Part shown: in pieces, positions 1 to 64,000 of the stretch
Layout: the number at the start of each line of letters is the position of its first letter
Numbering within the stretch: position 1 is the first letter of the stretch
Assembly: GCA_031549385.1 (NCBI GenBank)
Contig: JAVBPW010000001.1
Span: 256,001 to 320,000 of the forward strand
Reading direction: 5' to 3'
Source of the DNA: Alphaproteobacteria bacterium
GTDB taxonomy: Bacteria; Pseudomonadota; Alphaproteobacteria; Rs-D84; SZUA-605
Length of the DNA stretch: 64,000 nucleotides
Notes under the pieces: generated by a model
What the model saw: only the letters and a program-made list of their open reading frames with translations
Database searches by the model: none
What the model was told of the DNA's origin: nothing
Position numbers and translations under genes: made by a program

Positions 1-1220
<1,220 letters not shown>

Positions 1221-1224
<4 letters not shown>

Positions 1225-2027
1225 GCAACTTTCCTTATTTCGTTTTGGTTATTTCTTTGTAGTAATTCTGACGCTAAGGATATGTATGATTTTGATCCAG
1301 CACAATTTAAATCATATAATAAAACTGGCTTACCATGTGATGGAGCTTCTGTTATTCTTACGTTTCTTGGTATTACTGTTTCAAATACTAAATTCTTAAA
1401 ACATGAACGAACATCACTTTCAACTTGTCCTGAAATACTGTTGCGGTTATCAAACATTGTTAATACCACACCTTCAACTTCTAATGCTGGGTTATATTCG
1501 TGTTTTATTTGAGATATTGTTTTTACTAAGTTATGTATTCCTTCCAATGCAAAGAATTCACATTGTAATGGAATTAAAACTGAATCTGATGCAGATAGCG
1601 CGTTAATTGTTAAAAATGATAAAGCTGGTGGGCAATCAATAAACACATAGTCATATTTATCCTTTATACCTTCCAAAGCTGTTTTTAAACAAAAAGCCGG
1701 CGAAATATGATTTGCTAGCTCATTTTCAGCACGTGCAAGTGAAGTGTTTGATGTTATTATATCTAAATTTGGAATATTTGTTTTTGAAATTGCATAATGA
1801 ACCATGTTTGGATTTATTAACATGTCATACACTGTTACTGTACGAGCTTGAGCTGAAACACCTAATCCTGTAGAAGAATTTCCTTGTGAATCCATATCTA
1901 TAATCAAAACTTTCTTTTGTGTAGATACCAAGGCTGTGGCTAAATTTATTGTTGTTGTTGTTTTACCAACTCCACCTTTTTGATTTGCTACAGAAATTAT
2001 CTTTGCTTTTGTTGATAAAGTACTCAT
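1221..2027 (-). CDS. parA: Chromosome partitioning ATPase ParA/Soj
   Basis: Deviant Walker A NQKGGVGKTTT, IDCPP, PLQCEFFALEG, EAPSHG. Confidence 0.96.
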
Positions 2028-2155
2028 TTCTTCCCCTTAACTGATTTTACTCTCGGTCATCATTTTAATAAATAAAAAAGTAAGTGCAAGCACTTTCTTA
2101 GACTTTTTACTTGAACTTTTTCTTTTTTTAATATACATTATCTTCCTGTTAACGT

Positions 2156-2232
2156 GTGCCCTTAGCTCAGCAGGATAGAGCAACAGATTTCTAATCTGTG
2201 GGTCAGGGGTTCGAATCCCTTAGGGCACGCCA
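2156..2232 (+). tRNA. tRNA-Arg(TCT)
   Basis: GTGCCCT/AGGGCAC acceptor stem, anticodon arm ACAGA-TT-TCT-AA-TCTGT, GGTTCGAATCC, encoded CCA. Confidence 0.96.
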
Positions 2233-2253
2233 CCAACTTGAAGTTGGACACTT
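2233..2253 (+). repeat. Conserved tRNA 3'-trailer hairpin, copy 1 of 4
   Basis: C-CAACTTGAAGTTG-G-ACACTT directly after CCA. Confidence 0.85.
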
Positions 2254-2295
2254 TAGTTTTATATAATATAGAACGTAACTTGAATAAAAAATTAT

Positions 2296-2373
2296 GGCGG
2301 GTGTAGCTCAGTTGGTTAGAGCGCCAGTTTGTGGTACTGGATGTCGCCGGTTCGAACCCGGTCACTCGCCCCA
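2296..2373 (+). tRNA. tRNA-His(GTG) with encoded G-1
   Basis: G-GCGGGTG...CACTCGC-C-CCA, anticodon loop TT-GTG-GT. Confidence 0.95.
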
Positions 2374-2394
2374 TCAACTTGAAGTTGAACACTT
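2374..2394 (+). repeat. Conserved tRNA 3'-trailer hairpin, copy 2
   Basis: T-CAACTTGAAGTTG-A-ACACTT directly after CCA. Confidence 0.85.
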
Positions 2395-2448
2395 AATTTT
2401 GGATTTTATCAATTTTATTGATTTTGATTAAAAAAGAAAAGGGATTTT

Positions 2449-4116
2449 TTACTTCCCTTCTACTGATTTTAGCTTTTCTTTTAAATCTTCTTTTTCTATA
2501 TCACTTAAACCTTTATTGAAAAGTTCTGCTACTTCCCATTGATAACGAGCATCTCTGAACTTTCCTTGATCATAATATGCTTCGCCTAAATGAATTCTTA
2601 TTGGAGCGTGAGTTGCATTTCTTGAAACACATAATTCTAATAGTCTTATTGCTTCTTTTTGCTTTCCCATTTTGTATAGAGCCCATGCAAATGAATCTAT
2701 ATAATCAATATCTAATGGATTTGAAATTACTGCTTGTTCTATCATCTTTAAAGCATTATCTTGATTTTTATCATGATCTATCCAGAAATACCCTAAATAG
2801 TTTTGAACAACTGGATTGTTTGGTGAAAGAACTAATGCTGTTGCTAATAAATCTTCTACTTTATCAAACTTGCCTAATTTATCGTTGCATAATGCTAGAT
2901 AATAATAAATCTTCCAGTCTGTTGCTTTTTTATTATCTTTTATCTGTTTCTCGGCTGATGAGAATATTTCTAATGCTTTTTTGTAATTTGCTTGTTCAAT
3001 ATATTTTTCACCTAAATACATATAAGCAGTCATATAAAATGGATATTTAGAAATAATTCTTTTGAATATCTTTATTCCTTTTTCTTTATCCCCAGTTTTA
3101 TAAAGATTGTTTGCATACTTTAATTGTGTTGATGGATAAAGGTATGATGTTTTTGGTATTGATAAATATATTGCATTTGCTTTGTCTATTACATTTCTTG
3201 CTTCCCATACTTCTGCTAATAATACTTTTGAAAACTCATGATCCGGAGTTAAGTATAATGAAAGTTGAGTAAAGAACATTGACAGTTCCCAATTTGCAGG
3301 ATTAAATATTAATAATGCAAAATTAGAAAATGCTTCTGAAAAACCATCATTTACATTAGAAAATATGTTTGAATCCCCTGCTTTGTAATTTTGAATGTAG
3401 GAATTTAAAAGAGATGCCATACTTTCATCTATGATTTTTTCATTTACTACTTTTTGAGCTTCTTCAAATTTTGCTTGTTGGCAATAATATTGAACTAATA
3501 ATTGAGCTGCTCTTATACTTATGTTTTCTTTTTGAAATTTTGGTAAAAGTTCATTTATTGTTTTTTCATCTTTTAAATTAATCGCTAAATAAAGCTTGTT
3601 TTGATTTATTAAAGATGTTAATCCTTTTGAATTAATTTTACCAAGAGCATTATAAGCTGCTGTCTTATTATTTTGACCTGCATAAACCCATGCTGATAAT
3701 AAATGTTTTAAAATTTCTTGTTTTGATTCTTGTACTTTGTTTAAATCTTTTCTTGCTTGATCAAAGTTTCCTTCTTTTACTGACATTGCTACTTTTACAA
3801 AGTTTGCTGTGTTTTCTTTTTCAGGAGCTACTTCTGCTGCTCTTTTGAAATCACCCTCTATGATTGCTAAGATATATTCGCTTTTTTTTATTTCTGGAGA
3901 TGAATCTAGTTTTTCTAATTTATCAAAAAAGTTTGTTGCTGCATCAAAATCTGATGTCTTTTTTGCATATGTGCCTGCTAAATACAATGAATATTCATTT
4001 GGAGTTAGTGGTTTTGATGTTGTTAATGTTTCTCTTAAATCTAGTTTATCTTTTAAAATGATACATATTCCAAATATTAAAATTAGTATCCAGTATAGTT
4101 TATATCTTCTTGTCAT
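2449..4116 (-). CDS. TPR-repeat envelope protein
   Basis: N-terminal TM helix, multiple TPRs, NYLGY..W and YIDSFAWALYK motifs. ATG at 4116 has an AGGAG 8 nt upstream. Confidence 0.85.
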   Translation of the reverse strand: MTRRYKLYWILILIFGICIILKDKLDLRETLTTSKPLTPNEYSLYLAGTYAKKTSDFDAATNFFDKLEKLDSSPEIKKSEYILAIIEGDFKRAAEVAPEKENTANFVKVAMSVKEGNFDQARKDLNKVQESKQEILKHLLSAWVYAGQNNKTAAYNALGKINSKGLTSLINQNKLYLAINLKDEKTINELLPKFQKENISIRAAQLLVQYYCQQAKFEEAQKVVNEKIIDESMASLLNSYIQNYKAGDSNIFSNVNDGFSEAFSNFALLIFNPANWELSMFFTQLSLYLTPDHEFSKVLLAEVWEARNVIDKANAIYLSIPKTSYLYPSTQLKYANNLYKTGDKEKGIKIFKRIISKYPFYMTAYMYLGEKYIEQANYKKALEIFSSAEKQIKDNKKATDWKIYYYLALCNDKLGKFDKVEDLLATALVLSPNNPVVQNYLGYFWIDHDKNQDNALKMIEQAVISNPLDIDYIDSFAWALYKMGKQKEAIRLLELCVSRNATHAPIRIHLGEAYYDQGKFRDARYQWEVAELFNKGLSDIEKEDLKEKLKSVEGK

Positions 4117-4175
4117 TTTCAATTCTCCTTGCTAGTATAGCATAAACTAATGTTTTAAAAAAAAGAAGTGAAAAA

Positions 4176-4754
4176 ATGGACGAAAATAAAAAAAATTATC
4201 CTAAACTAGAATTATATTTGAACTTATTGAAAGAATGGAATGAGAAGTTTAATTTAGTTGCTCCTTCTACTATTGATAATGCATGGGAACGCCATTTTAT
4301 TGATAGTTTACAGTTAGAAGATTTATTACCTAATAAAGATGTTCTGATTTATGATTTAGGAGCTGGGGCTGGATTTCCTTCTTTAGTTTTATCTGCTCAA
4401 GGATACAAAAACGTATTTGCTGTAGAAAAACTAGCAAAGAAATGTGAATTTTTAAAAGAAGTTAAAAAACAACTCAATTTGCCTGTGAATATTTTAAATA
4501 CTAATATTTCTGCTTTAAAAATTAATAATAAGCCTATTTTTGTAGCAAGAGCGTTTGCTTCTTTGACTAAGATATTTGAAATAACTAAACCTTTTTTTAG
4601 ATTGAATCCCGAATATGTTTTGTTAAAAGGTGAAAACTGGGAAAGAGAAATTGAAGAAGTTAAACAGTATTTTAACTTTGATTTTAAAACTAAGCCCAGT
4701 ATTACTTCTGAAAAAAGTATGATTTTAATTATTAATAATGTGAGGAAGAAATAA
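4176..4754 (+). CDS. rsmG: 16S rRNA m7G527 methyltransferase RsmG (GidB)
   Basis: WNEKFNLV, RHFIDSLQL, DLGAGAGFPS, ARAFASL, LKG. Confidence 0.93.
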   Translation: MDENKKNYPKLELYLNLLKEWNEKFNLVAPSTIDNAWERHFIDSLQLEDLLPNKDVLIYDLGAGAGFPSLVLSAQGYKNVFAVEKLAKKCEFLKEVKKQLNLPVNILNTNISALKINNKPIFVARAFASLTKIFEITKPFFRLNPEYVLLKGENWEREIEEVKQYFNFDFKTKPSITSEKSMILIINNVRKK

Positions 4755-5392
4755 TGAAATATGTAGAAGAAATTTGTGAAATATTTAAAGACCTTATTCC
4801 AGAACCTGACAGTGAATTACAATATGACAATGAATGGACCTTTGCTGTTGCTGTTATTTTATCTGCTCAAGCAACCGATAAACGAGTTAATATTATAACT
4901 CAAGACTTGTTTAAAGTTGCTAAAACACCGGATGATTTTATTAAATTAGGTCTGGATGGGTTAATTCCTTATATTAAATCTATTAATTATTTTAATAATA
5001 AAGGAAAAAATATTATTGCAGCTGCTCATATGGTTAAAGATGAATTTGGTGGAAAACTTCCTCATACAAAAGAAGGATTATTAAAAATACCAGGTATTGG
5101 TAATAAAACTGCTGGAGTTATTATTAATCAATTATGGGATGGTGGATGTATTCCTGTTGATACACATGTTTTTAGAGTTGCTCATAGACTTGGCTGGGCT
5201 AGTGATAAAGATAATAATCCAGATAAGGTTTCTGAAACTTTAGATAAAATTATACCTCAAGAATATAAAAATGATATTTCTGATTGGATGGTTTTACATG
5301 GAAGATATACTTGCGTGGCTAAAAATCCTAAGTGTGATATTTGCCCTATTACTCAATATTGCGCTTATTATAAAAAATGTTTTAAGAGTTAA
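4754..5392 (+). CDS. nth: Endonuclease III
   Basis: VILSAQATD, HhH motif IPGIGNKTA, VDTHVFRV, C-x6-C-x2-C-x5-C 4Fe-4S motif. Confidence 0.95.
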   Translation: MKYVEEICEIFKDLIPEPDSELQYDNEWTFAVAVILSAQATDKRVNIITQDLFKVAKTPDDFIKLGLDGLIPYIKSINYFNNKGKNIIAAAHMVKDEFGGKLPHTKEGLLKIPGIGNKTAGVIINQLWDGGCIPVDTHVFRVAHRLGWASDKDNNPDKVSETLDKIIPQEYKNDISDWMVLHGRYTCVAKNPKCDICPITQYCAYYKKCFKS

Positions 5393-5446
5393 AAAACTTC
5401 TTGATTTTAAATTGTTCGTACATATAATAACTAATGCATCAAAAAT

Positions 5447-5520
5447 TGGGGAATCGTCTAATGGTAGGACATCGGTTTTTGGTACCGCGAATCAGGGTTC
5501 GAATCCTTGCTCCCCAACCA
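5447..5520 (+). tRNA. tRNA-Gln(TTG)
   Basis: TGGGGA.../TCCCCA-A-CCA, anticodon loop TT-TTG-GT, GGTTCGAATCC. Confidence 0.93.
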
Positions 5521-5540
5521 CCAACTTGAAGTAGACACTT
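5521..5540 (+). repeat. Conserved tRNA 3'-trailer hairpin, copy 3 (degenerate)
   Basis: C-CAACTTGAAGTAG-ACACTT directly after CCA. Confidence 0.8.
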
Positions 5541-5548
5541 TAAAAGAT

Positions 5549-5569
5549 AATCCCGTGTGGGATTTTTTT
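5549..5569 (+). terminator. Intrinsic terminator after tRNA-Gln
   Basis: AATCCC-GTGT-GGGATT followed by a T run. Confidence 0.6.
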
Positions 5570-5588
5570 ATTTCCTTAATTTTAAATA

Positions 5589-5604
5589 TGTTTCATGTGA
5601 AACA
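5589..5604. promoter_or_regulatory. parS centromere site 1
   Basis: TGTTTCATGTGAAACA, one mismatch from the consensus TGTTTCACGTGAAACA; about 4.4 kb from parB. Confidence 0.9.
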
Positions 5605-5687
5605 TTGAGATAAGTTGTTGTAATTGACTCGCATTTTGAATCGGGTCATTTTTATCTGTTTAAATATATCAAAAATGCATTTAAATA

Positions 5688-5703
5688 TGTTTCACGTGAA
5701 ACA
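5688..5703. promoter_or_regulatory. parS centromere site 2
   Basis: Perfect palindrome TGTTTCACGTGAAACA. Confidence 0.93.
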
Positions 5704-5748
5704 TTTGGATAACTTACTGTAAATGACTCGGATTTTTGAAAAAGTCGC

Positions 5749-6492
5749 TTAAAAGTCGTATTTTTTAGGTTTAAATGTAGTTTGAGCTTTTTCTTTACTC
5801 ATAACTTCATCTTTTTCATATAAGGATAAATCTTCTAATACTATTTTACCAAAATAAACTCTCATAACTGGTTTCTTTGGATTACTTAAATCTGATGCCC
5901 AAATTTGTGCTGCACCTTCTGTGTCGACTACATTAGGTTGACCATATTTTTCATAAACTCTTTGAAGGAATGCTCTTAGCTTTTCTTTTCTTTGGTATTC
6001 ATAAGCCTCACCAATACCTTCTACTTTATTGGCGTCGTTTTCATATTTGATTTGATATACTAAATTTTCTGTTTGATTTGAGGTAAAAAATAATTCTATT
6101 TTTTCACCAGTTTTATCATTTTGTAGCTTCATATAGTTTGTATAAACTTGCTTTTCTTTTGATGCCTGTTCTATTGTGCATCTTTTTAATTGCTCTGGAG
6201 TTTTAACTTTGCCCCCTCTTCTGCATTCATAATTATAGTTGTATTCAAAGAATTTTGGATAACGTGTGTCTTCTTTTACTACCTTGTAATCACTCTTACG
6301 AAGAGCTTCTTCTTTGATATATTCATAGGTTGAACCTAATACTATTTCATTGATATCAAAGACTTGAACCATTGCTATATTTGGTGAAATTTCCTTTGTT
6401 GTTGATGATTTAAATAAACCAAAAATTTGTGCTTCTGATTGTGAATGCATAAAAAAAGATACTGCAAATAATGGTAAAATCAACTTCCTCAT
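5749..6492 (-). CDS. Hypothetical exported protein
   Basis: Long ORF with signal peptide MRKLILPLFAVSFFMHSQSEA. ATG at 6492 lies 7 nt after TATAAT. Confidence 0.75.
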   Translation of the reverse strand: MRKLILPLFAVSFFMHSQSEAQIFGLFKSSTTKEISPNIAMVQVFDINEIVLGSTYEYIKEEALRKSDYKVVKEDTRYPKFFEYNYNYECRRGGKVKTPEQLKRCTIEQASKEKQVYTNYMKLQNDKTGEKIELFFTSNQTENLVYQIKYENDANKVEGIGEAYEYQRKEKLRAFLQRVYEKYGQPNVVDTEGAAQIWASDLSNPKKPVMRVYFGKIVLEDLSLYEKDEVMSKEKAQTTFKPKKYDF

Positions 6493-6535
6493 GTTTTTCA
6501 TTATAGAAAGCTTTTTATAAAAATAAAGGCTTTTT

Positions 6536-7099
6536 TTATTTTTTGATGTTTTTCAATAAAAAATGGTATGAAGCTGAAACTTGCTTGAACTTTTCTTCTT
6601 TTTCTTTATTTCCACCAGTTATATCTGGATGGTATCTTTTAGATAGTTCTTTGTATTTTTGATTAAGCTCTTTCTTGGTTGTTGGCCAAGAAATGCCTAA
6701 AATCTTTATTGCTGTTATATGTTCTCTTGGCAAATTGTTTAGTGTTGGGTCCCCTTTTGAGTTGCTTGTAAAGTCAAAATTTAGGTTATATTTTTCTAAG
6801 ATTTTAAACGGATCTTCCAAACCTTTTATTTTTTCAAGCACTTTTGGATTAATTCCTACACCCATTTTCCATGTCTTTCGTCGGCCTATTATATCAAAAT
6901 CATTTAACATTCCTATTTCTTTTTCATCCATATCTTTATAAAAATTCCAGTTTTTATTGTATTCTGAAGCATGTTTTTGACAGAAATAATGATAATCATG
7001 TGAATTCTTTTTAGGAGCTTTATGTAAACCCTCTTCTTTACAACCCTCTTGATCACAGGGTCTGAACTCTTTCTTTTCCTCTTTTTTTCTGTAATACAT
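6536..7099 (-). CDS. DnaJ-domain protein (alphaproteobacterial type with N-terminal Cys/His motif)
   Basis: C..EGC...G..KAPK...FC..H..EYNK.WN; C-terminal J domain with HPD. Confidence 0.88.
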   Translation of the reverse strand: MYYRKKEEKKEFRPCDQEGCKEEGLHKAPKKNSHDYHYFCQKHASEYNKNWNFYKDMDEKEIGMLNDFDIIGRRKTWKMGVGINPKVLEKIKGLEDPFKILEKYNLNFDFTSNSKGDPTLNNLPREHITAIKILGISWPTTKKELNQKYKELSKRYHPDITGGNKEKEEKFKQVSASYHFLLKNIKK

Positions 7100-7980
7100 T
7101 ACTTTTCCTTTTTTGATAATGGATGAAAATTTTGAACTGTTTTTACTAATCTTTCATCCATTATGTGAGTATAAATTTGAGTGGTTGATATATCTTCATG
7201 ACCTAATAACATTTGAACTGAACGTAAATCTGCACCACCTTCTATTAAATGAGATGCAAATGAATGGCGAAAAACGTGTGGAGAAACCTTTAATGGTGAA
7301 ATTCCTGCTGCTAATGCTTGCTTTTTTAACATCTTAAAAAATCCATCTCTGGAAATATAACCCTGTTCTGAGTCACTTGGAAATAGAAAGTTGGATATTT
7401 TACGGCCTTTAGGCAAGAAATTGTTGCGAATTTGTAAATATTTGATTAAGGATTCTTTTGCTTTACTATGAAGTGGTATTATTCTTTCTTTATTACCCTT
7501 CCCTGTTACTGATATTTGATCTTTTTCACCTATGAAGGCTGCCAATGGCAATGATACTAATTCTGAAACTCTTAAACCACAAGCATAAAGTAAATACATC
7601 ATAGCCATCAACCTTATACCATTATTATCATCTGGGGTTTTTAATATTAATTCTAGCTCATCCTGAGTTAAATATTTTGGAAGAGAATTTGTTCTTTTTG
7701 GATTTTCTATTTTTTCCATTGGTGATATTTTTATTTCTTTTTCTTCCATTAAGAATTTATAAAATGTTCTTAAAACTGATAGTTTTCTTGAAAGAGTTTT
7801 TTGACTTAATTCTTGTTCATACAAATATTGTATGTAGTTTTGAATATCTGATTTAGTCGCTTTAGTTATGTCATTTTTATAAAAAGAAATGAAATCCTGT
7901 AAATCCGTTTTATAGGAAAGGATTGTGTTTTTCGAATGCCCCTTTTGAGCAAATAACATTTCTAAGAATCTCTCTTGCAT
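7099..7980 (-). CDS. xerD: Tyrosine recombinase XerD
   Basis: LYACGLRVSELV, GKGNKERIIP, SPHVFRHSFASHL, LLGHEDISTTQIYTH. Confidence 0.9.
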   Translation of the reverse strand: MQERFLEMLFAQKGHSKNTILSYKTDLQDFISFYKNDITKATKSDIQNYIQYLYEQELSQKTLSRKLSVLRTFYKFLMEEKEIKISPMEKIENPKRTNSLPKYLTQDELELILKTPDDNNGIRLMAMMYLLYACGLRVSELVSLPLAAFIGEKDQISVTGKGNKERIIPLHSKAKESLIKYLQIRNNFLPKGRKISNFLFPSDSEQGYISRDGFFKMLKKQALAAGISPLKVSPHVFRHSFASHLIEGGADLRSVQMLLGHEDISTTQIYTHIMDERLVKTVQNFHPLSKKEK

Positions 7981-7986
7981 TCTTTA

Positions 7987-8015
7987 ATTATAGTTAATTA
8001 AAGGTGAAATTTCAA
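7987..8015 (-). promoter_or_regulatory. Sigma70 promoter of xerD (leaderless geometry)
   Basis: Minus strand reads TTGAAA-17 nt-TATAAT-6 nt-ATG. Confidence 0.6.
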
Positions 8016-8029
8016 TGAAACATTGATAA

Positions 8030-8165
8030 TTTTATTTTATAACATATTGTTTTTGGATTCTTATTTGACTCTTTAGTTTTAACTTAAATTTACTTAAAAT
8101 ACCGGCTTTTGATAAAGTTTTTATATTTTATAAGTGCTTGATCTTTGATTCTTATTTGACTCTTT
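8030..8165 (+). repeat. Two tandem copies of the dispersed CCGG/T-tract/TAA-N4-TTG/GANTC motif
   Basis: TATAACATATTGTTTTTGGATTCTTATTTGACTC and TATAAGTGCTTGATCTTTGATTCTTATTTGACTC. Further copies at about 11749, 13178, 13732, 16135 and 19115. Confidence 0.75.
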
Positions 8166-8245
8166 TGATATTTTTTATGATTCAATTTGAAGCTTCAAAT
8201 AATTTTAAGTGGTATATTCTTATTGCTTGGTTTATAATTTTTTAC

Positions 8246-9148
8246 ATGAATTTTGATAAATGGATTGTTATTGATAAGCCTTTAGGAATGACTAGTACAC
8301 AAGTACTTGGCAAAGTTAGAAAATTGTTAGGTGTAAAAAAAGTTGGCCATTTGGGTACACTTGATCCTTTAGCTACTGGAGTTTTACCTATTGCACTTGG
8401 AGAGGCTACTAAAACTATACCTTTTATTAATGACCATACAAAAGAATATGAATTTAATATAATATTTGGAATTGAGTCAGAAACACAGGATTTAGAAGGT
8501 ATAAACTTAGAAAATTTACACGATTTTGAATCTGTTAGCGAATCTGCAATAAGAGCTATTTTACCGGCTTTTAATGGAAAAATTACACAAACACCTCCTC
8601 AATATAGTGCTGTTAAGATTAATGGAGTACCTGCTTATAAGCTAGCAAGAGCAGGTGAGGTGGCTGAAATTAAGCCTAGGGAAGTTGAAATTTATAGCTT
8701 AAAATTTTTAGGAATGGTAAAACCTTATGAAGCTTCTTTTAAAGTTGTTTGTTCTACAGGAACTTATGTTAGGTCACTTGCTGTGGATATTTGTAAAAAA
8801 TTAGGAGTTAAAGGTGTTGTTTCTTTAATCCGCCGACTTCAATCTGGAGTGTTTAAAATTGAAGATTCTATTTTACTTGAAAATTTGGAAAAAATTTCTT
8901 ATAATTTGCCGGAATCGCAAAATGATGTCGTTAATGAAATATTTTTATCTTTAAATAAGGTTCTGGCCGACATCCCGGGTCTTGTTTTAAATCAAGATGA
9001 TATTTCATTGCTGCAACATGGGCAATTTGTGAAACACGAATTTGTTCAGGGTCAAGTTAGAATTGTCGATGACAAAAATAATTTGATTGCGATTGCAAAG
9101 AGTGAAGATGGATTTCTTAAACCTTTGCGAATTTTTAACAACAAATAA
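8246..9148 (+). CDS. truB: tRNA pseudouridine(55) synthase TruB
   Basis: DKPLGMTS, KVGHLGTLDPLATGVL, PPQYSAVK, CSTGTYVRSL. Start moved to the ATG at 8246. Confidence 0.95.
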   Translation: MNFDKWIVIDKPLGMTSTQVLGKVRKLLGVKKVGHLGTLDPLATGVLPIALGEATKTIPFINDHTKEYEFNIIFGIESETQDLEGINLENLHDFESVSESAIRAILPAFNGKITQTPPQYSAVKINGVPAYKLARAGEVAEIKPREVEIYSLKFLGMVKPYEASFKVVCSTGTYVRSLAVDICKKLGVKGVVSLIRRLQSGVFKIEDSILLENLEKISYNLPESQNDVVNEIFLSLNKVLADIPGLVLNQDDISLLQHGQFVKHEFVQGQVRIVDDKNNLIAIAKSEDGFLKPLRIFNNK

Positions 9149-9162
9149 AAAGGAGCATCGCG

Positions 9163-9432
9163 ATGTCGATTACTAAAGAAAAAAAAGCTGTTATCATTAA
9201 AGATAATGCTATTAGTGAAAAAGATACTGGATCTGCATTTGTGCAGGTTGCTGTTTTAACTGAACGTATTAATTCTTTAACTGAACATATGAAAGCTAAT
9301 AAAAAAGATTTCAATTGTCGTTTAGGATTAGAAAAGTTAGTTGGAAGACGTAAAAGATTATTAGCTTATTTGAAAGAAAATAATGCTAAGGCTTATGAAG
9401 AATTAATTAAAAAATTAGGACTTCGTAAATAA
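9163..9432 (+). CDS. rpsO: 30S ribosomal protein S15
   Basis: DTGS..VQVA.LT.RI, RKRLLAYL, LGLRK; truB-rpsO-pnp synteny. Confidence 0.97.
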   Translation: MSITKEKKAVIIKDNAISEKDTGSAFVQVAVLTERINSLTEHMKANKKDFNCRLGLEKLVGRRKRLLAYLKENNAKAYEELIKKLGLRK

Positions 9433-9440
9433 ATTGGAGG

Positions 9441-9461
9441 AGGGGTGTTTGCACCCCTTTT
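9441..9461 (+). terminator. Intrinsic terminator after rpsO
   Basis: AGGGGTG-TTTG-CACCCCT followed by Ts. Confidence 0.75.
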
Positions 9462-9462
9462 C

Positions 9463-9586
9463 TTGTAATATGGTAAAACATATTATATAATTGTGAATAA
9501 GATAAGGACAATATGTATAAAATAGTTTTTTTATACACAGTTTAAAAAGTTGTGCATAAGTAAGCTATTTATATTTTCCTTGTCTT
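9463..9586 (+). promoter_or_regulatory. pnp promoter and long 5'-leader hairpin
   Basis: TTGTAA(9463)-17 nt-TATAAT(9486), then an imperfect ~88-nt stem-loop at 9499-9586. Confidence 0.65.
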
Positions 9587-9620
9587 GAAGTTAACTTAAA
9601 CATTAAAAAGGAAAATAAAA

Positions 9621-11714
9621 ATGTTTGGAAAAAAATCAATGTTCAACGAAACTAAAGTTGAATTTAAATGGAATAACGCAAAAGTTGTTCTGGAAACTGG
9701 AAAATTAGCTAGACAGGCTACTGGCGCTGTTTGGGCTACTATGGGAGAAACTAAAGTTCTTGCGACCGTGGTTGCTGCTAAAAAAGCAACTGAAGGACAA
9801 GACTTCTTCCCACTTACTGTGGATTATGCAGAAAAATATTCTTCTGTTGGAAGATTACCTGGCGGATTTAAAAAGAGAGAAGGGCGACCAAGCGACGACG
9901 AAATTCTTGTTTCTCGTTTGATTGATAGACCTATTAGACCTTTGTTCCCAGAAACATTCTTCAATGAAGTACAATTGCTTACAACTGTTTATGCTTATGA
10001 TGGTGTTAATAGCCCCGATATTTTGGCTTTAATTGCTGCATCTGCTTGTTTGAGTATCTCTGGTGTTCCATTTATGGGACCTATTGGTGCTGTTAGAGTT
10101 GGATATATTAATAATGAATATGTTTTCAATCCTACACCAGAAGCAAGAAAAGAATCTGCTCTTGAATTAGTTGTTGCTGGAACTTCTAATGGAGTTTTGA
10201 TGGTAGAATCTGAAGCAAAACAATTAAATGAAGATATCATGTTAGGTGCTGTTAAAGCTGGATTTGAAAACTTCCAAGTTGTTATTAAAAATATTAATGA
10301 CTTTGCTAAAAAAGCTAAAAAAGAAGCTTGGGAAGTTCCTGCAAGAACTCCTGCTTTTGCTGAAGTTATGAAACTTTTAGAAAAGAAAGCATTACCTGAT
10401 CTTACTAAAGCTTATAAAATTAAAGACAAGTTAGAAAGACAAGATGCTGTTGCTGCTGCTAAAGAAGCTGCTAAAGAAGCTATTGCTGAAAATGAAGAAT
10501 TATTACCTGCATTTGAAACTGCTTTCTTTGAAACAGAATATAAACTTGTTCGTGGAATGGCTTTAAATGATAAAAAGAGAATCGACGGAAGAAAGTTAGA
10601 TGAAGTTAGACCTATTGAATGTGAAGTTGATATTTTACCAACTAATCACGGTTCATCTTTATTTACACGTGGAGAAACTCAATCTCTTGCTACTTTGACT
10701 TTAGCTACAGTAGATGAAGGTCAAATGATTGATGATATTTATGGTATTAGAGATGAAAATTTCTTATTACATTATAACTTCCCAGCTTTCTCTGTTGGAG
10801 AAATTTCAAGAAGAGCATCACTTGGTAGACGTGAACTTGGACATGGAAAATTAGGTTGGAGAGCTCTTCACCCTGTATTGCCATCTCTTGAAGAATTCGG
10901 TTATACTATCAAAATTACTTCTGATATTTTAGAATCTAATGGTTCATCTTCTATGGCTACTGTTTGTGCTGGATGTATGGCTTTAATGGCTGGTGGAGTG
11001 CAAATTAAAGCTCCTGTTGCTGGTATTGCTATGGGTCTTATTAAAGAAGGTAATGACTATGTAGTTCTTTCTGATATCATGGGTGACGAAGATCATCTTG
11101 GAGATATGGACTTTAAAGTGGCTGGATCTAAAGAAGGTATCACATCTTTACAAATGGATATTAAAATTACTTCTATTACTTTTGAAATTATGGAAAAAGC
11201 TTTGAAACAAGCTCGAGATGGACGTATTCATATCTTGGGTGAAATGGCTAAAGCTATTAAGGCACCTAGAAAAGATCTTTCTAAGAATGCTCCTCAAATA
11301 GAAGATATTGAAATTCCTGCTGCTAAAGTTAGAGAAGTTATCGGAAGCGGTGGATCGGTTATTAAGAAAATCCAAGAAGATTTCCAAGTAACTGTTAATA
11401 TCGACGATAAGAATGTTGCACATGTTGCATCTGCTAACCTTGAAAATTTAGAAAAAGCTGTTGCTTTTATTAAAGGTATTTTTGCTGAACCTGAAGTTGG
11501 GCAAATTTATACAGGTGAAGTTGTAAATATCCAAAAGTTCGGTGCATTCGTTAGATTTTTTGGCCAACAAGATGGACTTGTTCATATCTCTGAATTTGGT
11601 ACAAAAGAAAAACGTGTTGATAATATCGAAACAGTTGTAAAACTTGGAGATAAATTAAAGGTTAAATACCTTGGAAAAGAAAAAGGTAAAACTAAATTAC
11701 AATTAGTAAAATAG
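9621..11714 (+). CDS. pnp: Polyribonucleotide nucleotidyltransferase
   Basis: FFPLTVDY, RLIDRPIRPLF, FTRGETQ, ESNGSSSMA, DHLGDMDFKVAG; KH and S1 domains. Confidence 0.98.
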   Translation: MFGKKSMFNETKVEFKWNNAKVVLETGKLARQATGAVWATMGETKVLATVVAAKKATEGQDFFPLTVDYAEKYSSVGRLPGGFKKREGRPSDDEILVSRLIDRPIRPLFPETFFNEVQLLTTVYAYDGVNSPDILALIAASACLSISGVPFMGPIGAVRVGYINNEYVFNPTPEARKESALELVVAGTSNGVLMVESEAKQLNEDIMLGAVKAGFENFQVVIKNINDFAKKAKKEAWEVPARTPAFAEVMKLLEKKALPDLTKAYKIKDKLERQDAVAAAKEAAKEAIAENEELLPAFETAFFETEYKLVRGMALNDKKRIDGRKLDEVRPIECEVDILPTNHGSSLFTRGETQSLATLTLATVDEGQMIDDIYGIRDENFLLHYNFPAFSVGEISRRASLGRRELGHGKLGWRALHPVLPSLEEFGYTIKITSDILESNGSSSMATVCAGCMALMAGGVQIKAPVAGIAMGLIKEGNDYVVLSDIMGDEDHLGDMDFKVAGSKEGITSLQMDIKITSITFEIMEKALKQARDGRIHILGEMAKAIKAPRKDLSKNAPQIEDIEIPAAKVREVIGSGGSVIKKIQEDFQVTVNIDDKNVAHVASANLENLEKAVAFIKGIFAEPEVGQIYTGEVVNIQKFGAFVRFFGQQDGLVHISEFGTKEKRVDNIETVVKLGDKLKVKYLGKEKGKTKLQLVK

Positions 11715-11731
11715 AAAACCAATTTTTAAAT

Positions 11732-11758
11732 AAAAGGCCGGCATTTAGCCGGCTTTTT
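11732..11758. terminator. Bidirectional intrinsic terminator after pnp
   Basis: AAAAGGCCGGC-ATTTA-GCCGGCTTTTT. Confidence 0.8.
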
Positions 11759-11783
11759 GTTTATTAAACACTTGTTTTTGGAT

Positions 11784-12026
11784 TCAATTTTGCTCATAGA
11801 ACAGAACATGTTCCTCTGATTGAGGAGCTGTTAGTTCAACTCTTTGACAAAAGACATCTTCGCCAGATTTGAGAGGAACCCCTTCTTGTGGAAACATGTA
11901 AACAATGTCTCCAGAAATAACTGTTTTTAGCGTTATCCGTGCTTCGGATACGTCTATAATTCTGCACCTTACAGGAGTCTTTATTTCTCCTTTTGATACA
12001 GCTCTTAGAAACTGTTTTCTGGTCAT
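11784..12026 (-). CDS. Small hypothetical protein (ORFan)
   Basis: 80-aa ORF filling an intergenic gap, with a TTGACA promoter upstream. Confidence 0.55.
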   Translation of the reverse strand: MTRKQFLRAVSKGEIKTPVRCRIIDVSEARITLKTVISGDIVYMFPQEGVPLKSGEDVFCQRVELTAPQSEEHVLFYEQN

Positions 12027-12145
12027 TTCTTTTATATGTTTTTAGGTTTAAAATTTAAAAGTTCTTTTGGTTTTAATATATATTGAATCTAATGTCAAAA
12101 GAATTATTGATTTTATTAACATTTATTTATATATTCTTCTTACGC

Positions 12146-12220
12146 GTCCCTATCGTCTAGCGGTTAGGACAGAGGGTTCTCAATCCTCCAACACGGGTTC
12201 GAATCCCGTTAGGGATGCCA
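12146..12220 (+). tRNA. tRNA-Glu(CTC)
   Basis: GTCCCTA/TAGGGAT, GAGGG-TT-CTC-AA-TCCTC, GGTTCGAATCC, CCA. Confidence 0.94.
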
Positions 12221-12241
12221 GCAACTTGAAGTTGCACACTT
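12221..12241 (+). repeat. Conserved tRNA 3'-trailer hairpin, copy 4
   Basis: G-CAACTTGAAGTTG-C-ACACTT directly after CCA. Confidence 0.85.
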
Positions 12242-12330
12242 TATTAGGGGTTATAGCTTGTGTTAATGTTATAAAAAAAGAGTCTGATTTTTCAATCAAA
12301 CTCTTTTTATAAAATAACTGGAAATTTGTT

Positions 12331-12582
12331 TTAACCATCTATGACAAATTCAATGAAGAACCAAATGCTGCCGAGGAATATAAGTCCGCCAAAAATAACA
12401 AGAATAACAGTTATAATAAGTGGAACTTCTGGAATAAAGAAACCTGCGCATACTATCAATATACCTATAGCAAAAATACAAAGGGTTATTAAGGTGTGTA
12501 ATATCGTAAATAAACACCCTCCGCCCTTTTCATCACCTCCATAATGTACAGGAGGTATTACAGTTGGAACAATGATTACCAT
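12331..12582 (-). CDS. Small two-TM membrane protein (ORFan)
   Basis: 83 aa with two hydrophobic helices; TTGACA upstream. Confidence 0.6.
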   Translation of the reverse strand: MVIIVPTVIPPVHYGGDEKGGGCLFTILHTLITLCIFAIGILIVCAGFFIPEVPLIITVILVIFGGLIFLGSIWFFIEFVIDG

Positions 12583-12727
12583 GGTTTTATGTTTTTAAGG
12601 TTTATGTATTTTTAATACATCTATGAACTTTATATAGTAACATATACTATATTTGTCAAGAGTCTTTCATATATATTTTTTATGTATTTTATGGTAGAAT
12701 TAGTAAAATAATTTAATAGGAGATATT

Positions 12728-13174
12728 ATGGGTTTTTTGGGAGAGTTTAAAAAATTTGCTATGCGTGGTAATGTTATTGATATGTCTGTCGGTATCATTA
12801 TTGGGGCTGCTTTTGGTAAAATTGTTGATTCTATGGTGAAAGATATACTTATGCCAGGGATTGGTATGCTTGTTGGTAATGTAGATTTTAGTAATATTTT
12901 TATTACTCTTAAACATGGAAAACAAGTTGATCCTTATAACTCTTTAGCTCAAGCTGTTGCTGATGGAGCTGTTACTATTAATATTGGGGTTTTTATTAAT
13001 ACTTTTATTACATTTATAATTGTGGCTTTTGCTGTGTTCTTGTTGATTAGAACTATTAATAAGGTTGATAAAAATCAAATACAAATCAATAAACAAAAAA
13101 GTTGTCCAGAATGCTTTGAAAAGATAAATATTAAAGCTAAAAGATGTCCTAATTGTACTTCTAAATTAGACTAA
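12728..13174 (+). CDS. mscL: Large-conductance mechanosensitive channel with C-terminal zinc ribbon
   Basis: EFKKFAMRGNVIDMSVGIIIGAAFGKIV; CPEC...CPNC tail. Confidence 0.95.
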   Translation: MGFLGEFKKFAMRGNVIDMSVGIIIGAAFGKIVDSMVKDILMPGIGMLVGNVDFSNIFITLKHGKQVDPYNSLAQAVADGAVTINIGVFINTFITFIIVAFAVFLLIRTINKVDKNQIQINKQKSCPECFEKINIKAKRCPNCTSKLD

Positions 13175-13260
13175 ATACCGGCTTTTAGTGATATTTTTAA
13201 TTTTATAAAGTATTGTTTTTGGATTCTAATTTGTTGTTTTAAAATATAAAGGAGATAATT

Positions 13261-13728
13261 ATGAAAGTTTCAGGTGAGTATAAATTAAAAGATTATTTTA
13301 AATACTTTTTCTATATTATGTTTTCAAGGAGATCTATTCCTGTTTTTATAATAGTAGCTCTTATATTTGCTTTTTTATATGAAAGTTTATTCGTTGCATA
13401 TTTTTGTATAACTTGGTTTTTAGTTATATTTATATTTGTACTTTTAATTACTTATTTTAGATATAAAACAATGAAAAAAGCTGCTAAACTTGGATTGAAA
13501 TTTCGTTCTGATATAACTCTTGGTAATGAAGAATTAAAAGTAGAAGATTTTGTAGGAGATGCTGTTTTTAAATTTTCTGATTTTAGAAGATTATACTGTG
13601 TTAAAGAATTTAAAAATTATTTTTATGTTTTTATAATTAGAAGTCAGGCTATTATTATTCCAAAAAGATTTTTTAATAATAAAAATGATATGCAAAAATT
13701 TAGAGAAAAGATTGTAGAATATTTATAA
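13261..13728 (+). CDS. YcxB-like membrane protein
   Basis: Two TM helices and a C-terminal 'E.KNYFY......AIIIPKR.F' motif. Confidence 0.7.
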   Translation: MKVSGEYKLKDYFKYFFYIMFSRRSIPVFIIVALIFAFLYESLFVAYFCITWFLVIFIFVLLITYFRYKTMKKAAKLGLKFRSDITLGNEELKVEDFVGDAVFKFSDFRRLYCVKEFKNYFYVFIIRSQAIIIPKRFFNNKNDMQKFREKIVEYL

Positions 13729-13753
13729 AATCCGGCTTTTAACCGGATTTTTT
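13727..13753. terminator. Bidirectional terminator between the YcxB-like gene and dnaQ
   Basis: AAAATCCGG-CTTTTAA-CCGGATTTTTT. Confidence 0.7.
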
Positions 13754-13785
13754 ATTTTTATAAGTCTTTGTTTTTTGAATCAAAT

Positions 13786-14475
13786 TTACCAAATGTTGTC
13801 TTTTAGTTTTGATATGAAATCTAAATGATTTTTTAAGTCATCTTCTTGGATTGGAAATATTCTTGGTTCTTTGTAAGTTTTACCTTTTAGTTTTACTTGT
13901 TTTAAGTCACCTTTTTTTTCTGATTCAAAAAATTCTTGTTCTCTGTCTACTGTTAATTCTAAATAAACTTCTGATAAAATATAACTATCAAGTAATGCTC
14001 CATGACCTTTTTCATTACGTTCACTTAAATCAATTTTAAAGTACTCACAGAGGGCATCAAGTGAATGACGTGATATGTCTGTTAATTTTCGACGAGCTAT
14101 CCATAATGTGTCAATTAAACGCGTTTGTGGTATTGTTGGACGACCTATCTTTGTTAGTTCACTGTTTAAGAATTTAAAATCAAATGTTCCATTATGTGCA
14201 ACAAGAGGTGTATCATGACCTATAAATTCAATTAAATCGTTTACTATTTCACAAAAACAAGGTTTATCTGATAAAAAATCATTAGATAATTTATGTACTC
14301 TTAGCGCACCTTCTGATACTTCTTTACCTTCTGGGTTTATATAAGCATGGAAATGCTTTCCTGTTGGAACTTTATTAATTAATTCTACACAACCTATTTC
14401 AATCATTCTGTCGCCAGATACTGGATCAAATCCTGTTGTTTCTGTATCAAATACTATTTCTCTCATTTTATTCAC
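13786..14475 (-). CDS. dnaQ: DNA polymerase III epsilon subunit
   Basis: FDTETTG, EIGCVEL, LVAHN..FD, HGALLDS.IL.EVY.EL. Confidence 0.95.
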   Translation of the reverse strand: MNKMREIVFDTETTGFDPVSGDRMIEIGCVELINKVPTGKHFHAYINPEGKEVSEGALRVHKLSNDFLSDKPCFCEIVNDLIEFIGHDTPLVAHNGTFDFKFLNSELTKIGRPTIPQTRLIDTLWIARRKLTDISRHSLDALCEYFKIDLSERNEKGHGALLDSYILSEVYLELTVDREQEFFESEKKGDLKQVKLKGKTYKEPRIFPIQEDDLKNHLDFISKLKDNIW

Positions 14476-15493
14476 GCACCACTAAACAATCTTTATTTTT
14501 TTTCTTTATATTCTCACATATTTGATTTGCTTTTTCAAATGTTAAATTTACTAATTGTGGTTTGTAGATTATTCCTTTTTCACCTTGGCTTACCATAACT
14601 TGACTTTGGGCTGATAATCCTTCAACCACCTTTAATGCTTGGTCTTTATTATAAAATGCTCCGAGTTGAACTTTATAATCTTGGTCTATCTTTTTATATT
14701 TTTGATTTTTTAATCCTACTTTTTGAAAACCATAATCTAATAAAATAACTACTTCTTTATCTCTTTTCTTGGCTGTTTTGTTTCCTAATGATACTGCTAT
14801 GATTGTTTTACCTTGGCGAGTGGCTGATGCTATTAAATTATACCCTGATTTATCTGTATAACCTGTTTTCATTCCATTACCACCTTCATAAGTATTTAGG
14901 ATATTATTATGTGTTACATATTTCTTACCTTTATATTTAAATTCTTTAGTTTTAAAGTATTTAAAGTATTGAGGAAAATGACTATATATTGCGTAACCAA
15001 GCATTGCCATATCATATGCTGTACAATATTGATTTTCATCTGTAAGACCTGATGCATTTTTAAATGATGTGTTTTGTAGACCTATTTGTGCGGCAGCTGC
15101 TGTCATTATATCTGAAAATCCATTTTCTGTTGTTCCTATGTTTTCAGATAAAACTACTGCTGCATCATTTGCTGATTTTATTATTAATGCATATATTGCT
15201 TCTTTTACTGTTATTGTGTCGCCTATTTTTAAACCTAATTTAGTTTGAGGTTGTTGTGTGGCTCTATATGATACTTTTAATTTTTGATCTTCTTTTATTA
15301 CACCTTTTTCAAGTGCATCAAAAGTTATATATAAAACCATTAATTTTGTGAGTGATGCAGGATAATTGTTTTTAGATTCTGCTGATTTGTATAGTAGGTC
15401 ACCTGTGTCTGCATTTAATACTACATAGGAATGTTCTAATGCATTTGCATTAAAAGTGAATAGTATAGTAAAAAGTAGTATCAGTTTCTTCAT
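14468..15493 (-). CDS. D-alanyl-D-alanine carboxypeptidase (S11) with SPOR domain
   Basis: Intact PASLTK, SAN and KTG motifs; C-terminal VQLGAF SPOR domain. Confidence 0.92.
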   Translation of the reverse strand: MKKLILLFTILFTFNANALEHSYVVLNADTGDLLYKSAESKNNYPASLTKLMVLYITFDALEKGVIKEDQKLKVSYRATQQPQTKLGLKIGDTITVKEAIYALIIKSANDAAVVLSENIGTTENGFSDIMTAAAAQIGLQNTSFKNASGLTDENQYCTAYDMAMLGYAIYSHFPQYFKYFKTKEFKYKGKKYVTHNNILNTYEGGNGMKTGYTDKSGYNLIASATRQGKTIIAVSLGNKTAKKRDKEVVILLDYGFQKVGLKNQKYKKIDQDYKVQLGAFYNKDQALKVVEGLSAQSQVMVSQGEKGIIYKPQLVNLTFEKANQICENIKKKNKDCLVVRE

Positions 15494-15519
15494 AACAAAT
15501 ATTTATATATTAAAAGTTA

Positions 15520-15740
15520 TTATTATTACTGTGTTAAAAATTGTGAAATTAAGAAGTTTTTCATAAGTTTTTCACAGGTAAGTTTGTATTATCATTTCTA
15601 TGATTTTAAAGATATTTCAATCTTAATCAAGAGGGTTGTTAAAAAAAGAAAAACTGTTAATAAGTTGTAGTTAGATTTTAGTAAAAAAATTATTATTATT
15701 ACTATTACAAAGTTATTCACATATAGTTGTGGAAAAGTAA
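15520..15740. promoter_or_regulatory. DnaA-box cluster (oriC candidate or DnaA-titration locus)
   Basis: TTWTNCACA matches at 15568 (+), 15713 (+) and 15728 (-); one-mismatch boxes at 15530, 15557 and 15655; (TAT/TAC)n tract at 15690-15708. Confidence 0.55.
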
Positions 15741-15766
15741 AAAAAATCCCCAGAGGGATTTATTTT

Positions 15767-16066
15767 TTATATAATACAATTATTAATTATGTTTTCATAT
15801 TTTTCTTTTACTTTTTTAATTGTTTCGATACTTGCTTTTTTGTATCCATCATTATTTTTAATTGTTAAAAGAATTAAATTTAATAACATCATTAAAATTT
15901 CATCTTTGGAGTTAGTGTTTATTAAATTTTCTAAATCCTTTTCGATTACTTTTTCAGGTTCTGGTGGAAGAATGATTGTTTCCATTCCGTCTATTACACC
16001 TGCATGTATTATTTTATCATAATTGATATTATTACCGTTAAAGGTAAAAATTATTAAATAATTCAT
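15767..16066 (-). CDS. Hypothetical protein (ORFan)
   Basis: 99-aa ORF with a TTGACT promoter upstream and a hairpin downstream. Confidence 0.55.
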   Translation of the reverse strand: MNYLIIFTFNGNNINYDKIIHAGVIDGMETIILPPEPEKVIEKDLENLINTNSKDEILMMLLNLILLTIKNNDGYKKASIETIKKVKEKYENIINNCII

Positions 16067-16248
16067 AAGATTTATTTTTTAAAGTTTAAATAAATAATAT
16101 CATTATTTTATATCATAGTCAAATTTATATTTTTCCGGCTTTTTAGTAGTTTTTTTATTTTTGTAAGTCTTTGTTTTTTGAATCGAATTTTAAAGTTGTA
16201 AAAAATCATATTTTTTGGTATAATTATATACCTGTAAAGGAGAGTAAT

Positions 16249-16542
16249 ATGAAAGAGACTGTATTAAAGGCAGTTGCACAGCCACCACAATTTTTTAAAG
16301 CACCTTATAGATTAGCTATTTTTAATATTTTATTTCATGTAGCTCTTATGTGTGTTGTGCTTGTTGTGGTTTCTATTGTTAATCCTTTATTTTTTATTGT
16401 TAGTGGTTTTTTAGTTCATTTTTATTTAATATATCTTTATAAAAAAGAACCTCATATTGATAATATTTTGAAAAATATAAAAATTGTACTTAGATCTACT
16501 AATAATTTAGATGGTGAAAATGTAAAAAAGTATTTTAATTAA
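16249..16542 (+). CDS. virB3: Type IV secretion VirB3-like protein
   Basis: KAVAQPP..F.AP, two TM helices, KEPH; AGGAG before ATG 16249; directly precedes virB4. Confidence 0.8.
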   Translation: MKETVLKAVAQPPQFFKAPYRLAIFNILFHVALMCVVLVVVSIVNPLFFIVSGFLVHFYLIYLYKKEPHIDNILKNIKIVLRSTNNLDGENVKKYFN

Positions 16543-16553
16543 GAGGATGTAGC

Positions 16554-19028
16554 TTGTTTGATTTTGTTTTAGATTTTTTTAATTTTGAATTGAATTTTAA
16601 AAGTATTGTGCTTTTTATTGTAGCTATATTTTCTTTTTCACTGTTTTTACTTATTTTTGTTAGAAAGTTTGTTGATAAAATTTTACCAACTGTAAATGAA
16701 ACACGTTTAAAAGATTTTTTGCCTTTCTTGGGTGTTGATCAGGATAAAAAAACTATTCTTTGTAATGATAATACATATGTTCGTGTTTTTTTAGTTGATG
16801 GACTTAATATGATACTTGTGTCTGATAAAGAAAAACAACTTTATTTAGATGTTAGAAAAAAATTTATAGAATCTTTAGATAGTGAAAGTGTTAGTACTAA
16901 ATTTGTTACTTTAAGACAAAAAATTTCTCAAGATACTACAACTGATCATACTAATTTTGTTTTAAAGAAAATTAATGATAAGTGGAATGAAAAAATGAGA
17001 ACTATTTATTCCAATAAATATTATGTAGTTGTTTCTGTTAAAGATGTTGTTAAAAAGAATGCTTTGCAAAAGTTAAATGAAGTAGAACAAATTTTATTAA
17101 CTACTCTTTCTCCATTTAGTCCAAAAGTATTATTACAACAAAATGATTTGAATAAAGATTCTTTGTTGGATGTTTATTCTTATATGGCGTCACCTATTAG
17201 CCGACCTAATATTCGTGGAGATGTTAGTATGGCTTCTATTAATGAGTTAGTTTCTGGAGATGAAGTTGTTTTCAATAAAAATGGTGTTATAGAATTTAGA
17301 TCAGGTGAGAAAAAAAGATATATGACTGTTATAGGTCTTAAAAGAGTACCTGATTATATTGATGAACAAATGTATTCTGATTTAATGACACTTGATTATG
17401 AAATGATTTTCTTAAAATCTTTAAAAGTTTATCCTAATTTAAAAGGAGCAGCGGTTCTTAATTCTCAAAAACGAATTGATCTTTCTACTAATTTTTCTTC
17501 TGAAGTGGAAGGACAATATGATTATGCTATTGATGAACTTAATGATATTGCTGAAAAATCTCAAAAGTTGGTTGATTTTGGAGAAGCTATTTATTTATAT
17601 TCTGATAATTTGCAAGAATTGGAAAAAGGTGTGGAAGATGTATTTAAAGTTCTTAGACTTTATATGGCAACACCTGCTCGTGAAACTTGGGTTGCTCAGA
17701 TTTCATGGTTCTGCTTATTTCCATCTTATGATATAGTACCACGTGTATATAAATTATTATCACGTGCTGTTGCTTGTTCTTTAGTTTTTGAAAGAGTACC
17801 AACTGGATTTATGGGTAATGATTGGGGTGATGGATGTATTTCTATGTTCCCAACTGCTAATGGAACTAATTATAGATTCCAATTCCATATTTCATCTGCG
17901 CCTGCTGCCGTTGCTCACTCTGTTGTTATTGGACCAACTGGTATTGGTAAAACTACACTTTATGCTTTCTTGTGTGGGGCTGCTATGAGATATCCTAAAC
18001 TTAAAGCTTATTTCTTTGATAGAAATAGAGGTATTGAAATCTTTACTAATGCTGTTGGTGGATCTTATCTAACTTTCGTTAGTGGAAAAACTAAAGATAT
18101 TGATTATGGAAAACAAACTTATATGAATCCTTTGAAACTTCCAGATTCACCAGAAAATAGACAGTTTTTAAGACAATGGTTAAAAGCTATTACTTATATG
18201 GATACTCAAGATTATATAAAAGAAGAAGCTGGGGTTGAAGAAGAAATAGCACGCGCTGTATCTGTTGTTTATGATTATTTAGATTATGATTTAAGATCTT
18301 TGAAGAATATCTATAAATCATGTTTTAATCCTAAAGGAATTGTAAGACAAGAAATTAAACGTTGGGTAGATGATGAACAATATGGAATGCTGTTTAATTC
18401 TCCAGTTGATAATTTAGACCTTTCATCTCAATTAACATCTTTTGATTTTACTAATATTTTTGAAGATCCAAAATTAGCACCAGCTATTATTTCATATATT
18501 ATGAATCAGATTAATAATATTTCTACACGAACAGGGGATCCGTCACTTGTTGTAATTGATGAAACTGCACCTATGTTGGAAAATCCTATGTTTAGAAGTA
18601 ATTTCATTATTGGATTACAAGAGGGTAGAAAGAAAAGACAAGCTTATATGGCTGCATTTCAACAACCTAATATTATCGATAAATTAGGAGTAGGGGAAGC
18701 AATCAGAGGTCAATGCCAAACAGTGATATTCTTTAAAAATCCACAAGCAACCTCACAAGATTATGCAGGTTGGAATTTAAATGAAAAAGAAATGGCATTT
18801 ATAGCAGGTAAACTTTATCCAGAACTAAGATATGCTATTTTGATAAAACGACCATTCATAAATGAATCAGTAATTCTAAATATAGATCTTTCATTTGAAG
18901 GACAATATTTGAAGATTTTTGATAGTGGAAGAAAGTCTGTAGTGTTGGCTGATGAGATTCTCAAGAAGATGGGGGCTGGGGCAGCTGGAACAGAGAAGTA
19001 CTTTAACGAGTTATTAAAATCATTATAG
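16554..19028 (+). CDS. virB4: Type IV secretion ATPase VirB4
   Basis: Walker A GPTGIGKTT, FFDRNRG, NPLKL, Walker B VVIDE, RKK..., IFFKNP. Confidence 0.9.
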   Translation: MFDFVLDFFNFELNFKSIVLFIVAIFSFSLFLLIFVRKFVDKILPTVNETRLKDFLPFLGVDQDKKTILCNDNTYVRVFLVDGLNMILVSDKEKQLYLDVRKKFIESLDSESVSTKFVTLRQKISQDTTTDHTNFVLKKINDKWNEKMRTIYSNKYYVVVSVKDVVKKNALQKLNEVEQILLTTLSPFSPKVLLQQNDLNKDSLLDVYSYMASPISRPNIRGDVSMASINELVSGDEVVFNKNGVIEFRSGEKKRYMTVIGLKRVPDYIDEQMYSDLMTLDYEMIFLKSLKVYPNLKGAAVLNSQKRIDLSTNFSSEVEGQYDYAIDELNDIAEKSQKLVDFGEAIYLYSDNLQELEKGVEDVFKVLRLYMATPARETWVAQISWFCLFPSYDIVPRVYKLLSRAVACSLVFERVPTGFMGNDWGDGCISMFPTANGTNYRFQFHISSAPAAVAHSVVIGPTGIGKTTLYAFLCGAAMRYPKLKAYFFDRNRGIEIFTNAVGGSYLTFVSGKTKDIDYGKQTYMNPLKLPDSPENRQFLRQWLKAITYMDTQDYIKEEAGVEEEIARAVSVVYDYLDYDLRSLKNIYKSCFNPKGIVRQEIKRWVDDEQYGMLFNSPVDNLDLSSQLTSFDFTNIFEDPKLAPAIISYIMNQINNISTRTGDPSLVVIDETAPMLENPMFRSNFIIGLQEGRKKRQAYMAAFQQPNIIDKLGVGEAIRGQCQTVIFFKNPQATSQDYAGWNLNEKEMAFIAGKLYPELRYAILIKRPFINESVILNIDLSFEGQYLKIFDSGRKSVVLADEILKKMGAGAAGTEKYFNELLKSL

Positions 19029-19032
19029 TTTT

Positions 19033-19085
19033 GGGCACATTGAAAATGGGTTGCAAATAACATTTTCACCTCATTTTGAATGGCC
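19033..19085 (+). repeat. Palindromic element, internally deleted copy (E1)
   Basis: GGGCACATTGAAAATGGGTTGCAAATAACATTTTC joined to ACCTCATTTTGAATGGCC; matches both ends of 46135-46259. Confidence 0.8.
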
Positions 19086-19298
19086 GCAGATATGTTTTAT
19101 GAAAATTAAAAAAGACGGTGTTTGGTGAGATTTTTATATCTATAACTCTCTGTTTTTGGATTCTAATTTGACTCTTTTTGTTTTTTAATAATCTGTATTT
19201 TCTTTTGTTTGCTTTTTTAATTTTTATAATTATTGATTTTTTAGTTCAAATTTGGTATTAATCAAACAATTAAAATTTATTGAAAAAAGGTGTTTAGT

Positions 19299-20972
19299 AT
19301 GTCACAAAAAGTTCTTATTACTTCTGCTTTACCATATGTTAATGGAGTGCCTCATTTAGGTCACTTGGTTGGGTGTTTATTGCCTTCTGATGTTTTTGCT
19401 AGATTCAATAGGCTGCTTGGTAATGAAGTTTTGTATATTGGTGGAACAGATGAATATGGTACACCTACTGAAGTTGGTGCTCTTAAAGAAGGAATTCCTG
19501 TTAGGGAATATGTTGATAAATATTTTAATGTGCACAAAGAAACTTATGATAAATTCAATTTATCTTTTAATAAGTTAGGGAGAACTTCTACTGATACTCA
19601 TACTAAATTAGTGCAATCTGTTTTTTTAGAATTAAAAGAAAATGGATATATCGAAAACAAAGAAATTGAACAAGTTTATAGTATCAAAGATGATATGTTT
19701 TTGGCTGACAGATATATCGAAGGAACTTGTCCTAAATGTGGATATGAAAAAGCACGTGGAGATCAATGTGATAAATGTGGGTCACTTCTTGATCCTGTTG
19801 ATCTTATTAATCCTTATAGTGTTATTTCTGGATCTCATGATTTGGAAGTTAGAAAAACTGAACATGCTTTTTTGAAATTAAAATCTATGCAGGGGTTAGT
19901 TGAAGATTGGATTAAAACTCGTGTTGGCTGGAGCAAGGTTGCACTTTCTATTGCTAATAAATGGCTTAAGGAAGGTTTGAAGGATAGATGTATTACTAGA
20001 GATATTAAATGGGGTATTCCTGTTCCTGATATGCCTGGAAAAGTTTTTTATGTTTGGTTTGATGCTCCTTGGGGATATGTTTCTATATCTCAAAAATGGG
20101 CAGAAGAAACTGGCGGAGATTGGAAAAGGTTTTGGTTTGAAAATGATACAAGATATTATCAATTTATGGGAAAAGATAATGTGCCTTTCCATAGTGTAAT
20201 GTTTCCTGCTGAAGAATTGGCTACTACTACTAAATGGAAAACAGTTGATGTTTTAAAAGGTTTGAACTTTTTAAACTTTGGTGATGGAAAATTTTCTAAA
20301 TCTTTAGGAAATGGTTTTTCTGGATTAGATGCTGTTGAACTTTTTGATGTAGATTATTGGAGATATTGGTTAATGGCTAATTCACCTGAAAGTGATGATG
20401 CTGAATTTACTTTTAATATTTTTGCAGATCAAATTAATAAAGACCTTAATGATATTTTAGGTAACTTTGTTTTGAGAGTTTTGAAATTTTGTAGGTCTAA
20501 ATTTGGAACTAATGTTCCTGAAAACTTTGGCAATACTGACGTTGAAAATAAATTATTTTCTCAATTAGATGAAAAGGTGGAAGAATATAACTTTGCATTA
20601 TCAAATTTAGAATTTAGAAAAGCTACTAAGGCTTTGCGTGAAATTTGGGTGCTTGGTAATGAGTATATTGCAAACAGTGAACCTTGGAGTGTTATTAAGA
20701 CTGATGAAAAAAGAGCTATGACTATTATTCATAATTCTATTAAATTAATTGCTTTGTTTGGTGTGTTGTCACAACCTATTATGCCTGGAGTTGCCAAAAA
20801 ACTTTTAGCTTTTGTTGGTGTTGAAAAAGAAAACCTTTGGGTTAATGACAATGTGGAAGATTTTGTTAATTCTTTAATTGTTTCTGGAAATGAAATATTT
20901 GTGCCAGATACTTTGTTTGAAAAAATAGATGATGTTAAAGTTGCAGAACTAAAGGAAAAATATAAAGGATAG
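19299..20972 (+). CDS. metG: Methionine--tRNA ligase
   Basis: TSALPYVNG.PHLGH, Zn knuckle CPKC..CDKC, YVWFDA, GKDNVPFH, KFSKS. Confidence 0.97.
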   Translation: MSQKVLITSALPYVNGVPHLGHLVGCLLPSDVFARFNRLLGNEVLYIGGTDEYGTPTEVGALKEGIPVREYVDKYFNVHKETYDKFNLSFNKLGRTSTDTHTKLVQSVFLELKENGYIENKEIEQVYSIKDDMFLADRYIEGTCPKCGYEKARGDQCDKCGSLLDPVDLINPYSVISGSHDLEVRKTEHAFLKLKSMQGLVEDWIKTRVGWSKVALSIANKWLKEGLKDRCITRDIKWGIPVPDMPGKVFYVWFDAPWGYVSISQKWAEETGGDWKRFWFENDTRYYQFMGKDNVPFHSVMFPAEELATTTKWKTVDVLKGLNFLNFGDGKFSKSLGNGFSGLDAVELFDVDYWRYWLMANSPESDDAEFTFNIFADQINKDLNDILGNFVLRVLKFCRSKFGTNVPENFGNTDVENKLFSQLDEKVEEYNFALSNLEFRKATKALREIWVLGNEYIANSEPWSVIKTDEKRAMTIIHNSIKLIALFGVLSQPIMPGVAKKLLAFVGVEKENLWVNDNVEDFVNSLIVSGNEIFVPDTLFEKIDDVKVAELKEKYKG

Positions 20973-20974
20973 AT

Positions 20975-22165
20975 ATGAGAAAGTTATTAATTATTCTTTG
21001 TTTATTTTCTTGTTTCTTTGTACAGGCACGTCCTTTAAAGACACCTGGAAAAAGTGGTATTGTTATTGATTATGAAACAGGACAAATATTGTTTGAAAAA
21101 GATGCTTTTACTCCTATTGCACCTTCTAATATTTCTAAATTGATGACACTTTATACTGCTTATACTCAAATAGATAAACAAAAGTTAGATGTAAATGATA
21201 GTTTTTTTGTTTCTGAAAAAGCGTTAGAAGGAATTGATACAGGTGAAGTTACTGTTTTATTAAAAGTAGGGCAGAAAATTAAAATTAAAGATTTGTTGGA
21301 AGCAGTTGCTATTACTTATGCTGTGGATGCTTGTAAAGTTCTTGCAGAAGGAATTGCTGGAAGTGAAGAAAAGTTTATTGAAATGATGAATTCTACTGCA
21401 AAAGAATTAGGGTTGTCTTCATCATCATTTACTAATTCTTATGGAAAGAATGAAAAAGGACAAGCTATGTCACCATATGATATTAGTGCATTGTTTAGTA
21501 AAATAATTAGTCAGTATCCAGAATATTATAAATCATTTAATAAAAGATTCTTTGATTATGATGGGGCTACTCATGAAGAGAAAACTAAGTATGTTTATAA
21601 TTTTGGAAACAAAAATAAAATTATTTGGGATATGAGAGGGGCTGATGGTGGTGTTGTTGGGTTTACTAAATATGTAGGATATAACATTGTTGCTTCAGCT
21701 GTTAAAGAAAATAGAAGATTAATTGTTGTTCTTTCTGGATTAAAAGCTCAGGGTAGTTTGGAAGAAATCAATCTTGCTCGAGCTCGAGAGGCTAAAGCAG
21801 TTATGAATTCTGTGTTTGAAGATTATACTATTAAGACTTTTTTTAAAACTGAAAAGCCTATTGCAAAAATTGATTTGATGTATGGAAAGAATAAATTTGT
21901 TGCTATTTATCCAGAACGAGATGTTTATTTTATGTATCCTAATAATGCTAAACATAATATTGTTTTGAATGTTTCTTTTTTTGATAGAGTTACTGCCCCA
22001 GTTAAAAAAGGACAAATTGTTGGAAATATTGACATGGTTGTTGATGGTATTAAAATAGATAGCTATAAGGTGATTATTGGAGAAAATGTGAGGTCTTTAT
22101 ATTTTGGACCTGCTAGATTTTTTGAGAACTTAAAACAATTTTTATTATTATTTATTAAGAGGTAA
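20975..22165 (+). CDS. DacA/PBP5-like protein, predicted catalytically inactive
   Basis: S11 domain plus PBP5_C domain in the dacA-tmk-holB context, but the SxxK, SxN and KTG motifs are all replaced. Confidence 0.8.
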   Translation: MRKLLIILCLFSCFFVQARPLKTPGKSGIVIDYETGQILFEKDAFTPIAPSNISKLMTLYTAYTQIDKQKLDVNDSFFVSEKALEGIDTGEVTVLLKVGQKIKIKDLLEAVAITYAVDACKVLAEGIAGSEEKFIEMMNSTAKELGLSSSSFTNSYGKNEKGQAMSPYDISALFSKIISQYPEYYKSFNKRFFDYDGATHEEKTKYVYNFGNKNKIIWDMRGADGGVVGFTKYVGYNIVASAVKENRRLIVVLSGLKAQGSLEEINLARAREAKAVMNSVFEDYTIKTFFKTEKPIAKIDLMYGKNKFVAIYPERDVYFMYPNNAKHNIVLNVSFFDRVTAPVKKGQIVGNIDMVVDGIKIDSYKVIIGENVRSLYFGPARFFENLKQFLLLFIKR

Positions 22166-22167
22166 TT

Positions 22168-22830
22168 ATGGTACGAGGAAAATTTATTTCTGTTGAAGGT
22201 GGAGATGGTAGTGGAAAAACTACTCAACTTAGACTTCTTGCTAAATATTTAGAAGAAAAAAATATTCCTGTGTTGTTTACTAAAGAACCTGGTGGCACGG
22301 AAGTTGGAAAGGAAATTAGAAAAATACTTTTAGAAGGACATAAGGAAATAGATTCACTTACAGAATCATTATTGTTTTTTGCTGATAGACGATTGCATGT
22401 TGAAAATGTTATTAAGCCTGCTTTAGAAAAAGGCATTAATGTTATTTCTGATAGATTTGCTGATACTACTTATGCTTTTCAAAAAGCAGCTGGTGGAATT
22501 GATGATAAAACTTTTGATGGGCTTTACAGAGTGACTATTGGGGATTTTAAACCTGATATGACTATTTATCTTGATATTGATCCAGAACTTGGACTTAAAA
22601 GATCTTGTAGAGTGCAAAATCACGAAACACGTATGGAAGAAAAAGGATTGGAATATCATAAACTGGTTAGAAAAGGGTATTTAGATATTGCTTCTAAAGA
22701 TAAAAACCGTTTTAGAATTATAGATAAAGATGCTTGTAGCACTATGAATAAAGAAGATGATATTTGTTGCACTTTTGAGTTAATAAAAAATTTTGTTGAA
22801 GAAGGGTTAGGATTAAAAAAGAATGGATAA
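22168..22830 (+). CDS. tmk: Thymidylate kinase
   Basis: EGGDGSGKTTQ, KEPGGT, SDRF.DTT.AFQ. Confidence 0.96.
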   Translation: MVRGKFISVEGGDGSGKTTQLRLLAKYLEEKNIPVLFTKEPGGTEVGKEIRKILLEGHKEIDSLTESLLFFADRRLHVENVIKPALEKGINVISDRFADTTYAFQKAAGGIDDKTFDGLYRVTIGDFKPDMTIYLDIDPELGLKRSCRVQNHETRMEEKGLEYHKLVRKGYLDIASKDKNRFRIIDKDACSTMNKEDDICCTFELIKNFVEEGLGLKKNG

Positions 22831-23719
22831 AAACTTTTTAATTAATTGTGAGAAAAATGAAAAAATTATTCTGGATGCGTTTAATTCAGATTCATTACAT
22901 CATGCCTATCTTCTTGTTGGAAATAAGGGTGTTGGTAAATTTAGATTTGCTATGAAAATGGCTAGGTTTTTAATGTCTGGTTTGGAAGCTCCTGCTGTTA
23001 GTGTTGATCTTCCTAATGATGATCCTATTTTTTCGCGAATCGAAAAAGGTGGAATTACTGATTTTAAATTTGTTAAAGTTAATGATGGAAAAAAGGAAAT
23101 TGTTATTGAACAAATCAGAGATATTAATGATTTGTTTTATACTACTTCTGCTATGGGTGGATACCGAGTTGTTATTATCGATGAAGTTGAATTGATGAAT
23201 AAAAATACTGCTAATGCTCTTTTGAAGAATTTAGAAGAGCCTCCATTGAAAACTATATTCTTTTTAGTTTGTAATAATTTGAATGCTATTTTGCCTACGA
23301 TTAGATCACGTTGTTTTATTATGAAATTTGCTGATTTGACTCCTGCTCAAATTAAAGAATGTATCGAAATGTATAGTCCTGATTTCAATAATGAATATAT
23401 GGATGAAGTTTTAGAATATTCTGATGGAAGTATTGGGAAAGCGTTAGATTATATTGATAATTTTGAAGTTATTTCACAACTTAATATGGTGCTTGATTTA
23501 GTTAAAGCTGGAAAACGTGATGATGTTTTTAACTTTATTATTTTGGTTGATCAAAATGATGCATATAAAATTGTGTATTCTGTATTACTTAAAAAAATTA
23601 GAAGTGAATCTGTTTATAAAAAATTTGTGACTGAAGTTAATATTGTTAATGTGCTTAATTTAGATAATCAAATGCTATTGTTATTGTTGTTAGAAGAGGT
23701 TGCTAAAAATGCTGATTGA
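22823..23719 (+). CDS. holB: DNA polymerase III delta' subunit
   Basis: HHAYLL.G.KGVGK, ANALLK.LEEPP, LPTIRSRC; follows tmk. Confidence 0.93.
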   Translation: MDKNFLINCEKNEKIILDAFNSDSLHHAYLLVGNKGVGKFRFAMKMARFLMSGLEAPAVSVDLPNDDPIFSRIEKGGITDFKFVKVNDGKKEIVIEQIRDINDLFYTTSAMGGYRVVIIDEVELMNKNTANALLKNLEEPPLKTIFFLVCNNLNAILPTIRSRCFIMKFADLTPAQIKECIEMYSPDFNNEYMDEVLEYSDGSIGKALDYIDNFEVISQLNMVLDLVKAGKRDDVFNFIILVDQNDAYKIVYSVLLKKIRSESVYKKFVTEVNIVNVLNLDNQMLLLLLLEEVAKNAD

Positions 23720-24470
23720 TTCACATTGTCATTTAGATGATGAAAAATATGTTGTTTTAGATGAAGTAATTGAAAGGGCTGCTGATAATAATGTTTGTGG
23801 AATATTATCTGTGGCTGCTGATATTTTGGAATGGGATAAGGTTGTTAGTATTGCTGATACTTATAATAATGTTTGGGCTGCACTTGGAATTCATCCCTAT
23901 GGATGCTGCGATTACCAAAAAATAAAAAAGTCGGCTTTTGAGTCAAAAAAAGTAGTAGCTGTTGGTGAATGTGGTTTGGATTATGCAGGCGATAATGCTG
24001 ATGATAAAAAAGGACAAAAGAAAGCTTTTATTTTTCAACTTGATTTAGCAAGAGAATTGGACCTTCCAGTAATTATTCATACCAGAGATGCTGATAAAGA
24101 TATGGGAGATATTCTTTCAAGTGAATATAAGAATAAACCTTTTAGAGCAGTGCTTCATAGTTATACATCTGGATGGGATTTATTGAAAATTGGGTTGGAT
24201 TTGGATTTTTTTGTTTCTGCTTCTGGAATTATTACTTTTAAAAATGCTCCTGAAGTTAGGGCTAATTTTGAAAAAGCACCTGTGGATAAAATATTAGTCG
24301 AAACAGATGGACCTTGGTTGGCTCCTGTTCCTTTCAGAGGAAAAATTTGTGAACCATTTATGGTTAAATATACTGCTGAAAAATTAGCAGAATTGAAAGA
24401 TATGAAGTTTGAAGATATTGAGGATATTACTACTGATAATTTCTTTAGATTGTTTAATAAATGTTTGTAG
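23709..24470 (+). CDS. tatD: TatD family deoxyribonuclease
   Basis: IDSHCHL, GIHP, VGECGLDY, IHTRDA, ETDGPWLAP. Confidence 0.93.
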   Translation: MLIDSHCHLDDEKYVVLDEVIERAADNNVCGILSVAADILEWDKVVSIADTYNNVWAALGIHPYGCCDYQKIKKSAFESKKVVAVGECGLDYAGDNADDKKGQKKAFIFQLDLARELDLPVIIHTRDADKDMGDILSSEYKNKPFRAVLHSYTSGWDLLKIGLDLDFFVSASGIITFKNAPEVRANFEKAPVDKILVETDGPWLAPVPFRGKICEPFMVKYTAEKLAELKDMKFEDIEDITTDNFFRLFNKCL

Positions 24471-24480
24471 GGAAGATTTT

Positions 24481-25011
24481 ATGAAAAAGATTTTAGTAGC
24501 TTTGACTATTTTACTTTCTGCACCATGTTTTGCATGGGGAGAAGATTCTTTTGTTTATTTGGATTTTAAATTGGCTAGTGCTTTATCTTCTAATGATGAT
24601 TATGATGGTTATCAACATGATGTGTTTGGAGCTGGGTTTGCTGGTGGGGTAGTTATTCCTTTAAATGATTGGTTTAATTTTAGAGGTGAGTTGGCTTATG
24701 AATTTGGTGTTCTTGATTCTGGTGGACTTTCTGAACAAAAATGGATACTTTATCCTATGTTTAGAGTTGGGTTAGAAATGCATTACAAAGAGTTTCCTGT
24801 TATACCTTATGCTTTGATTGGGGGAATGCCTCATATAGAAGGTGTGTTTGAATATCCTGGTTGGGACGCAACTGTTGGTATCAGACTTCCTGTGTTCGGT
24901 GATGAGGGGTCTGTATCATTTGGTATGGTATATGGTCAACTTTACCCTGAAGATCCAGGTGACGATGTTAAAAAACATATGGGATTTATTTCTTTAAGCC
25001 ATTCTTTTTAA
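24481..25011 (+). CDS. Putative outer-membrane beta-barrel protein
   Basis: Signal peptide MKKILVAL..., alternating amphipathic strands, terminal Phe. Confidence 0.7.
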   Translation: MKKILVALTILLSAPCFAWGEDSFVYLDFKLASALSSNDDYDGYQHDVFGAGFAGGVVIPLNDWFNFRGELAYEFGVLDSGGLSEQKWILYPMFRVGLEMHYKEFPVIPYALIGGMPHIEGVFEYPGWDATVGIRLPVFGDEGSVSFGMVYGQLYPEDPGDDVKKHMGFISLSHSF

Positions 25012-25094
25012 GTTTCTTTTAATTATATTAAAACTTGACAAATTAAATTACTAAACTATGTTATAAATATATAACTTAGAAAAGTGAGTCGTTT

Positions 25095-25842
25095 TTGAAA
25101 ATTTTTTTAATACTGTTTTTAGCTGTTTTTTTAGTTGTTCCTTCTTATGCTGCTGGTGATAAGAAAACTTCTTCTAAATCATCTTCTAAGACTGCTAGAG
25201 TTGAGAAAAAAGCTAAAACACCGATAAAAGCTAAGCAAGTTAAGAAAGAGGCTCCTAAAAAAGAACAAGTTAAAGAAAAAATCATTATTAAAAAAGAAAT
25301 TGTTTATAAAGAACCTGAAGTTGTTTATGTTAGGGTTGAGCCTGTTATTAAGACTAAAACATACATAGAAGCACAAATTATGGAAGGTTTGTATAAGGTT
25401 AAGGTAATAGATATGGAGTCTATGCCTACACGCACTATGCCAGGAGCTTCAATTTCAGCAGGATTTACAACCCCTATTAACAATACTTTATATTTTAGAA
25501 GCGAAGGAGCTTATATATTTGGTTATAAGATAGATGATCAGACTAATTATTCTTCTTTTATGCTAAGGGCAGGGTTAGAAGTTAATCCATATAAAGCCAA
25601 GGTTATACCTTATGTTTTATTAGGTGGAGGGTATGTTGCTATTGATCCTCCGCATGCGTCTGTTTGGACTGCACCTGGTTGGGATTTTAACTTTTGGAGT
25701 TAAAGTGCCTATTAAAAACGGATGGAGTGTAGCTGCAGGGGCAACTTATATGCAAACTATTATGCACTATCCAGAATTACAGGGTAGGAGTGCTCGATTT
25801 GAAAGAATGGTTGGGTTTTTGGGCGTAAATAAAACTTTTTAA
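25095..25842 (+). pseudogene. Frameshifted paralogous outer-membrane beta-barrel protein
   Basis: Removing one T from 25685-25688 joins the ORFs as ...PGWD-LTFGVKVP...GFLGVNKTF, which parallels the upstream paralog (PGWDATVGIRLP...GFISLSHSF). Confidence 0.75.
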
Positions 25843-25904
25843 AAAATATTTTTTAAATAGCTTGCAATCTTAATATTTTAGAGTTATAGTTTGGTTCTTC
25901 TTAT

Positions 25905-25981
<77 letters not shown>

Positions 25982-25992
25982 CTTAATTTTCA

Positions 25993-26703
25993 ATGAATTA
26001 TATTGGGTTTGTAATGTCTTCATTTAAAAAATATTCATTTCAAGATAGCAAAGGTATAGAATTAAAAGCGAAGAGTGAAGAATTATCTAAAGCTCAACTA
26101 ACCGCTTTTACAAATGGTAATATTAGTACAGAAAGAAATATGTTTAATGTAGCTATAAGTAATATGTTTTATTCAAATATTGCAGCTTTTATAACTCTTT
26201 CAGAAAAAGGAAATTTTTTAGCAGCTAATGCTGTTGTAAGAATGCATATTGATTGTTTATTAAAATTGTTTTCTTCATTTATAATTTCTCCTGAAGAAGA
26301 TTGGATAAAATTTATGTTATTTTCTGATAGTTCACAAGATAATAAAAAAATTAAATATACTAATGGTAAAAAAACAGATATTAATTATAAATTTTTATAT
26401 CAACAATTTGAAAAACATACAAAAAATAAGAATATAGAGGCTTTATACAAGTACTTTTGTAAATATGTACACATGACAGAGGCTCAATTTAGACAATGTA
26501 TTGCATTTAAAGCTCCTTTTAAAGAGGCAGAATGGAGAGCATGTACAAATATTAACGGAATCCAAGACATGTTTGAAAATGATGTTAAGTATAGTTATAA
26601 TGCAATGTTACAAATTTCTAATGAAATAATTGCGTTTATGAAACTTTTAAAATTGCCTGAAAAATATAGAACTATTTATAAGAAGTTTAGTCTTATAAGT
26701 TAA
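25993..26703 (+). CDS. Hypothetical protein, possibly DUF5677/HEPN-like
   Basis: 236-aa helical ORF with A..VVR..ID and LY..FC.YVH motifs; A-rich codon usage. Confidence 0.6.
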   Translation: MNYIGFVMSSFKKYSFQDSKGIELKAKSEELSKAQLTAFTNGNISTERNMFNVAISNMFYSNIAAFITLSEKGNFLAANAVVRMHIDCLLKLFSSFIISPEEDWIKFMLFSDSSQDNKKIKYTNGKKTDINYKFLYQQFEKHTKNKNIEALYKYFCKYVHMTEAQFRQCIAFKAPFKEAEWRACTNINGIQDMFENDVKYSYNAMLQISNEIIAFMKLLKLPEKYRTIYKKFSLIS

Positions 26704-26718
26704 AAATATATGTTTACC

Positions 26719-27240
26719 TTATGGGTGGATTTGAATCGGGGTGCGGAGAGGGACTGATACATATAATTCGTCTATCTCTTCACTTGTTACTGCTATACAA
26801 CCTAATGTCCAATCAGATAGTGTATGGGCTGAACCTATTGCTCCCATACCGTTTGGAAGTCCGTGAATCTTTATTAATCCTCCTGGGGATTTTTTATTCT
26901 TTTTAGCAAATACTTTATCAGTTTCGTTTGGATAGGAGACGCCTAAATTTTTATGATAACTGCTGTTTGGATTTTTACCATCTATGTAATATAAACCTTC
27001 TGGGGTTTTCCCGTCGCCTTCAAATTGTTTTGCTCCTGTTGGGTTTGTACCTAAGGCTATTTTATAAGTTTTTAATAATTTTCCATTTTGATAAACTTTC
27101 ATTTCTCGTTTGCTTTTGAAGACTTCTATTTTATCTATTTTAGAATCTTTTGGAAGTGGGGCAGATGAGTTGGCAGTTAGAATCGAACATGAGAGGATTC
27201 CTATTATTAATACAGATAAAATAATTAAAAATTTTTTCAT
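26719..27240 (-). CDS. L,D-transpeptidase (YkuD family)
   Basis: EGDGKTPEG.Y, IHG...DWTLGCIA. Confidence 0.92.
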   Translation of the reverse strand: MKKFLIILSVLIIGILSCSILTANSSAPLPKDSKIDKIEVFKSKREMKVYQNGKLLKTYKIALGTNPTGAKQFEGDGKTPEGLYYIDGKNPNSSYHKNLGVSYPNETDKVFAKKNKKSPGGLIKIHGLPNGMGAIGSAHTLSDWTLGCIAVTSEEIDELYVSVPLRTPIQIHP

Positions 27241-27339
27241 TAGTTTTATTGTAAATAGTTTGGAAAATATGTCAAAGGAATTAATGCTTTACAATTTTTA
27301 TTTGAAATAGGATAATAATCCTAATTGAGAGGTTTAAAT

Positions 27340-27981
27340 ATGAAATTTTTGAAAAAACTTTTTACTACTAAAAAAACAAAAAGAAAAGAATTATGGAAAG
27401 AACAAAATAAACATAATTTTACTTGGATGGATGGAAAGTTTGATATTTCTAAAGTTCAAGTTGGCAATTATAGTTATGGACCTGTTAAAGCTTATTTTTG
27501 GGGTAGTGAAGGTGAAAAACTTGTTATTGGTAATTTTGTTTCTATTGCAAATAATGTAACATTTATTTGTGGTGGAAATCATCCTTATATGGGATTTTCT
27601 ACTTATCCTTTTAAGAGCTATTTTTTTGATGAACCTGATGATGTTTATTCTAATGGTTATATTGTTATTAAAGATGATGTGTGGATTGGTATGAATTCTG
27701 TAATAATGTCTGGAGTTACTGTTGGACAGGGAGCTGTTATTGCTGCTGGTGCGGTTGTGACTAAAGATGTTGAACCTTATGCTATTGTTGGTGGAAATCC
27801 TGCTAAACTTATTAAATATCGTTTTGATGAGGAAATAAGAGAAAAGATGTTGAGATTTGATTTTTCTCGATTAAGTAAAGAAATTATTATGAGAAATAAA
27901 GATATTTTGTATAGACCTTTAACATCTGAAAATATTAAACAGTTTGTAGGGGAGCGAAAATCAGAAATTGATTCTTTTTAA
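27340..27981 (+). CDS. CatB/Vat-related hexapeptide O-acetyltransferase
   Basis: IGNFVSIA, STYPF, DDVWIG, GAVIAAGAVVTKDV.PYAIVGGNPAK.I.YRF. Confidence 0.88.
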   Translation: MKFLKKLFTTKKTKRKELWKEQNKHNFTWMDGKFDISKVQVGNYSYGPVKAYFWGSEGEKLVIGNFVSIANNVTFICGGNHPYMGFSTYPFKSYFFDEPDDVYSNGYIVIKDDVWIGMNSVIMSGVTVGQGAVIAAGAVVTKDVEPYAIVGGNPAKLIKYRFDEEIREKMLRFDFSRLSKEIIMRNKDILYRPLTSENIKQFVGERKSEIDSF

Positions 27982-28940
27982 AATTCTTTTTTTTGTGGGC
28001 GGGAAAATAAAGCAGCAAAATTTTCTTTTAAATCTTTTCCTTCAAAGATTACTTTGTATAAACCTTGTGTGATTGGCATTTGTATTTGATGCTTTTTACA
28101 TAGGTTGTGTGTGGCTTCTAATGTGTCTACACCTTCTGCTAGTTTTTCCATCTTTATGCCTTTAACTAAATTTTCTCCGTATTTTCTGTTGTGACTGTGT
28201 GGAGAGAATAGAGTGGCTTCATAATCACCTAAATGTGCTAGTCCATAGGCAGACATAGGATTGCCTCCCTCTGCGTCTATCAAGCGGCTTATTTCTTTTG
28301 TGGCGCGTGACATTAATGCGCCTTTTAAAGATGAGTAGCCTAAGCCATCTAAAATACCAGCTGCTATTCCAATTACATTCTTTGTTGCAGCGCCTATTTC
28401 ATTTCCTATTAAATCATTTCCATAATAAAAACGAATCATTTCTGAACTGAAATTATCTACTATTTTTTTTGTTGTTTCTGGATTTTTGGAATCTATTACC
28501 ATGCAGTTTGGAATTCTTTTTACAAATTCTTGAACATGACCTGGACCTACCCAGATGGCTAATTCTATATCTTGATTAATTTCTTCTTCCATGATTTGTG
28601 TTAATCTTTTGCCTGTTCCTTTTTCCAAACCTTTCATGCAAAGGATAAAGGTTTTACCTTTTAAATCATGTGTGTTTAATTCTTTTGCTAGCCCTCTTAG
28701 ATTTTGTGAACCTATTGAGATTATTATTGTATCTGATGTGAGGGCTTGCTTTAAGTCTGATGATAATTCTATGTTATCATTTAATTCCAAATATTCGTTC
28801 TTTCGTGTTGTGAGAAGAGTTTGAAAGTCTGGAGCAGATGCTCTACTGTACAAAATTACTTTCTTAAATAAAAGGGAAGCATGCCATGCTTGGAATGTTC
28901 CCCATCTTCCTGAACCTATTACTGAAATTTGATTTTTCAT
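27978..28940 (-). CDS. gpsA: NAD(P)H-dependent glycerol-3-phosphate dehydrogenase
   Basis: IGSGRWGT, KGLE, KNVIGIAAG, GLAHLGD, AEGV. Confidence 0.93.
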   Translation of the reverse strand: MKNQISVIGSGRWGTFQAWHASLLFKKVILYSRASAPDFQTLLTTRKNEYLELNDNIELSSDLKQALTSDTIIISIGSQNLRGLAKELNTHDLKGKTFILCMKGLEKGTGKRLTQIMEEEINQDIELAIWVGPGHVQEFVKRIPNCMVIDSKNPETTKKIVDNFSSEMIRFYYGNDLIGNEIGAATKNVIGIAAGILDGLGYSSLKGALMSRATKEISRLIDAEGGNPMSAYGLAHLGDYEATLFSPHSHNRKYGENLVKGIKMEKLAEGVDTLEATHNLCKKHQIQMPITQGLYKVIFEGKDLKENFAALFSRPQKKEF

Positions 28941-28948
28941 AGTGCTAA

Positions 28949-29836
28949 CTATTTAACCTTCTTTTTTGTGGTGATAATTCTTTCGTATTCTTTATGTGAT
29001 AAAACATAAATGAATACTTTGTGTTTTTTGCATAAAGCAAATACTTCTTCTTTATCAACTATCATTGCACCATCTTCAAGAATTACTATTCCTTGGAAGC
29101 CTGCTTCAATTACAGAATTAAGAGTTCCTGTTCCAACTGCTGGAAGGTCTACTCTCATTTCTTGTCCTGGTTTTGGTAGTTTTACTAAGATTGGTTTTGA
29201 ACCTGGCTTCTTTAGTTTTCCACCTCTTTTTATAGTTGCATCTGTTCCGTCTTCGCCTTCCAAAGATAGAGCAATTTTTTGTTGAACAACTGCTGATTGA
29301 CCTGCATCACATGCACCTATGTGATATGATACTAATGATCCAAATTCTATGTCAGTCATTACTTCTTTGCTTAGTTTTGGAGTGTAGCCATGAAGGCCTG
29401 GTTTTAATACTATTTCTGGAGCAAAATCTTGAACTGGTAAAATTTTGAATCCTTCTGATTCTATGTGTTCAAATAGTGCTCTAAATAGTTCGTCTGTTGA
29501 TTTTTTTGAAAGAGCTTTTTTGAAAAGTACTTTTAACGTGTAAAAATCTGGTATTAAAGATTTCCAATTTGGTCTTGAAATTGAGCCTGCGAAAATTAAA
29601 TCTTTTACATTTGCTTTTCTTAATTCTCTTATTGCTGCTCCACCTGCACCTAATCTTACCCATGCTTGAGGTAATTCTGTTGGAATCTTTTTTGGGTCTG
29701 CAAAACCTTTTAAACATAGTAAGAAAAAATCTTTCTTTTGTTTTTTCAAGTTATCAATTATGTTTAATGGAAGGTTTCCACCACCACATATTAGACCTAA
29801 CTTTCTAGTCTCAGATTTTTCAGTTTTACTTTTCAT
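28949..29836 (-). CDS. lpxI: UDP-2,3-diacylglucosamine diphosphatase LpxI
   Basis: LGLICGGGNLP, AG.I.RP, GQSAVV, EG.DGTD, K..KPGQE.RVDLP.VG. Confidence 0.92.
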   Translation of the reverse strand: MKSKTEKSETRKLGLICGGGNLPLNIIDNLKKQKKDFFLLCLKGFADPKKIPTELPQAWVRLGAGGAAIRELRKANVKDLIFAGSISRPNWKSLIPDFYTLKVLFKKALSKKSTDELFRALFEHIESEGFKILPVQDFAPEIVLKPGLHGYTPKLSKEVMTDIEFGSLVSYHIGACDAGQSAVVQQKIALSLEGEDGTDATIKRGGKLKKPGSKPILVKLPKPGQEMRVDLPAVGTGTLNSVIEAGFQGIVILEDGAMIVDKEEVFALCKKHKVFIYVLSHKEYERIITTKKKVK

Positions 29837-29861
29837 CGGTTCTCCTTTGTTGTTTGGTTAA

Positions 29862-30845
29862 TTAAAACTTGTATGAAACACCTATTCTTAATATCGGTAT
29901 ATATTTAGCTTTTTTTATCTTGCTTTCAATCCATTCTTCTTCTTTTCTCAGATCATCTGGAGAAACGTATGTGCTGTTTGGTCCATATAATGATAATGTC
30001 ATTGAAGGTGATGGAGTGAACATTGTTCCAAGATCAGTTGTAATTGCAAGACCTGGGAGAACTGGAATATCTATACCTAATCCTAAATATGGAGTGAACT
30101 TTTTGCTCCAGTTCATTTCACCATACATTGTATATCCGTCTGGAAATGGATATGTTGTGTCACCAATTGTTACGTTTCCTGAAAGTTGAACTGCTCCATT
30201 AAGTTTTGAATTTTGACGATAGAATCCGCCTGTTATTCTTAAAATCTTTTTTAATGGATATACGTCTAATAAAATTCCATATGATTCACTTGAGAAAATT
30301 GCTTTTCCTTTTGAGAAGTCTAATTCAGTATCTGTTTTTCTTTGTATTAAGTCGTTTACATTTGATTGAGGAATTCTTAATGCATTTAAATAATTTGCTT
30401 CTAATCTTAATCCAAAGATACTAAAGAAACCTAATGTGCTTTGAAATGGTCTGTAACCTAATGAAAAATTTAACCCAGATGTTAATCCATAACCTGCACC
30501 TATTGTTAGTCCACTTATTATATCCAATGGATTTGGTACACTTGGAACACTTATGCTTGAAGAACTTGATGATGCTTCAGATGCACTTTTTTGTGCTGTT
30601 GAATTTACAGCTGATTGTGTTTGTGTTGTAGTTGGTACTGTTGTTTTAGCTGCTGTAGTTGCAGCAGTTGTTGTTGCAACTCCTTTAGTTTCAGCTTGCG
30701 CAATTGTAGTTCCACTTTGTGGTATTACTTTTACTAGTTGAGGTTGTGTTGTTGTTTTTTTCTTTGTAGTCGTTGCTTTTTTAGTTTGGGCAAATGATGG
30801 TGATGCTATTGCTGCAATTAATAAAAGTAATAAATATTTTTTCAT
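29862..30845 (-). CDS. Outer-membrane beta-barrel protein with Thr/Ala/Ser-rich N-terminal extension
   Basis: Signal peptide, low-complexity linker, PYLGLG, terminal GVSYKF. Confidence 0.75.
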   Translation of the reverse strand: MKKYLLLLLIAAIASPSFAQTKKATTTKKKTTTQPQLVKVIPQSGTTIAQAETKGVATTTAATTAAKTTVPTTTQTQSAVNSTAQKSASEASSSSSSISVPSVPNPLDIISGLTIGAGYGLTSGLNFSLGYRPFQSTLGFFSIFGLRLEANYLNALRIPQSNVNDLIQRKTDTELDFSKGKAIFSSESYGILLDVYPLKKILRITGGFYRQNSKLNGAVQLSGNVTIGDTTYPFPDGYTMYGEMNWSKKFTPYLGLGIDIPVLPGLAITTDLGTMFTPSPSMTLSLYGPNSTYVSPDDLRKEEEWIESKIKKAKYIPILRIGVSYKF

Positions 30846-30950
30846 GGTTTCTCCTGTTTTAATAATAAAAATGAGCATAGTATTTTTTTTCCTAAGAGTC
30901 AATAAAACATTGAAGTTGATTTTATCATTAATTTGTCAGATACTTAATTT

Positions 30951-31748
30951 ATGAAGAAAATTTTTTTGTTTTTTATTGCTGCTATTTTTTCTGTTTCTTG
31001 CACTGCAGGAGTAGATGAAAATAAATTTGGAACTCCTATTAAGGAAGAAACCGAGTCGTTTTTGGGTGTGCCTTATGTTTTATCTCCTCTTGGTGAAGGT
31101 AGTAATTCTGATGTTGATAAAGATCCTTTGTGGAGGTTTGATGCGTTCGATTGTATGACATATGTTGAAACTGTTATTGCTATGCATAATTCAAAAAACC
31201 AAAAGGAATTTGAAGAGACTATGAATAATATTAGATATATGAATGGAAAAATTAGTTTTGGTTGGAGAAATCATTTTACAGAACTTGATTGGATAAGAAA
31301 TAATTCTAAATATGTGAAAGATATTACTTCATCTTTTAAAGAAGCTAAATTAAAAGAATTTCAAATTAATAGAAGTGCTTGGGTTTGGAAACATCTTAAA
31401 GTTCCAGAAATTTGTACAAAGGGTGGAGTTAAGTGCAAACTTGAATCTTATGATGCTCCATATGGAAATAATGTAAGGATATCTTATATTCCTAAAGGTA
31501 AAATTACAAAAGAATTTTTAAACCAATTGCCGGATAATGTGGTTATAAATATTGCTCGATGGAATGAAGAAAAAAATAAAAAACAAGGGTTTGATATATT
31601 TATCTATCATATGGGTTTTTTAATAGATAACAAAGATTTTTATCATGCCTCATCAACTCAAAAAAAAGTAGTTAAAGTTGACTTTTTTGAATATATTGCG
31701 AATCAACCTAAAGATTTTGTTGGGATAAATATATTGGAAATTAAATAG
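30951..31748 (+). CDS. DUF1460 / NlpC-P60-like amidase lipoprotein
   Basis: Lipobox; FLG.PY...LGEG, FDCMTYVETV.A, RNHF..DW, HMGF, HASS. Confidence 0.85.
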   Translation: MKKIFLFFIAAIFSVSCTAGVDENKFGTPIKEETESFLGVPYVLSPLGEGSNSDVDKDPLWRFDAFDCMTYVETVIAMHNSKNQKEFEETMNNIRYMNGKISFGWRNHFTELDWIRNNSKYVKDITSSFKEAKLKEFQINRSAWVWKHLKVPEICTKGGVKCKLESYDAPYGNNVRISYIPKGKITKEFLNQLPDNVVINIARWNEEKNKKQGFDIFIYHMGFLIDNKDFYHASSTQKKVVKVDFFEYIANQPKDFVGINILEIK

Positions 31749-31793
31749 GCTTTGTGATATAATAGTAATATTATAAAAATAGGAGAAGAAAAA

Positions 31794-31988
31794 ATGAAAA
31801 CAGTTAATTTTATAATTTTATTATTAATAGTAGCAGGTGCTTTAAATATTGGTTGTGAAGGATTGTTCGGTATTAATCCATTAGCTTGGGTATTTGGTGC
31901 ATTCGTTCTTAAAATTATCTATATTGCTATTGGTGTTGCGGGGGTTGTGGGAGTTATATATATATTAACCGGCAAACGTTCACTTTAA
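31794..31988 (+). CDS. DUF378 family small membrane protein
   Basis: L.I.GALN.G..GLFG.N, IYI.IG.AG. Confidence 0.8.
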   Translation: MKTVNFIILLLIVAGALNIGCEGLFGINPLAWVFGAFVLKIIYIAIGVAGVVGVIYILTGKRSL

Positions 31989-32110
31989 AATTAATACTAT
32001 GGATTGCAAATAACATTTTCGTGAAATTGCCCAAAATCGATGTATTATCTATACACCTTCGTCGGTCAATTTCACGAGAAATATCTTTGTTCATCTCATA
32101 TTATTAATTT
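31988..32110 (+). repeat. Palindromic element E2
   Basis: Core nearly identical to 46135-46259 with compensatory changes. Confidence 0.85.
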
Positions 32111-32166
32111 TATAAAATATAATCCTAATTTAGGATTTTTGTTTTTATTAAGAATGATTTTAAAAG

Positions 32167-32240
<74 letters not shown>

Positions 32241-32360
32241 AGTTGATTTTAGAAACGTTATAGTATTTTAACTACAAATCTTTTAATTGCAAGTTTTTTT
32301 TCTTTTATTTTATTTTTTCTCGTGCTACGATAATTTAAATTTCGATTTAAGGAGAAGAAA

Positions 32361-32870
32361 ATGAAAAAAATTTTATTACTTTTAGTAACTGCATTCTTTA
32401 TGTTTCCAGCTCATGCTGTTAAGTTTGAATTATTCTATTCACCTACTTGTGGGCATTGTCATGAAGCTATGAAATTCTTGGATGCTTCTTTGAAAGCAGA
32501 ATATCCTTCAGTTACTTTCGTTTATCATAATATCGCTAAATCACATGAATCTAATCTTTTAAAACATTATGCTGCTAAATTTAATCTTACTCAAGTTGGA
32601 GTTCCTTTAGTGGTTGTTGGCGATGAATTTACCCAAGGATTTGGACCAGGAACTGCTCAAGATTATCGCAATATGTTGAATAAATATGTTACAGCAGGTG
32701 AAACAAAAACTGTTGGAACTGCTGATTTAACTGTGCCTGAAGAGGTTGCTGTTGTTGCTACAGATGAAATACCAGATGTGAAAAGTAATAATACTTTATA
32801 TTTCTTAGTATTGGTTGCTGTGGTTTGTGCTATTGTGTTCTTACCTAAATTAAGAAAGAAAAAGTCTTAG
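32361..32870 (+). CDS. Exported thioredoxin/glutaredoxin-fold protein with C-terminal membrane anchor
   Basis: Signal peptide, CGHC, GVP, C-terminal TM helix followed by KLRKKK. Confidence 0.85.
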   Translation: MKKILLLLVTAFFMFPAHAVKFELFYSPTCGHCHEAMKFLDASLKAEYPSVTFVYHNIAKSHESNLLKHYAAKFNLTQVGVPLVVVGDEFTQGFGPGTAQDYRNMLNKYVTAGETKTVGTADLTVPEEVAVVATDEIPDVKSNNTLYFLVLVAVVCAIVFLPKLRKKKS

Positions 32871-32991
32871 GGTACGTTGAATTTTGGTTGCAAGCCAAAA
32901 GGATTAAAAAAGTTCCACACAATCATGTATACCAATACACTCATGCGTGGAATTTTTTAATACTTCCGTTTTCACTCAAAATTGAACGACC
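32871..32991 (+). repeat. Palindromic element E3 (divergent)
   Basis: Same architecture as E2/E4 (TGG.TGCAA ... TGTAT-loop-ATACA ... TTCA.TCA) with different but self-complementary stems. Confidence 0.65.
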
Positions 32992-33033
32992 AATGTTAAA
33001 TAATAAATTAAAGGGGGGGCAAAAGCTCCTTTT

Positions 33034-33147
33034 TTATTTTGCTGGATAGGTGCGAGGATATAATGCATCTTTAGGGCGTTCTATTTTTCCTTGAAGACCG
33101 CATGCTGAAATTGAAATCAATAATAATAGTAATGTGAGTTTTTTCAT
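33034..33147 (-). CDS. Small lipoprotein, LptM/YifL-like (37 aa, missing from the ORF track)
   Basis: MKKLTLLLLLISISA-CGLQGKIERP...; lipobox followed by CG..G....P; TTGACT-16 nt-TATAAT promoter. Confidence 0.8.
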   Translation of the reverse strand: MKKLTLLLLLISISACGLQGKIERPKDALYPRTYPAK

Positions 33148-33242
33148 AAATGTGATTATACAAGGTTAGTGTTTGTAGTCAAGAGGTGAAAAGGCAGTTT
33201 ATTATCATGATTAAAAAAGGTGCCACTTGGGCACTTTTTTAA

Positions 33243-33328
33243 TGGTGGGAGTGGCCGGACTTGAACCGGCATGATCTTGCGATCGGCAGATTTTGAGTCT
33301 GCTGCGGCTACCATTTCACCACACTCCC
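33243..33328 (-). tRNA. tRNA-Leu(CAA)
   Basis: Reverse complement GGGAGTG...GCAGA-CT-CAA-AA-TCTGC, long variable arm, CCA. Confidence 0.94.
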
Positions 33329-33379
33329 TTTAATAATGGGTATAAGATATTATTAATTGTCTATTTTTTCAAGTGTTTT

Positions 33380-34819
33380 TTAAAAACTTTTTGCTATTAT
33401 TACAGTTTCTTTGTCTTCTAAAGGTAGGCAACGTCTTGTTATCTTATATGTTTCTTTTAATTCATCATACTTTTCTGATAAGGTTTCTTTATATGGAAGT
33501 TTGATGAATCCTTTGAAATCTTTTGCTAATAATTCTTTTGCTTCTTCAATAGTTTTTACTGTTTTTGTGCTATCCAAAGTTAAAGATTTATGTTTTTCAT
33601 AAATGTCTTTTTGCATTGTGTTAAGTACATCTCTTATTTCAGAAATAGATTTTAGGTTTATTTGTTTTTGAGAAGCTTTACCTAAATCACGTCTTGTGAT
33701 TGTTACAGAATCTTGTGATAATTCGTTTGCACCAATTTCTATTCTTATTGGAGCTCCTTTTTTAATCCATTTCCAAACTTTATCTGATGAACGCATGTCT
33801 GAGTTATCAAAAAGTACTCTTATGCCGGCATTTAATAAAGATTCTTTTACTTTTTCACAATATGCTGTTAAAGCTTTTGTATCCATATCTGATTTTATAA
33901 ATGGAATTATTACACATTCATATGGAGCTATTGCTGGTGGTAGGATTAATCCATCATCATCACTGTGGGCTACTATCATTGCTCCTATTAATCTTGATGA
34001 TACTCCCCATGAATTTGTCCATGCGAATTCTTCTTTACCTTCTTCACTTTGATATTTTATGTTGAATGATTTTGCAAAGTGTTGTCCTAAATTATGTGAA
34101 GTTCCACTTTGTGAAGATTTTCCATCTTGTGACATTGTTTCAAATGTATATGTGTTGTCTGCGCCTGCAAATCTTTCTTCTGGAGTTTTTTCTCCTGTAT
34201 ATGAAAATAAAGCAAGAGTGTCTTTTGCAAAGTTTTCATAAGTGCTTAGCATTTTTAATGCGTGCTTTAAGCATTCTTCTTTTGTTGCAAATGCACAATG
34301 GCCTTCTTGCCATAAGAATTCTGCTGTTCTTAAAAATATTCTTGGGCGCATTTCCCAACGGAATATGTTTGCCCATTGATTCAATAACATTGGTAAATCT
34401 CTGTATGAATTTACCCAACGTGACATTGCTTCACCAAATAATGTTTCTGATGTTGGTCGTAAAACATATGGTTCTGTTAACTCTGCAGTTTCGTCTACTG
34501 TTATTTTTCCATCAACTGCTTTTAAGCGATAGTGAGTTATTACTGCACTTTCTTTTGCAAAGCCTTCTACATGTTCTGCTTCTTTTTGGAAAAATGATAA
34601 TGGTATCATTGTTGGAAAATAGCAATTTTGTACACCCATACTTTTTATAATTGCATCAAATTGTTTTTGGATTAATTCCCAAATTGCATAACCGTATGGT
34701 TTTATTGTCATACAACCACGTACTGGTGAATTTTCAGCCAAGTCTGCTGCTGAAATTACATTTTGATACCATGCAGAGAAATCTTGCTCTCTTGTTGGTG
34801 TTATTGCTGTTTTTGCCAT
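33380..34819 (-). CDS. proS: Proline--tRNA ligase (archaeal/eukaryotic type)
   Basis: PYGYAIWE, KEAEHVEGF, RPTSET, EFLWQEGH, GTSHNLGQ.FAK, SWGVSSR. Confidence 0.96.
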   Translation of the reverse strand: MAKTAITPTREQDFSAWYQNVISAADLAENSPVRGCMTIKPYGYAIWELIQKQFDAIIKSMGVQNCYFPTMIPLSFFQKEAEHVEGFAKESAVITHYRLKAVDGKITVDETAELTEPYVLRPTSETLFGEAMSRWVNSYRDLPMLLNQWANIFRWEMRPRIFLRTAEFLWQEGHCAFATKEECLKHALKMLSTYENFAKDTLALFSYTGEKTPEERFAGADNTYTFETMSQDGKSSQSGTSHNLGQHFAKSFNIKYQSEEGKEEFAWTNSWGVSSRLIGAMIVAHSDDDGLILPPAIAPYECVIIPFIKSDMDTKALTAYCEKVKESLLNAGIRVLFDNSDMRSSDKVWKWIKKGAPIRIEIGANELSQDSVTITRRDLGKASQKQINLKSISEIRDVLNTMQKDIYEKHKSLTLDSTKTVKTIEEAKELLAKDFKGFIKLPYKETLSEKYDELKETYKITRRCLPLEDKETVIIAKSF

Positions 34820-34834
34820 TGTACTTTATCCTTC

Positions 34835-35077
34835 TTAAGCTGTTGGTTTGTTTTGTTGATTTGCTTCTCTTTTGACTATACGTCCTTTTGTTAAGTCATA
34901 GGGGGTCATTTCAACTTCTACATCATGTCCAACACCTACCCAAATTTTAAATCTTCGCATTTTTCCTGAGATGTGTGCGAGGATTGTATGTCCATTTTCT
35001 AATTTAACTTTGAACATTGCATTTGGTAAGGCTTCAATGATTTTTCCTTTGAAGGTTATTAAATTTTCTTTACTCAT
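34835..35077 (-). CDS. infA: Translation initiation factor IF-1
   Basis: [34 protein letters not shown]. Confidence 0.97.
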
Positions 35078-35156
35078 ATTTTTTTCTTGTCCTTTTGTAA
35101 AAAACTATTTACAATATGAAAGCAAATAATAAAGAGAAAATCAAGGAAAATTTGAA

Positions 35157-36287
35157 ATGTCATGTTATATAAACCCGTTTGAAGTTGATGATCAAACATT
35201 ACACACTTACATATCTCAACGAAGAATTAACATAGTTGATGACTTGTTATTTTTACTTCGTGAAAAATATGGTTTGTTTTGTGTTTACTCTTCTGCTGGA
35301 GTTGGGGCTACTTTTATGATTTCCCAAATCAGTAAGCTATTAAATGCTCATGAAAATGTTTTTTATTTAGATGGCAAAAAAATGAAGTCTGTTTTGGATC
35401 TTTTTAGAAAAGAATTTAAATTGAAAAAATATGATGGTGAAGAAGAAATAATTGATGTTTTAAAGAAAATGAATGTAAAAGGTAAGCATTCTGTTTTTAT
35501 TTTAGAACATTGTGAAAAATTTCCTGATGATGAATTTATTGCTTTGACTAATATTATTAAGGCTGTGCCTTTTGCTAAGGTTTTAATTTTTGGAAAAAAG
35601 AGAAGTGTTAAAATTTTAGCTCGTAATTTGAAAATGAAAGTTGTTTATAAAGCAAAATTAAAAGCATTTTCTTTTATAGAAAGCTACCGATATTTAGCTG
35701 AAAGATTTGGATGTATTATGCCATCAGCAAAACTTTCAAAAGTAGTACATAGAAAAGCTTTACTTTGGATTTCTTTTGTATGTCATGGAAAACCACAAAT
35801 ACTTAATAAGATTGCTGGAGAATCTTTGAATGAAGCAATTAGAAAAAATAGAATGCCTCTTCGATTTAGACAGGCGTTGATGACTACATTTAAATTTAGT
35901 TCCATTACTTTCCCATTCTTTCCTATTAATTGGGGAGTGGTGTTTGTATTGCTTGTATTTTTATTAATTGGATATTTGTTTTATCTTCCTATTTCTCGTT
36001 CTATTACTGAATTTAAAGAAGAAAAACTCAAAGAAAGAATCGAACAGGATATGAAGAAGCTAAGTATTGCTGAAGAAGTTGTGAAAGAAGATGAAAAACA
36101 AACAACTCCTGTTAAGCCTGCTCCTAAAAAACCTGCACCTAAACCAGAATTACAAGTTAATACAGAAAATACTGAATTACCAACACCTGAGGTTAAACCT
36201 GCACCAGCTCCAAAACCTAAACCAAAGCCAGCTGCTCCTAAAAAGGTGCCAAGTATTGATCCTGTTACTGGAGAAGTGTTGGAATAA
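35157..36287 (+). CDS. ExeA/GspA-like AAA protein with degenerate Walker motifs, TM helix and Pro-rich tail
   Basis: NPF, SSAGVGAT, ILEHCE, YLAERF, G.P.ILN.IA; TM helix and PAPK repeats. Confidence 0.6.
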   Translation: MSCYINPFEVDDQTLHTYISQRRINIVDDLLFLLREKYGLFCVYSSAGVGATFMISQISKLLNAHENVFYLDGKKMKSVLDLFRKEFKLKKYDGEEEIIDVLKKMNVKGKHSVFILEHCEKFPDDEFIALTNIIKAVPFAKVLIFGKKRSVKILARNLKMKVVYKAKLKAFSFIESYRYLAERFGCIMPSAKLSKVVHRKALLWISFVCHGKPQILNKIAGESLNEAIRKNRMPLRFRQALMTTFKFSSITFPFFPINWGVVFVLLVFLLIGYLFYLPISRSITEFKEEKLKERIEQDMKKLSIAEEVVKEDEKQTTPVKPAPKKPAPKPELQVNTENTELPTPEVKPAPAPKPKPKPAAPKKVPSIDPVTGEVLE

Positions 36288-38426
36288 TTAATCTTTTTCT
36301 AAGATTTCAACTTCGTGAAGCATTAAGTTTTTTATAACATTGCTGTCAAATAAAACTGTTACGGTGGTTTTATTTGATAGTAATACTTTTCCTACACCAT
36401 ATTCTGCATGAAAAACTAAGCGATTAGATAAATTGCTTCGAATCTCCGGCTTTTGAGTCCTTTTTTGTGTTTTGAAATATTTAAAAGTTTTATGCTCTGC
36501 TTGCTCTCTGTGAGAAAATAAAGAGATATCATCTTTTGGTAAATTTATTAAAAATATACTTGGGTTGCTTCCTTGTGTTTGTCCATATATAAAACGAGTT
36601 GAACAATGTGATATTATGCAATATTTTTTTGCTCTGGTTATTGCTACATAGGCTAATCTTCTTTCTTCTTCTAATCCACTTTCACCTTCTTCTTTTAGAG
36701 ATCTGTCTGATGGGAAAATTGTTTCTTCCCAAGATGGTAAGAATACTGTTTCAAATTCTAATCCTTTTGATGCATGCATTGTCATTATTGATACTTTGTC
36801 TGCTTCAATTGCATCATCACTGTCCATGATTAAAGAAATGTATTCTAAGAATTCTGGTATTGTTTCAAATTTATATTTCAAAACGTTTACAAGTTCTTTT
36901 AAATTTTCTATACGAGCGGGGGATTCTGGTTTTTTGTCTTCTTGTAGTGCTTTTAGGTATCCACTTTTTTCTATTAAATCTTTTGTTAGGTCACCTGCTG
37001 ACATTGATGATGTTTGATATTCTAAAATTAAGTTTATGAATATTATTAATTGTTGTTTTTGTTTTGCAGGAAATGTGTCTGAATCTAATAACATTCTTGT
37101 TATTTCAAATAATGACTTATTAGATCTGCTTGCAGCTTGATTTAGTTTTGATAGTACTGCATCGCCTAAACCTCTTTTAGGAGAATTTACTACACGTTCA
37201 AATGCTATGTTATCACTTGGATTTACTATTAATCTTAAATAACAAATTATGTCTTTGATTTCAGCTCGTTCATAGAACTTTGTTCCACCTACAATCTTGT
37301 ATGCTATTCCAGATTTTAAAAACCGGTCTTCAAAAATTCGTGTTAAAGATGTGGTTCTTACAAGTAGTGCTATTTCATTTAAATTATATCCTTTGTTTCT
37401 TAAATTTGAAATTGCATTAGCTATATAGTATGCCTCTGATTCATCATTTGAAAATGAATGAACTTCTACCTTATGAGCTTCTTCCTCTCTGTGTGGATAT
37501 AGTGTTTTTTGATGGCGGTTCTTATTGTTACTTATCAATGTTGACGCGCATGAAAGAATGTGTTTTGTTGAACGGTAATTAATTTCTAGTTTAATTATTT
37601 TTGAATTCTTAAAGTCATGTTCGAATCGAAGAATGTTTTCTATTTGTGCTCCACGCCATGAATATATTGATTGGTCATCGTCGCCCACTACACATAGATT
37701 TTTATATTTTGAACTTAATATTTTTAATAGTTCATATTGTGCTTTGTTTGTGTCTTGATATTCGTCTACTAGTACATATTTGAATTTGTCTTGGTATCTT
37801 TCTGCTATGTCTGGGAATTCTTTAAATAGTTTTAATGATAAAATTATTATGTCTCCAAAATCCACTGCGTTTAATGCTTTTAATCTTTCTTGGTATTTTG
37901 AATATATTTGTGAAAACTTTCCATTTGCAAAATCTGCATGTAAAAATGAAGCTTGTGGAGTGCCTGCATATATTAAATCATCTTTTAATCTTGAAATTAA
38001 TTCAACAGCATATCCTGGTGGGTTTTCTTTTATGTCTATATTATATTCTTGTAATATCTTTTTTAACAAAAGTTTTTGGTCAGATTCGTCAAAGACTATG
38101 AAGTTTGTGTCATAGCCTAATAGGTTTATATGAGAACGTAAAAACTTTAAGCAAATACTGTGAAATGTTCCTACCCACATTGTTTGTGCTATGTCACCAA
38201 CCATTTCATAAATTCTGCTTTTCATTTCATTACTTGCTTTGTTTGTAAAAGTAATGGCGAGTATTTCCCATGGAGAACATAAGTTTTGTGATATTATGTA
38301 AGCTATTCTGGTGGTTAATACTTTGGTTTTTCCTGTTCCTGCACCTGATAAAACTAATAATGGGCCGGAAGTTGTTGTTACGGCTTCATATTGGCTTTTA
38401 TTCAATTGTTGTAAGTAGTTTTCCAA
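36288..38426 (-). CDS. uvrD: ATP-dependent DNA helicase UvrD/PcrA
   Basis: GAGTGKT, TFTNKA, VDEYQDTN, VGDDDQSIYSWRGA, NYRST, HASKGLEF, EEERRLAYVAITRA. Confidence 0.95.
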   Translation of the reverse strand: MENYLQQLNKSQYEAVTTTSGPLLVLSGAGTGKTKVLTTRIAYIISQNLCSPWEILAITFTNKASNEMKSRIYEMVGDIAQTMWVGTFHSICLKFLRSHINLLGYDTNFIVFDESDQKLLLKKILQEYNIDIKENPPGYAVELISRLKDDLIYAGTPQASFLHADFANGKFSQIYSKYQERLKALNAVDFGDIIILSLKLFKEFPDIAERYQDKFKYVLVDEYQDTNKAQYELLKILSSKYKNLCVVGDDDQSIYSWRGAQIENILRFEHDFKNSKIIKLEINYRSTKHILSCASTLISNNKNRHQKTLYPHREEEAHKVEVHSFSNDESEAYYIANAISNLRNKGYNLNEIALLVRTTSLTRIFEDRFLKSGIAYKIVGGTKFYERAEIKDIICYLRLIVNPSDNIAFERVVNSPKRGLGDAVLSKLNQAASRSNKSLFEITRMLLDSDTFPAKQKQQLIIFINLILEYQTSSMSAGDLTKDLIEKSGYLKALQEDKKPESPARIENLKELVNVLKYKFETIPEFLEYISLIMDSDDAIEADKVSIMTMHASKGLEFETVFLPSWEETIFPSDRSLKEEGESGLEEERRLAYVAITRAKKYCIISHCSTRFIYGQTQGSNPSIFLINLPKDDISLFSHREQAEHKTFKYFKTQKRTQKPEIRSNLSNRLVFHAEYGVGKVLLSNKTTVTVLFDSNVIKNLMLHEVEILEKD

Positions 38427-38494
38427 AGTTTTCTCTTCAATTTTTTATACCTTTGTATTATAATTTATATATCGAAAAAGGAAAGGGAAAAATT

Positions 38495-38770
38495 ATGAGT
38501 TTGATTTTATATATTCTTTTAGCAGCAGTTAATATTTTTTATATTTTAGCTATTGTTAATTTGATATTAAATCTTTTAATTTATTTCAAATTTGTGGATT
38601 TGAATAATGCTTATATTAAAAAAGCTGATGATTTTATGGATGGATGTTTATATCGAATCTATTTTGAAATTAGAAAGCATGTGCCTCTTGTTGGTGGGGT
38701 TGATTTATCTCCATTGATTTTCATATTATTCTTATCTGCTTGTAGAAAGATTTTAATTTCTTTACTTTAA
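38495..38770 (+). CDS. YggT family membrane protein
   Basis: IRK.VP.VGGVDLSPLI; start moved to the ATG at 38495. Confidence 0.85.
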   Translation: MSLILYILLAAVNIFYILAIVNLILNLLIYFKFVDLNNAYIKKADDFMDGCLYRIYFEIRKHVPLVGGVDLSPLIFILFLSACRKILISLL

Positions 38771-39466
38771 GTATTTTTCTGGATTTACTGGTTTTAGATT
38801 TTTTCTGATTTCAAAGTGAAGTTGTTCTTCTTTGAATTTTCCAGTGTGGCCTACGGTTGCTATTTCTTCGCCAGTTTTTACATGAGTACCTAGTCTTGTT
38901 TTAATTGTTGATAGATGTGCATAAATTGTTATGAAATCATAATCATGTTTTATAATGATTGTATTCCCCATACCTTTTATATCATTGTTGATGTATATTA
39001 CTGTGCCTGATTGAGAACTTAATACTTTCTTTGCTTTGGTTGGAACTATATTTATTCCGTCGTTATATAAACCATTTTCTTGTTTTCCATATGCAGAGAT
39101 TATTTTACCTTCTAATGGAACTGAGAATTTATAATCTTGTGGAGCAGGTTGTTTTATTAATGAGGTTATTGTTTTTTCTTTTATAGAATCTAATTCTTTT
39201 CCTGCTTCATCTTTAGCTGTTTCAATTACTTGATTCTTTAAACTTGTTTTTATTGATTCCAAAATACCATGTCTATCACAGGTGTTTAATTTATCGCCTA
39301 TCTTTAAAACATAATTTGATGGGAGATTGTTGCATGTTAGAAATTCATCAACAGTCATACTGTTTGCTTTTGATAGAGAATATAATGTATCTCCCTTTTT
39401 TACCAAAATATCGTGGGCAAAGAGGTTGGTGGTACATAGTAAACATAAAATTAAGACTTTCTTCAT
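38762..39466 (-). CDS. LysM + M23 (NlpD-like) protein
   Basis: VKKGDTLYSLS LysM domain; NDGINI, IYAHL and LHFEIR in the M23 domain. Confidence 0.88.
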   Translation of the reverse strand: MKKVLILCLLCTTNLFAHDILVKKGDTLYSLSKANSMTVDEFLTCNNLPSNYVLKIGDKLNTCDRHGILESIKTSLKNQVIETAKDEAGKELDSIKEKTITSLIKQPAPQDYKFSVPLEGKIISAYGKQENGLYNDGINIVPTKAKKVLSSQSGTVIYINNDIKGMGNTIIIKHDYDFITIYAHLSTIKTRLGTHVKTGEEIATVGHTGKFKEEQLHFEIRKNLKPVNPEKYLK

Positions 39467-39484
39467 GGTTTTTATTATATCACA

Positions 39485-40207
39485 TTATTTGTCTTTTATA
39501 AATAAAAGAGTTATTTCGTATAAAGCTATTAAAGGTATTGACATTAATAATTGTGACAATACGTCTGGTGGGGTTAGTATGGCTGCTATAAATACGGCTA
39601 GTACTATAAAATATCTTCTGAACTTTTTTAGTTTTGCTTTTGTTACTATTCCTAATTTTACTAATAACCATAGAACTATTGGAAGTTCAAAGGCAGCTCC
39701 GAATCCTAGTAATATCATTAAGAAAAATGAAAAGTATTCGTTTATATTCTGAAATAATGAAATTGTTATTTCTGGGGTTGATACTTGTGAGTTATAAGTT
39801 GTGAAGAATTCTATAACTATTGGCATTATTAGAAAATAACAAAATACTATACCACATAGAAATAAAAAAGGTGCCAAAAAAAGAATTGGAAATATGGAAT
39901 TCTTTTCATTCTTTTTTAATGCTGGTTTTACAAATGCCCAAGCTTGAATAATCAAAAATGGGATTGTTGCTATGAAGGCTAATTTCAGGCTGGTTGTTAT
40001 GAAGAACATAAATAGATCAGGGATATTTGTATATATCAAAGTTAAATCTGTGTTTACTTTTGATAAAGGCAAAAATAAAAATTCTAGAATTTGTGTTTTG
40101 AAAATGTAAGCTATTATAAAAGCTCCTAATAAGAATAAAAGAATATAAAGAACTCTTTTCCTTAATTCATCCAAATGTTGCATAAGAGTTTGTTTAGTCA
40201 TCTTCAT
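39485..40207 (-). CDS. tatC: Twin-arginine translocase TatC
   Basis: HLDELRKR, WAFVKPAL, FG.AFELP, AILTPPDV.SQ, LYE. Confidence 0.96.
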   Translation of the reverse strand: MKMTKQTLMQHLDELRKRVLYILLFLLGAFIIAYIFKTQILEFLFLPLSKVNTDLTLIYTNIPDLFMFFITTSLKLAFIATIPFLIIQAWAFVKPALKKNEKNSIFPILFLAPFLFLCGIVFCYFLIMPIVIEFFTTYNSQVSTPEITISLFQNINEYFSFFLMILLGFGAAFELPIVLWLLVKLGIVTKAKLKKFRRYFIVLAVFIAAILTPPDVLSQLLMSIPLIALYEITLLFIKDK

Positions 40208-40406
40208 TTTTTAATAACTCTTTCTTTATTTTTGATACTTCTTTTTTAATGTTTATATCTTCTTCAAATAAGGAAGATGTGAAGTTTTTAAACTTTCTTA
40301 ATAGAATCCCGGCATTTCGAGCCAAAAATTTCCAGTCTTTTGGTGATAGTATTACTAAACATACTATGAAGATTACAAATAATTCTAAGAAAGACATGTT
40401 GAACAT
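40194..40406 (-). CDS. tatB: Twin-arginine translocase TatB/TatA
   Basis: MFNMSFLEL.VI....LVIL.PKD; upstream of tatC. Confidence 0.8.
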   Translation of the reverse strand: MFNMSFLELFVIFIVCLVILSPKDWKFLARNAGILLRKFKNFTSSLFEEDINIKKEVSKIKKELLKNEDD

Positions 40407-40769
40407 TTAATTTGATAAATCCTTTTTAACTTTATCAGAACTTAATAGTTTTTCTATTCTGCCTACTTCATCCAATGTATTGTCATACAAGAATTTAATT
40501 TCTGGCATCTTTTTCATATCCATAATTTTAGTTAACTCAAATCGAAGAGTTTTATTTATCCTTTTTAATTCTTGTTGAATAGCTTTGTCGTCTTTTGAAT
40601 GTGTGTAGAAAACATTTGCTATTGAGAAGTCTGGATTTAATCTTACTTCTGTGATTGTGATTGATTTTAAATCTTTATCTAATAAGTAGTCATCCTTTAT
40701 CCAAAAGTTTGAAAGTTTTCTTTTAAATAATTCACTTGCTTGGATTTGGCGCTGGGTCATTTCTCTCAT
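40407..40769 (-). CDS. rbfA: Ribosome-binding factor A
   Basis: ITITEVRL.PD.S.A.VFY, PEI.F.YD.T....RIE.LL. Confidence 0.92.
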   Translation of the reverse strand: MREMTQRQIQASELFKRKLSNFWIKDDYLLDKDLKSITITEVRLNPDFSIANVFYTHSKDDKAIQQELKRINKTLRFELTKIMDMKKMPEIKFLYDNTLDEVGRIEKLLSSDKVKKDLSN

Positions 40770-41158
40770 ATCTTTATTATATCTCCTACTTTAATATTGT
40801 GTTTATCGCAGAAGTTAGCATTTACTTCAAGTACATATCTGGCTTCCTTATCACATGTTATGCTTTTTTCTGATAATGGTGTTGTGTCTTTTGCTATGCA
40901 CAATATCTTGCCTTTAGAATCAGCAAAAATCATGTCTAATGGAAGATAAGTGTTTTTCATCCACATGGAAATGTATTGAGGAACAAAATAAAAAAGCATT
41001 CCACAATTTTCACACATTTCTTTTTGAAACATTAATCCCTTTGCTTGCTCTTCACGAGTTACGGCTTTGGTTATTCTAATTTCAGTGTCATTGATTTTGA
41101 CAGTATCAGAATCACATGCACATAAAATAAAAGGTAATATCATAAGTAATTTTTTCAT
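40766..41158 (-). CDS. DUF192 family lipoprotein
   Basis: GLMF, GMLF, WMKNT.LPLDMIF, YVLEVNA. Confidence 0.9.
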   Translation of the reverse strand: MKKLLMILPFILCACDSDTVKINDTEIRITKAVTREEQAKGLMFQKEMCENCGMLFYFVPQYISMWMKNTYLPLDMIFADSKGKILCIAKDTTPLSEKSITCDKEARYVLEVNANFCDKHNIKVGDIIKI

Positions 41159-41243
41159 GAGCAAATTATAGAATCTGTTATGATTTTAGTCAAGTTTTGA
41201 AATTAGAAATCCGCAGATGTTTTAGGTTTATATAATTTTTTGC

Positions 41244-41300
41244 GAAAAAAATTTGTCCAGAAATGAAAAAAACTTGCAATTTGGAAAAAAAAGTTGCAAT
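41244..41300 (+). promoter_or_regulatory. Three ~20-bp-periodic direct repeats upstream of the XRE regulator
   Basis: GAAAAAAATTTGTCCA, GAAAAAAACTTGCAAT, GAAAAAAAAGTTGCAAT. Confidence 0.4.
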
Positions 41301-41332
41301 GTATTCTTAATTAATAAACAAAGGAGTTTAAT

Positions 41333-42358
41333 ATGCCTGAAGAAATAGTATTCCCAAATAAAATTAGAGTATTACGTCGCCAACAAAATAAAAAAATGCA
41401 AGATTTGGCTGATTTTGTAGGTTTGTCTTTGTCTGCGTTATCTAAAATTGAAAAAGGTTTTAGACGTCTTAATCATCAACAATCTGTTAAAGTAGCCGAT
41501 TTTTTAAATTGTGAAATTTCTGATTTATATTTGACAGAAAAAGATGCTGATTCAGCTATTACTCAAGTTTGGCAAGATGTTGTTGCTGACCGAATCAAAA
41601 AGAATCAAAACTCTGGATTGAAAATTTTAGCTGCAGGGCTTCGTTTTATTAGAATGGAAAAAAATCTTACTTTAAATCAATTGGCAGAAAAGGCTAAGAT
41701 TACTGTTTCTGTTTATCACCGAATCGAACATGGGGAAAGACCTATATATGAAAATGAACTTGTTGCTATTGCAAAAGTTTTGGGATTACCTCCTCATAAA
41801 TTAATTGAAGAAATTTATCACCTTTATAAGGGTGGAGTTCTTGAAAATTTCAAATTTAAAAATAAAAAAAGCAGAGAAAAACCTTCTGTGTCTGTTGATA
41901 AAAATAGCTTATTGCATTTATCTAAATCTCTTTATGGGGAAAAATTGTTTAAAAATTCTAAACAAAAATTATTACCTCTTTTGGGAACAGCTAAAAAAGA
42001 CGAAGGTGTTTATATAAGCAAGAAAAGTGATGATGTTGTTGAAGCTCCATTTTCTATTGTTAATGAAGAAGACTTTTTTGCGTTTTATGCTGATACAAAA
42101 TCTTTGAAAAATGTATTTCCTAAAGATGCTTTATTTTTTGCTCAAAAAGTAGATGCTTATGAAATTGGAGATATTATTTTACTTGCTGATAAATCTTTTG
42201 ATGATGCAGATGAAATGACTGCTAAATTAATGAATCTTAAAGAAGATTTAGATGGAAGTTCTTATCTTGTTTCTTGGAATTTAGATGATAAAATTCTTGT
42301 AAATAAAGATTTATTAAAGAAAATGAGAAAAGTTTGTTTCATCGATATGAAAAAATAG
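41333..42358 (+). CDS. Transcriptional regulator with two XRE HTH domains
   Basis: NKIRVLR...LADFVGLS.SALSKIEKG and LRFIR...LAEKA.I.VS..HRIEHG; the C-terminus may be a degenerate S24-like domain. Confidence 0.85.
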   Translation: MPEEIVFPNKIRVLRRQQNKKMQDLADFVGLSLSALSKIEKGFRRLNHQQSVKVADFLNCEISDLYLTEKDADSAITQVWQDVVADRIKKNQNSGLKILAAGLRFIRMEKNLTLNQLAEKAKITVSVYHRIEHGERPIYENELVAIAKVLGLPPHKLIEEIYHLYKGGVLENFKFKNKKSREKPSVSVDKNSLLHLSKSLYGEKLFKNSKQKLLPLLGTAKKDEGVYISKKSDDVVEAPFSIVNEEDFFAFYADTKSLKNVFPKDALFFAQKVDAYEIGDIILLADKSFDDADEMTAKLMNLKEDLDGSSYLVSWNLDDKILVNKDLLKKMRKVCFIDMKK

Positions 42359-42410
42359 TTTGCTTATTTTCTTTTTAAGACGCAAAATAATAGGAAATTA
42401 AGGAGAGCAT

Positions 42411-42854
42411 ATGAACAAAGAAATTGCTAAACAAAACAGTAAAGATAATCTTTGGCTTTTAAGACATTTTGTCGATTTGACAGCTTATATCGAAAAAAGC
42501 TTGAAAATTGTTTCTATGATTTGTGTGCTTAAAGATAATATGCCTTTGGAAAAATATGATAATATTGGTTTCTTGTTTGACCTTTTTGATTATCAGATTA
42601 ATATTGGGGAACGTATTCTTGCTACATATGATGATGCAACCGTTAAACAATTTTTACCTGGTGGAATTAATACAGTTAAAGCTGTTATCCAAAAATTAAA
42701 AGATAGAAAGATGAATGACTTTTTAAAGTTTAGTGACTCTTTTGATGATGTTAATGATTCAGGTGATCTTTCAAAAAGAGATTTACAAGATAGAATATTT
42801 AAAATGGCTAAGAAAGAAGATAAAGCTGCACCAAATAAAGAAAAGAAAAAATAA
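42411..42854 (+). CDS. Hypothetical protein
   Basis: 147-aa ORF with an AAGGAG ribosome-binding site. Confidence 0.7.
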   Translation: MNKEIAKQNSKDNLWLLRHFVDLTAYIEKSLKIVSMICVLKDNMPLEKYDNIGFLFDLFDYQINIGERILATYDDATVKQFLPGGINTVKAVIQKLKDRKMNDFLKFSDSFDDVNDSGDLSKRDLQDRIFKMAKKEDKAAPNKEKKK

Positions 42855-42865
42855 GGATTTTGTAT

Positions 42866-44134
42866 ATGAAAAAATATTTTATGGTTGTTCTTGTTCTTAT
42901 GTGTGCTTGTGATACTAATTACAAGAGAGATACTGTATACGAGCTTGATGTTAAAGAAGTTCCTTATGTTGGAGCTAATACTCGTCCTATGTATCCTAAG
43001 ATGCCATCAAGAACTTTGGAAAATGTTTCTAGATTCTCTTTGGATTTACCTTATAGATGTGATCCAAATTGGGAAGATCAAAAAATAGTTAAAACTGAAG
43101 CTTTTGATAAAGACCATTTTGATGTTGTGAATGTGTCTAAAGGTGATGACCTTCCATTGTTTATGGTTAAAAGTTTTAGTATAGATAATTTACCACTTGA
43201 TGAAGCATTAAAGAAACTTTTCAATAAAACAGATATTCAAATAAAAGGATATGATCCTATTTATCCTTATGTGTCTTTAAATGAAACTGATGGTATGATT
43301 GATGTTGTTTTAGATATGCTTTCTGAATTATCTCAAGTTTATTATACTTATGATAAAAAAACAAAAACTATTTATCTTTCAAGAGATTCTAAATTTGAAT
43401 TATCAGTGCCTTTATCAGAAGATGCTATACTTGCAGTGTTAGATGCTATGTATGGTATGGGAATCGATGGAATCGTTGTTGATTGGGAAGATAAAGTTCT
43501 TCGTTTTAAGGGAAATAAAAATACTGAAAAAACTGTAAAAAAATTAATCAAAGAAATGGGTGAAGAAAAAACTCTTATCGCTTATGATATTAATGTTTAC
43601 AGGGTTTATCCAAAAGGAAATGAAAGTTTAAAGTGGATGGATCTGTTGAAGGCATTTAAAGCTGGAACTGTTAAATCTGAGAATCCTGGAACTATTGGAA
43701 AATTACTTGTTGTTGAAAATAATTTGTCACCTCGTACTTTGAAAGAATTCGTGTTAGAACGTGCCGATATGCAACTTATTAGTACTGGATCTTTTATTGT
43801 TCCGAATCGTTGGCAGGGAAGATTTGATATTGGAAGCTGTGCAAGAAAAGCTAATTTAGAACAAAATATGTTCGTTATGGCACAGGCTAAATATGAACCT
43901 AATGTTTGGAAAAAAGATCATTTAGATTCTAAGTTTTATATGAAAGCAAAAGATGGCGATATTACATCATTTGATGTGTCTGCAAGACTTGGAGAAAATT
44001 ATTTGATTATTGGTATTCCTACACATTACTTTGTTGAAGAATATTCAACTCCTATTAATCCAAATACAGAACTTGTGATGTTTGTTAGCCCTAGAATTAT
44101 TAATATTGTAGATATGAGAAATGCAGATGAATAA
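42866..44134 (+). CDS. Secretin-like lipoprotein (BfpB/PilN-like)
   Basis: Lipobox; N0-like 'L.EAL..L' segment; C-terminal ELVMFVSPRII secretin-type motif. Confidence 0.55.
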   Translation: MKKYFMVVLVLMCACDTNYKRDTVYELDVKEVPYVGANTRPMYPKMPSRTLENVSRFSLDLPYRCDPNWEDQKIVKTEAFDKDHFDVVNVSKGDDLPLFMVKSFSIDNLPLDEALKKLFNKTDIQIKGYDPIYPYVSLNETDGMIDVVLDMLSELSQVYYTYDKKTKTIYLSRDSKFELSVPLSEDAILAVLDAMYGMGIDGIVVDWEDKVLRFKGNKNTEKTVKKLIKEMGEEKTLIAYDINVYRVYPKGNESLKWMDLLKAFKAGTVKSENPGTIGKLLVVENNLSPRTLKEFVLERADMQLISTGSFIVPNRWQGRFDIGSCARKANLEQNMFVMAQAKYEPNVWKKDHLDSKFYMKAKDGDITSFDVSARLGENYLIIGIPTHYFVEEYSTPINPNTELVMFVSPRIINIVDMRNADE

Positions 44135-45422
44135 AATATTGAGTACTATTAAAAAAGCGAAATTTCCTGTGACTTTTTATGAATGGATGTTGGCTAAGAG
44201 ATATCTTAAAGGTAGAGCAAAAGATAAATTCTTTTCAGTGATTACTTGGTTTTCATTACTTGGAATTGCTATTGGTGTTGCTGTGCTCATTATTGTTATG
44301 TCTGTTATGAATGGATTTAGAGCTGAAATGCTTTCTAATATTCTTGGAATTAATGGACATGTTATGGTTTATTCTGCAACTGGGCGTTCTTTTGATAATT
44401 ATGAACAAGTTATTAATACTATTAAATCAGACGATGTATTAAAAAAAGATGTTACTTTTGTGATGCCTCTTACTGAAGGACAAGTTATGTTTGCTCATGA
44501 AGGAAGAAGTAAAGGTGGTCTTGTTCGTGGAATTAAAGCAACTGACTTAAAACAATATACTTTGCTTGATAAAAATATTTATGGTGTAGATTTTGCTTCT
44601 ATTAAAGATAATGAAATTATTATTGGAGATAAATTAGCTTTCTCACTTGGTGTTAGAATCGGTGATGAAGTTACTATTACTTCTGCTAATGGAAATATTA
44701 CTGCTTTTGGTGTTGTGCCTCGTATTCGTTCTTATAGAGTTGCAGGAACATTTAGTGTTGGTATGTATCAATATGATTCATCATTCGTATTTATGAAGTT
44801 AGATGCATCACAATTATATTTAAATATGGAAGGGGCAGTTAGCCATGTTGAAATATTTACTAATAATCCTGATAATGCACGTGCTGTTAAAAATAGAGTT
44901 GCTAACATGCTTGGACCAGATTATAGAGTACTTGATTGGCAAGATCTTAATTCATCATTTTTTGGTGCTTTGAAAGTTGAACAAAATGTTATGTTCCTTA
45001 TTCTTACATTAATAATTTTAATTGCTGCATTTAATATTGTTAGTGGGCTTGTTATGCTTGTTAAAGATAAAGGCAAGGATATTGCTATACTTAGAACTGT
45101 TGGTATGAGCAAAAATTCTGTTATGAAAGTGTTTATGTGTGCTGGTTTTTATATTGGTCTTATGGGTACTTTTTTTGGAACTTTGTTTGGTCTTTTAATA
45201 TGCTATAATATTGGTGCTATTCAAAAGGCTATGAACTATATCACTGGGGTTGATTTATTTGCTGCTGAAGTTTACTTTTTATCCCAATTGCCGGCAGAAG
45301 TACATATTATTGAGGTAATTTGGATTGTTGTTATGGCACTTTCTATATCACTTATTGCGTCTTATTACCCTGCTAGACGTGCATCTAAATTAGATCCTGT
45401 GGAGGCACTTAGAAATGAATAG
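44121..45422 (+). CDS. lolC: Lipoprotein-releasing ABC permease LolC/E
   Basis: SLLGIAIGVA.LI.V.SVMNGF, AAFNIVS.L.M.VKDK..DIAILRT.G, YPARRASKLDPVEALR.E. Confidence 0.93.
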   Translation: MQMNKILSTIKKAKFPVTFYEWMLAKRYLKGRAKDKFFSVITWFSLLGIAIGVAVLIIVMSVMNGFRAEMLSNILGINGHVMVYSATGRSFDNYEQVINTIKSDDVLKKDVTFVMPLTEGQVMFAHEGRSKGGLVRGIKATDLKQYTLLDKNIYGVDFASIKDNEIIIGDKLAFSLGVRIGDEVTITSANGNITAFGVVPRIRSYRVAGTFSVGMYQYDSSFVFMKLDASQLYLNMEGAVSHVEIFTNNPDNARAVKNRVANMLGPDYRVLDWQDLNSSFFGALKVEQNVMFLILTLIILIAAFNIVSGLVMLVKDKGKDIAILRTVGMSKNSVMKVFMCAGFYIGLMGTFFGTLFGLLICYNIGAIQKAMNYITGVDLFAAEVYFLSQLPAEVHIIEVIWIVVMALSISLIASYYPARRASKLDPVEALRNE

Positions 45423-46134
45423 TATTTTGAAAAATATTGAAGTCGAAAAACCAAGAAGTGATAAAGACGTTGTATTAGAACTTAAGAATGTTTCACATTG
45501 GTTCTATCAAGGTGGGGTGAAAATCGAAATCCTTAATAATGCTTCATTTCAAATTAAAAGAGGTGAATGTGTTGCGTTAGTTGGACCTTCTGGATGTGGT
45601 AAGTCTACATTACTTCACTTGGCTGGATTGTTAGAAAGACCAAAAGATGGTGATATTATTATTAATGGTAAAAAAGCACAAGATTTACATGATGATAAAA
45701 AGACTAATATTCGTTTAAGTAAAATCGGATTTGTTTATCAATCTCATAATTTACTTGGTGATTTTACTGCACTTGAAAACGTTATGATTCCTATGTATCT
45801 TGGTGGAAAGAATAAAGAAGAAGCAAAATTTTTAGCAACTACATTACTTAAAAAAATGGGATTGGAAAAAAGAATTACTCATATTCCTACTCAAATGTCT
45901 GGCGGGGAAGCTCAACGAGTTGCTATTGCTCGTGCAATTGCTAATGATCCTGAATTGTTGCTTGCTGATGAACCAACTGGAAATTTAGATCCTAAGACTT
46001 CTGATTTTGTGTATGATGAATTAATTAGATCTGTTAAAGAAAAAAAATTAACAGCGTTAATAGTTACTCATGATGTGAATTTGGCTAGAAAGATGGATAG
46101 GGTGTTGCGTCTCAAAAATGGTCAAATAATTTAG
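45415..46134 (+). CDS. lolD: Lipoprotein-releasing ABC ATPase LolD
   Basis: GPSGCGKST, GFVYQ.H.LL.DFTALENV, SGGE.QRVA, ADEPTGNLD. Confidence 0.95.
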   Translation: MNSILKNIEVEKPRSDKDVVLELKNVSHWFYQGGVKIEILNNASFQIKRGECVALVGPSGCGKSTLLHLAGLLERPKDGDIIINGKKAQDLHDDKKTNIRLSKIGFVYQSHNLLGDFTALENVMIPMYLGGKNKEEAKFLATTLLKKMGLEKRITHIPTQMSGGEAQRVAIARAIANDPELLLADEPTGNLDPKTSDFVYDELIRSVKEKKLTALIVTHDVNLARKMDRVLRLKNGQII

Positions 46135-46259
46135 GGACACATTGAAAATGGGCTGCAAATAACATTTTTGTAAAATTGCCCAACATCGACGTATGTTAAT
46201 ACGCCTTCGTCGTTCAATTTTACAAGAAATATCATTGTTCGCCTCATTTTGAATGTGCC
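46135..46259 (+). repeat. Palindromic element E4 (full length, 125 bp)
   Basis: Nested inverted repeats: CACATT-G-AAAATG/CATTTT-G-AATGTG, TTGTAAAATTG/CAATTTTACAA, CGTAT/ATACG. Confidence 0.85.
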
Positions 46260-46298
46260 ATTGATATTAAAAAAAATTTCTTATTAAAAATTAAAATT

Positions 46299-46679
46299 AT
46301 GATTATATATACAGGTTATTTTGAAAAGCTCTTAAAATATCTTGGGGATGATTTGTTTCCTATTTCAGTTTGTGGTAAAGCTCCTGATGATTATCATGGA
46401 GTACAATATAAAAGGCTAGCTCCTAAAAAATGGTTTTTTGATAAATATGCAAGAGGTGAGTTTTCTGAAGAAGATTATACCAAATTTTACAAAAAAGAAG
46501 TATTGGAACCTCTTAATATTCAGGAAGTATATGCTAGATTAATGCAGCTTTCTGGAGGAGTAAATGTTGTATTGCTTTGTTATGAACAATATGGATATGA
46601 CTTTTGTCATAGGCATTTGGTCAGTAAGTGGTTTAGAGAATATGGGTTTAAATCTCAAGAATTCTTAGCTTATTTTTAA
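46299..46679 (+). CDS. DUF488-like protein
   Basis: IYTGYF, LAP, VLLCYE...FCHRHLV..W. Confidence 0.8.
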   Translation: MIIYTGYFEKLLKYLGDDLFPISVCGKAPDDYHGVQYKRLAPKKWFFDKYARGEFSEEDYTKFYKKEVLEPLNIQEVYARLMQLSGGVNVVLLCYEQYGYDFCHRHLVSKWFREYGFKSQEFLAYF

Positions 46680-46781
46680 AAGGGGAGGTTTTCTCCTCTT
46701 TTTTTAATGGGTATTGACTTATTTTATATTGAGATTAAGATGTAAGGGCTTAATTAAAATAATCAAACTTAAATAATACAT

Positions 46782-47306
46782 ATGAATAAATTTTTATTTC
46801 TTCGCCTTTATGGGCGATACATTTTGAAGGGCTTGCTTTATGTGGCTTTGTTCGTTGTTTTCCTTATAGTTTTTAAGTATTTTGATGCTAAAAGGGAAAC
46901 TGGTTTTCTTGTTGTTGCATCCGTAATTGGAATGATTTGGGTGTTTATTGAATTAATCCAATGGGGAATTAGACCTCCTAAAGAAGTTGAAACATTAACA
47001 TTCAAGATTAATCCTTTATACAAGAAGCTGCTTTTAGCATTTATTGTTGTTTCTGTTGCTATGTTCTCTTTTGAATTATGGGGCATGCTAATTGTGAAAC
47101 CTTTAAATGATGGTGGTGGCTTTTTACCGAGAGTATTAATTGGCTTTTTTGGACAGGTAGCACTTATTGTGTTATTTGTTATAGTTTTGAAAAGAGTTGT
47201 ACTTACAATTCATATAGAAAAAGAGCGTCATCAAAACATCTTTTTTTATGGTTTTTGTGCAATACTATGTTTTGTAGTTATTATGGATTATTTTTTAAAA
47301 CCATGA
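46782..47306 (+). CDS. Hypothetical membrane protein
   Basis: Five hydrophobic segments; the C-terminal part resembles the next ORF. Confidence 0.7.
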   Translation: MNKFLFLRLYGRYILKGLLYVALFVVFLIVFKYFDAKRETGFLVVASVIGMIWVFIELIQWGIRPPKEVETLTFKINPLYKKLLLAFIVVSVAMFSFELWGMLIVKPLNDGGGFLPRVLIGFFGQVALIVLFVIVLKRVVLTIHIEKERHQNIFFYGFCAILCFVVIMDYFLKP

Positions 47307-47626
47307 GAGCAATATTATTTGAAAATCCATTCAGAAAGAAAATGTTTTTAACCGGACTTGTTGTTTTTGGAAGTTATACTTTTTTCGAGATATGGAATAG
47401 GGTTGTCGTTGCATGGCTTGATGAGCATTATACATTAGTAGCACGTATTGGAATTGGTTTTACTGGCCAATTGTTAGGAATACTTTTGTTTGCTTTACTT
47501 TTGAAAAGAGTAACTTCTATAAAATTAGAACATGTAGAAGATCGAGTGAATTATGTATGGGGATTTATCACTGTTGTAATTCTTGTTATAGTCTTAGCTT
47601 TAGGTTTAAAACCTCTTTTATGGTAA
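47303..47626 (+). CDS. Hypothetical membrane protein (paralog of the upstream C-terminus)
   Basis: Shared NP..K, FE.W, R..IGF.GQ and LKRV motifs; ATGA overlap at 47303. Confidence 0.7.
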   Translation: MRAILFENPFRKKMFLTGLVVFGSYTFFEIWNRVVVAWLDEHYTLVARIGIGFTGQLLGILLFALLLKRVTSIKLEHVEDRVNYVWGFITVVILVIVLALGLKPLLW

Positions 47627-47715
47627 CGTTAATGTTTAAAGTTATGGTAACAATAGCATGTGCTAGTCTGATTTATTGGCTGGTAAAGCTTTTTAAAAAA
47701 GAAGATAAAAAAAAT

Positions 47716-47740
47716 AAGAGGTGATTTTTCACCTCTTTTT
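47716..47740. terminator. Bidirectional terminator at the uvrA 3' end
   Basis: AAGAGGTGA-TTTT-TCACCTCTT flanked by A and T runs. Confidence 0.7.
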
Positions 47741-50559
47741 TATTTCAATAATTTCTTTAAGAATTTTCCTGTTGCAGAATTTGGGCTGTTTGCTATATCC
47801 AATGGTGTCCCTTCGGCTATTATTTGTCCGCCTTTGTCACCACCTTCTGGACCTAGGTCTATTACATAATCTGCTGTTTTAATTACATCTAAATTATGTT
47901 CAATAATTATCATTGAATTTCCTGCATCAACTAATCTGTGTAATACTTCTAATAATTTTTTTACATCATAAAAATGAAGCCCTGTTGTTGGTTCATCCAA
48001 TACATATAATGTTTTTCCTGTTGATCTTTTTGATAACTCTTTTGATAGTTTCACACGTTGTGCTTCACCACCTGATAGTGTTGTTGCACTTTGGCCTAGT
48101 TTTATATAACCTAATCCAACTTCTTGTAAGTACTTTAATTTTGGTGCAATTGATGGAATGTTTTCAAAGAAAATACATGCTTCGTCAATTGACATATCCA
48201 GTACATCTGCAATTGATTTGTCTTTGTATTTTACTTCCAATGTTTCTCTGTTATATCTTTTACCTTTACACTTATCACATTCTACATATACATCTGGGAG
48301 GAAGTGCATTTCTATTTTTAACACTCCATCACCTTGGCAATGTTCACAACGTCCACCTTTTACATTGAATGAAAAACGTCCTGAAGTGTAGCCTCTTGCT
48401 TTTGCTTCTGGGAGTCCTGAAAACCATTCTCTGATTGGTGTGAATATTCCTGTATATGTAGCTGGATTTGAACGTGGTGTTCTGCCAATTGGAGATTGAT
48501 CAATTTCTATTAATTTATCAATATTTTCTAATCCTTCAATTGATTTGTATTTTCCTGTTTCAACAAATCCATCTGAGAAATTCTTTTCAATTGCTTTGCA
48601 TAATGTTTCTAATACCAATGTTGACTTACCTGAACCTGATACACCTGTTACACATGTTAGTGTGTTTAATGGAATTGATACGTCTATTGTTTTTAAGTTG
48701 TTTTGACTTGCTCCGAATAGAGATAAAAATTTACCATTTCCTTGGCGTAATTTTTTAGGAACTGGGATTGTTAATTTTCCTGATAAGAATTGACCTGTTA
48801 GCGAATCAGGATTCTTTTTAATTTCATTTACTGTACCTTGAGCGACTATTTGTCCACCATGAATACCGGCAAATGGTCCCATATCTATTACATAATCAGA
48901 TGCATTCATTGTATCTTCGTCGTGTTCTACTACTATTACAGTATTATCTTTTTTCTTCAATGTTTGAAGTGTGTTTATTAACTTATCATTGTCTTGTTGG
49001 TGCAAACCAATTGATGGTTCGTCCAATACATATATTATTCCTGTTAGACCTGATCCGATTTGAGAAGCTAATCTTATTCTTTGAGATTCACCACCTGATA
49101 AAGAACCAGCTAAACGTGATAATGTTAAATATCCGATACCAACATTTTTTAAGAAACCTAAACGTTCTATTATCTCTTTTAAAATCTTTTCTGCGATTTT
49201 ATTTTGTTGTGGGGTTAAGTGTTTATGTAAGTTTTCAAATATGTTTAAAGCATCACCAATTTGATACTGATTCGCTGTTATAATATCCATGCCATTTATT
49301 TTTACACATAATGCTTTTTCATTTAGTCTGTTTCCATGACATACTGGACATTCTACTTCTCTTTGATATTGAGAAATTTCATGTAATCGGAATTGAGATT
49401 CTGTTTCTTTAAATAATCTGTCTAAATTTCCTACTACCCCTTCGTATGGTTTGTGTGTTACCCAGCCGTTCCAATCTATTGTAATTTCTTGCTCACCATT
49501 TCCAAAAAGAATTATTGTTTGATGTTCTTTTGATAAATTACGCCATGGTGTGTTTAATGGTATCTTATAGGCTTTTGATAAAGCTGTTAAAACGTGTTCG
49601 TATTGTGTTATCATTCCATTTCTTGACCATGGGGCTATTGCTCCGTTTCTTATTGATAGAGTTCTGTCTGGAATGATTAAGTCTTCTGAAAATTCATATT
49701 TAATTCCTAAACCTGAACAGTGTGGGCAAGCACCTATTGGAGCATTAAATGAGAATAATCTTGGTTCTACTTCTTCTAATGTAAAACCTGATACAGGACA
49801 TGCAAATTTGTTGGAAAATAAAATTCCTTCTTGGGTATCTAAATTTTTTACGTATGCTATTCCACCACTTATCTTTATTGCTGTTTCAAAAGAATCGGCA
49901 AGACGTTTTTCAATTTCTGGTTTCATTATTATACGATCTACTACTATATAAATATCGTGTTTCTTATTTTTATCTAAACTTGGGAATTCATCAATTTCAT
50001 AAGTTGTTCCGTCTACTTCTAATCTTACGAATCCTTGTCTTTTTAATTCAGCAACTTCTTTTTTAAATTCACCTTTTTTTTGACGAGCAAGTGGAGACAT
50101 TATTAATATCTTTGAATCTTGCTTTTCTTTCATTGTGCGATCTACCATATCTGATACTGATTGCATTGCAATTGGAAGACCTGTTACTGGTGAATGTGGA
50201 ACTCCAATTCGTGCCCACAATAATCTTAAATAATCATAAATTTCTGTTATTGTTCCTACAGTTGATCTTGGATTTCTTGAGGTTGTTTTTTGCTCAATTG
50301 AAATTGCTGGAGATAGACCTTCAATGAAGTCTACATCTGGTTTGTCTTGTAAATCCAAAAATTGACGAGCATATGATGATAATGATTCTACATATCTTCT
50401 TTGGCCTTCGGCATAAATTGTGTCGAAAGCTAAGGTAGATTTACCGGAACCTGATACTCCAGTTATTACTGTTAGAGAATTTTTTGGAATTTCTACAGAA
50501 ATATTCTTTAAGTTGTGTTCGCGGGCGCCTTTTATGGAGATTGTTTTATTATTGCTCAT
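47740..50559 (-). CDS. uvrA: Excinuclease ABC subunit A
   Basis: GAREHNLKN, two GVSGSGKST motifs, Zn fingers, two LSGGE motifs. Confidence 0.98.
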
Positions 50560-50631
50560 TCTTGTAAAGATAGTGGATTTTTTTAATAATTCAAGCTATA
50601 ATTAACTCCATATATATAAGGAGAATACATT

Positions 50632-51405
50632 ATGAGCAAAGTTATTACTATGATACCAGTTAGATTGGCAGCTACTAGATTGCCTAATAAACCACTTTTA
50701 GATATTAATGGGAAGACTTTGGTTCAGAGGGTATATGAAAATGTTAAAAAGACTATTAAGGGTGATATTTGTATTGCTGCTGGAAATCAAGAAATTATGG
50801 AAGAAGCTAAAAAATTTGGAGCTATGGCTCTTTTGACTGATCCTAATTTACCTTCTGGTACTGATCGAATTGCAGCAGCGCTTAAACAAATTGATCCTAA
50901 AGGTGATAAATATGACATAGTTGTTAACTTCCAAGGGGACGCTGTTAATGTTGATCCTGATATCAATAATAAGCTTATTAAAATTATTGAAGACACTGGT
51001 TGTGATATGGCTACTTGTGGAATGGTTTTTAAATCTTTGGAAGATGCTGAAAGTCCTAATAATGTTAAGATTGTTTTGGGGTTAAAAAATGGACAAAAAG
51101 CCGGTAGAGCGCTTTATTTTACTCGTGCTTTAGCTCCTTATATCAGAAACCCTGAAAAGGTAGAAAATAAAGATTATTATCACCATATTGGAATTTATGT
51201 TTTTAAGGCTGATGCTATTAGAAAATTTTCTTCTATGGAACAAGGAGTTCTTGAAAAAAGAGAATCACTTGAACAACTTAGATTTTTGGAAAATGGATAT
51301 GCTATCCAAGCATTGATTGTAGATAAATTAAAATTACAAGATGATGCACCAGCTGATATTGATACTGAAGAAGATTTGGAGTTGGCTAGAAAAACTATAA
51401 AGTAA
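50632..51405 (+). CDS. kdsB: CMP-Kdo synthetase
   Basis: IP.RL.ATRLP.KPL, SGTDRI, VNFQGD, ALYF.R, HIGIY, ESLEQLR.LE.G. Confidence 0.95.
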   Translation: MSKVITMIPVRLAATRLPNKPLLDINGKTLVQRVYENVKKTIKGDICIAAGNQEIMEEAKKFGAMALLTDPNLPSGTDRIAAALKQIDPKGDKYDIVVNFQGDAVNVDPDINNKLIKIIEDTGCDMATCGMVFKSLEDAESPNNVKIVLGLKNGQKAGRALYFTRALAPYIRNPEKVENKDYYHHIGIYVFKADAIRKFSSMEQGVLEKRESLEQLRFLENGYAIQALIVDKLKLQDDAPADIDTEEDLELARKTIK

Positions 51406-51429
51406 TAATTAAGTATAGGAGGGATACTT

Positions 51430-52053
51430 ATGCATCACGATTTGGGAGTTAATAAATTCTTTTTTAGAATTTTACCTTATATAATTTCACTTATTTTAGG
51501 GTTTGCTATATTTGTTGTTATAGATGTGTTTGTATTAGGAACAACAATTGAAGCTATGCTTGTTGAAGTTGGTGGAGCTTTAGTTGGTGTGCCTGTGGTT
51601 TTTATTTGCTATGAAGCTGTATCTGAAATTAGTAGCTATAGATTAAAAGATATCATGTTTAAATATGCGCGAATCAATATAGACCAACCAGCAAAAGACT
51701 TAGCTGCTTTGTTTGTGAAGAAATTTAAGTTGAAAGAATTTGATCCAGATTTTTTTGATAATGAAAGAAAACGAATCGAAAGAGGACTTACTAATTATAA
51801 AGGTTTAGATGTTGATGAGTTACAACGAATCTATGATGATTTCTTTAAAGTGCTTCGTAATGAAAATGTTTATGAAGTGATTGATCATGATCAACTTCAT
51901 AATATATTTAGATTGAATAATAATTTGTCTTACTTGATTTATGAATTGAAAAGAAAAAAAGATAAAAAAATGATTTTACAAAAAATCTATAAAATTGTTG
52001 CATGTTTAGATAACTGGTTCGATTATTCTCGTCAAACATTTCTTTATAAGTAG
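51430..52053 (+). CDS. Hypothetical two-TM protein (tandem paralog 1)
   Basis: Shares VPVVF.CY, EIS..RLK, KKFKL.EFD and QLHNI motifs with the next gene. Confidence 0.75.
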   Translation: MHHDLGVNKFFFRILPYIISLILGFAIFVVIDVFVLGTTIEAMLVEVGGALVGVPVVFICYEAVSEISSYRLKDIMFKYARINIDQPAKDLAALFVKKFKLKEFDPDFFDNERKRIERGLTNYKGLDVDELQRIYDDFFKVLRNENVYEVIDHDQLHNIFRLNNNLSYLIYELKRKKDKKMILQKIYKIVACLDNWFDYSRQTFLYK

Positions 52054-52060
52054 GTGAAAA

Positions 52061-52675
52061 ATGAATAATAAATTGTATAAAATATTTTTTAAAAGTTTAC
52101 CTCTTTTAATGTCATGTATTATAGGGTTACTTATTTTCTTTATTGTGGATATTATTGTTTTTAAAGAAAGTATTAGCTTTTTAATGCGTAATTTGGGAGC
52201 TATATTACTTAGTGTGCCAGTTGTATTTGTTTGCTATCAAATTGCTTATGAAATTAGCTTGGAGCGATTAAAGGGAATATTATTTAAAAAGGCTAGAGTG
52301 CAAATTGATTCTTATTGTTCAGCTTTAGCAGTTATTATTATAAAAAAGTTTAAATTGGAAGAATTTGATACAGATGTGTTTGAAAGAAAAAAAATTAAAG
52401 CTTATCTTAAACCTTATAAAGAATTTGATTTAAAGCATTTAGATTCCATTAGAAAAGGTTTGAATAATTTATTAAGAAATAGGGATGTTAATACTGTGTT
52501 AGATTCTGTGCAGCTTCATAATATTTATGAAATAAATAGTAATTTATCTTTTTTAATTAAAGAATTAAAAGGTGAAAAAGATAAAGTTCTTATAGAAAAG
52601 AAATTAGAAAATATTGTTCAACTTTTATGTAAATGGATTTCTTATTCAAAAGAAGAGTTATTGTATATAAAATAA
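52061..52675 (+). CDS. Hypothetical two-TM protein (tandem paralog 2)
   Basis: Aligned end to end with the upstream ORF. Confidence 0.75.
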   Translation: MNNKLYKIFFKSLPLLMSCIIGLLIFFIVDIIVFKESISFLMRNLGAILLSVPVVFVCYQIAYEISLERLKGILFKKARVQIDSYCSALAVIIIKKFKLEEFDTDVFERKKIKAYLKPYKEFDLKHLDSIRKGLNNLLRNRDVNTVLDSVQLHNIYEINSNLSFLIKELKGEKDKVLIEKKLENIVQLLCKWISYSKEELLYIK

Positions 52676-52702
52676 AAAAATCCCCAAAAGGGGATTTAAT
52701 TT

Positions 52703-53239
52703 TTATTCTTTGCAACAATTTACACTGTCACGTACCCATGCTCCAAGAGATGAAAATACTCCCTTTTTTTCTGTATCGTTTTTGTGCATTGCTTTGTCGT
52801 CTATTTTCTTTATTCCTTCTGTGGTGATTAAATTCATATTGAGTCCCCAGAACAATGAATATAGTTCATATGCTTTATCAAATAAGTCATAAGCTTCTTT
52901 TTTATTTCCATTGCCTAATGCTTTTGTTCCAACTTCCATTACTCTCATTGAAGCGGCTAGCAAATGCTTTGAAATACACCAAACTTCGCCTTCGTATTTT
53001 GTTATGATTTTTCCTAATAATTCTTTTCTCATTTCACGAATTGGATTGATTAAATCATAATATCCTGGCTTTTGAAGTTTTGCACCTGTGAAAAAGAAGT
53101 GTTCTTCTAAACTTATCAAGTTCATTATAGCAATTGATAAATCTTGGTCTGATGAAAGGTCTAATGGGTTTTTTTTCTTTGCATCATCCATTTTTGTGAT
53201 TAATTCTTCCATCGATAATTTTTTTGGTTCTTTAGACAT
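52703..53239 (-). CDS. Conserved hypothetical helical protein
   Basis: DLSIAIMNLISLEEH, WCISKHLLAASMR..EVG; AGGAG ribosome-binding site. Confidence 0.8.
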   Translation of the reverse strand: MSKEPKKLSMEELITKMDDAKKKNPLDLSSDQDLSIAIMNLISLEEHFFFTGAKLQKPGYYDLINPIREMRKELLGKIITKYEGEVWCISKHLLAASMRVMEVGTKALGNGNKKEAYDLFDKAYELYSLFWGLNMNLITTEGIKKIDDKAMHKNDTEKKGVFSSLGAWVRDSVNCCKE

Positions 53240-53251
53240 TATTTAACTCCT

Positions 53252-53737
53252 TTATACTATAAATGCAAAGATTGCTGTTAAGATTATTAATATACCTACT
53301 GGCATTACTACTTTTTGAAATGCAAAGTGTGCGTGTCCACCATTTTTTGCTTTTAAATATTGATACCAGACGTTTCCAAAATATAGACCAAAGCTTCCTA
53401 GTACTATTCCTAATAAAATTTTATCTATACCCCATAGAGTGTGTTGTCCATATTGAACATTTGGTAGTAAGTAAATTGAAAATGTTAGAGAATAATAAAT
53501 TAGAACATTTAATATTTTTGTCCAAGTTGCTGTTATGTTCTTTTTTTCTAAATAATTATTTGTCCATACTATTAGTGATACTGTTAATCCACCCATCCAA
53601 ATTGATACTAGTAAATCGTCGATACCTAACCAACGTGAAACGCCTAATCCTGCACCTACTGCAACTGTACATACTGGGCAAACTGCATTTGCTGTTGTTG
53701 ATGCTAGTAATGTTAATAATGCTAATAATTTATACAT
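53252..53737 (-). CDS. Conserved membrane protein with an N-terminal CPVC motif
   Basis: Signal peptide, CPVCTVAVGAGLG.SRWLGIDD, 4-5 TM helices. Confidence 0.8.
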   Translation of the reverse strand: MYKLLALLTLLASTTANAVCPVCTVAVGAGLGVSRWLGIDDLLVSIWMGGLTVSLIVWTNNYLEKKNITATWTKILNVLIYYSLTFSIYLLPNVQYGQHTLWGIDKILLGIVLGSFGLYFGNVWYQYLKAKNGGHAHFAFQKVVMPVGILIILTAIFAFIV

Positions 53738-53833
53738 TTTGTAAATCTCCCCTTTGATTTAATTAATGCTGTAATGAGAGCATATCATAAGAGTTATTGC
53801 AATAAAAAATTATTTTAATTGTGGGAAATTTAG

Positions 53834-53910
53834 TGGCGTACCCAGAAGGATTTGAACCCTCAACCTCTTGATCCGTAGTCAAGTGCTCTATCCAATTGAG
53901 CTATGGGTAC
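53834..53910 (-). tRNA. tRNA-Arg(ACG)
   Basis: Reverse complement GTACCCA...CTTGA-CT-ACG-GA-TCAAG...TGGGTAC-G-CCA. Confidence 0.95.
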
Positions 53911-53960
53911 TTTTATTACAAAAGAGCATATTATATTGCTTTTGGTAAAATTGCAAGATT

Positions 53961-54158
53961 TTATTCGATTTCTTGCTGAATCTCTATATTCGCTGGGTCT
54001 TGAAGTTCTAAATCTTGAGTTTCTGTGGGGATTGCTCTTTGAGTTTCAATTTGTTCAATTATCCATGTGTCTAGGTTATCGTAGAATAATTTGTAGGCTC
54101 CATAAATTGCAAATATATAAACTATTACTATCCAAAGTGTTTTAAGATATTTACTCAT
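53961..54158 (-). CDS. Small single-TM protein
   Basis: 65 aa; AGGAG in the upstream gene; co-directional with the operon. Confidence 0.6.
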   Translation of the reverse strand: MSKYLKTLWIVIVYIFAIYGAYKLFYDNLDTWIIEQIETQRAIPTETQDLELQDPANIEIQQEIE

Positions 54159-54159
54159 T

Positions 54160-54564
54160 TTATAGTTCTTCTCCTATTTGGTTTATTATTTTTGATATTT
54201 GCTTTATTTGTTTATCGTCATAATAAAGTGATGCTATTTTTTGATATTGGCTTACTATTATTTTTATGTCCTTGCCTAAATAAATCAATTCACATATTGC
54301 GCAAAGAATTATTGATTTAATAAAAGAATCTTTAATATCTGTATTATTTTTCTTTAAAAGCTCTTCCAAATAAGATTGATGTTCTATTGTTGTTTTATAA
54401 ATTTTATTCACTGTAGCATTTTTGGGAGTGCCTAAATTTTCTATATTTTCTAACATCAAATCTTTGATATTGTTTTCATCAAGTTCAAGAAGATTACCGT
54501 AAACTTTTTGAACTGCAAACAAACGAGAGGTTAAATTTTCTTCTATTGTCTTTTCTTTATACAT
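54160..54564 (-). CDS. nusB: NusB-like protein (divergent)
   Basis: SRL.AVQ..Y, IL.AI.EL, IIV.QY..IA; helical, 134 aa. Confidence 0.6.
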   Translation of the reverse strand: MYKEKTIEENLTSRLFAVQKVYGNLLELDENNIKDLMLENIENLGTPKNATVNKIYKTTIEHQSYLEELLKKNNTDIKDSFIKSIILCAICELIYLGKDIKIIVSQYQKIASLYYDDKQIKQISKIINQIGEEL

Positions 54565-55099
54565 AACTTTCCATTTTTATTTTTAAAATACCTATAGGTT
54601 TTCTTATATCATTTTTTGAGTAAAAGTCCAATTCTATTTTTTGTTTATTATCATAGAATAAAAAAATGTCTTTATCTTGAGCTTGATTTGTTTTTTCAAA
54701 GATTAGAAAATCATTAGGCTTAATATTTAAGTTCTTATATATAAAATCATGTTCTGTTAATCCAAAATATTGTTTTTTAGGGTCTAAGACAAATGATGCT
54801 ATTGGAAAAGATGTCTTTAAAGTATTTAAATTTTTTGCATATACTGGAAGAAATTTTAAATTGTTTTCATCTTCTTGAACTTGATATGTTTCTTTCTTTC
54901 TTATTATTATTGCTCTTTTTTGAAGAGGGAGCATTGTTATATATTCTTTCTTTTCAAGTTCTTTTAATAAATTTGATATTGATGATTTTGATTTAAGAGA
55001 TTGATGTTCTTTCATTTCTTCAAATGTTGGAGAAAACCCATTTTCTTCAATGTAATTTTTAATATAGGACAACAACATATGCTGCTTTTTTGTTAGCAT
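54557..55099 (-). CDS. lexA: LexA-like repressor with a degenerate peptidase domain
   Basis: MLTKKQ..LL.YI......GFSPTFEEM.....LKSKS DNA-binding domain; no Ala-Gly cleavage site or GDSM motif. Confidence 0.65.
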   Translation of the reverse strand: MLTKKQHMLLSYIKNYIEENGFSPTFEEMKEHQSLKSKSSISNLLKELEKKEYITMLPLQKRAIIIRKKETYQVQEDENNLKFLPVYAKNLNTLKTSFPIASFVLDPKKQYFGLTEHDFIYKNLNIKPNDFLIFEKTNQAQDKDIFLFYDNKQKIELDFYSKNDIRKPIGILKIKMESYV

Positions 55100-55135
55100 C
55101 TTATTTTCTCTTTTAGTTAAATATTATTTAACAGT

Positions 55136-56476
55136 CTATAGAGAACTTAAATTTTTTTCAAGCCAGTTTTGTGAGTAGTTGCCAGATATAAATCCTTCAT
55201 TATTTAATATTTTTAAATGAAGAGGGATATTTGTCTTTATTCCTTCAATTACAAATTCACTTAATGCTTTCTTTAGTTTTTCAATTGCATCAGCTCTGTC
55301 TTTACCATGAACTATTACTTTTCCTATCATAGAATCGTAATTTGATGGAACTGTGAAACCTTCATAAATGAATGAGTCAAAACGTAAACCTTCTATGTTT
55401 GGCACAACTAACTTTGTTATTTTGCCGGGATTTGGTAAGAAAGTTTCTGGATCTTCAGCATTAATACGGCATTCAATTGCATGACCTTGTGGTCTTAGAT
55501 AACGTTGTCTTATTGATAAATCTTGCCCATTTGCTATTCTGATTTGTTCTTTTACTAAATCAACACCAAATACTTCTTCTGTGATTGGATGTTCTACTTG
55601 TAAACGTGTATTCATTTCCATGAAATAGAATCGATTGTTTTCAAATAAGAATTCAAATGTTCCAGCTCCTCTGTATTTCATTTTTTCTACAGCTCTTTTT
55701 GCTGTTTCCCAAATGTAATCTCTTTGACGTGATGTTAATGTTGGAGCAAGTGCTTCTTCGATTACTTTTTGGTGACGTCTTTGAACTGAACAATCTCTTT
55801 CTCCGATTGCTACTGCTCTTCCACGTCCATCACCGAAGATTTGAACTTCTATGTGTTTTGGATCTGTTAAGTATTTTTCCATATATACAGCTGGATTTCC
55901 AAAGGCTAGTTCTCCTTCTTTACGAGCTGAAAGGAATGCTTCTGTTAGTGCATCTTCTTCGAATACTTTTCGAATTCCACGTCCACCACCACCATAAGCT
56001 GCTTTTAATATTACAGGATAACCTATTTTTTCAGCCATCTTTTTTGCTTGTTCAATTGTAGCAATTTCACCGTTTGAATCTGGCACAATTGGAAGACCTG
56101 ATGATTTTGCTGTTTCTTTTGCAGCAATTTTATCACCCATTTTTTTAATATCGCTTGGTTTTGGTCCTATAAACATTAGACCATGTTTTTCTATGATTTC
56201 TGCGAATTCTTCGTTTTCAGATAAAAATCCATAACCTGGATGAATTGCATCACAACCTGTTATTAATGCGGCTGTTACTAATGCAAATTTATTTAAATAA
56301 GATTCTTTTACACTTGCTGGTCCTATACATACTGCTTGGTCAGCTTTTTTTACATGTAAAGATGTTTCGTCTGCTTTAGAATATACTGCTACAGTCTTGA
56401 TACCCATTTCTTTGGCAGCTCTTATTATTCTTACAGCAATTTCACCACGGTTGGCTATTAGGATTTTTTTTATCAT
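55136..56476 (-). CDS. accC: Acetyl-CoA carboxylase biotin carboxylase
   Basis: ILIANRGEIA, HPGYGFLSEN, ERDCSVQRRHQK, EMNTRLQVEH. Confidence 0.97.
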   Translation of the reverse strand: MIKKILIANRGEIAVRIIRAAKEMGIKTVAVYSKADETSLHVKKADQAVCIGPASVKESYLNKFALVTAALITGCDAIHPGYGFLSENEEFAEIIEKHGLMFIGPKPSDIKKMGDKIAAKETAKSSGLPIVPDSNGEIATIEQAKKMAEKIGYPVILKAAYGGGGRGIRKVFEEDALTEAFLSARKEGELAFGNPAVYMEKYLTDPKHIEVQIFGDGRGRAVAIGERDCSVQRRHQKVIEEALAPTLTSRQRDYIWETAKRAVEKMKYRGAGTFEFLFENNRFYFMEMNTRLQVEHPITEEVFGVDLVKEQIRIANGQDLSIRQRYLRPQGHAIECRINAEDPETFLPNPGKITKLVVPNIEGLRFDSFIYEGFTVPSNYDSMIGKVIVHGKDRADAIEKLKKALSEFVIEGIKTNIPLHLKILNNEGFISGNYSQNWLEKNLSSL

Positions 56477-56480
56477 GATT

Positions 56481-56918
56481 TTAATCTATTATAAATAATG
56501 GAGTTTCAAATTCTACGCTTTGGCCATCTTTTACTAAGATATCTACTATTTTGCCTTCTTTTGGAGCTTTGATAGGATTAAATGTTTTCATAGCTTCAAT
56601 TAAGCATAGTGTTTCACCAGCTTTTACTGTTTGACCTTTTTTAACATAGTTTTGAGCTTGTGGTTCTGGAGATAGATATGCTACTCCTACCATTGGTGAT
56701 TTGATTGTTTCGCTTGTTGCAGATGGTTTGCAGTTTTCTGGAGTTGCTACTGAGCATGCGTCTGCTTGTACTGATGAGCCACCTTGAATTTGTTGATTTG
56801 ATACGCTGACTTCAATGTCGTTAATTTTTGCAGCGATTTGTGTTATATTATTTTGTTTCAACTTATTTGACAAAAAATCAATAAGAGTATCTAACTCTTT
56901 TAAATTTTTCTCATTCAT
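56481..56918 (-). CDS. accB: Biotin carboxyl carrier protein
   Basis: SPMVG, EAMKTFN biotinylation motif. Confidence 0.95.
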   Translation of the reverse strand: MNEKNLKELDTLIDFLSNKLKQNNITQIAAKINDIEVSVSNQQIQGGSSVQADACSVATPENCKPSATSETIKSPMVGVAYLSPEPQAQNYVKKGQTVKAGETLCLIEAMKTFNPIKAPKEGKIVDILVKDGQSVEFETPLFIID

Positions 56919-57013
56919 TTGTTTTCCTTGTTTTTTATTAATACTCGCGAAAGTATAGTAAAAATTTAGGAATTATTCAAGAAATTTATTTTATAGTAGT
57001 TTTTACTTGTGGA

Positions 57014-57352
57014 TTACTTGATAAACTCTAGCTTTGTTACTGCTGCATAACCAAAATATGTATTGATTTTATCGCAAATTGTTTTTTCTTGATGAGATAT
57101 TATTGTTACTATTGCAGGGTTTACTGCTTTTAATAATAATGTTTGAGAATTTGGTTTTAATCTTTGTGGGATTATTAAAGTTGCTACATTTTCTCCTACT
57201 ATTGATTTCCAATTGCTTAATAGCTTTGTTTGAGAAAAGCCACTTTTAGAGTCTAGTTTATTTAGAATCGAGAAAATTGATGAATCTACTAAATTTAAGC
57301 CTTGTGCTTTTCGTGTGCTTAAATTTAATGGAACTATTTCTTTTTTCTTCAT
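57014..57352 (-). CDS. DciA/DUF721 family protein
   Basis: W.SIVG, P.RL, I.DKIN.YFGY.AV. Confidence 0.85.
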   Translation of the reverse strand: MKKKEIVPLNLSTRKAQGLNLVDSSIFSILNKLDSKSGFSQTKLLSNWKSIVGENVATLIIPQRLKPNSQTLLLKAVNPAIVTIISHQEKTICDKINTYFGYAAVTKLEFIK

Positions 57353-58275
57353 TTTATACTTGCTGATTTGCTCAATATATATTTTTTTAGTTTTTCGAAT
57401 GCGGAATTTTCTATTTGTCTTATACGTTCTTGAGAAATGTTTAATTTATCGCCTAGTTCCCTTAAAGTCATAGGATTATCGCTTAAGCGTCTTTGGACTA
57501 TAATTTCTTGTTCTCTTTTCGTTAGTGTATTTAATCCATCAATTAAATATTTTTTTAAATGTGTTTGAAGTTCTTTATTAATTACTAAATCTTCTGATGA
57601 ACTTTCAGATGATGGAATAAAATCAAGATGCTCTGATTTGTCTTCATTGTTTGTTTTTGTGTTTAATGAATAATCACCTTGAAGACGCGCATTCATTTCT
57701 ACTACTTCATTTTCTTCTACATTTAATTTTTGAGCTATTTTCTTTATTTTTTCTGGAGACATTTCTTTGTCTTCATATACACCTAACATATCTTTTGTTC
57801 TTCTTAAACCAAAGAATAACTTCTTTACATTTGCTGATGAACTTATTTTTACCATTGACCATGAAGATAATATGTATTCTTGTATGAAAGCTTTTATCCA
57901 CCAGATTGCATATGTCGTTAAGCGAAATCCTTTTTCAGGTTCAAACTTTTTAATGGCTTGCATTAATCCTATGTTTCCTTCAGAAATTAAATCACTTAAT
58001 GGAAGACCATAGTTTTTAAAATCGTATGCTACTTTTACTACTAAACGAAGATGAGATGATATTAACATCTTTGCTGCTTCTTGATCACCGCTTTCTTTAT
58101 ATTTTTTTGCTAGCTCTTGTTCTTGTTCTTCTGTTAGATATGGAAACTTTTGGATGGCTTGAATGTATTTTTTTAAACCAAGCGCAGAATCGTGACCTAG
58201 AGAAGGTAAAGTAGTTGTTGCTTCTACTAAATCTTTTCCGGTTTCTTTTGATGGTTTCTTATTTTCTTTTTTCAT
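57349..58275 (-). CDS. rpoH: RNA polymerase sigma factor RpoH
   Basis: SHLRLVVK.A, DLISEGNIGLM.A.KKF.PE.GFRL.TYA.WWI.A.I.EYIL.SWS.VK, KKLFF.LR RpoH box. Confidence 0.95.
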   Translation of the reverse strand: MKKENKKPSKETGKDLVEATTTLPSLGHDSALGLKKYIQAIQKFPYLTEEQEQELAKKYKESGDQEAAKMLISSHLRLVVKVAYDFKNYGLPLSDLISEGNIGLMQAIKKFEPEKGFRLTTYAIWWIKAFIQEYILSSWSMVKISSSANVKKLFFGLRRTKDMLGVYEDKEMSPEKIKKIAQKLNVEENEVVEMNARLQGDYSLNTKTNNEDKSEHLDFIPSSESSSEDLVINKELQTHLKKYLIDGLNTLTKREQEIIVQRRLSDNPMTLRELGDKLNISQERIRQIENSAFEKLKKYILSKSASIK

Positions 58276-58329
58276 TTCTGCCTCTTTATATAAGGGGAGT
58301 TAAATAAATTTAAAGACTTCCCTTTAAAT

Positions 58330-58929
58330 TTATTTACGTCCTGTTGCAGTTCTTCTTTTAATTTCGTAGTTAACTTTATCATATATTAATTTGTATGTGT
58401 CTTCACCAAGAAATTCAGTGATTGTTTCACTTCCCATTGAGTATTGTGAAATAGTTTGAATTATTAATCTTGTTTCAGTTGTCTTTGAATTTATTTTATC
58501 AAAACTTACTGATAAACGATATTTTTGTCCTACTTTTTCTCTTTTTTGTGAAGGAGATCCTGCAGCTACATAAGTGTTACCTGAACTTGATCCACCACCA
58601 CCTGCTGCTAATGCAACTGTTGTTGTTAACAATAGCCCCATTCCTGCATAAGTTGCTGTACTTGTTCCTGATGATGAACTTGATGTTGTTTCTTGACCAG
58701 ATAAAGAATTTCCTTCAGCAACAATTAATCCACCTGAAAAATCTTGGTTTTGAATTACATAACCGTCGTCTTGTAAAACACTTTTAAATGCTTGAAATGT
58801 GTTTTCAAATGTTGCATCAAAGGTTTTTACCTGCATAACTCTTTTTTGTTGTGGCGTTACTGTTGGTTCTGGTGTACTTGTACAAGCAAATAAAAATAAT
58901 ATTGATAATAATATGCTTATTTTCTTCAT
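58330..58929 (-). CDS. Hypothetical lipoprotein
   Basis: LFAC lipobox; R.MQ...F, VLQD.GY.I motif. Confidence 0.75.
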   Translation of the reverse strand: MKKISILLSILFLFACTSTPEPTVTPQQKRVMQVKTFDATFENTFQAFKSVLQDDGYVIQNQDFSGGLIVAEGNSLSGQETTSSSSSGTSTATYAGMGLLLTTTVALAAGGGGSSSGNTYVAAGSPSQKREKVGQKYRLSVSFDKINSKTTETRLIIQTISQYSMGSETITEFLGEDTYKLIYDKVNYEIKRRTATGRK

Positions 58930-58939
58930 ATTTATTTCC

Positions 58940-59338
58940 TTAGAATTGTGCTGATAATACAGAATAATCGCTTACAACATCATTTTTATTGAATGTTATT
59001 ATCAAATCAAAATTTGTTATTGAATTTGATGCTGAAGCATTAGCTGATCCGTAACCTACTAGTAAAGGAACACCTGCTGCAAATGATGATGATTTTCCTG
59101 ATTTTTCAGTGCTTTGTTTTGAATATGTCCAAACTTCTTGGCCTGAAGAATTCTTTGTTATTATATTTGGAGCACCAAATAATTCTAATACTTCATTTTG
59201 AGTTGTTTTACCTTTAACTATTTTGCTTTTTACCATTCCATAAGTTAAGTTTGATTTTTGTGGTGCTGGTTGCTCTTGTGTTGATCCACATGCACCTAAT
59301 AATAATGCTATTGAAAGTATTGTGATTGTCTTTTTCAT
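58940..59338 (-). CDS. Lipoprotein, SmpA/BamE-like fold
   Basis: LGAC lipobox; G.TT..EV...FG.P, E.W.Y, L.I.F....V. Confidence 0.75.
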   Translation of the reverse strand: MKKTITILSIALLLGACGSTQEQPAPQKSNLTYGMVKSKIVKGKTTQNEVLELFGAPNIITKNSSGQEVWTYSKQSTEKSGKSSSFAAGVPLLVGYGSANASASNSITNFDLIITFNKNDVVSDYSVLSAQF

Positions 59339-59375
59339 TTTTATTGCTCCTTTAAAGATTTATCTGTCTTTTATT

Positions 59376-61130
59376 CTAGCTTTTAAAAGTTCCATCTTCA
59401 AGTAAAAACTGGATTTGTTTGCGGTTATTCCAATTATTTATCTTTATTTTACCTGCTAGTTCAAAAGTTGAACCTATGTTTTGTAATAGAGCGTTGCTTA
59501 AATCATTCTTTTCATAGTTGAATAATAATACAGTTATTGGCTTGTTTGTGCTGGATTTAAACGTGGCTTTTATATGTTTATTTGAAAAAATTTGGGTTGA
59601 TTGTAATCTTGCATCTTTTAAAACGAATCGAGGTTCTTCATTTGAAGTACCAAATGGAGATAGTTTTTTTATTTCTTCAGCTAGTTCCATTGTTAGTGCA
59701 CCTGCGTCAATTGTCGAATCAATTGATAGTACTCTTGAAAATTCTTTTCCATTAAGTTGAGTGGTTATTTGTTCGTTTATGAACTCTTGGAAGATTTGTA
59801 GATTTTCTTCTTTTAAAGAAAATCCTGCTGCCATTTTATGTCCACCACCTTCAGTTAAAATCCCATTGTCTTTTGCTTTTATTATTATTTGACCTATATC
59901 TATTTGTTCGACTGAACGACAAGAGCCATTTATTATTCCATCTTTAACTGTTCCTATTAAAGTTGGGAGATTAAATTTTTCTTTTATTCGGCTGGCTATA
60001 ATTCCCATTATTCCTGGATGCCATGTTTGATTGAATAAAAATACAAAGTTTCCATAATCTTCTTTTTGAGATAATTGATCCAGAGCATCTTCTAATATTA
60101 TTGTTTCTATATTTTTTCTCTTTGTGTTTTCATCATTTAAAATGTTTGCTAATACACATGCTTGAGTTTCATCATTGCATAAAAGTAATTGAGTGCCTGT
60201 TGATGATACACCCACACGGCCACCTGCATTTATTCTTGGTCCTAATATGAAACCTAAATGAAATATGTCGATTGTTTCTTTTATTCCTGCTACATCAGCT
60301 AATGCTTTTAGACCTATGTTTTCACGTCTTTGAATTTGACATAATCCAGTTTTTACAAAAGCTCTGTTTGCGTCTACTAGAGGAACTACATCACAAACTG
60401 TGCCTAATGCAACTAAATCCATATACTTTAATAAATCTGGTTCTGAAATATTATTTTCTTCGAAATAATTAATTTGTTTTAATCTGTTTTTCAAACCTAC
60501 TAAAAATAAAAACACTACCCCTACTGCTGCAAAATATTTATGATTTGTTTCTTCATCAAGTCTTTTGGGATTTATTACAGCATGTGCTGATGGAAGTTTA
60601 ACTTCTGCTTCGTGATGGTCGATTACTATTATTTCTAAATCTATTTTATTTGCATGCTTGATTGGTTCAAATGCTGTTATACCACAGTCTACTGTTATAC
60701 ATAAAGTTGCTCCGTTATCTTTGAAGCTTTGAAATACTTTTTCATTTGGCCCATAACCATCCTCTTCACGGTCTGGAATGTGCAAAAGAAGAGGGCATTT
60801 TAATTTTCTTAAAAAATCATAGAGAATCGAAGAGGATGTTGCACCGTCTACATCATAGTCACCAAAAATTGCTATTGTTTCTTTGTTTTTAATTGCTTGA
60901 ATTGCTCTTTGAATTCCTTTTTCCATGTCTTTAAAATCAAATGGATTTGGAAGAAGGTTTTTAATTTTTGGATTTAAATAATTTTCTATGCCATCAAGTG
61001 GAATTTCTTTTGATGCTATTATTTGTGCGAGAATCGGAGATAATTCAAATTTTTGTGATATAAGTTGTGAGAAACGATCGTCGTAGTTTTTTAATTTCCA
61101 TTCTTTGTTTAAGAGAGATTTGTTTGTCAT
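59376..61130 (-). CDS. recJ: Single-stranded DNA exonuclease RecJ
   Basis: GDYDVDG, TVDCG, DHH, LGTVCDVVPL, PRINAGGR, GGGH.MAAG. Confidence 0.97.
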   Translation of the reverse strand: MTNKSLLNKEWKLKNYDDRFSQLISQKFELSPILAQIIASKEIPLDGIENYLNPKIKNLLPNPFDFKDMEKGIQRAIQAIKNKETIAIFGDYDVDGATSSSILYDFLRKLKCPLLLHIPDREEDGYGPNEKVFQSFKDNGATLCITVDCGITAFEPIKHANKIDLEIIVIDHHEAEVKLPSAHAVINPKRLDEETNHKYFAAVGVVFLFLVGLKNRLKQINYFEENNISEPDLLKYMDLVALGTVCDVVPLVDANRAFVKTGLCQIQRRENIGLKALADVAGIKETIDIFHLGFILGPRINAGGRVGVSSTGTQLLLCNDETQACVLANILNDENTKRKNIETIILEDALDQLSQKEDYGNFVFLFNQTWHPGIMGIIASRIKEKFNLPTLIGTVKDGIINGSCRSVEQIDIGQIIIKAKDNGILTEGGGHKMAAGFSLKEENLQIFQEFINEQITTQLNGKEFSRVLSIDSTIDAGALTMELAEEIKKLSPFGTSNEEPRFVLKDARLQSTQIFSNKHIKATFKSSTNKPITVLLFNYEKNDLSNALLQNIGSTFELAGKIKINNWNNRKQIQFLLEDGTFKS

Positions 61131-61139
61131 TATCCCTCC

Positions 61140-61568
61140 TTAATAACTTATATATATTTCAGTTCTTGTGGAAAAGTCTTCGTCCTTCTTTAGTGTTTCA
61201 TCTGAGTAAATTAATTCATTCTTTGTTCCTTGTTCAAAAGATAGTTGTATTGGTTTAATTTTATCTTTTAAATAATATTCTATTCTTTTATTTCTTTCTT
61301 TGGAAACATTTGATGCGGAAGCATAAGAGATTATTTTTACTACGCTTGGATATTTGTTGTAAAATTCAACAGTTTGATCCAATGCTTTTTTGTCTGAATC
61401 ACTTAAGATGGTTGAATTTGGTTTGTAATATAAGACGCTAGATAGAAATGTAGTTGTATTTGCTCTTTTTCTTAAAGAGTAATCCATTGTGATTTGTGGA
61501 TTATCTTTTGAATAATCTGTACCACATGCTCCTAATAATAAAACTAATACTAATATAACTCTTCTCAT
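61140..61568 (-). CDS. Lipoprotein with an OmpA-like domain
   Basis: LGAC lipobox; Y..NS..L...D...L, R.EI.I end motif. Confidence 0.65.
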   Translation of the reverse strand: MRRVILVLVLLLGACGTDYSKDNPQITMDYSLRKRANTTTFLSSVLYYKPNSTILSDSDKKALDQTVEFYNKYPSVVKIISYASASNVSKERNKRIEYYLKDKIKPIQLSFEQGTKNELIYSDETLKKDEDFSTRTEIYISY

Positions 61569-61699
61569 CTACACAAACTTTTTATTCATTCGTTATTTAG
61601 TTTATTTTAATTTTATATAATTTGCAATAAATATAAATATTTCCTTGATTTTGTCTTTTTTTTCATTAAAAAGAAGTTTGTAGAAGGGGACATGGGGAA

Positions 61700-63022
61700 A
61701 TGAAAAATAAATTTTCTTTATTAGTATTGTTAGTTGCTATTGGATATTGCAGTGTTGGTAATGCTGCGTTGTTTGGCAATGGTGGACCAGTTGTTGCTTT
61801 TCCAGAAGTGCAAGGAAAAGAACTTAGAGTCGAAACAGCCCCTGTTGTTGCAGTGAATAGAGAAGTTAGAACTGATTATCAAGTTGCATCAACTTCATCT
61901 GTTGCTCGTGATACAGAAGACTATGTTTATAATAGAAATAAATTACGTATTAATCGTCCTAATTTAAAATATCAGGTTGGTGGTGAAGAAATTGTTGTTC
62001 CTGTTGCTGCTGGGAAAAGCAAAATTGTAACTGCTAAAAACGAATCTAAGACTGGCAAAAGTGTGAAAATTGAAAATGATCCTTTAGATAAAGAAATGGA
62101 TCTTAAAAAACAAGAAATTGCTAGATTACAAAAACAAATTTTAGAACAAGAACAAAAATTGGAAGACTTAAAACAAAGTGCTATTTTACCGGCTTTTAAT
62201 GAAAATAGTAAAAAAGCTGAAGTACAGGAAAAAGAACAAATAGTTCTTCCTTATAAGTTTGTTAAGACTAAAGAAAGTCCACTTGTTAAAGAAAAGAGAA
62301 TCGAATATCCAAAAGATGTAAAAAGAGAATTCGAAAAAGTTTATATGTCAGAAAACCAATACCTAACACTTATGGAAGGTGATATGGGTGACGATTTTAT
62401 GGAAGAAGATTTAGATCCTATGTCAGAAAATGATATGGATGATTTTTTTGTAGAAAGCAGTGATTTGGCTGAAGATGTTGGTCCATTACCTGCTAAAGCA
62501 TTTTCTGGTAGTGATGTTTCTTTAAATAATAATAAATCTTCTTCAAGCAAATCTTCCTTGATTGTTGAAAATGGTGATTTGTTAAAGAATTTAGATGCTT
62601 TCTCTCAAGAAAGTGTATCTGCGATGGATTTAGAAAAGAAAATCGATATTTTACAAATGAAAGTTGCTTTTGAAGAAGGTGGTTCTTCTGTTAATACTAA
62701 GAATATTGAATTGATTTCTTCTTTTGCTTCTATTGTTTTAAATAATCCTACTAATGGAGTTGAACTTTATATTTCTGATCAATCTTTGACTGATACAAAT
62801 TCTAAGAAATTAATGGCTAAAAGACTAGCTGTTGTTTCTCGAATCCTAAAAGACCAAGGAATTAAAGAATATCAAATTAAACCAGTGCTTTCAAAACGTC
62901 CTTTTAATTCTATGGTTTTGAAGATTGTTGATCTTGATTCTTATAAACAAGCAGAATCTAGAAAAACTGATGCATTTGGTAATGTTATAAAAGAAAAAGC
63001 TTTCAGAGCTATCAATTGGTAA
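61700..63022 (+). CDS. Hypothetical exported protein (coiled coil, acidic linker, OmpA-like C-terminus)
   Basis: Signal peptide; F..G.S.V and L..KR..VV...L...GI motifs. Confidence 0.7.
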   Translation: MKNKFSLLVLLVAIGYCSVGNAALFGNGGPVVAFPEVQGKELRVETAPVVAVNREVRTDYQVASTSSVARDTEDYVYNRNKLRINRPNLKYQVGGEEIVVPVAAGKSKIVTAKNESKTGKSVKIENDPLDKEMDLKKQEIARLQKQILEQEQKLEDLKQSAILPAFNENSKKAEVQEKEQIVLPYKFVKTKESPLVKEKRIEYPKDVKREFEKVYMSENQYLTLMEGDMGDDFMEEDLDPMSENDMDDFFVESSDLAEDVGPLPAKAFSGSDVSLNNNKSSSSKSSLIVENGDLLKNLDAFSQESVSAMDLEKKIDILQMKVAFEEGGSSVNTKNIELISSFASIVLNNPTNGVELYISDQSLTDTNSKKLMAKRLAVVSRILKDQGIKEYQIKPVLSKRPFNSMVLKIVDLDSYKQAESRKTDAFGNVIKEKAFRAINW

Positions 63023-63741
63023 AGTTATTAAATAGTTTTATAAACTTTTTATTTCCTAAATATTGTTATAACTGTAGATGTCTTATTATTGATAGTGAAA
63101 ACCATTTATGTGATAAATGTTTTTCTCAATTGCTTTTTATTGTTAAACCTTATTGTGAAAAATGTGGTTATCCTATTTCAAAAAATATCTTTGATAAAGA
63201 TACTGCGAATCCTAATGAATGTACATATTGCAGAAAGAAGAACGTTCCTTTTGTTTCATGTCAATCGTTGATGGTTTATGATGATATTTCTAAAAAATTA
63301 ATACTTCCATTTAAACATAGAGACGAATCGTTTTTAGGAAAATATTTTGCATATTTATCTTTTGGTTTTAAAAAAGATTTTATTGGAAACATTGACTGTA
63401 TTATTCCAGTGCCACTGCATTATAAAAGATTTTTAAAAAGAAAATATAATCAAGCTGGAGTGTTTGCTTATGAGTTAGGAAAGCTTTTTAAAAAAGATGT
63501 TTATGATGATGTTATTGTTAGAAAAAAATTTAATACACAAAAATCATTATCTTATTCTGGAAGACAGAAAAGTGTTCATAATGTTTTTGCTTTGAAAAAT
63601 GTTAATAAAATTAAAGGTAAAAAAGTTTTAATTGTTGATGATGTTATGGCAACTGGAGCTACTGTTAATGAAATAGCAAAAGTATTAAAGTCTGCTGGAG
63701 CAGATGTTTATATTTTGACTATTGCTCGAACAATTTTGTAA
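63016..63741 (+). CDS. comF: ComF family protein
   Basis: Double zinc ribbon, PVPLH..R...R.YNQ, VDDVM.TGAT. Confidence 0.92.
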   Translation: MVKLLNSFINFLFPKYCYNCRCLIIDSENHLCDKCFSQLLFIVKPYCEKCGYPISKNIFDKDTANPNECTYCRKKNVPFVSCQSLMVYDDISKKLILPFKHRDESFLGKYFAYLSFGFKKDFIGNIDCIIPVPLHYKRFLKRKYNQAGVFAYELGKLFKKDVYDDVIVRKKFNTQKSLSYSGRQKSVHNVFALKNVNKIKGKKVLIVDDVMATGATVNEIAKVLKSAGADVYILTIARTIL

Positions 63742-64000
63742 TTAGCTTTTATCAACAGGTAGATTTAAAAATTCAAATGGAAGTTTTTCTAACATTGCTC
63801 CACATGAAGTTTTATGACCTTTGAAACCATAATCTTTTGCTATTTCAATTAGGTTAATATCTTTTCTGTTTGTAAAAAGCGATAGTTTCCAACCTGTAAT
63901 TACTTTATAGTATAAAACCACAAAAGGATATTTTTCATAAAGATTTTTTACATTAGCTTCAAATATCTCTGAACCTTGTACGTTTGAATTTAATGCAGGT
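63742..64000 (-). CDS. 3' end of a DHH/DHHA1-family phosphoesterase-like protein (partial)
   Basis: Manual translation ...WKLSLFTNRKDINLIEIAKDYGFKGHKTSCGA...; the frame stays open to the window edge. Confidence 0.6.
   Translation of the reverse strand, partial: PALNSNVQGSEIFEANVKNLYEKYPFVVLYYKVITGWKLSLFTNRKDINLIEIAKDYGFKGHKTSCGAMLEKLPFEFLNLPVDKS

Follow-up and report, generated by a model that had tools for sequence, protein, structure and literature searches.

A short hairpin repeat placed exactly at the 3' ends of tRNA, tmRNA and protein genes in a reduced alphaproteobacterium: a probable RNA end-processing mark or miniature mobile element

A hairpin-and-tail element of about 21-23 bases occurs in 17 copies in a reduced alphaproteobacterial genome (931 kb, a metagenome-assembled draft in 8 contigs), and 15 of these copies start precisely at a gene product's 3' boundary, in sense orientation. 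Sequence comparisons indicate that it is a lineage-specific dispersed repeat, copied into at least 17 places; probably it either marks RNA ends for processing or is a very small mobile element. The reading that we place first, tentatively and at somewhat less than an even chance, is that of a lineage-specific, copied module that would process or stabilise RNA 3' ends. If the element acts in RNA, a genome in which most 3'-processing enzymes have been lost can create a new processing or stability signal and spread it as copies of a 20-base module; a purely selfish element would be among the smallest mobile units known, and its finding of gene ends together with its marked strand bias would point to a new insertion mechanism. 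Small dispersed hairpin repeats are common in bacteria. Our search of the literature and Rfam returned no described hairpin repeat that sits precisely on tRNA, tmRNA and stop-codon ends and has a compensatory stem.

Four copies lie in the window, the whole 64,000-nt stretch of DNA that was analysed. All eight tRNAs that the initial annotation had named there were found by ARAGORN, and the motif that it had placed directly after the CCA of tRNA-Arg(TCT), tRNA-His, tRNA-Glu(CTC) and tRNA-Gln(TTG) has its core at those ends; the other four tRNAs (fMet, Gly, Leu and Arg-ACG) lack it, as described. The CCA of tRNA-Arg(TCT) (2156..2232, plus strand; ARAGORN and Rfam tRNA) ends at 2232, and copy 1 (2233..2255, plus strand) follows with a C:G closing pair, the stem CAAC/GTTG, the loop TTGAA and the tail ACACTTTA; it occupies the Arg-His spacer, 41 bases upstream of tRNA-His, and has a predicted fold of -5.8 kcal/mol. 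tRNA-His(GTG) (2297..2373, plus strand; ARAGORN and Rfam) is followed by copy 2 (2374..2396, plus strand), with a T:A closing pair and the tail ACACTTAA, whose hairpin is predicted to be retained in a joint fold with the tRNA. After tRNA-Gln(TTG) (5447..5520, plus strand; ARAGORN and Rfam) comes the degenerate copy 3 (5521..5542, plus strand), with one change in the 3' arm and no closing partner; since a canonical intrinsic terminator (5549..5570, plus strand; stem 5549-5564, then a T run) lies 3' of it, this copy sits upstream of a real terminator. Copy 4 (12221..12243, plus strand), behind tRNA-Glu(CTC) (12146..12220, plus strand; ARAGORN and Rfam), has a G:C closing pair and shares 22 identical bases with the copy at rpoD on contig C5. 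The three closing pairs and the degeneracy of the Gln copy are thus as first reported. The 13-base core is exact at window positions 2234, 2375 and 12222 and carries one mismatch at 5522. With up to two mismatches allowed on both strands, the core gave 14 matches against 2.5 expected, a count reached by none of 100 shuffles.

Weaker copies were sought with covariance models, and the full set of 17 defines the element. Its palindrome spans 15 bases: a stem of 4-6 bp, variable in sequence with compensating changes, encloses a loop that reads CTGAC or TTGAA with a conserved central TGA, and is followed by a tail with the consensus (A)C[AG]CTT[TA]A. Stem variants in which both sides have changed are CAAC/GTTG, GAAC/GTTC, CCAC/GTGG, GGAC/GTCC and AAAC/GTTT. 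When all 17 copies are aligned, 93.1% of the stem cells are paired and both-side changes occur in three of the five pairs. Covariation, first noted at the closing pair only, extends into the stem with 17 copies, with a score of 0.411 against 0.107 in shuffles (0/500 reach 0.411) and at most 0.137 in slid controls. Predicted fold energies of the copies range from -1 to -6.5 kcal/mol, with the tail unpaired. Directly 3' of the stem, 16 of 17 copies have A, and C follows in 14. The bases at loop position 6 and tail position 18 go together in 15/17 copies, T occurring with A and C with G. A loop-tail pseudoknot or alternative pairing was considered and rejected, and since the link is not extendable into a helix, subfamily descent is the better explanation. 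No Rfam family covers the element, either in window positions 1900-12500 or at 15 loci with other copies, where the scan returned only tRNA, tmRNA and sub-threshold unrelated matches; this bears out the earlier impression that the motif is not a described one.

Unrelated loci carry copies that agree base for base over 20-24 bases, which shows recent copying by a process acting at the DNA level. In an all-versus-all comparison of 620-base flanks, similarity was confined to 20-34 bases, apart from flanks that overlap one another, and no second end was seen; a longer element was discarded. At finer scale, two pairs of loci have downstream modules in common, and in both the homology starts exactly at the 5' edge of the element. 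Two copies lie at contig ends (C1:176-197 and C5:91762-91784).

The 15 boundary copies follow five tRNAs (at CCA+1), a tRNA-Phe 3'-end array, the two-piece tmRNA and eight protein genes, among them rpoD, dnaJ, topA, rpsU, carD, rlpA and fucT; in these eight ORFs, pairing in the element usually begins with the third base of the stop codon. Of the two remaining copies, one follows an unannotated structured stretch and the other lies antisense within a methyltransferase gene, where it adjoins a sequence resembling a tRNA 3' end. Over a 20-base stretch of the methyltransferase gene's coding strand, 19 positions are complementary to the copies of dnaJ and topA. A clean in-frame 21-base insertion is not borne out for this copy, as the protein is only two residues longer than its relatives at the site. 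The initial observation therefore holds but was too narrow: only five of the 17 copies follow intact tRNAs, 30 other CCA-bearing tRNAs of the genome have no element downstream, and a tRNA-specific signal is contradicted by the copies at tmRNA, at eight stop codons and antisense in an ORF.

The stop codons themselves are biased at these genes. TAG ends six of the eight element-bearing ORFs compared with 126 of 750 long ORFs genome-wide (P = 5e-4), and dnaJ and topA orthologues in relatives end in TAA in 9/9 cases; selection favouring G:C as the closing pair where genes end would yield such an excess of TAG. Read-through of the stop by a tRNA with a CTA anticodon was rejected, as the extensions after TAG are unconserved as protein and the element also follows tRNAs.

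The distribution of copies along the genome is strongly uneven. On contig C7, all 12 copies lie on one strand (two-sided P = 5e-4), within 9-268 kb. In this region, seven of nine stable-RNA genes on the plus strand carry the element, compared with none of four on the minus strand and none of 23 elsewhere. The element-bearing region has almost no replication-type skew, and dnaA is on contig C5.

Outside this genome, the element was not recovered above chance. The exact pattern gave only chance-like matches in 40 relatives, with no matches for reversed-pattern controls, and the covariance model gave none above chance in 60 related genomes, where the seven best matches were inspected and none lay beside a tRNA end. 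A search of 185,579 species genomes yielded three matches, which is the chance level, and metagenome contigs yielded 33, none in a gene-end context. In the closest relative, all 18 tRNAs examined lack the element, as do the tmRNA, rpoD, dnaJ and topA genes of relatives. The proposal of a conserved processing determinant consequently falls, the element being absent from these 18 tRNAs, the 60 related genomes and 30 tRNAs of its own genome. Because orthologous sites in relatives are empty, the element looks inserted at these sites; at tmRNA, the copy splits the U run after the terminal hairpin.

The position of the element relative to transcription signals was then considered. A scan found canonical terminators 3' of the Gln and rpsU copies, and by eye terminators are also seen 3' of the Arg-CCT, topA, rlpA, carD and fucT copies, while the Arg-TCT and rpoD copies have none of their own. 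Several trailers thus consist of a 5' hairpin, the conserved unpaired tail, an AT-rich spacer and a terminator. A four-base interval (ACAC or ACGC) follows the stem before the first T, so that the element falls outside the definition of an intrinsic terminator as a G+C-rich stem with a U run within 0-2 bases. These features, above all the real terminators after several copies, uphold the view that it is not an ordinary terminator. A promoter reading was dismissed: the Arg-TCT copy has a -35-like TTGAAG in its loop and 3' arm and a -10 hexamer 18 bases downstream, before tRNA-His, and the other copies give no promoter-like match. In an antitermination boxB-boxA module, a hairpin precedes the NusB/S10-binding boxA that the organism also uses in its rRNA leader. 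The tail resembles boxA at six of eight positions; on contig C6, neither the rRNA leader nor the spacer contained a sequence matching this boxA-like tail. Sequencing runs from the same study, one DNA run (probably the source of the assembly) and two RNA runs in which the genome has a low share, were compared with an 8-kb stretch holding the tmRNA, rpsU and Arg-CCT copies. The RNA contigs are short and of low depth and do not extend into the element; one covers 167 bases inside tmRNA, stopping 27 bases before its end.

How an RNA 3'-end module might work can be outlined from these features. The element would be transcribed as part of the stretch between the end of the product (CCA, tmRNA 3' end or stop codon) and the real terminator, and its short hairpin would form directly at the end of the functional RNA. 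RNase E would then cut the single-stranded tail at AC[A/G]C|UU[U/A]A, removing the terminator and the rest of the trailer. A small hairpin and an overhang of 4 bases would then cap the upstream RNA, an end that would be a poor substrate for PNPase. In this way mRNAs would acquire a stabilised, well-defined 3' terminus at their stop codon, and the 3' maturation of tRNAs and tmRNA would have the tail cut as its entry step. Transcription in this layout, the tail cut and its effect on stability or maturation are what we infer. The available text of a study of RNase E cleavage describes a core motif, RN|WUU with U at +2, as well as enrichment of sites around stop codons and cuts near tRNA 3' ends (PMC5222698). 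In the element, all 17 copies have R at -2 and U at +2, and 11/17 have the full core, such that the tail fits the motif as a candidate site only. Genes for RNase E/G and PNPase are present, PNPase being the sole 3' exonuclease family detected, and neither RNase Z nor RNB-type exonucleases were found in the genome. In favour of the module speak the placement of 15 of 17 copies at a product's 3' boundary ahead of the terminators, the compensated stems with their retained loop centre and tail, the fit of the tail, the two enzymes and the TAG bias.

Several observations sit poorly with an RNA module cut in this way. Its function cannot be essential, since 30 other tRNAs of the genome, 18 tRNAs of the closest relative and the relatives' tmRNA, rpoD, dnaJ and topA do without it. 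Cleavage in the tail leaves unexplained why the hairpin starts at the very last base of the product, and essential single-copy tRNAs, tRNA-His for example, would retain a hairpin extension of 19 bases, for whose removal we can name no enzyme. Nor does an RNA function predict the clustering of 12 copies on one strand within 9-268 kb of C7. The antisense copy inside a coding region, the identity of copies at unrelated loci and the calling of two copies as terminator-like by a lax scan also speak against an RNA module.

A serious if doubtful alternative is a selfish or neutral miniature palindrome, like REP or other very small dispersed repeats, which would spread as DNA, possibly as a single-strand hairpin during replication, and would keep its hairpin and tail for the copying machinery without a role in RNA; we consider it nearly as likely as the RNA module because all 12 C7 copies lie in one strand and region. 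It agrees with the restriction to one lineage, with the empty orthologous sites and the split tmRNA U run, with the identity of copies at unrelated loci, with the strand-dependent carriage by stable-RNA genes, with the antisense ORF copy beside a tRNA-3'-end-like sequence and with the homology that starts exactly at the element's 5' edge in two locus pairs. On the other hand, CCA ends, stop codons and the tmRNA end have no common DNA target sequence; random insertion with neutral survival would scatter copies in 3' flanks rather than place 15 of 17 at a boundary; and simple copying does not yield a closing pair that varies (C:G, T:A, G:C) among otherwise identical copies. No candidate enzyme was found either. 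Y1 (RAYT) transposases (PF01797) gave no match in this genome, with control matches in six of 14 genomes; TnpB (PF07282), reverse transcriptase, DDE_3 and IS110-type transposases were not detected in it; and Y2 transposase gave no match, although the Y2 control matched nowhere either. The search, which also included DDE_Tnp_1, recovered four tyrosine recombinases and one weak DDE match, the latter on C8, a single-copy contig of 2.8 kb without the element. That the motif is a chance resemblance or was produced by the assembly, for which one might cite the draft metagenome assembly in 8 contigs and the two copies at contig ends, is effectively refuted: shuffles never reach the observed count, reversed-pattern controls are zero, and contigs of the DNA run span the 8-kb stretch with its three copies without letter differences and with a single 1-base insertion (L123:2952).

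The nucleotide-exact abutment of 15/17 copies is required by one model alone, namely punctuation, in which a cut at the 5' foot of the hairpin would directly make the CCA end, the tmRNA 3' end and mRNAs ending at or within the stop codon. We regard it as improbable that the mini-hairpin has evolved as such a mark on tRNAs, tmRNA, a small RNA and housekeeping mRNAs, directing an exact end cut without exonuclease trimming, and as slightly more so that the cut is made by an endonuclease at the foot, be it RNase P, recognising the hairpin as minihelix-like, or some other enzyme. Stable RNAs are strongly over-represented among the carriers (seven copies after tRNA or tmRNA ends, one after a structured non-coding stretch), a type A RNase P RNA is present in the genome, and the A (16/17) and C (14) after the stem recall a discriminator and first C. 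RNase P minihelix substrates, however, combine a coaxial acceptor/T-like helix, about 12 pairs long, with a 3' RCCA tail, from which a stem of 4-6 pairs with an A-C-R-C tail departs; in seven of the eight ORFs a foot cut would take off the stop codon's final base and produce non-stop rpoD, dnaJ and topA mRNAs; and relatives mature the same RNAs without the element. If true, punctuation would be a free-living-style analogue of mitochondrial tRNA punctuation in a bacterium without RNase Z and RNase II/R. It is quite unlikely that the element serves as a weak intrinsic terminator, or as a site of hairpin-dependent pausing, before the main terminator. The lax scan does flag the Glu and tmRNA copies on their own strand, further T-rich sequence follows the tail in several copies, and the tmRNA copy interrupts the original U run, so that the original terminator needs replacement; yet the stems are weak, four non-U bases precede the first U, one copy lies between the co-oriented tRNA-Arg and tRNA-His genes, and strong canonical terminators follow several others. 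Very unlikely, finally, is a binding site or seed, by which trailers would be released as small RNAs or sponges, or bound by a dedicated protein, with the methyltransferase mRNA as the target of its antisense copy. The order of hairpin, tail, spacer and terminator in the trailers and the 19/20 complementarity suit it, and tRNA 3' trailers are described as sponges in the available text of PMC5222698; against it, Hfq was not found in the genome, neither the Arg-TCT nor the rpoD copy has its own terminator, and no partner was identified. Moreover, a 20-base perfect complement is unattainable by point mutation, which argues for DNA copying rather than co-evolution.

Among the known systems that come close are the REP/REPIN extragenic palindromes of proteobacteria (the subject of PMC3116915). 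Like the element, these are short dispersed imperfect palindromes 3' of genes, with species-specific sequence, that are transcribed into 3' untranslated regions and copied within the genome. REPs stabilise upstream mRNA against 3' exonucleases and disturb translation termination if they lie very near a stop codon. The element differs in being present as 17 singlets rather than hundreds, without inverted doublets or a RAYT-type Y1 transposase, in its much shorter stem, and in its exact abutment to CCA and stop codons and strong association with tRNA and tmRNA. Miniature elements derived from IS200/IS605 go with TnpA(Y1) or TnpB and have two different subterminal hairpin ends; this reading was rejected, with no PF01797 or PF07282 match and no second end. 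Integron attC sites are 57-141 bases long, with paired core sites, and depend on an integron integrase; this comparison was also rejected, the palindrome here being 15 bases and the host genes scattered housekeeping genes. Cyanobacterial very small dispersed repeats and Rickettsia palindromic elements are tiny, lineage-specific hairpin repeats, sometimes within genes or RNA genes, and like the element they appear inserted without a known transposase. The Rickettsia elements have about five times the length and are mostly found inside ORFs, in frame, and for neither group do we know of a report of nucleotide-precise placement on CCA ends or stop codons.

Intrinsic terminators likewise combine a hairpin with T-rich sequence at gene ends, from which the element is set apart by its weak stem, the four non-T bases that come first, its presence inside a tRNA operon and the canonical terminators that follow it. 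RNase E sites, as far as the available text describes them, share with the element an RN|WUU core, a location near stop codons and tRNA 3' ends and the release of 3' fragments, but those sites are degenerate and mutually unrelated, whereas here a near-identical module with a hairpin, known from sequence, recurs (PMC5222698). The element itself has neither a cloverleaf nor CCA, and it is found at 17 genes only, with full stop codons and ordinary terminators, which separates it from mitochondrial punctuation. In organelles, tRNA-like structures punctuate transcripts, including the mitochondrial tRNA-like 't-elements'. As in that system, a small structured RNA would lie exactly at the end of coding sequences and stable RNAs, and the host here is a reduced alphaproteobacterium.

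ARAGORN identified eight tRNA genes in the window, and the 13-base core of the element begins one base after the CCA of four of them: it is exact at tRNA-Arg(TCT) (position 2234), tRNA-His (2375) and tRNA-Glu(CTC) (12222) and carries one mismatch at tRNA-Gln(TTG) (5522). This bears out the initial annotation, which had described a motif directly behind the CCA of four tRNAs and missing from the remaining four; the flanking bases also supply the closing pairs it reported (C:G, T:A and G:C), followed by the ACACTT tail. With up to two mismatches allowed, the core gave 14 matches where 2.5 were expected, and none of 100 shuffles reached 14.

The proposal that the motif is a tRNA-associated signal stood in part: tRNA ends do carry copies, but copies are also found at the tmRNA and at protein-gene stop codons. 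The draft genome (931,143 bases in eight contigs, C1 to C8, ~30% G+C and 97% complete, the window lying inside C7) was searched with the core, a looser pattern, a covariance model (R1) built by reference from 11 copies, and a loop-plus-tail pattern needing a four-pair stem. A filter-free search of the copy loci aligned 17 copies, and a second model built from all of them (R2), run on the genome at E <= 1, returns those 17 and no others. The family is larger than the window's four copies and is not tRNA-specific. Outside the window, copies follow tRNA-Arg(CCT) (C7:160959), the third tRNA-Phe 3' end copy, which closes a tandem array (C7:22038), and the 3' end of a two-piece alphaproteobacterial tmRNA (C7:155927; Rfam RF01849, 166.8 bits). 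Eight abut the stop codons of rpoD (C5:5265), dnaJ (C7:9273), topA (C7:55495), rpsU (C7:157417), an RlpA-like gene (C7:192700), carD (C1:197, minus strand), a 97-codon ORF that matches no Pfam family (C5:84061) and a fucosyltransferase-like gene (C5:91762); in seven of these eight ORFs the first paired hairpin base is the last base of the stop codon, and in the eighth the hairpin begins immediately past TAA. The last two copies lie antisense within a RumA/TrmA-like methyltransferase ORF (C4:13411) and, in degenerate form, after a 110-base non-coding stretch with a strong fold (C7:42639).

That stretch (C7:42528-42638), a candidate small RNA followed by the degenerate copy, comes after a 222-codon ORF, has three predicted hairpins and a 30-base CU-rich loop (z = -4.5), and has no Rfam match. 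The tRNA-Phe array (C7:21691-22060) consists of tRNA-Phe and two tandem units of 134-137 bases, each finishing in the final 16-17 bases of tRNA-Phe; unit 2 contains a hairpin with the element's stem and another loop. The units resemble remnants of attachment-site duplications, or a small element that has been amplified.

In the alignment of the 17 copies (A3), the element comprises a closing pair, a four-pair stem, a five-base loop (TTGAA or CTGAC, the central TGA being invariant) and a tail of the form A-C/T-A/G-C-T-T-(T)-A. Stem sequence varies among copies and both sides change. Among distinct sequences, the closing pair is G:C (5), C:G (3), A:T (1) or T:A (1), the next pair in the stem is C:G (10), A:T (2) or G:C (2), and the third is A:T (12), C:G (1) or G:C (1). 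The covariation noted initially for the closing pair holds across the family in the covariance-model alignment: 93.1% of cells are paired and the covariation score is 0.411, compared to 0.107 ± 0.036 in shuffles (0 of 500 as high) and at most 0.137 in slid controls, although fitting this alignment to the model favours pairing. Pairing was already 90.7% (0 of 500 shuffles) when the first 11 copies were aligned with MAFFT. The predicted hairpins, whose tails stay unpaired, have energies of -4.1 to -6.5 kcal/mol; for the AT-rich fucosyltransferase copy the fold is poor, at -1.0 kcal/mol. The hairpin is retained when tRNA-His and its trailer are folded together. The stem is upheld by compensatory change while loop and tail are fixed, and it seems safe to conclude that the hairpin is under constraint.

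The element is not a terminator and lies upstream of terminators, in agreement with the earlier view that it is not an ordinary one. Between the stem and the first T stand four bases other than T, and the Arg-TCT copy is 41 bases upstream of the co-oriented tRNA-His. Canonical terminators were found by scan after the Gln copy (window 5549-5564 plus a T run) and the rpsU copy, and by eye after the Arg-CCT, topA, RlpA-like, carD and fucosyltransferase copies. A lax scan called the Glu and tmRNA copies themselves terminator-like, and we retain a weak terminator or pause site as a minor rival. At the Arg-TCT copy alone, a promoter-like match (window 2238-2267, 10 of 12) has TTGAAG, within the loop and the 3' arm, as its -35-like hexamer; a perfect -10 hexamer lies 18 bases further on, before tRNA-His. 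Beyond the tmRNA, rpsU and RlpA-like copies (at C7:155950-156020, 157470-157540 and 192750-192820) comes an AT-rich repeat containing two TTTAACA-like words, possibly a regulatory region that these loci have in common.

All element data come from one metagenome-assembled genome, and the sole DNA run containing the stretch is labelled invertebrate gut metagenome. The exact pattern occurs eight times forward and never in reverse in this genome, and is absent from 40 relatives of the same order (reversed-pattern controls, 0). R2 gave 16 weak matches in 13 of 60 relatives, the best seven away from tRNA ends; three matches in genome_contigs were in unrelated organisms (~4 expected by chance, by our own arithmetic), and each of 33 in metagenome_contigs was coding-like or lacked gene-end context. 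An Rfam search, one of the checks proposed in the initial annotation, found no family matching the element. The closest relative is of a different genus, the proteins compared being 49-62% identical, and RpoD is ~53% identical to that of diverse Alphaproteobacteria.

Empty sites were compared at several loci. All 18 tRNAs examined in the sole same-family genome show CCA, a short AT-rich spacer and a canonical terminator. Across 11 relatives, T-rich or AT-rich sequence follows the tmRNA terminal hairpin, a pattern that is clear in the closest relative; in this genome two or three T's come first and then the element, as though the U tract had been split by it. Relatives' dnaJ, topA and rpoD run from stop codon to spacer to terminator, the stop being TAA in 9/9 dnaJ and topA orthologues and TAA (3) or TAG (3) in rpoD; here all three end in TAG, leading directly into the element. 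In the tRNA-Phe array, the native sequence behind the first two 3' ends restarts 1-2 bases past the element at the third. By these comparisons the element is missing from the genomes searched and looks like an insertion here, and it seems safe to call it a lineage-specific repeat that reached these sites once this lineage had parted from the relatives sampled.

Several features point to events at the DNA level. The rpoD and Glu copies, and likewise the dnaJ and topA copies, agree without a difference over 20-24 bases although the loci are unrelated, so the element sequence has recently been copied. In two locus pairs, shared homology starts precisely at the element's 5' edge and runs downstream: rpsU and the RlpA-like gene have ~60 bases in common, terminator included, and carD and the fucosyltransferase-like gene at least 146, into a convergent paralogous gene, with differing stem variants. 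The antisense methyltransferase copy matches the dnaJ and topA copies at 19/20 positions, closes with a C:G pair of its own and comes after tRNA-3'-end-like sequence; the protein is just two residues longer there than its relatives. Post hoc tests of strand and region found all 12 C7 copies on the plus strand (two-sided binomial 5e-4) and within 9-268 kb of 455 kb (P = 0.002), with the element carried in that part by 7/9 plus-strand versus 0/4 minus-strand stable-RNA genes (Fisher 0.02) and outside it by 0/23 (Fisher 2e-4); C7 below 270 kb plus C5, 39% of the genome, hold 15/17 copies (P = 4e-5). Replication-type GC skew is ~0.02 in element-rich regions compared to ~0.12 in the rest of C7, C2 and C4. 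More finely, skew is ~0.12 in C7 beyond 260 kb, C2 and C4 and near zero in C7 below 240 kb, C5 and C1; it switches near the window start, and the low-skew part holds all copies but two.

Other features, the compensatory upkeep of the stem among them, point to a role in the RNA. Copies are sense to the upstream gene in 15/17 cases, and the C7:42639 copy is too if its stretch is an RNA. TAG ends six of the eight element-bearing ORFs compared to 17% of long ORFs (P = 5e-4), so that these stops make the closing pair G:C. The RNase E core motif, RN|WUU (PMC5222698), is matched by the tail if the putative cut falls between C and UU; 17/17 copies have R at -2 and U at +2, and 11/17 have the full core. 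RNase E/G, PNPase and RNase P RNA are encoded, and profile searches of this 97%-complete draft found no RNase Z, RNB-type exonuclease or Hfq. The PNPase ORF (window 9621-11714, 697 codons; open frame 704 aa) lies just upstream of tRNA-Glu(CTC). Ahead of it is an S15-leader-like match (window 9088-9219; 30.2 bits, E = 8e-4, below the gathering score), an arrangement resembling rpsO-pnp. Two adjacent tRNA-like genes without encoded CCA (C2:66626-66796, minus strand; Rfam 54.7 and 44.5 bits), one with an amber-reading CTA anticodon and the other with an odd anticodon loop, could be of phage origin.

We tentatively read the element as an RNA 3'-end module: a hairpin would form at the end of the gene product, RNase E would cut the tail, and the upstream RNA would keep a short hairpin cap poorly handled by PNPase. 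Such a module explains the tail, why the element precedes terminators, its orientation in the sense of the gene and the set of enzymes present. It leaves out of account why gene ends are abutted to the nucleotide, why copies are biased in strand and region, and how tRNAs would be freed of the hairpin. Exact abutment is required only by a model in which cleavage falls at the hairpin's 5' foot, which we consider improbable: stop codons would be damaged, and, judged by the known features of RNase P substrates, the hairpin makes a poor one.

A selfish element copied as DNA, which we hold to be nearly as likely as the RNA module, would account for how recently copies arose, for the antisense copy and for the uneven spread over strands and regions, but no enzyme was found for it and no target by which gene ends would be located. 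Profile searches of the genome did not detect Y1, TnpB, RT, DDE_3 or IS110, nor Y2, whose control matched in no genome; what they did find were four tyrosine recombinases and, on a 2.8-kb contig present in single copy, one weak DDE match. One recombinase (window 7099-7980, minus strand; 293 residues, XerC/D size, Phage_integrase domain 143 bits) lies 1.6 kb from tRNA-Gln. The DDE match (DDE_Tnp_1, 16.6 bits, below cut-off) is in a 529-codon ORF on C8 (2,825 bases), which matches no other part of the genome and may be foreign to it. The readings are compatible, in that a copied element may have been retained only where useful or harmless. As for the RNA 3'-end module, PMC5222698 reports that RNase E sites are enriched around stop codons, that the enzyme cuts near tRNA 3' ends and that a tRNA 3' trailer is released.

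Follow-up and report, generated by a model that had tools for sequence, protein, structure and literature searches.

Nine copies of a module of ~60-65 bp lie within 20 kb of the chromosome of a small gut bacterium, all nine (9/9) on the + strand, and the cluster that they form straddles parS: do they constitute an array that organises the origin/centromere domain, as the original prediction for this locus held, or does such a cluster arise in another way? The window, by which we mean the whole stretch of 64,000 nucleotides that was analysed, holds eight of them, and the cluster as a whole spans C7:255239-275256, that is, window positions -762 to 19256. The motif had been placed by its TAA at 8040, 8131, 11765, 13206, 13761, 16164 and 19143, with a degenerate copy near 19227, and it is present at every one of these places, always on the + strand. 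Used as an nhmmer profile against the 931-kb genome, the eight window copies retrieved themselves and a ninth that had not been in the training set, the runner-up (E 0.067) matching in the hairpin only; a second profile, made with Infernal, returned the same nine at 26-53 bits and nothing above 19.3 bits in the rest of the genome. Neither profile found a full module in the 931 kb outside the cluster and, as predicted, the window is empty of it from 19.3 kb to its end at 64 kb; the copies are neither uniformly spread nor unoriented. Confinement to 8-19 kb holds for the full module only in the sense that it keeps to the cluster, since the cluster starts at -0.76 kb and the core of the motif recurs at C7:353954. 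Allowing two mismatches or fewer, TAANNNNTTGTTTTTKGANTC has seven matches in the window, 7/7 on the + strand and each at a predicted place, against 1.31 +/- 1.14 in dinucleotide shuffles, none of 100 shuffles reaching seven. Many intergenic gaps were said to be occupied, and of the nine that exceed 50 bp from 7980 to 19290, six do hold copies.

Table 1. The nine copies of the module and neighbouring features (window positions, except where C7 is given).
Feature	Position	Strand	Score	Description
parS sites	5589..5703			two sites, 5589-5604 (1 mismatch) and 5688-5703 (perfect); not part of the repeat
rpsO-pnp leader hairpin	9498..9587	+	dG -28.7, z -3.56	long hairpin
Copy A	C7:255243-255298	+	nhmmer E 8.4e-8	0.7 kb left of the window
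Copy A hairpin			z -4.11	stable; between convergent genes
Copy B	8022..8071	+	E 1.8e-6, 35.3 bits	3' half only, without CCGG arm
Copy C	8096..8162	+	E 1.2e-10	full-length module
Copy D	11732..11795	+		starts 22 nt 3' of the pnp stop
Copy E	13173..13235	+	hairpin z -1.12	2 nt past the mscL stop; hairpin decayed
Copy F	13727..13791	+		between convergent YcxB-like gene and dnaQ; predicted terminator 13727-13751
Copy G	16133..16192	+		divergent gap, in front of virB3-virB4
Copy H	19109..19174	+	53.5 bits	86 nt 3' of the virB4 stop
Copy I	19202..19256	+	E 0.003, 26.2 bits	degenerate; tandem with copy H

The 5' half of the module comprises an A-tract, a hairpin with a CCGG stem and a T-tract, and judged by its sequence it is a bidirectional intrinsic terminator, intact in three copies. 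It is of a generic kind, because five further loci, on both strands, have terminators of this type with a CCGG stem. By fold z-scores the hairpin is stable only in A and D and weaker in F; these are the copies that lie between convergent genes (A and F) or after pnp (D). Copy D, a predicted bidirectional terminator, retains an intact GCCGGC hairpin (11737-11753; dG -22.9, z -4.23) flanked by A- and T-tracts, and copy F, with an 8-bp CCGG hairpin, takes up the entire 57-bp gap and reaches over the dnaQ stop. The first arm, CCGGC, has been retained in C, E and G despite the loss of the second, copy C having no stable hairpin (z -0.35), and copy H has a degenerate arm, ACGGT. The proposed link between CCGG or ACGG and the TAA is borne out, although its extent had to be corrected from five copies at 28-29 nt to 7/9 copies at 27-29 nt.

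The 3' half is a T-rich segment of 36-40 bp, YAA-N4-TTGTTTTTKGANTC-N2-AATTT, in which we found no RNA fold and for which there is no Rfam match. Here the prediction was exact: GANTC starts 16 nt past the TAA in 8/8 non-degenerate copies (N being T in five, A in two and G in one), and is lost (AGTTC) in copy I. Since YAA, TTG and GANTC are constant over 12-13 sites in two genera, and variation is seen in the 4-nt spacer and at the N of GANTC, the sequence of the copies suggests sites for protein binding, as opposed to promoters or RNA genes; in B, D and E an identical 14-mer stands beside a 4-nt block with almost no letters in common. The G and C positions of this half are constant in nearly all copies, which together with the retention of CCGGC hints at selection on each copy, perhaps on CCGGC itself, and hence at a possible function of the array as a whole. 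Three copies, C (GATTC and GACTC) and H among them, carry two GANTC 11 bp apart, and they account for three of only five such pairs genome-wide. Ordinary promoters, the outcome that the original prediction had set against itself, are not what was found: no promoter has a fixed place in the copies, and the region contains 55 promoter-like sites against 65.6 expected. A search for ihfA/ihfB and ccrM yielded IHF-alpha-like and IHF-beta-like genes and a full-length CcrM homologue, and the genome also encodes HU and a GcrA homologue. The likeness to the IHF consensus exists, 7/9 copies being one mismatch away from it, but it carries little information, intergenic DNA having one equally near match per 228 bp.

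The genome has seven exact matches to the core, TTGTTTTTKGANTC, whereas each of 10 shuffles has 0-1. Five of the seven lie in the cluster, and another, at C7:353954 (site J), is situated 80 kb from it, 140 nt upstream of the tRNA-Trp of a tRNA-Trp-secE-nusG unit and preceded by a terminator hairpin. When the profile was taken to 40 relatives, its best match beyond this genome fell in the orthologous terminator/tRNA-Trp-secE-nusG spacer of G001, the sole genome among the 40 of the same family and a sister genus; aligned pairwise, the two spacers are identical at 13/14 positions of the core, VirB4 identity between the two genomes being only 52%. A second copy in the sister genus stands before rpsL-rpsG, with 31 nt from it to the downstream -35 of TTGACT-17-TATGAT; the rpsL of our genome has no core. 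At tRNA-Trp ~17-18 bp separate the core from the -35 of a promoter-like site downstream, and in the cluster copies the nearest downstream promoter-like site is 4 to ~50 nt away, so that no single geometry of activation fits. Copy G stops 4 nt short of the -35 in a promoter-like site, TTGTAA-17-TATAAT (16196-16224), copy E ends 27 nt before the ATG of the YcxB-like gene, and copy I, 34 nt from metG, includes TTGATT, 17 nt and TATTAA, a putative promoter-like site. Because the core is found at tRNA-Trp-secE-nusG, at the orthologous spacer and before rpsL of the sister genus, the 3' half is probably a conserved protein-binding element upstream of promoters and not one specific to the origin. UP elements, upstream activator sites and IHF/Fis sites occur at stable-RNA and ribosomal-protein promoters. 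The core resembles these in being T/A-rich and centred at ~-55 to -70 at tRNA-Trp-secE-nusG in both genera and at rpsL in the sister genus; it differs in its fixed G/C positions, its CcrM site and its inconstant distance to the -35 (17-18 versus 31 nt), and most cluster copies have no promoter at a matching distance.

The reading that we favour, with a probability of about one half, is that of a lineage-specific family of intergenic modules, in which a locally multiplied terminator is joined to an older, conserved and putative binding site (lineage-specific amplification meaning here absence in distant relatives only, as the G001 assembly has no counterpart of the region). Probably the nine copies arose by local duplication of this terminator-plus-site module, which would be largely a bidirectional intrinsic terminator combined with a T-rich cis-element. 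The older home of the cis-element may be the spacer before tRNA-Trp-secE-nusG, where it is kept behind a terminator in two genera, and its likeliest binder would be an IHF/HU-type nucleoid protein that bends DNA, or a reader of CcrM sites such as GcrA. The copies around parS would have been set into pre-existing gaps, possibly through template switching or non-reciprocal recombination from one terminator to a neighbouring one. The conserved xerD-truB junction measures 73 bp in one relative (G006) and 267 bp here, where copies B and C lie in tandem in the divergent gap. The hairpin would then have stayed intact where termination is needed, between convergent genes and at the end of pnp, and decayed elsewhere, some copies having come to lie upstream of + strand promoters.

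That the copies are a neutral or selfish repeat of the REP/MITE type with no binding function, the tRNA-Trp match being an older insertion, is unlikely. The genome is rich in short repeats (247 repeat-bearing intervals, several families having at least ten copies), the copies of the module, two tandem pairs included, are diverged and mosaic (their 3' halves are 56-88% identical), and their hairpins decay; the seeming constraint could be one of ascertainment, only those copies that keep the anchor bases being recognised. However, a core preserved so well at an orthologous spacer is hard to obtain neutrally at that distance between genomes, the shared 14-mer of B, D and E beside a divergent block argues in the same direction, and no terminal inverted repeats or target duplications were read at the copies, nor was a Y1/RAYT transposase found in the 97%-complete genome.

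We regard as more doubtful the possibility of a regulon, in which each copy would be the operator/UAS of one factor co-regulating units on the + strand, many of which serve translation. Downstream of 7/9 copies there is a gene or tRNA on the + strand, the units concerned include truB-rpsO-pnp, tRNA-Glu, metG and tRNA-Trp-secE-nusG, with 4/6 downstream units related to translation if site J is counted, and both copies in the sister genus precede units of this kind; the bipartite conservation with a free spacer, the -35 adjoining copy G and the promoter-like site overlapping copy I are also consistent with it. Against this, A and F, between convergent genes, have nothing to regulate, the next promoter-like site follows at no fixed distance, and the terminator arm CCGGC that accompanies the site in 7/9 copies is left unexplained. 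The site is missing from every other ribosomal-protein operon, tRNA and synthetase gene of the genome, and from its rpsL, and confinement to 20 kb would be odd for a regulon.

An oriented array of IHF-type, CcrM-gated sites shaping the parS/origin-proximal domain, whether by bending, by insulation of ParB spreading or of SMC loading, or by a sequestration that depends on hemimethylated GANTC, is in our view improbable. Five things speak for it: (i) all nine full copies lie within -6.4 to +13.6 kb of the two parS sites, the genome's only good ones, which are contained in a 57-nt direct repeat (family D5); (ii) polarity is uniform on either side of parS; (iii) GANTC with a variable N is found in 8/9 copies, with the 11-bp pairs described above; (iv) CcrM, GcrA and IHF-like proteins are encoded; and (v) strand-independent GC skew rises stepwise at ~260 kb. 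The chance prior for a 20-kb cluster spanning the sole parS pair is roughly 2% (20/931 kb), so the coincidence is not a comfortable one. However, the core occurs 80 kb away and before tRNA-Trp and rpsL of the sister genus, and three copies are predicted terminators, two of them in convergent gaps. One-way polarity and confinement are shared by two unrelated repeat families of this genome, with 19/19 and 15/15 copies on one strand, one of them being confined to C7:81-193 kb. The parS regions of two relatives (G002 and G016) contain no comparable array. GANTC shows no genome-wide signature of selection, its observed/expected ratio being near 1 (0.87 coding, 1.06 intergenic), and the IHF match is uninformative. 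Nor is the origin placed here: dnaA is on another contig and the GC-skew minimum of the contig falls at 80-85 kb. Of the predicted parS/DnaA-box neighbourhood the parS pair is real, but the DnaA-box part finds no support, two of the three TTATNCACA in the sole triple being the paired arms of the rpsO-pnp leader hairpin.

Least credible of all is a role of the copies as recombination sites (resembling integron attC or dif/pdif) at which the neighbouring XerD-like tyrosine recombinase would act and which would bound gene cassettes: the array starts beside this divergent gene, which matches an integron-integrase model (E 8.8e-42), and the direct repeats bound gene blocks whose gene set is reordered in relatives, but the enzyme scores as XerD (325.6 bits versus a cut-off of 329.6) and G006 has its orthologue at the xerD-truB-rpsO-pnp junction too, the supposed cassettes consist of core genes and operons of several genes, copy A is found 8 kb away on the far side of the recombinase gene, and the copies are not imperfect palindromes, none passing a dif-like filter (ATAA, 6 nt and an XerD arm with two mismatches or fewer, the arm being that of E. 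coli).

The module, as we favour it, has partial counterparts among known repeats. The CIR of Caulobacter, Brucella and other Alphaproteobacteria, repeats associated with CcrM (Chen and Shapiro 2003, as reviewed in PMC2229807), are likewise intergenic only, alphaproteobacterial, provided with a conserved GANTC and, in the part of the account used here, without clear transposon ends. Going by that review, they are ~110 bp long with two long stem-loops and GANTC in the loop, abundant and kept across genera, whereas the module has 60-65 bp, one terminator hairpin, GANTC outside any fold and nine copies in 20 kb, the sister genus having the core only. SPRITE, a terminator-like repeat of ~105 bp dispersed in a Gram-positive genome (PMC3184786), is also built on an intrinsic-terminator motif and biased to the 3' ends of genes, convergent ones included; the portion of its description drawn on here mentions no attached conserved non-hairpin segment or methylation site. 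BIME/RIP of E. coli and Correia elements of Neisseria, as excerpted here, embed an IHF site in the repeat and can serve as terminator, promoter-upstream element or mRNA stabiliser (PMC3184786, PMC2229807). They share with the module a short intergenic format combining a hairpin with a site for a nucleoid protein (IHF), in our case a low-information resemblance, but they are palindromic or have inverted termini and occur dispersed in both orientations, and the module has no inverted termini and one orientation. Closest at hand, the two other families of this genome are also intergenic, associated with gene ends and confined to one strand in each case; they are, however, unrelated in sequence and consist of single long hairpins, whereas the module joins a hairpin to a non-folding conserved site that has a conserved counterpart at a promoter of the sister genus.

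Taken as a whole, the module resembles an ordinary repeat specific to its lineage. Its polarity and confinement would reflect the manner in which repeats spread in this genome, and not a function of the origin or centromere.

The motif that the original prediction had placed at eight intergenic sites lies on the + strand at all eight, and the observation is both confirmed and extended: the module is a family of repeats, one half of which is a terminator and the other half of which has a conserved counterpart in the sister genus. The 21-nt pattern TAANNNNTTGTTTTTKGANTC, allowing up to two mismatches, matches seven times in the window, always on the + strand and at the TAA of a predicted copy, against 1.31 ± 1.14 matches per shuffle, and none of 100 shuffles reached seven; the motif is thus more frequent than in shuffled DNA, as had been expected. 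The spacing also held up, with GANTC starting 16 nt past the TAA in 8/8 non-degenerate copies and CCGG or ACGG lying 27-29 nt before it in seven of the nine, as did the occupancy of many gaps, since six of the nine gaps above 50 bp in the 7980-19290 stretch hold copies. Searching the whole source genome (G000; 931 kb, 8 contigs, 30% G+C) with an nhmmer profile built from the eight window copies recovered all eight plus an independent ninth, copy A, 0.7 kb left of the window (E 8.4e-8); the next match (E 0.067) covers the hairpin half only, on the opposite strand. An Infernal sequence profile returned the same nine copies at 26.2-53.5 bits, with the rest of the genome at 19.3 bits or less. The predicted clustering and uniform orientation therefore hold genome-wide, with one copy more than had been listed. 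Copies B and C, and H and I, form tandem pairs.

Coordinates of the repeat copies, core sites and neighbouring features. Plain numbers count from the window start; C7 is the source-genome contig that holds the window, at 256001-320000, and G001 the sister-genus genome.
Feature	Position	Strand	Remark
Copy A	C7:255243-255298	+	between convergent secB and mreB
Copy B	8022-8071	+	
Copy C	8096-8162	+	
Copy D	11732-11795	+	after pnp
Copy E	13173-13235	+	
Copy F	13727-13791	+	between convergent YcxB-like gene and dnaQ
Copy G	16133-16192	+	
Copy H	19109-19174	+	
Copy I	19202-19256	+	degenerate
Site J (exact core, intergenic)	C7:353954	+	before tRNA-Trp-secE-nusG
Exact core, intragenic	C7:245688	+	
Promoter-like block near site J	C7:353985-354013		aligned with G001 locus L173
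GANTC-rich spacer with weak third core copy, G001	G001:C26 (locus L153), ~910-1090		
tRNA-trailer repeat	2204-2255, 2345-2396, 5492-5543, 12192-12243		CAACTTGAAGTTG + ACACTTTA
parS sites	5589; 5688		
57-nt direct repeat	5581-5637; 5680-5736		
Weak S15-leader match	9088-9219		
Triple of TTATNCACA words	9492-9559		rpsO-pnp leader
Palindrome agaacagaacatgttcc, then hairpin GTTCCTCTGATTGAGGAGC	11797-11830		directly 3' of copy D
RNA contig	12337-12605		tRNA-Glu/mscL gap
Partial copy, ~125-bp family	19025-19066		at virB4 stop
Other copies, ~125-bp family	C7:287987, 302126, 434350	+	
~135-bp family	e.g. C7:204876-450323	one strand	C2, C4, C7
~100-bp family	C7:81728-192827	one strand	

By alignment the module measures 60-65 bp and falls into two halves. 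In its 5' half an A-rich run precedes, and a T-tract follows, two arms (the first being CCGGC) that enclose a short loop. A G+C-rich stem-loop followed by a T-tract near a gene end, which is the form of an intrinsic terminator, is found in three of the nine copies (A, D and F), and a terminator scan calls D and F; the RNA fold is significant only for A (z -4.11) and D (z -4.23), F forming an 8-bp stem. The second arm is gone in the other six copies, and C, E, G, H and I fold no better than shuffles. Since A-tracts precede and T-tracts follow the stem, copies A, D and F are bidirectional intrinsic terminators. CCGG-stem terminators of similar look stand at five other loci of the genome, on both strands, so the 5' half represents a generic terminator type. 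No copy has an Rfam match at the gathering score, and at E up to 1 only weak terminator-like matches appear, at copy D. Directly behind that copy, in a 430-bp gap before tRNA-Glu with only a doubtful 80-aa minus-strand ORF, lie a GAAC-N7-GTTC palindrome and a hairpin. Another small hairpin repeat directly follows each of the tRNA genes for Arg, His, Gln and Glu and is perhaps a processing or termination signal. The RNA data come from two metatranscriptome runs of one study (word share X1 0.10, X2 0.00), whose error-free contig pieces between 7500 and 21000 cover parts of truB/rpsO, pnp, the tRNA-Glu/mscL gap and virB4, and reach no copy; the piece over the tRNA-Glu/mscL gap is 269 nt long and contains only an 83-aa ORF without family.

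The 3' half, (T)5-ATAA-N4-TTGTTTTTKGANTC-N2-AATTT(G), defines the repeat family. It has no RNA fold, and no fold is common to the copies; among copies it is 56-88% identical, with a mosaic look, and a profile of this half alone finds just its 8 training copies (next match E 0.59). Had the copies been ordinary promoters, a possibility that the prediction itself had raised, sigma-70 hexamers (-35 and -10, 16-18 bp apart) should have a constant position within the repeat; no promoter lies in register with the copies, and the region holds 55 promoter-like sites against 65.6 expected. By eye, copy I is the sole copy that is promoter-like (TTGATT-17-TATTAA). The sigma-54 consensus is TGG-N9-TTG, and a sigma-54 reading was dropped by eye because the GG is missing in 4/9 copies; a minus-strand promoter (T[TA]GAAT-17-TAAAAT) was likewise dropped by eye, as its hexamers are poor and its transcripts would enter the hairpin directly.

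The exact 14-nt core of this half, TTGTTTTTKGANTC, occurs seven times in the source genome, always on the + strand, and 0-1 times in each of 10 shuffles. Five of these occurrences are in the cluster, one is intragenic, its flanks sharing no similarity, and one is intergenic. The last, site J (CAA-CCTC-TTGTTTTTTGAGTC-GTAATTT), lies directly behind a terminator hairpin, 140 nt upstream of tRNA-Trp-secE-nusG. Of 40 relatives only G001 belongs to the same family, and it gives the best profile match: TAA-GCGT-TTGTTTTTTGAATC-AAATTT, in the orthologous spacer between the tuf terminator and tRNA-Trp-secE-nusG. A second copy in G001, TAA-ATAG-TTGTTTTTTGAATC, ends 31 nt before the -35 of a TTGACT-17-TATGAT that precedes rpsL-rpsG. 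When the tRNA-Trp spacers of the two genomes are aligned, the conserved blocks are the core (13/14 identical) and TTGCTTTTTTTT-N3-GAATC-N-TTTA; this second block is promoter-like, with its GANTC about 3 nt before the -10. VirB4 is 52% identical between the two genomes and PNPase 52-63% across the order (40 same-order genomes compared, match in 38/41 genomes), which makes neutral retention of a spacer 14-mer unlikely. Across the 12-13 sites of both genera YAA, TTG and GANTC are conserved, whereas the N and the four bases of the spacer change from site to site, a pattern characteristic of bipartite sites for protein binding. We regard the core, with its predicted CcrM site, as a candidate for a conserved upstream element in an uncultured family that has retained CcrM and GcrA. 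A spacer of G001 that packs 8 GANTC into ~170 nt, between the end of an autotransporter gene and the start of a 159-aa ORF, contains the weak third core copy.

Beyond the family the core leaves no such trace: in the 39 genomes of other families the exact sequence occurs 17 times, singly, versus 14 for the reversed control, and never near tRNA-Trp. A metagenome PNPase scan for closer relatives gave identities of at most 58% among the 80 loci kept, and the module profile has no match in the retrieved PNPase loci. In a species-genome collection a 27-nt pattern gave 24 single matches in unrelated taxa and no cluster; five Pelagibacteraceae matches to this pattern represent one conserved, apparently coding stretch. 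The G001 assembly (84% complete) lacks the region that would correspond to the cluster: pnp, dnaQ and metG were not found in it, xerD is cut by a contig end and virB3-virB4 lie on a 3.2-kb contig.

The proteins that the prediction had invoked have homologues in the source genome, all scoring below their cut-offs: an IHF-alpha-like protein (104.8 bits, NCBIfam cut-off 111), an IHF-beta-like protein (69.9 bits, cut-off 115) and a full-length CcrM homologue (585.9 bits over 347/350 model positions, equivalog cut-off 830). An HU protein and a GcrA homologue are also encoded. IHF binds the consensus WATCAANNNNTTR, with a flanking A/T tract. As for the proposed resemblance to it, the minus-strand reading AAACAA-N4-TTA is one mismatch from WATCAANNNNTTR in seven of the nine copies (two mismatches in copy H, three in I), and CAA-N4-TTR is kept in all sites with a free spacer. 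No copy matches perfectly, and intergenic DNA has on average one site with at most one mismatch every 228 bp, which makes the resemblance a lead rather than evidence. In the genome as a whole GANTC is neither depleted nor enriched (observed/expected ratio 0.87 for coding and 1.06 for intergenic sequence). Intergenic GANTC is described as over-represented more than 1.5-fold in CcrM-bearing orders, and the Rickettsiales as an exception to genome-wide GANTC depletion (PMC3973325). At GcrA-dependent promoters of Caulobacter the relevant methylation sites are described around -20 and from +2 to +30 (PMC4647560); by that description the GAATC in the promoter-like block before tRNA-Trp fits, whereas the upstream core, at about -54 to -67, does not.

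At the xerD-truB-rpsO-pnp junction the gap is 73 bp in G006, one of the relatives, versus 267 bp in the source genome, where it holds copies B and C, which looks like insertion into an existing spacer. Self-comparison of the source genome yields 247 repeat-bearing intervals. In an unrelated family of ~135 bp, spread over three contigs, 19/19 copies lie on one strand; for 17 of them the starting point is the stop codon of a + gene, and no copy is found in reverse orientation behind a - gene. Another unrelated family, of ~100 bp, has 15/15 copies on one strand and is confined to 81-193 kb of C7, a contig with 47% of its genes on the + strand. Three unrelated repeat families of this genome are thus strictly one-directional, which points to a strand-specific way of spreading. 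Neither inverted termini nor target duplications at the flanks are visible in the copy alignments, and the Y1 (RAYT) transposase (PF01797), matched in control genomes, has no match in the 97%-complete source genome. At the virB4 stop lies a 42-bp partial copy of yet another family (~125 bp), which makes the virB4-metG gap a mosaic of three repeat pieces.

In the reading that we prefer, the 3' half would be a site for a bending or methylation-reading protein acting upstream of sigma-70 promoters, and gene conversion or template switching between terminators close to one another would have spread the terminator-plus-site unit to adjacent gaps. Only where termination matters would the hairpin have been retained, and the polarity would follow from a copying process common to the other repeat families of the genome.

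A further-reaching alternative is that selection keeps the nine copies as an oriented array (CCGGC, ~23 nt, YAA-N4-TTGTTTTTKGANTC) to which a DNA-bending or methylation-reading protein binds; the array would structure the 20 kb around the single parS pair of this reduced chromosome, perhaps by confining the spread of ParB or the loading of SMC, or by using hemimethylated GANTC behind the fork to time events. At tRNA-Trp and rpsL the same protein would then act through a single site. Several points speak for this alternative: (i) a 20-kb cluster straddling the only pair of good parS sites has, by our arithmetic, a prior of ~2%; (ii) almost all copies retain the Gs and Cs of the 3' half; (iii) the first arm, CCGGC, survives in copies C, E and G despite the loss of the second; (iv) of only five GANTC pairs at an 11-bp distance genome-wide, three copies contribute one each; and (v) no copying mechanism was identified, inverted ends, target duplications and a Y1 transposase all being missing. 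Against this, the core also stands at promoters elsewhere and in another genus, which does not agree with the predicted role in organising an origin or centromere; polarity and confinement, taken by the prediction as signs of a chromosome-level system, are not peculiar to the module, as two unrelated repeat families share the polarity and one of them the confinement; and the parS neighbourhoods of two relatives, G002 and G016, have no comparable repeat, their gene set being that of the source genome in other orders (parAB, rsmG, a TPR gene, metG, dnaQ, a dac gene, virB3-virB4). On balance we hold selection as an array to be improbable. We met no description of a parS-centred oriented repeat in the literature searched, in searches not aimed at that question. 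Each parS site lies within one unit of a 57-nt direct repeat; the units, 99 bp apart, share 86% identity, and each has a GACTC.

The signs of an origin at this place are mixed: the parS pair is present, but dnaA lies on another contig, C5, hemE was not found in the source genome, and on C7 the cumulative skew reaches its minimum at 80-85 kb. The neighbourhood of DnaA boxes that had been proposed rests on TTATNCACA words, of which the genome has 46 and a sole triple, and two words of this triple pair with each other as the arms of a long pnp-leader hairpin (dG -28.7, z -3.56); the rpsO-pnp spacers of five relatives have none. We rejected the words as origin evidence since the RNA hairpin accounts for them and the five relatives are without them. 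The S15-leader match nearby scores 30.2 bits, below the gathering score. When skew is split by gene strand, its strand-independent term lies between +0.02 and +0.05 left of ~255 kb of C7 and between +0.10 and +0.145 right of 265 kb, a step at ~255-265 kb, and is never negative on this contig; it is +0.10 to +0.13 on C2, C4 and C6 and near zero on C1 and C5, so that no ordinary two-replichore pattern appears.

The preferred reading, of a copied repeat, places the module beside several known classes, without the defining architecture of any. MITEs of the Correia, ERIC or RUP type have terminal inverted repeats, a target duplication and a long hairpin; our copies have neither of the first two, and their 3' half is unfolded. 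REP/RAYT systems combine short imperfect palindromes with a Y1 transposase, whereas only 3/9 copies are palindromic here and no transposase matches. The CIR elements of Alphaproteobacteria are described as ~110 bp long, with a conserved GANTC and two stem-loops (PMC2229807). Going by that description, the module resembles them as an intergenic repeat with a fixed GANTC, in 8/9 copies, site J and 2-3 sister-genus sites, but differs in having 60-65 bp, one hairpin and a GANTC that is unpaired and outside the hairpin; CIR are conserved across alphaproteobacterial genera, whereas the module profile reaches at most 23.6 bits in 40 relatives. SPRITE is described as a terminator-like repeat, and BIME and Correia elements as having embedded IHF sites (PMC3184786). 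The module is of the same kind as these (CIR, SPRITE, BIME, Correia), and we file it, by their descriptions, among the short intergenic repeats.

The copies do not have the form of recombination sites. A dif site requires a 6-bp core flanked by inverted 11-bp arms, and attC an imperfect palindrome with core sites, with a dedicated recombinase adjacent; no copy passes a dif-like filter, in which we assumed the XerD arm to be that of E. coli, and the neighbouring recombinase is a XerD orthologue with conserved synteny. A cassette or breakpoint origin was rejected because copies B/C and G lie at junctions conserved in G006 and G002. A locally encoded DNA-binding regulator was rejected as well, the small ORFs of the cluster being a YcxB-like membrane protein, SecB, MreB or without family.

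Were the copies to function as an array around parS after all, they would constitute an undescribed centromere-domain feature. If the preferred reading is right, the module is one more lineage-specific intergenic repeat, and would be an example of a terminator and an adjacent regulatory site copied together into the gaps of a shrinking genome.
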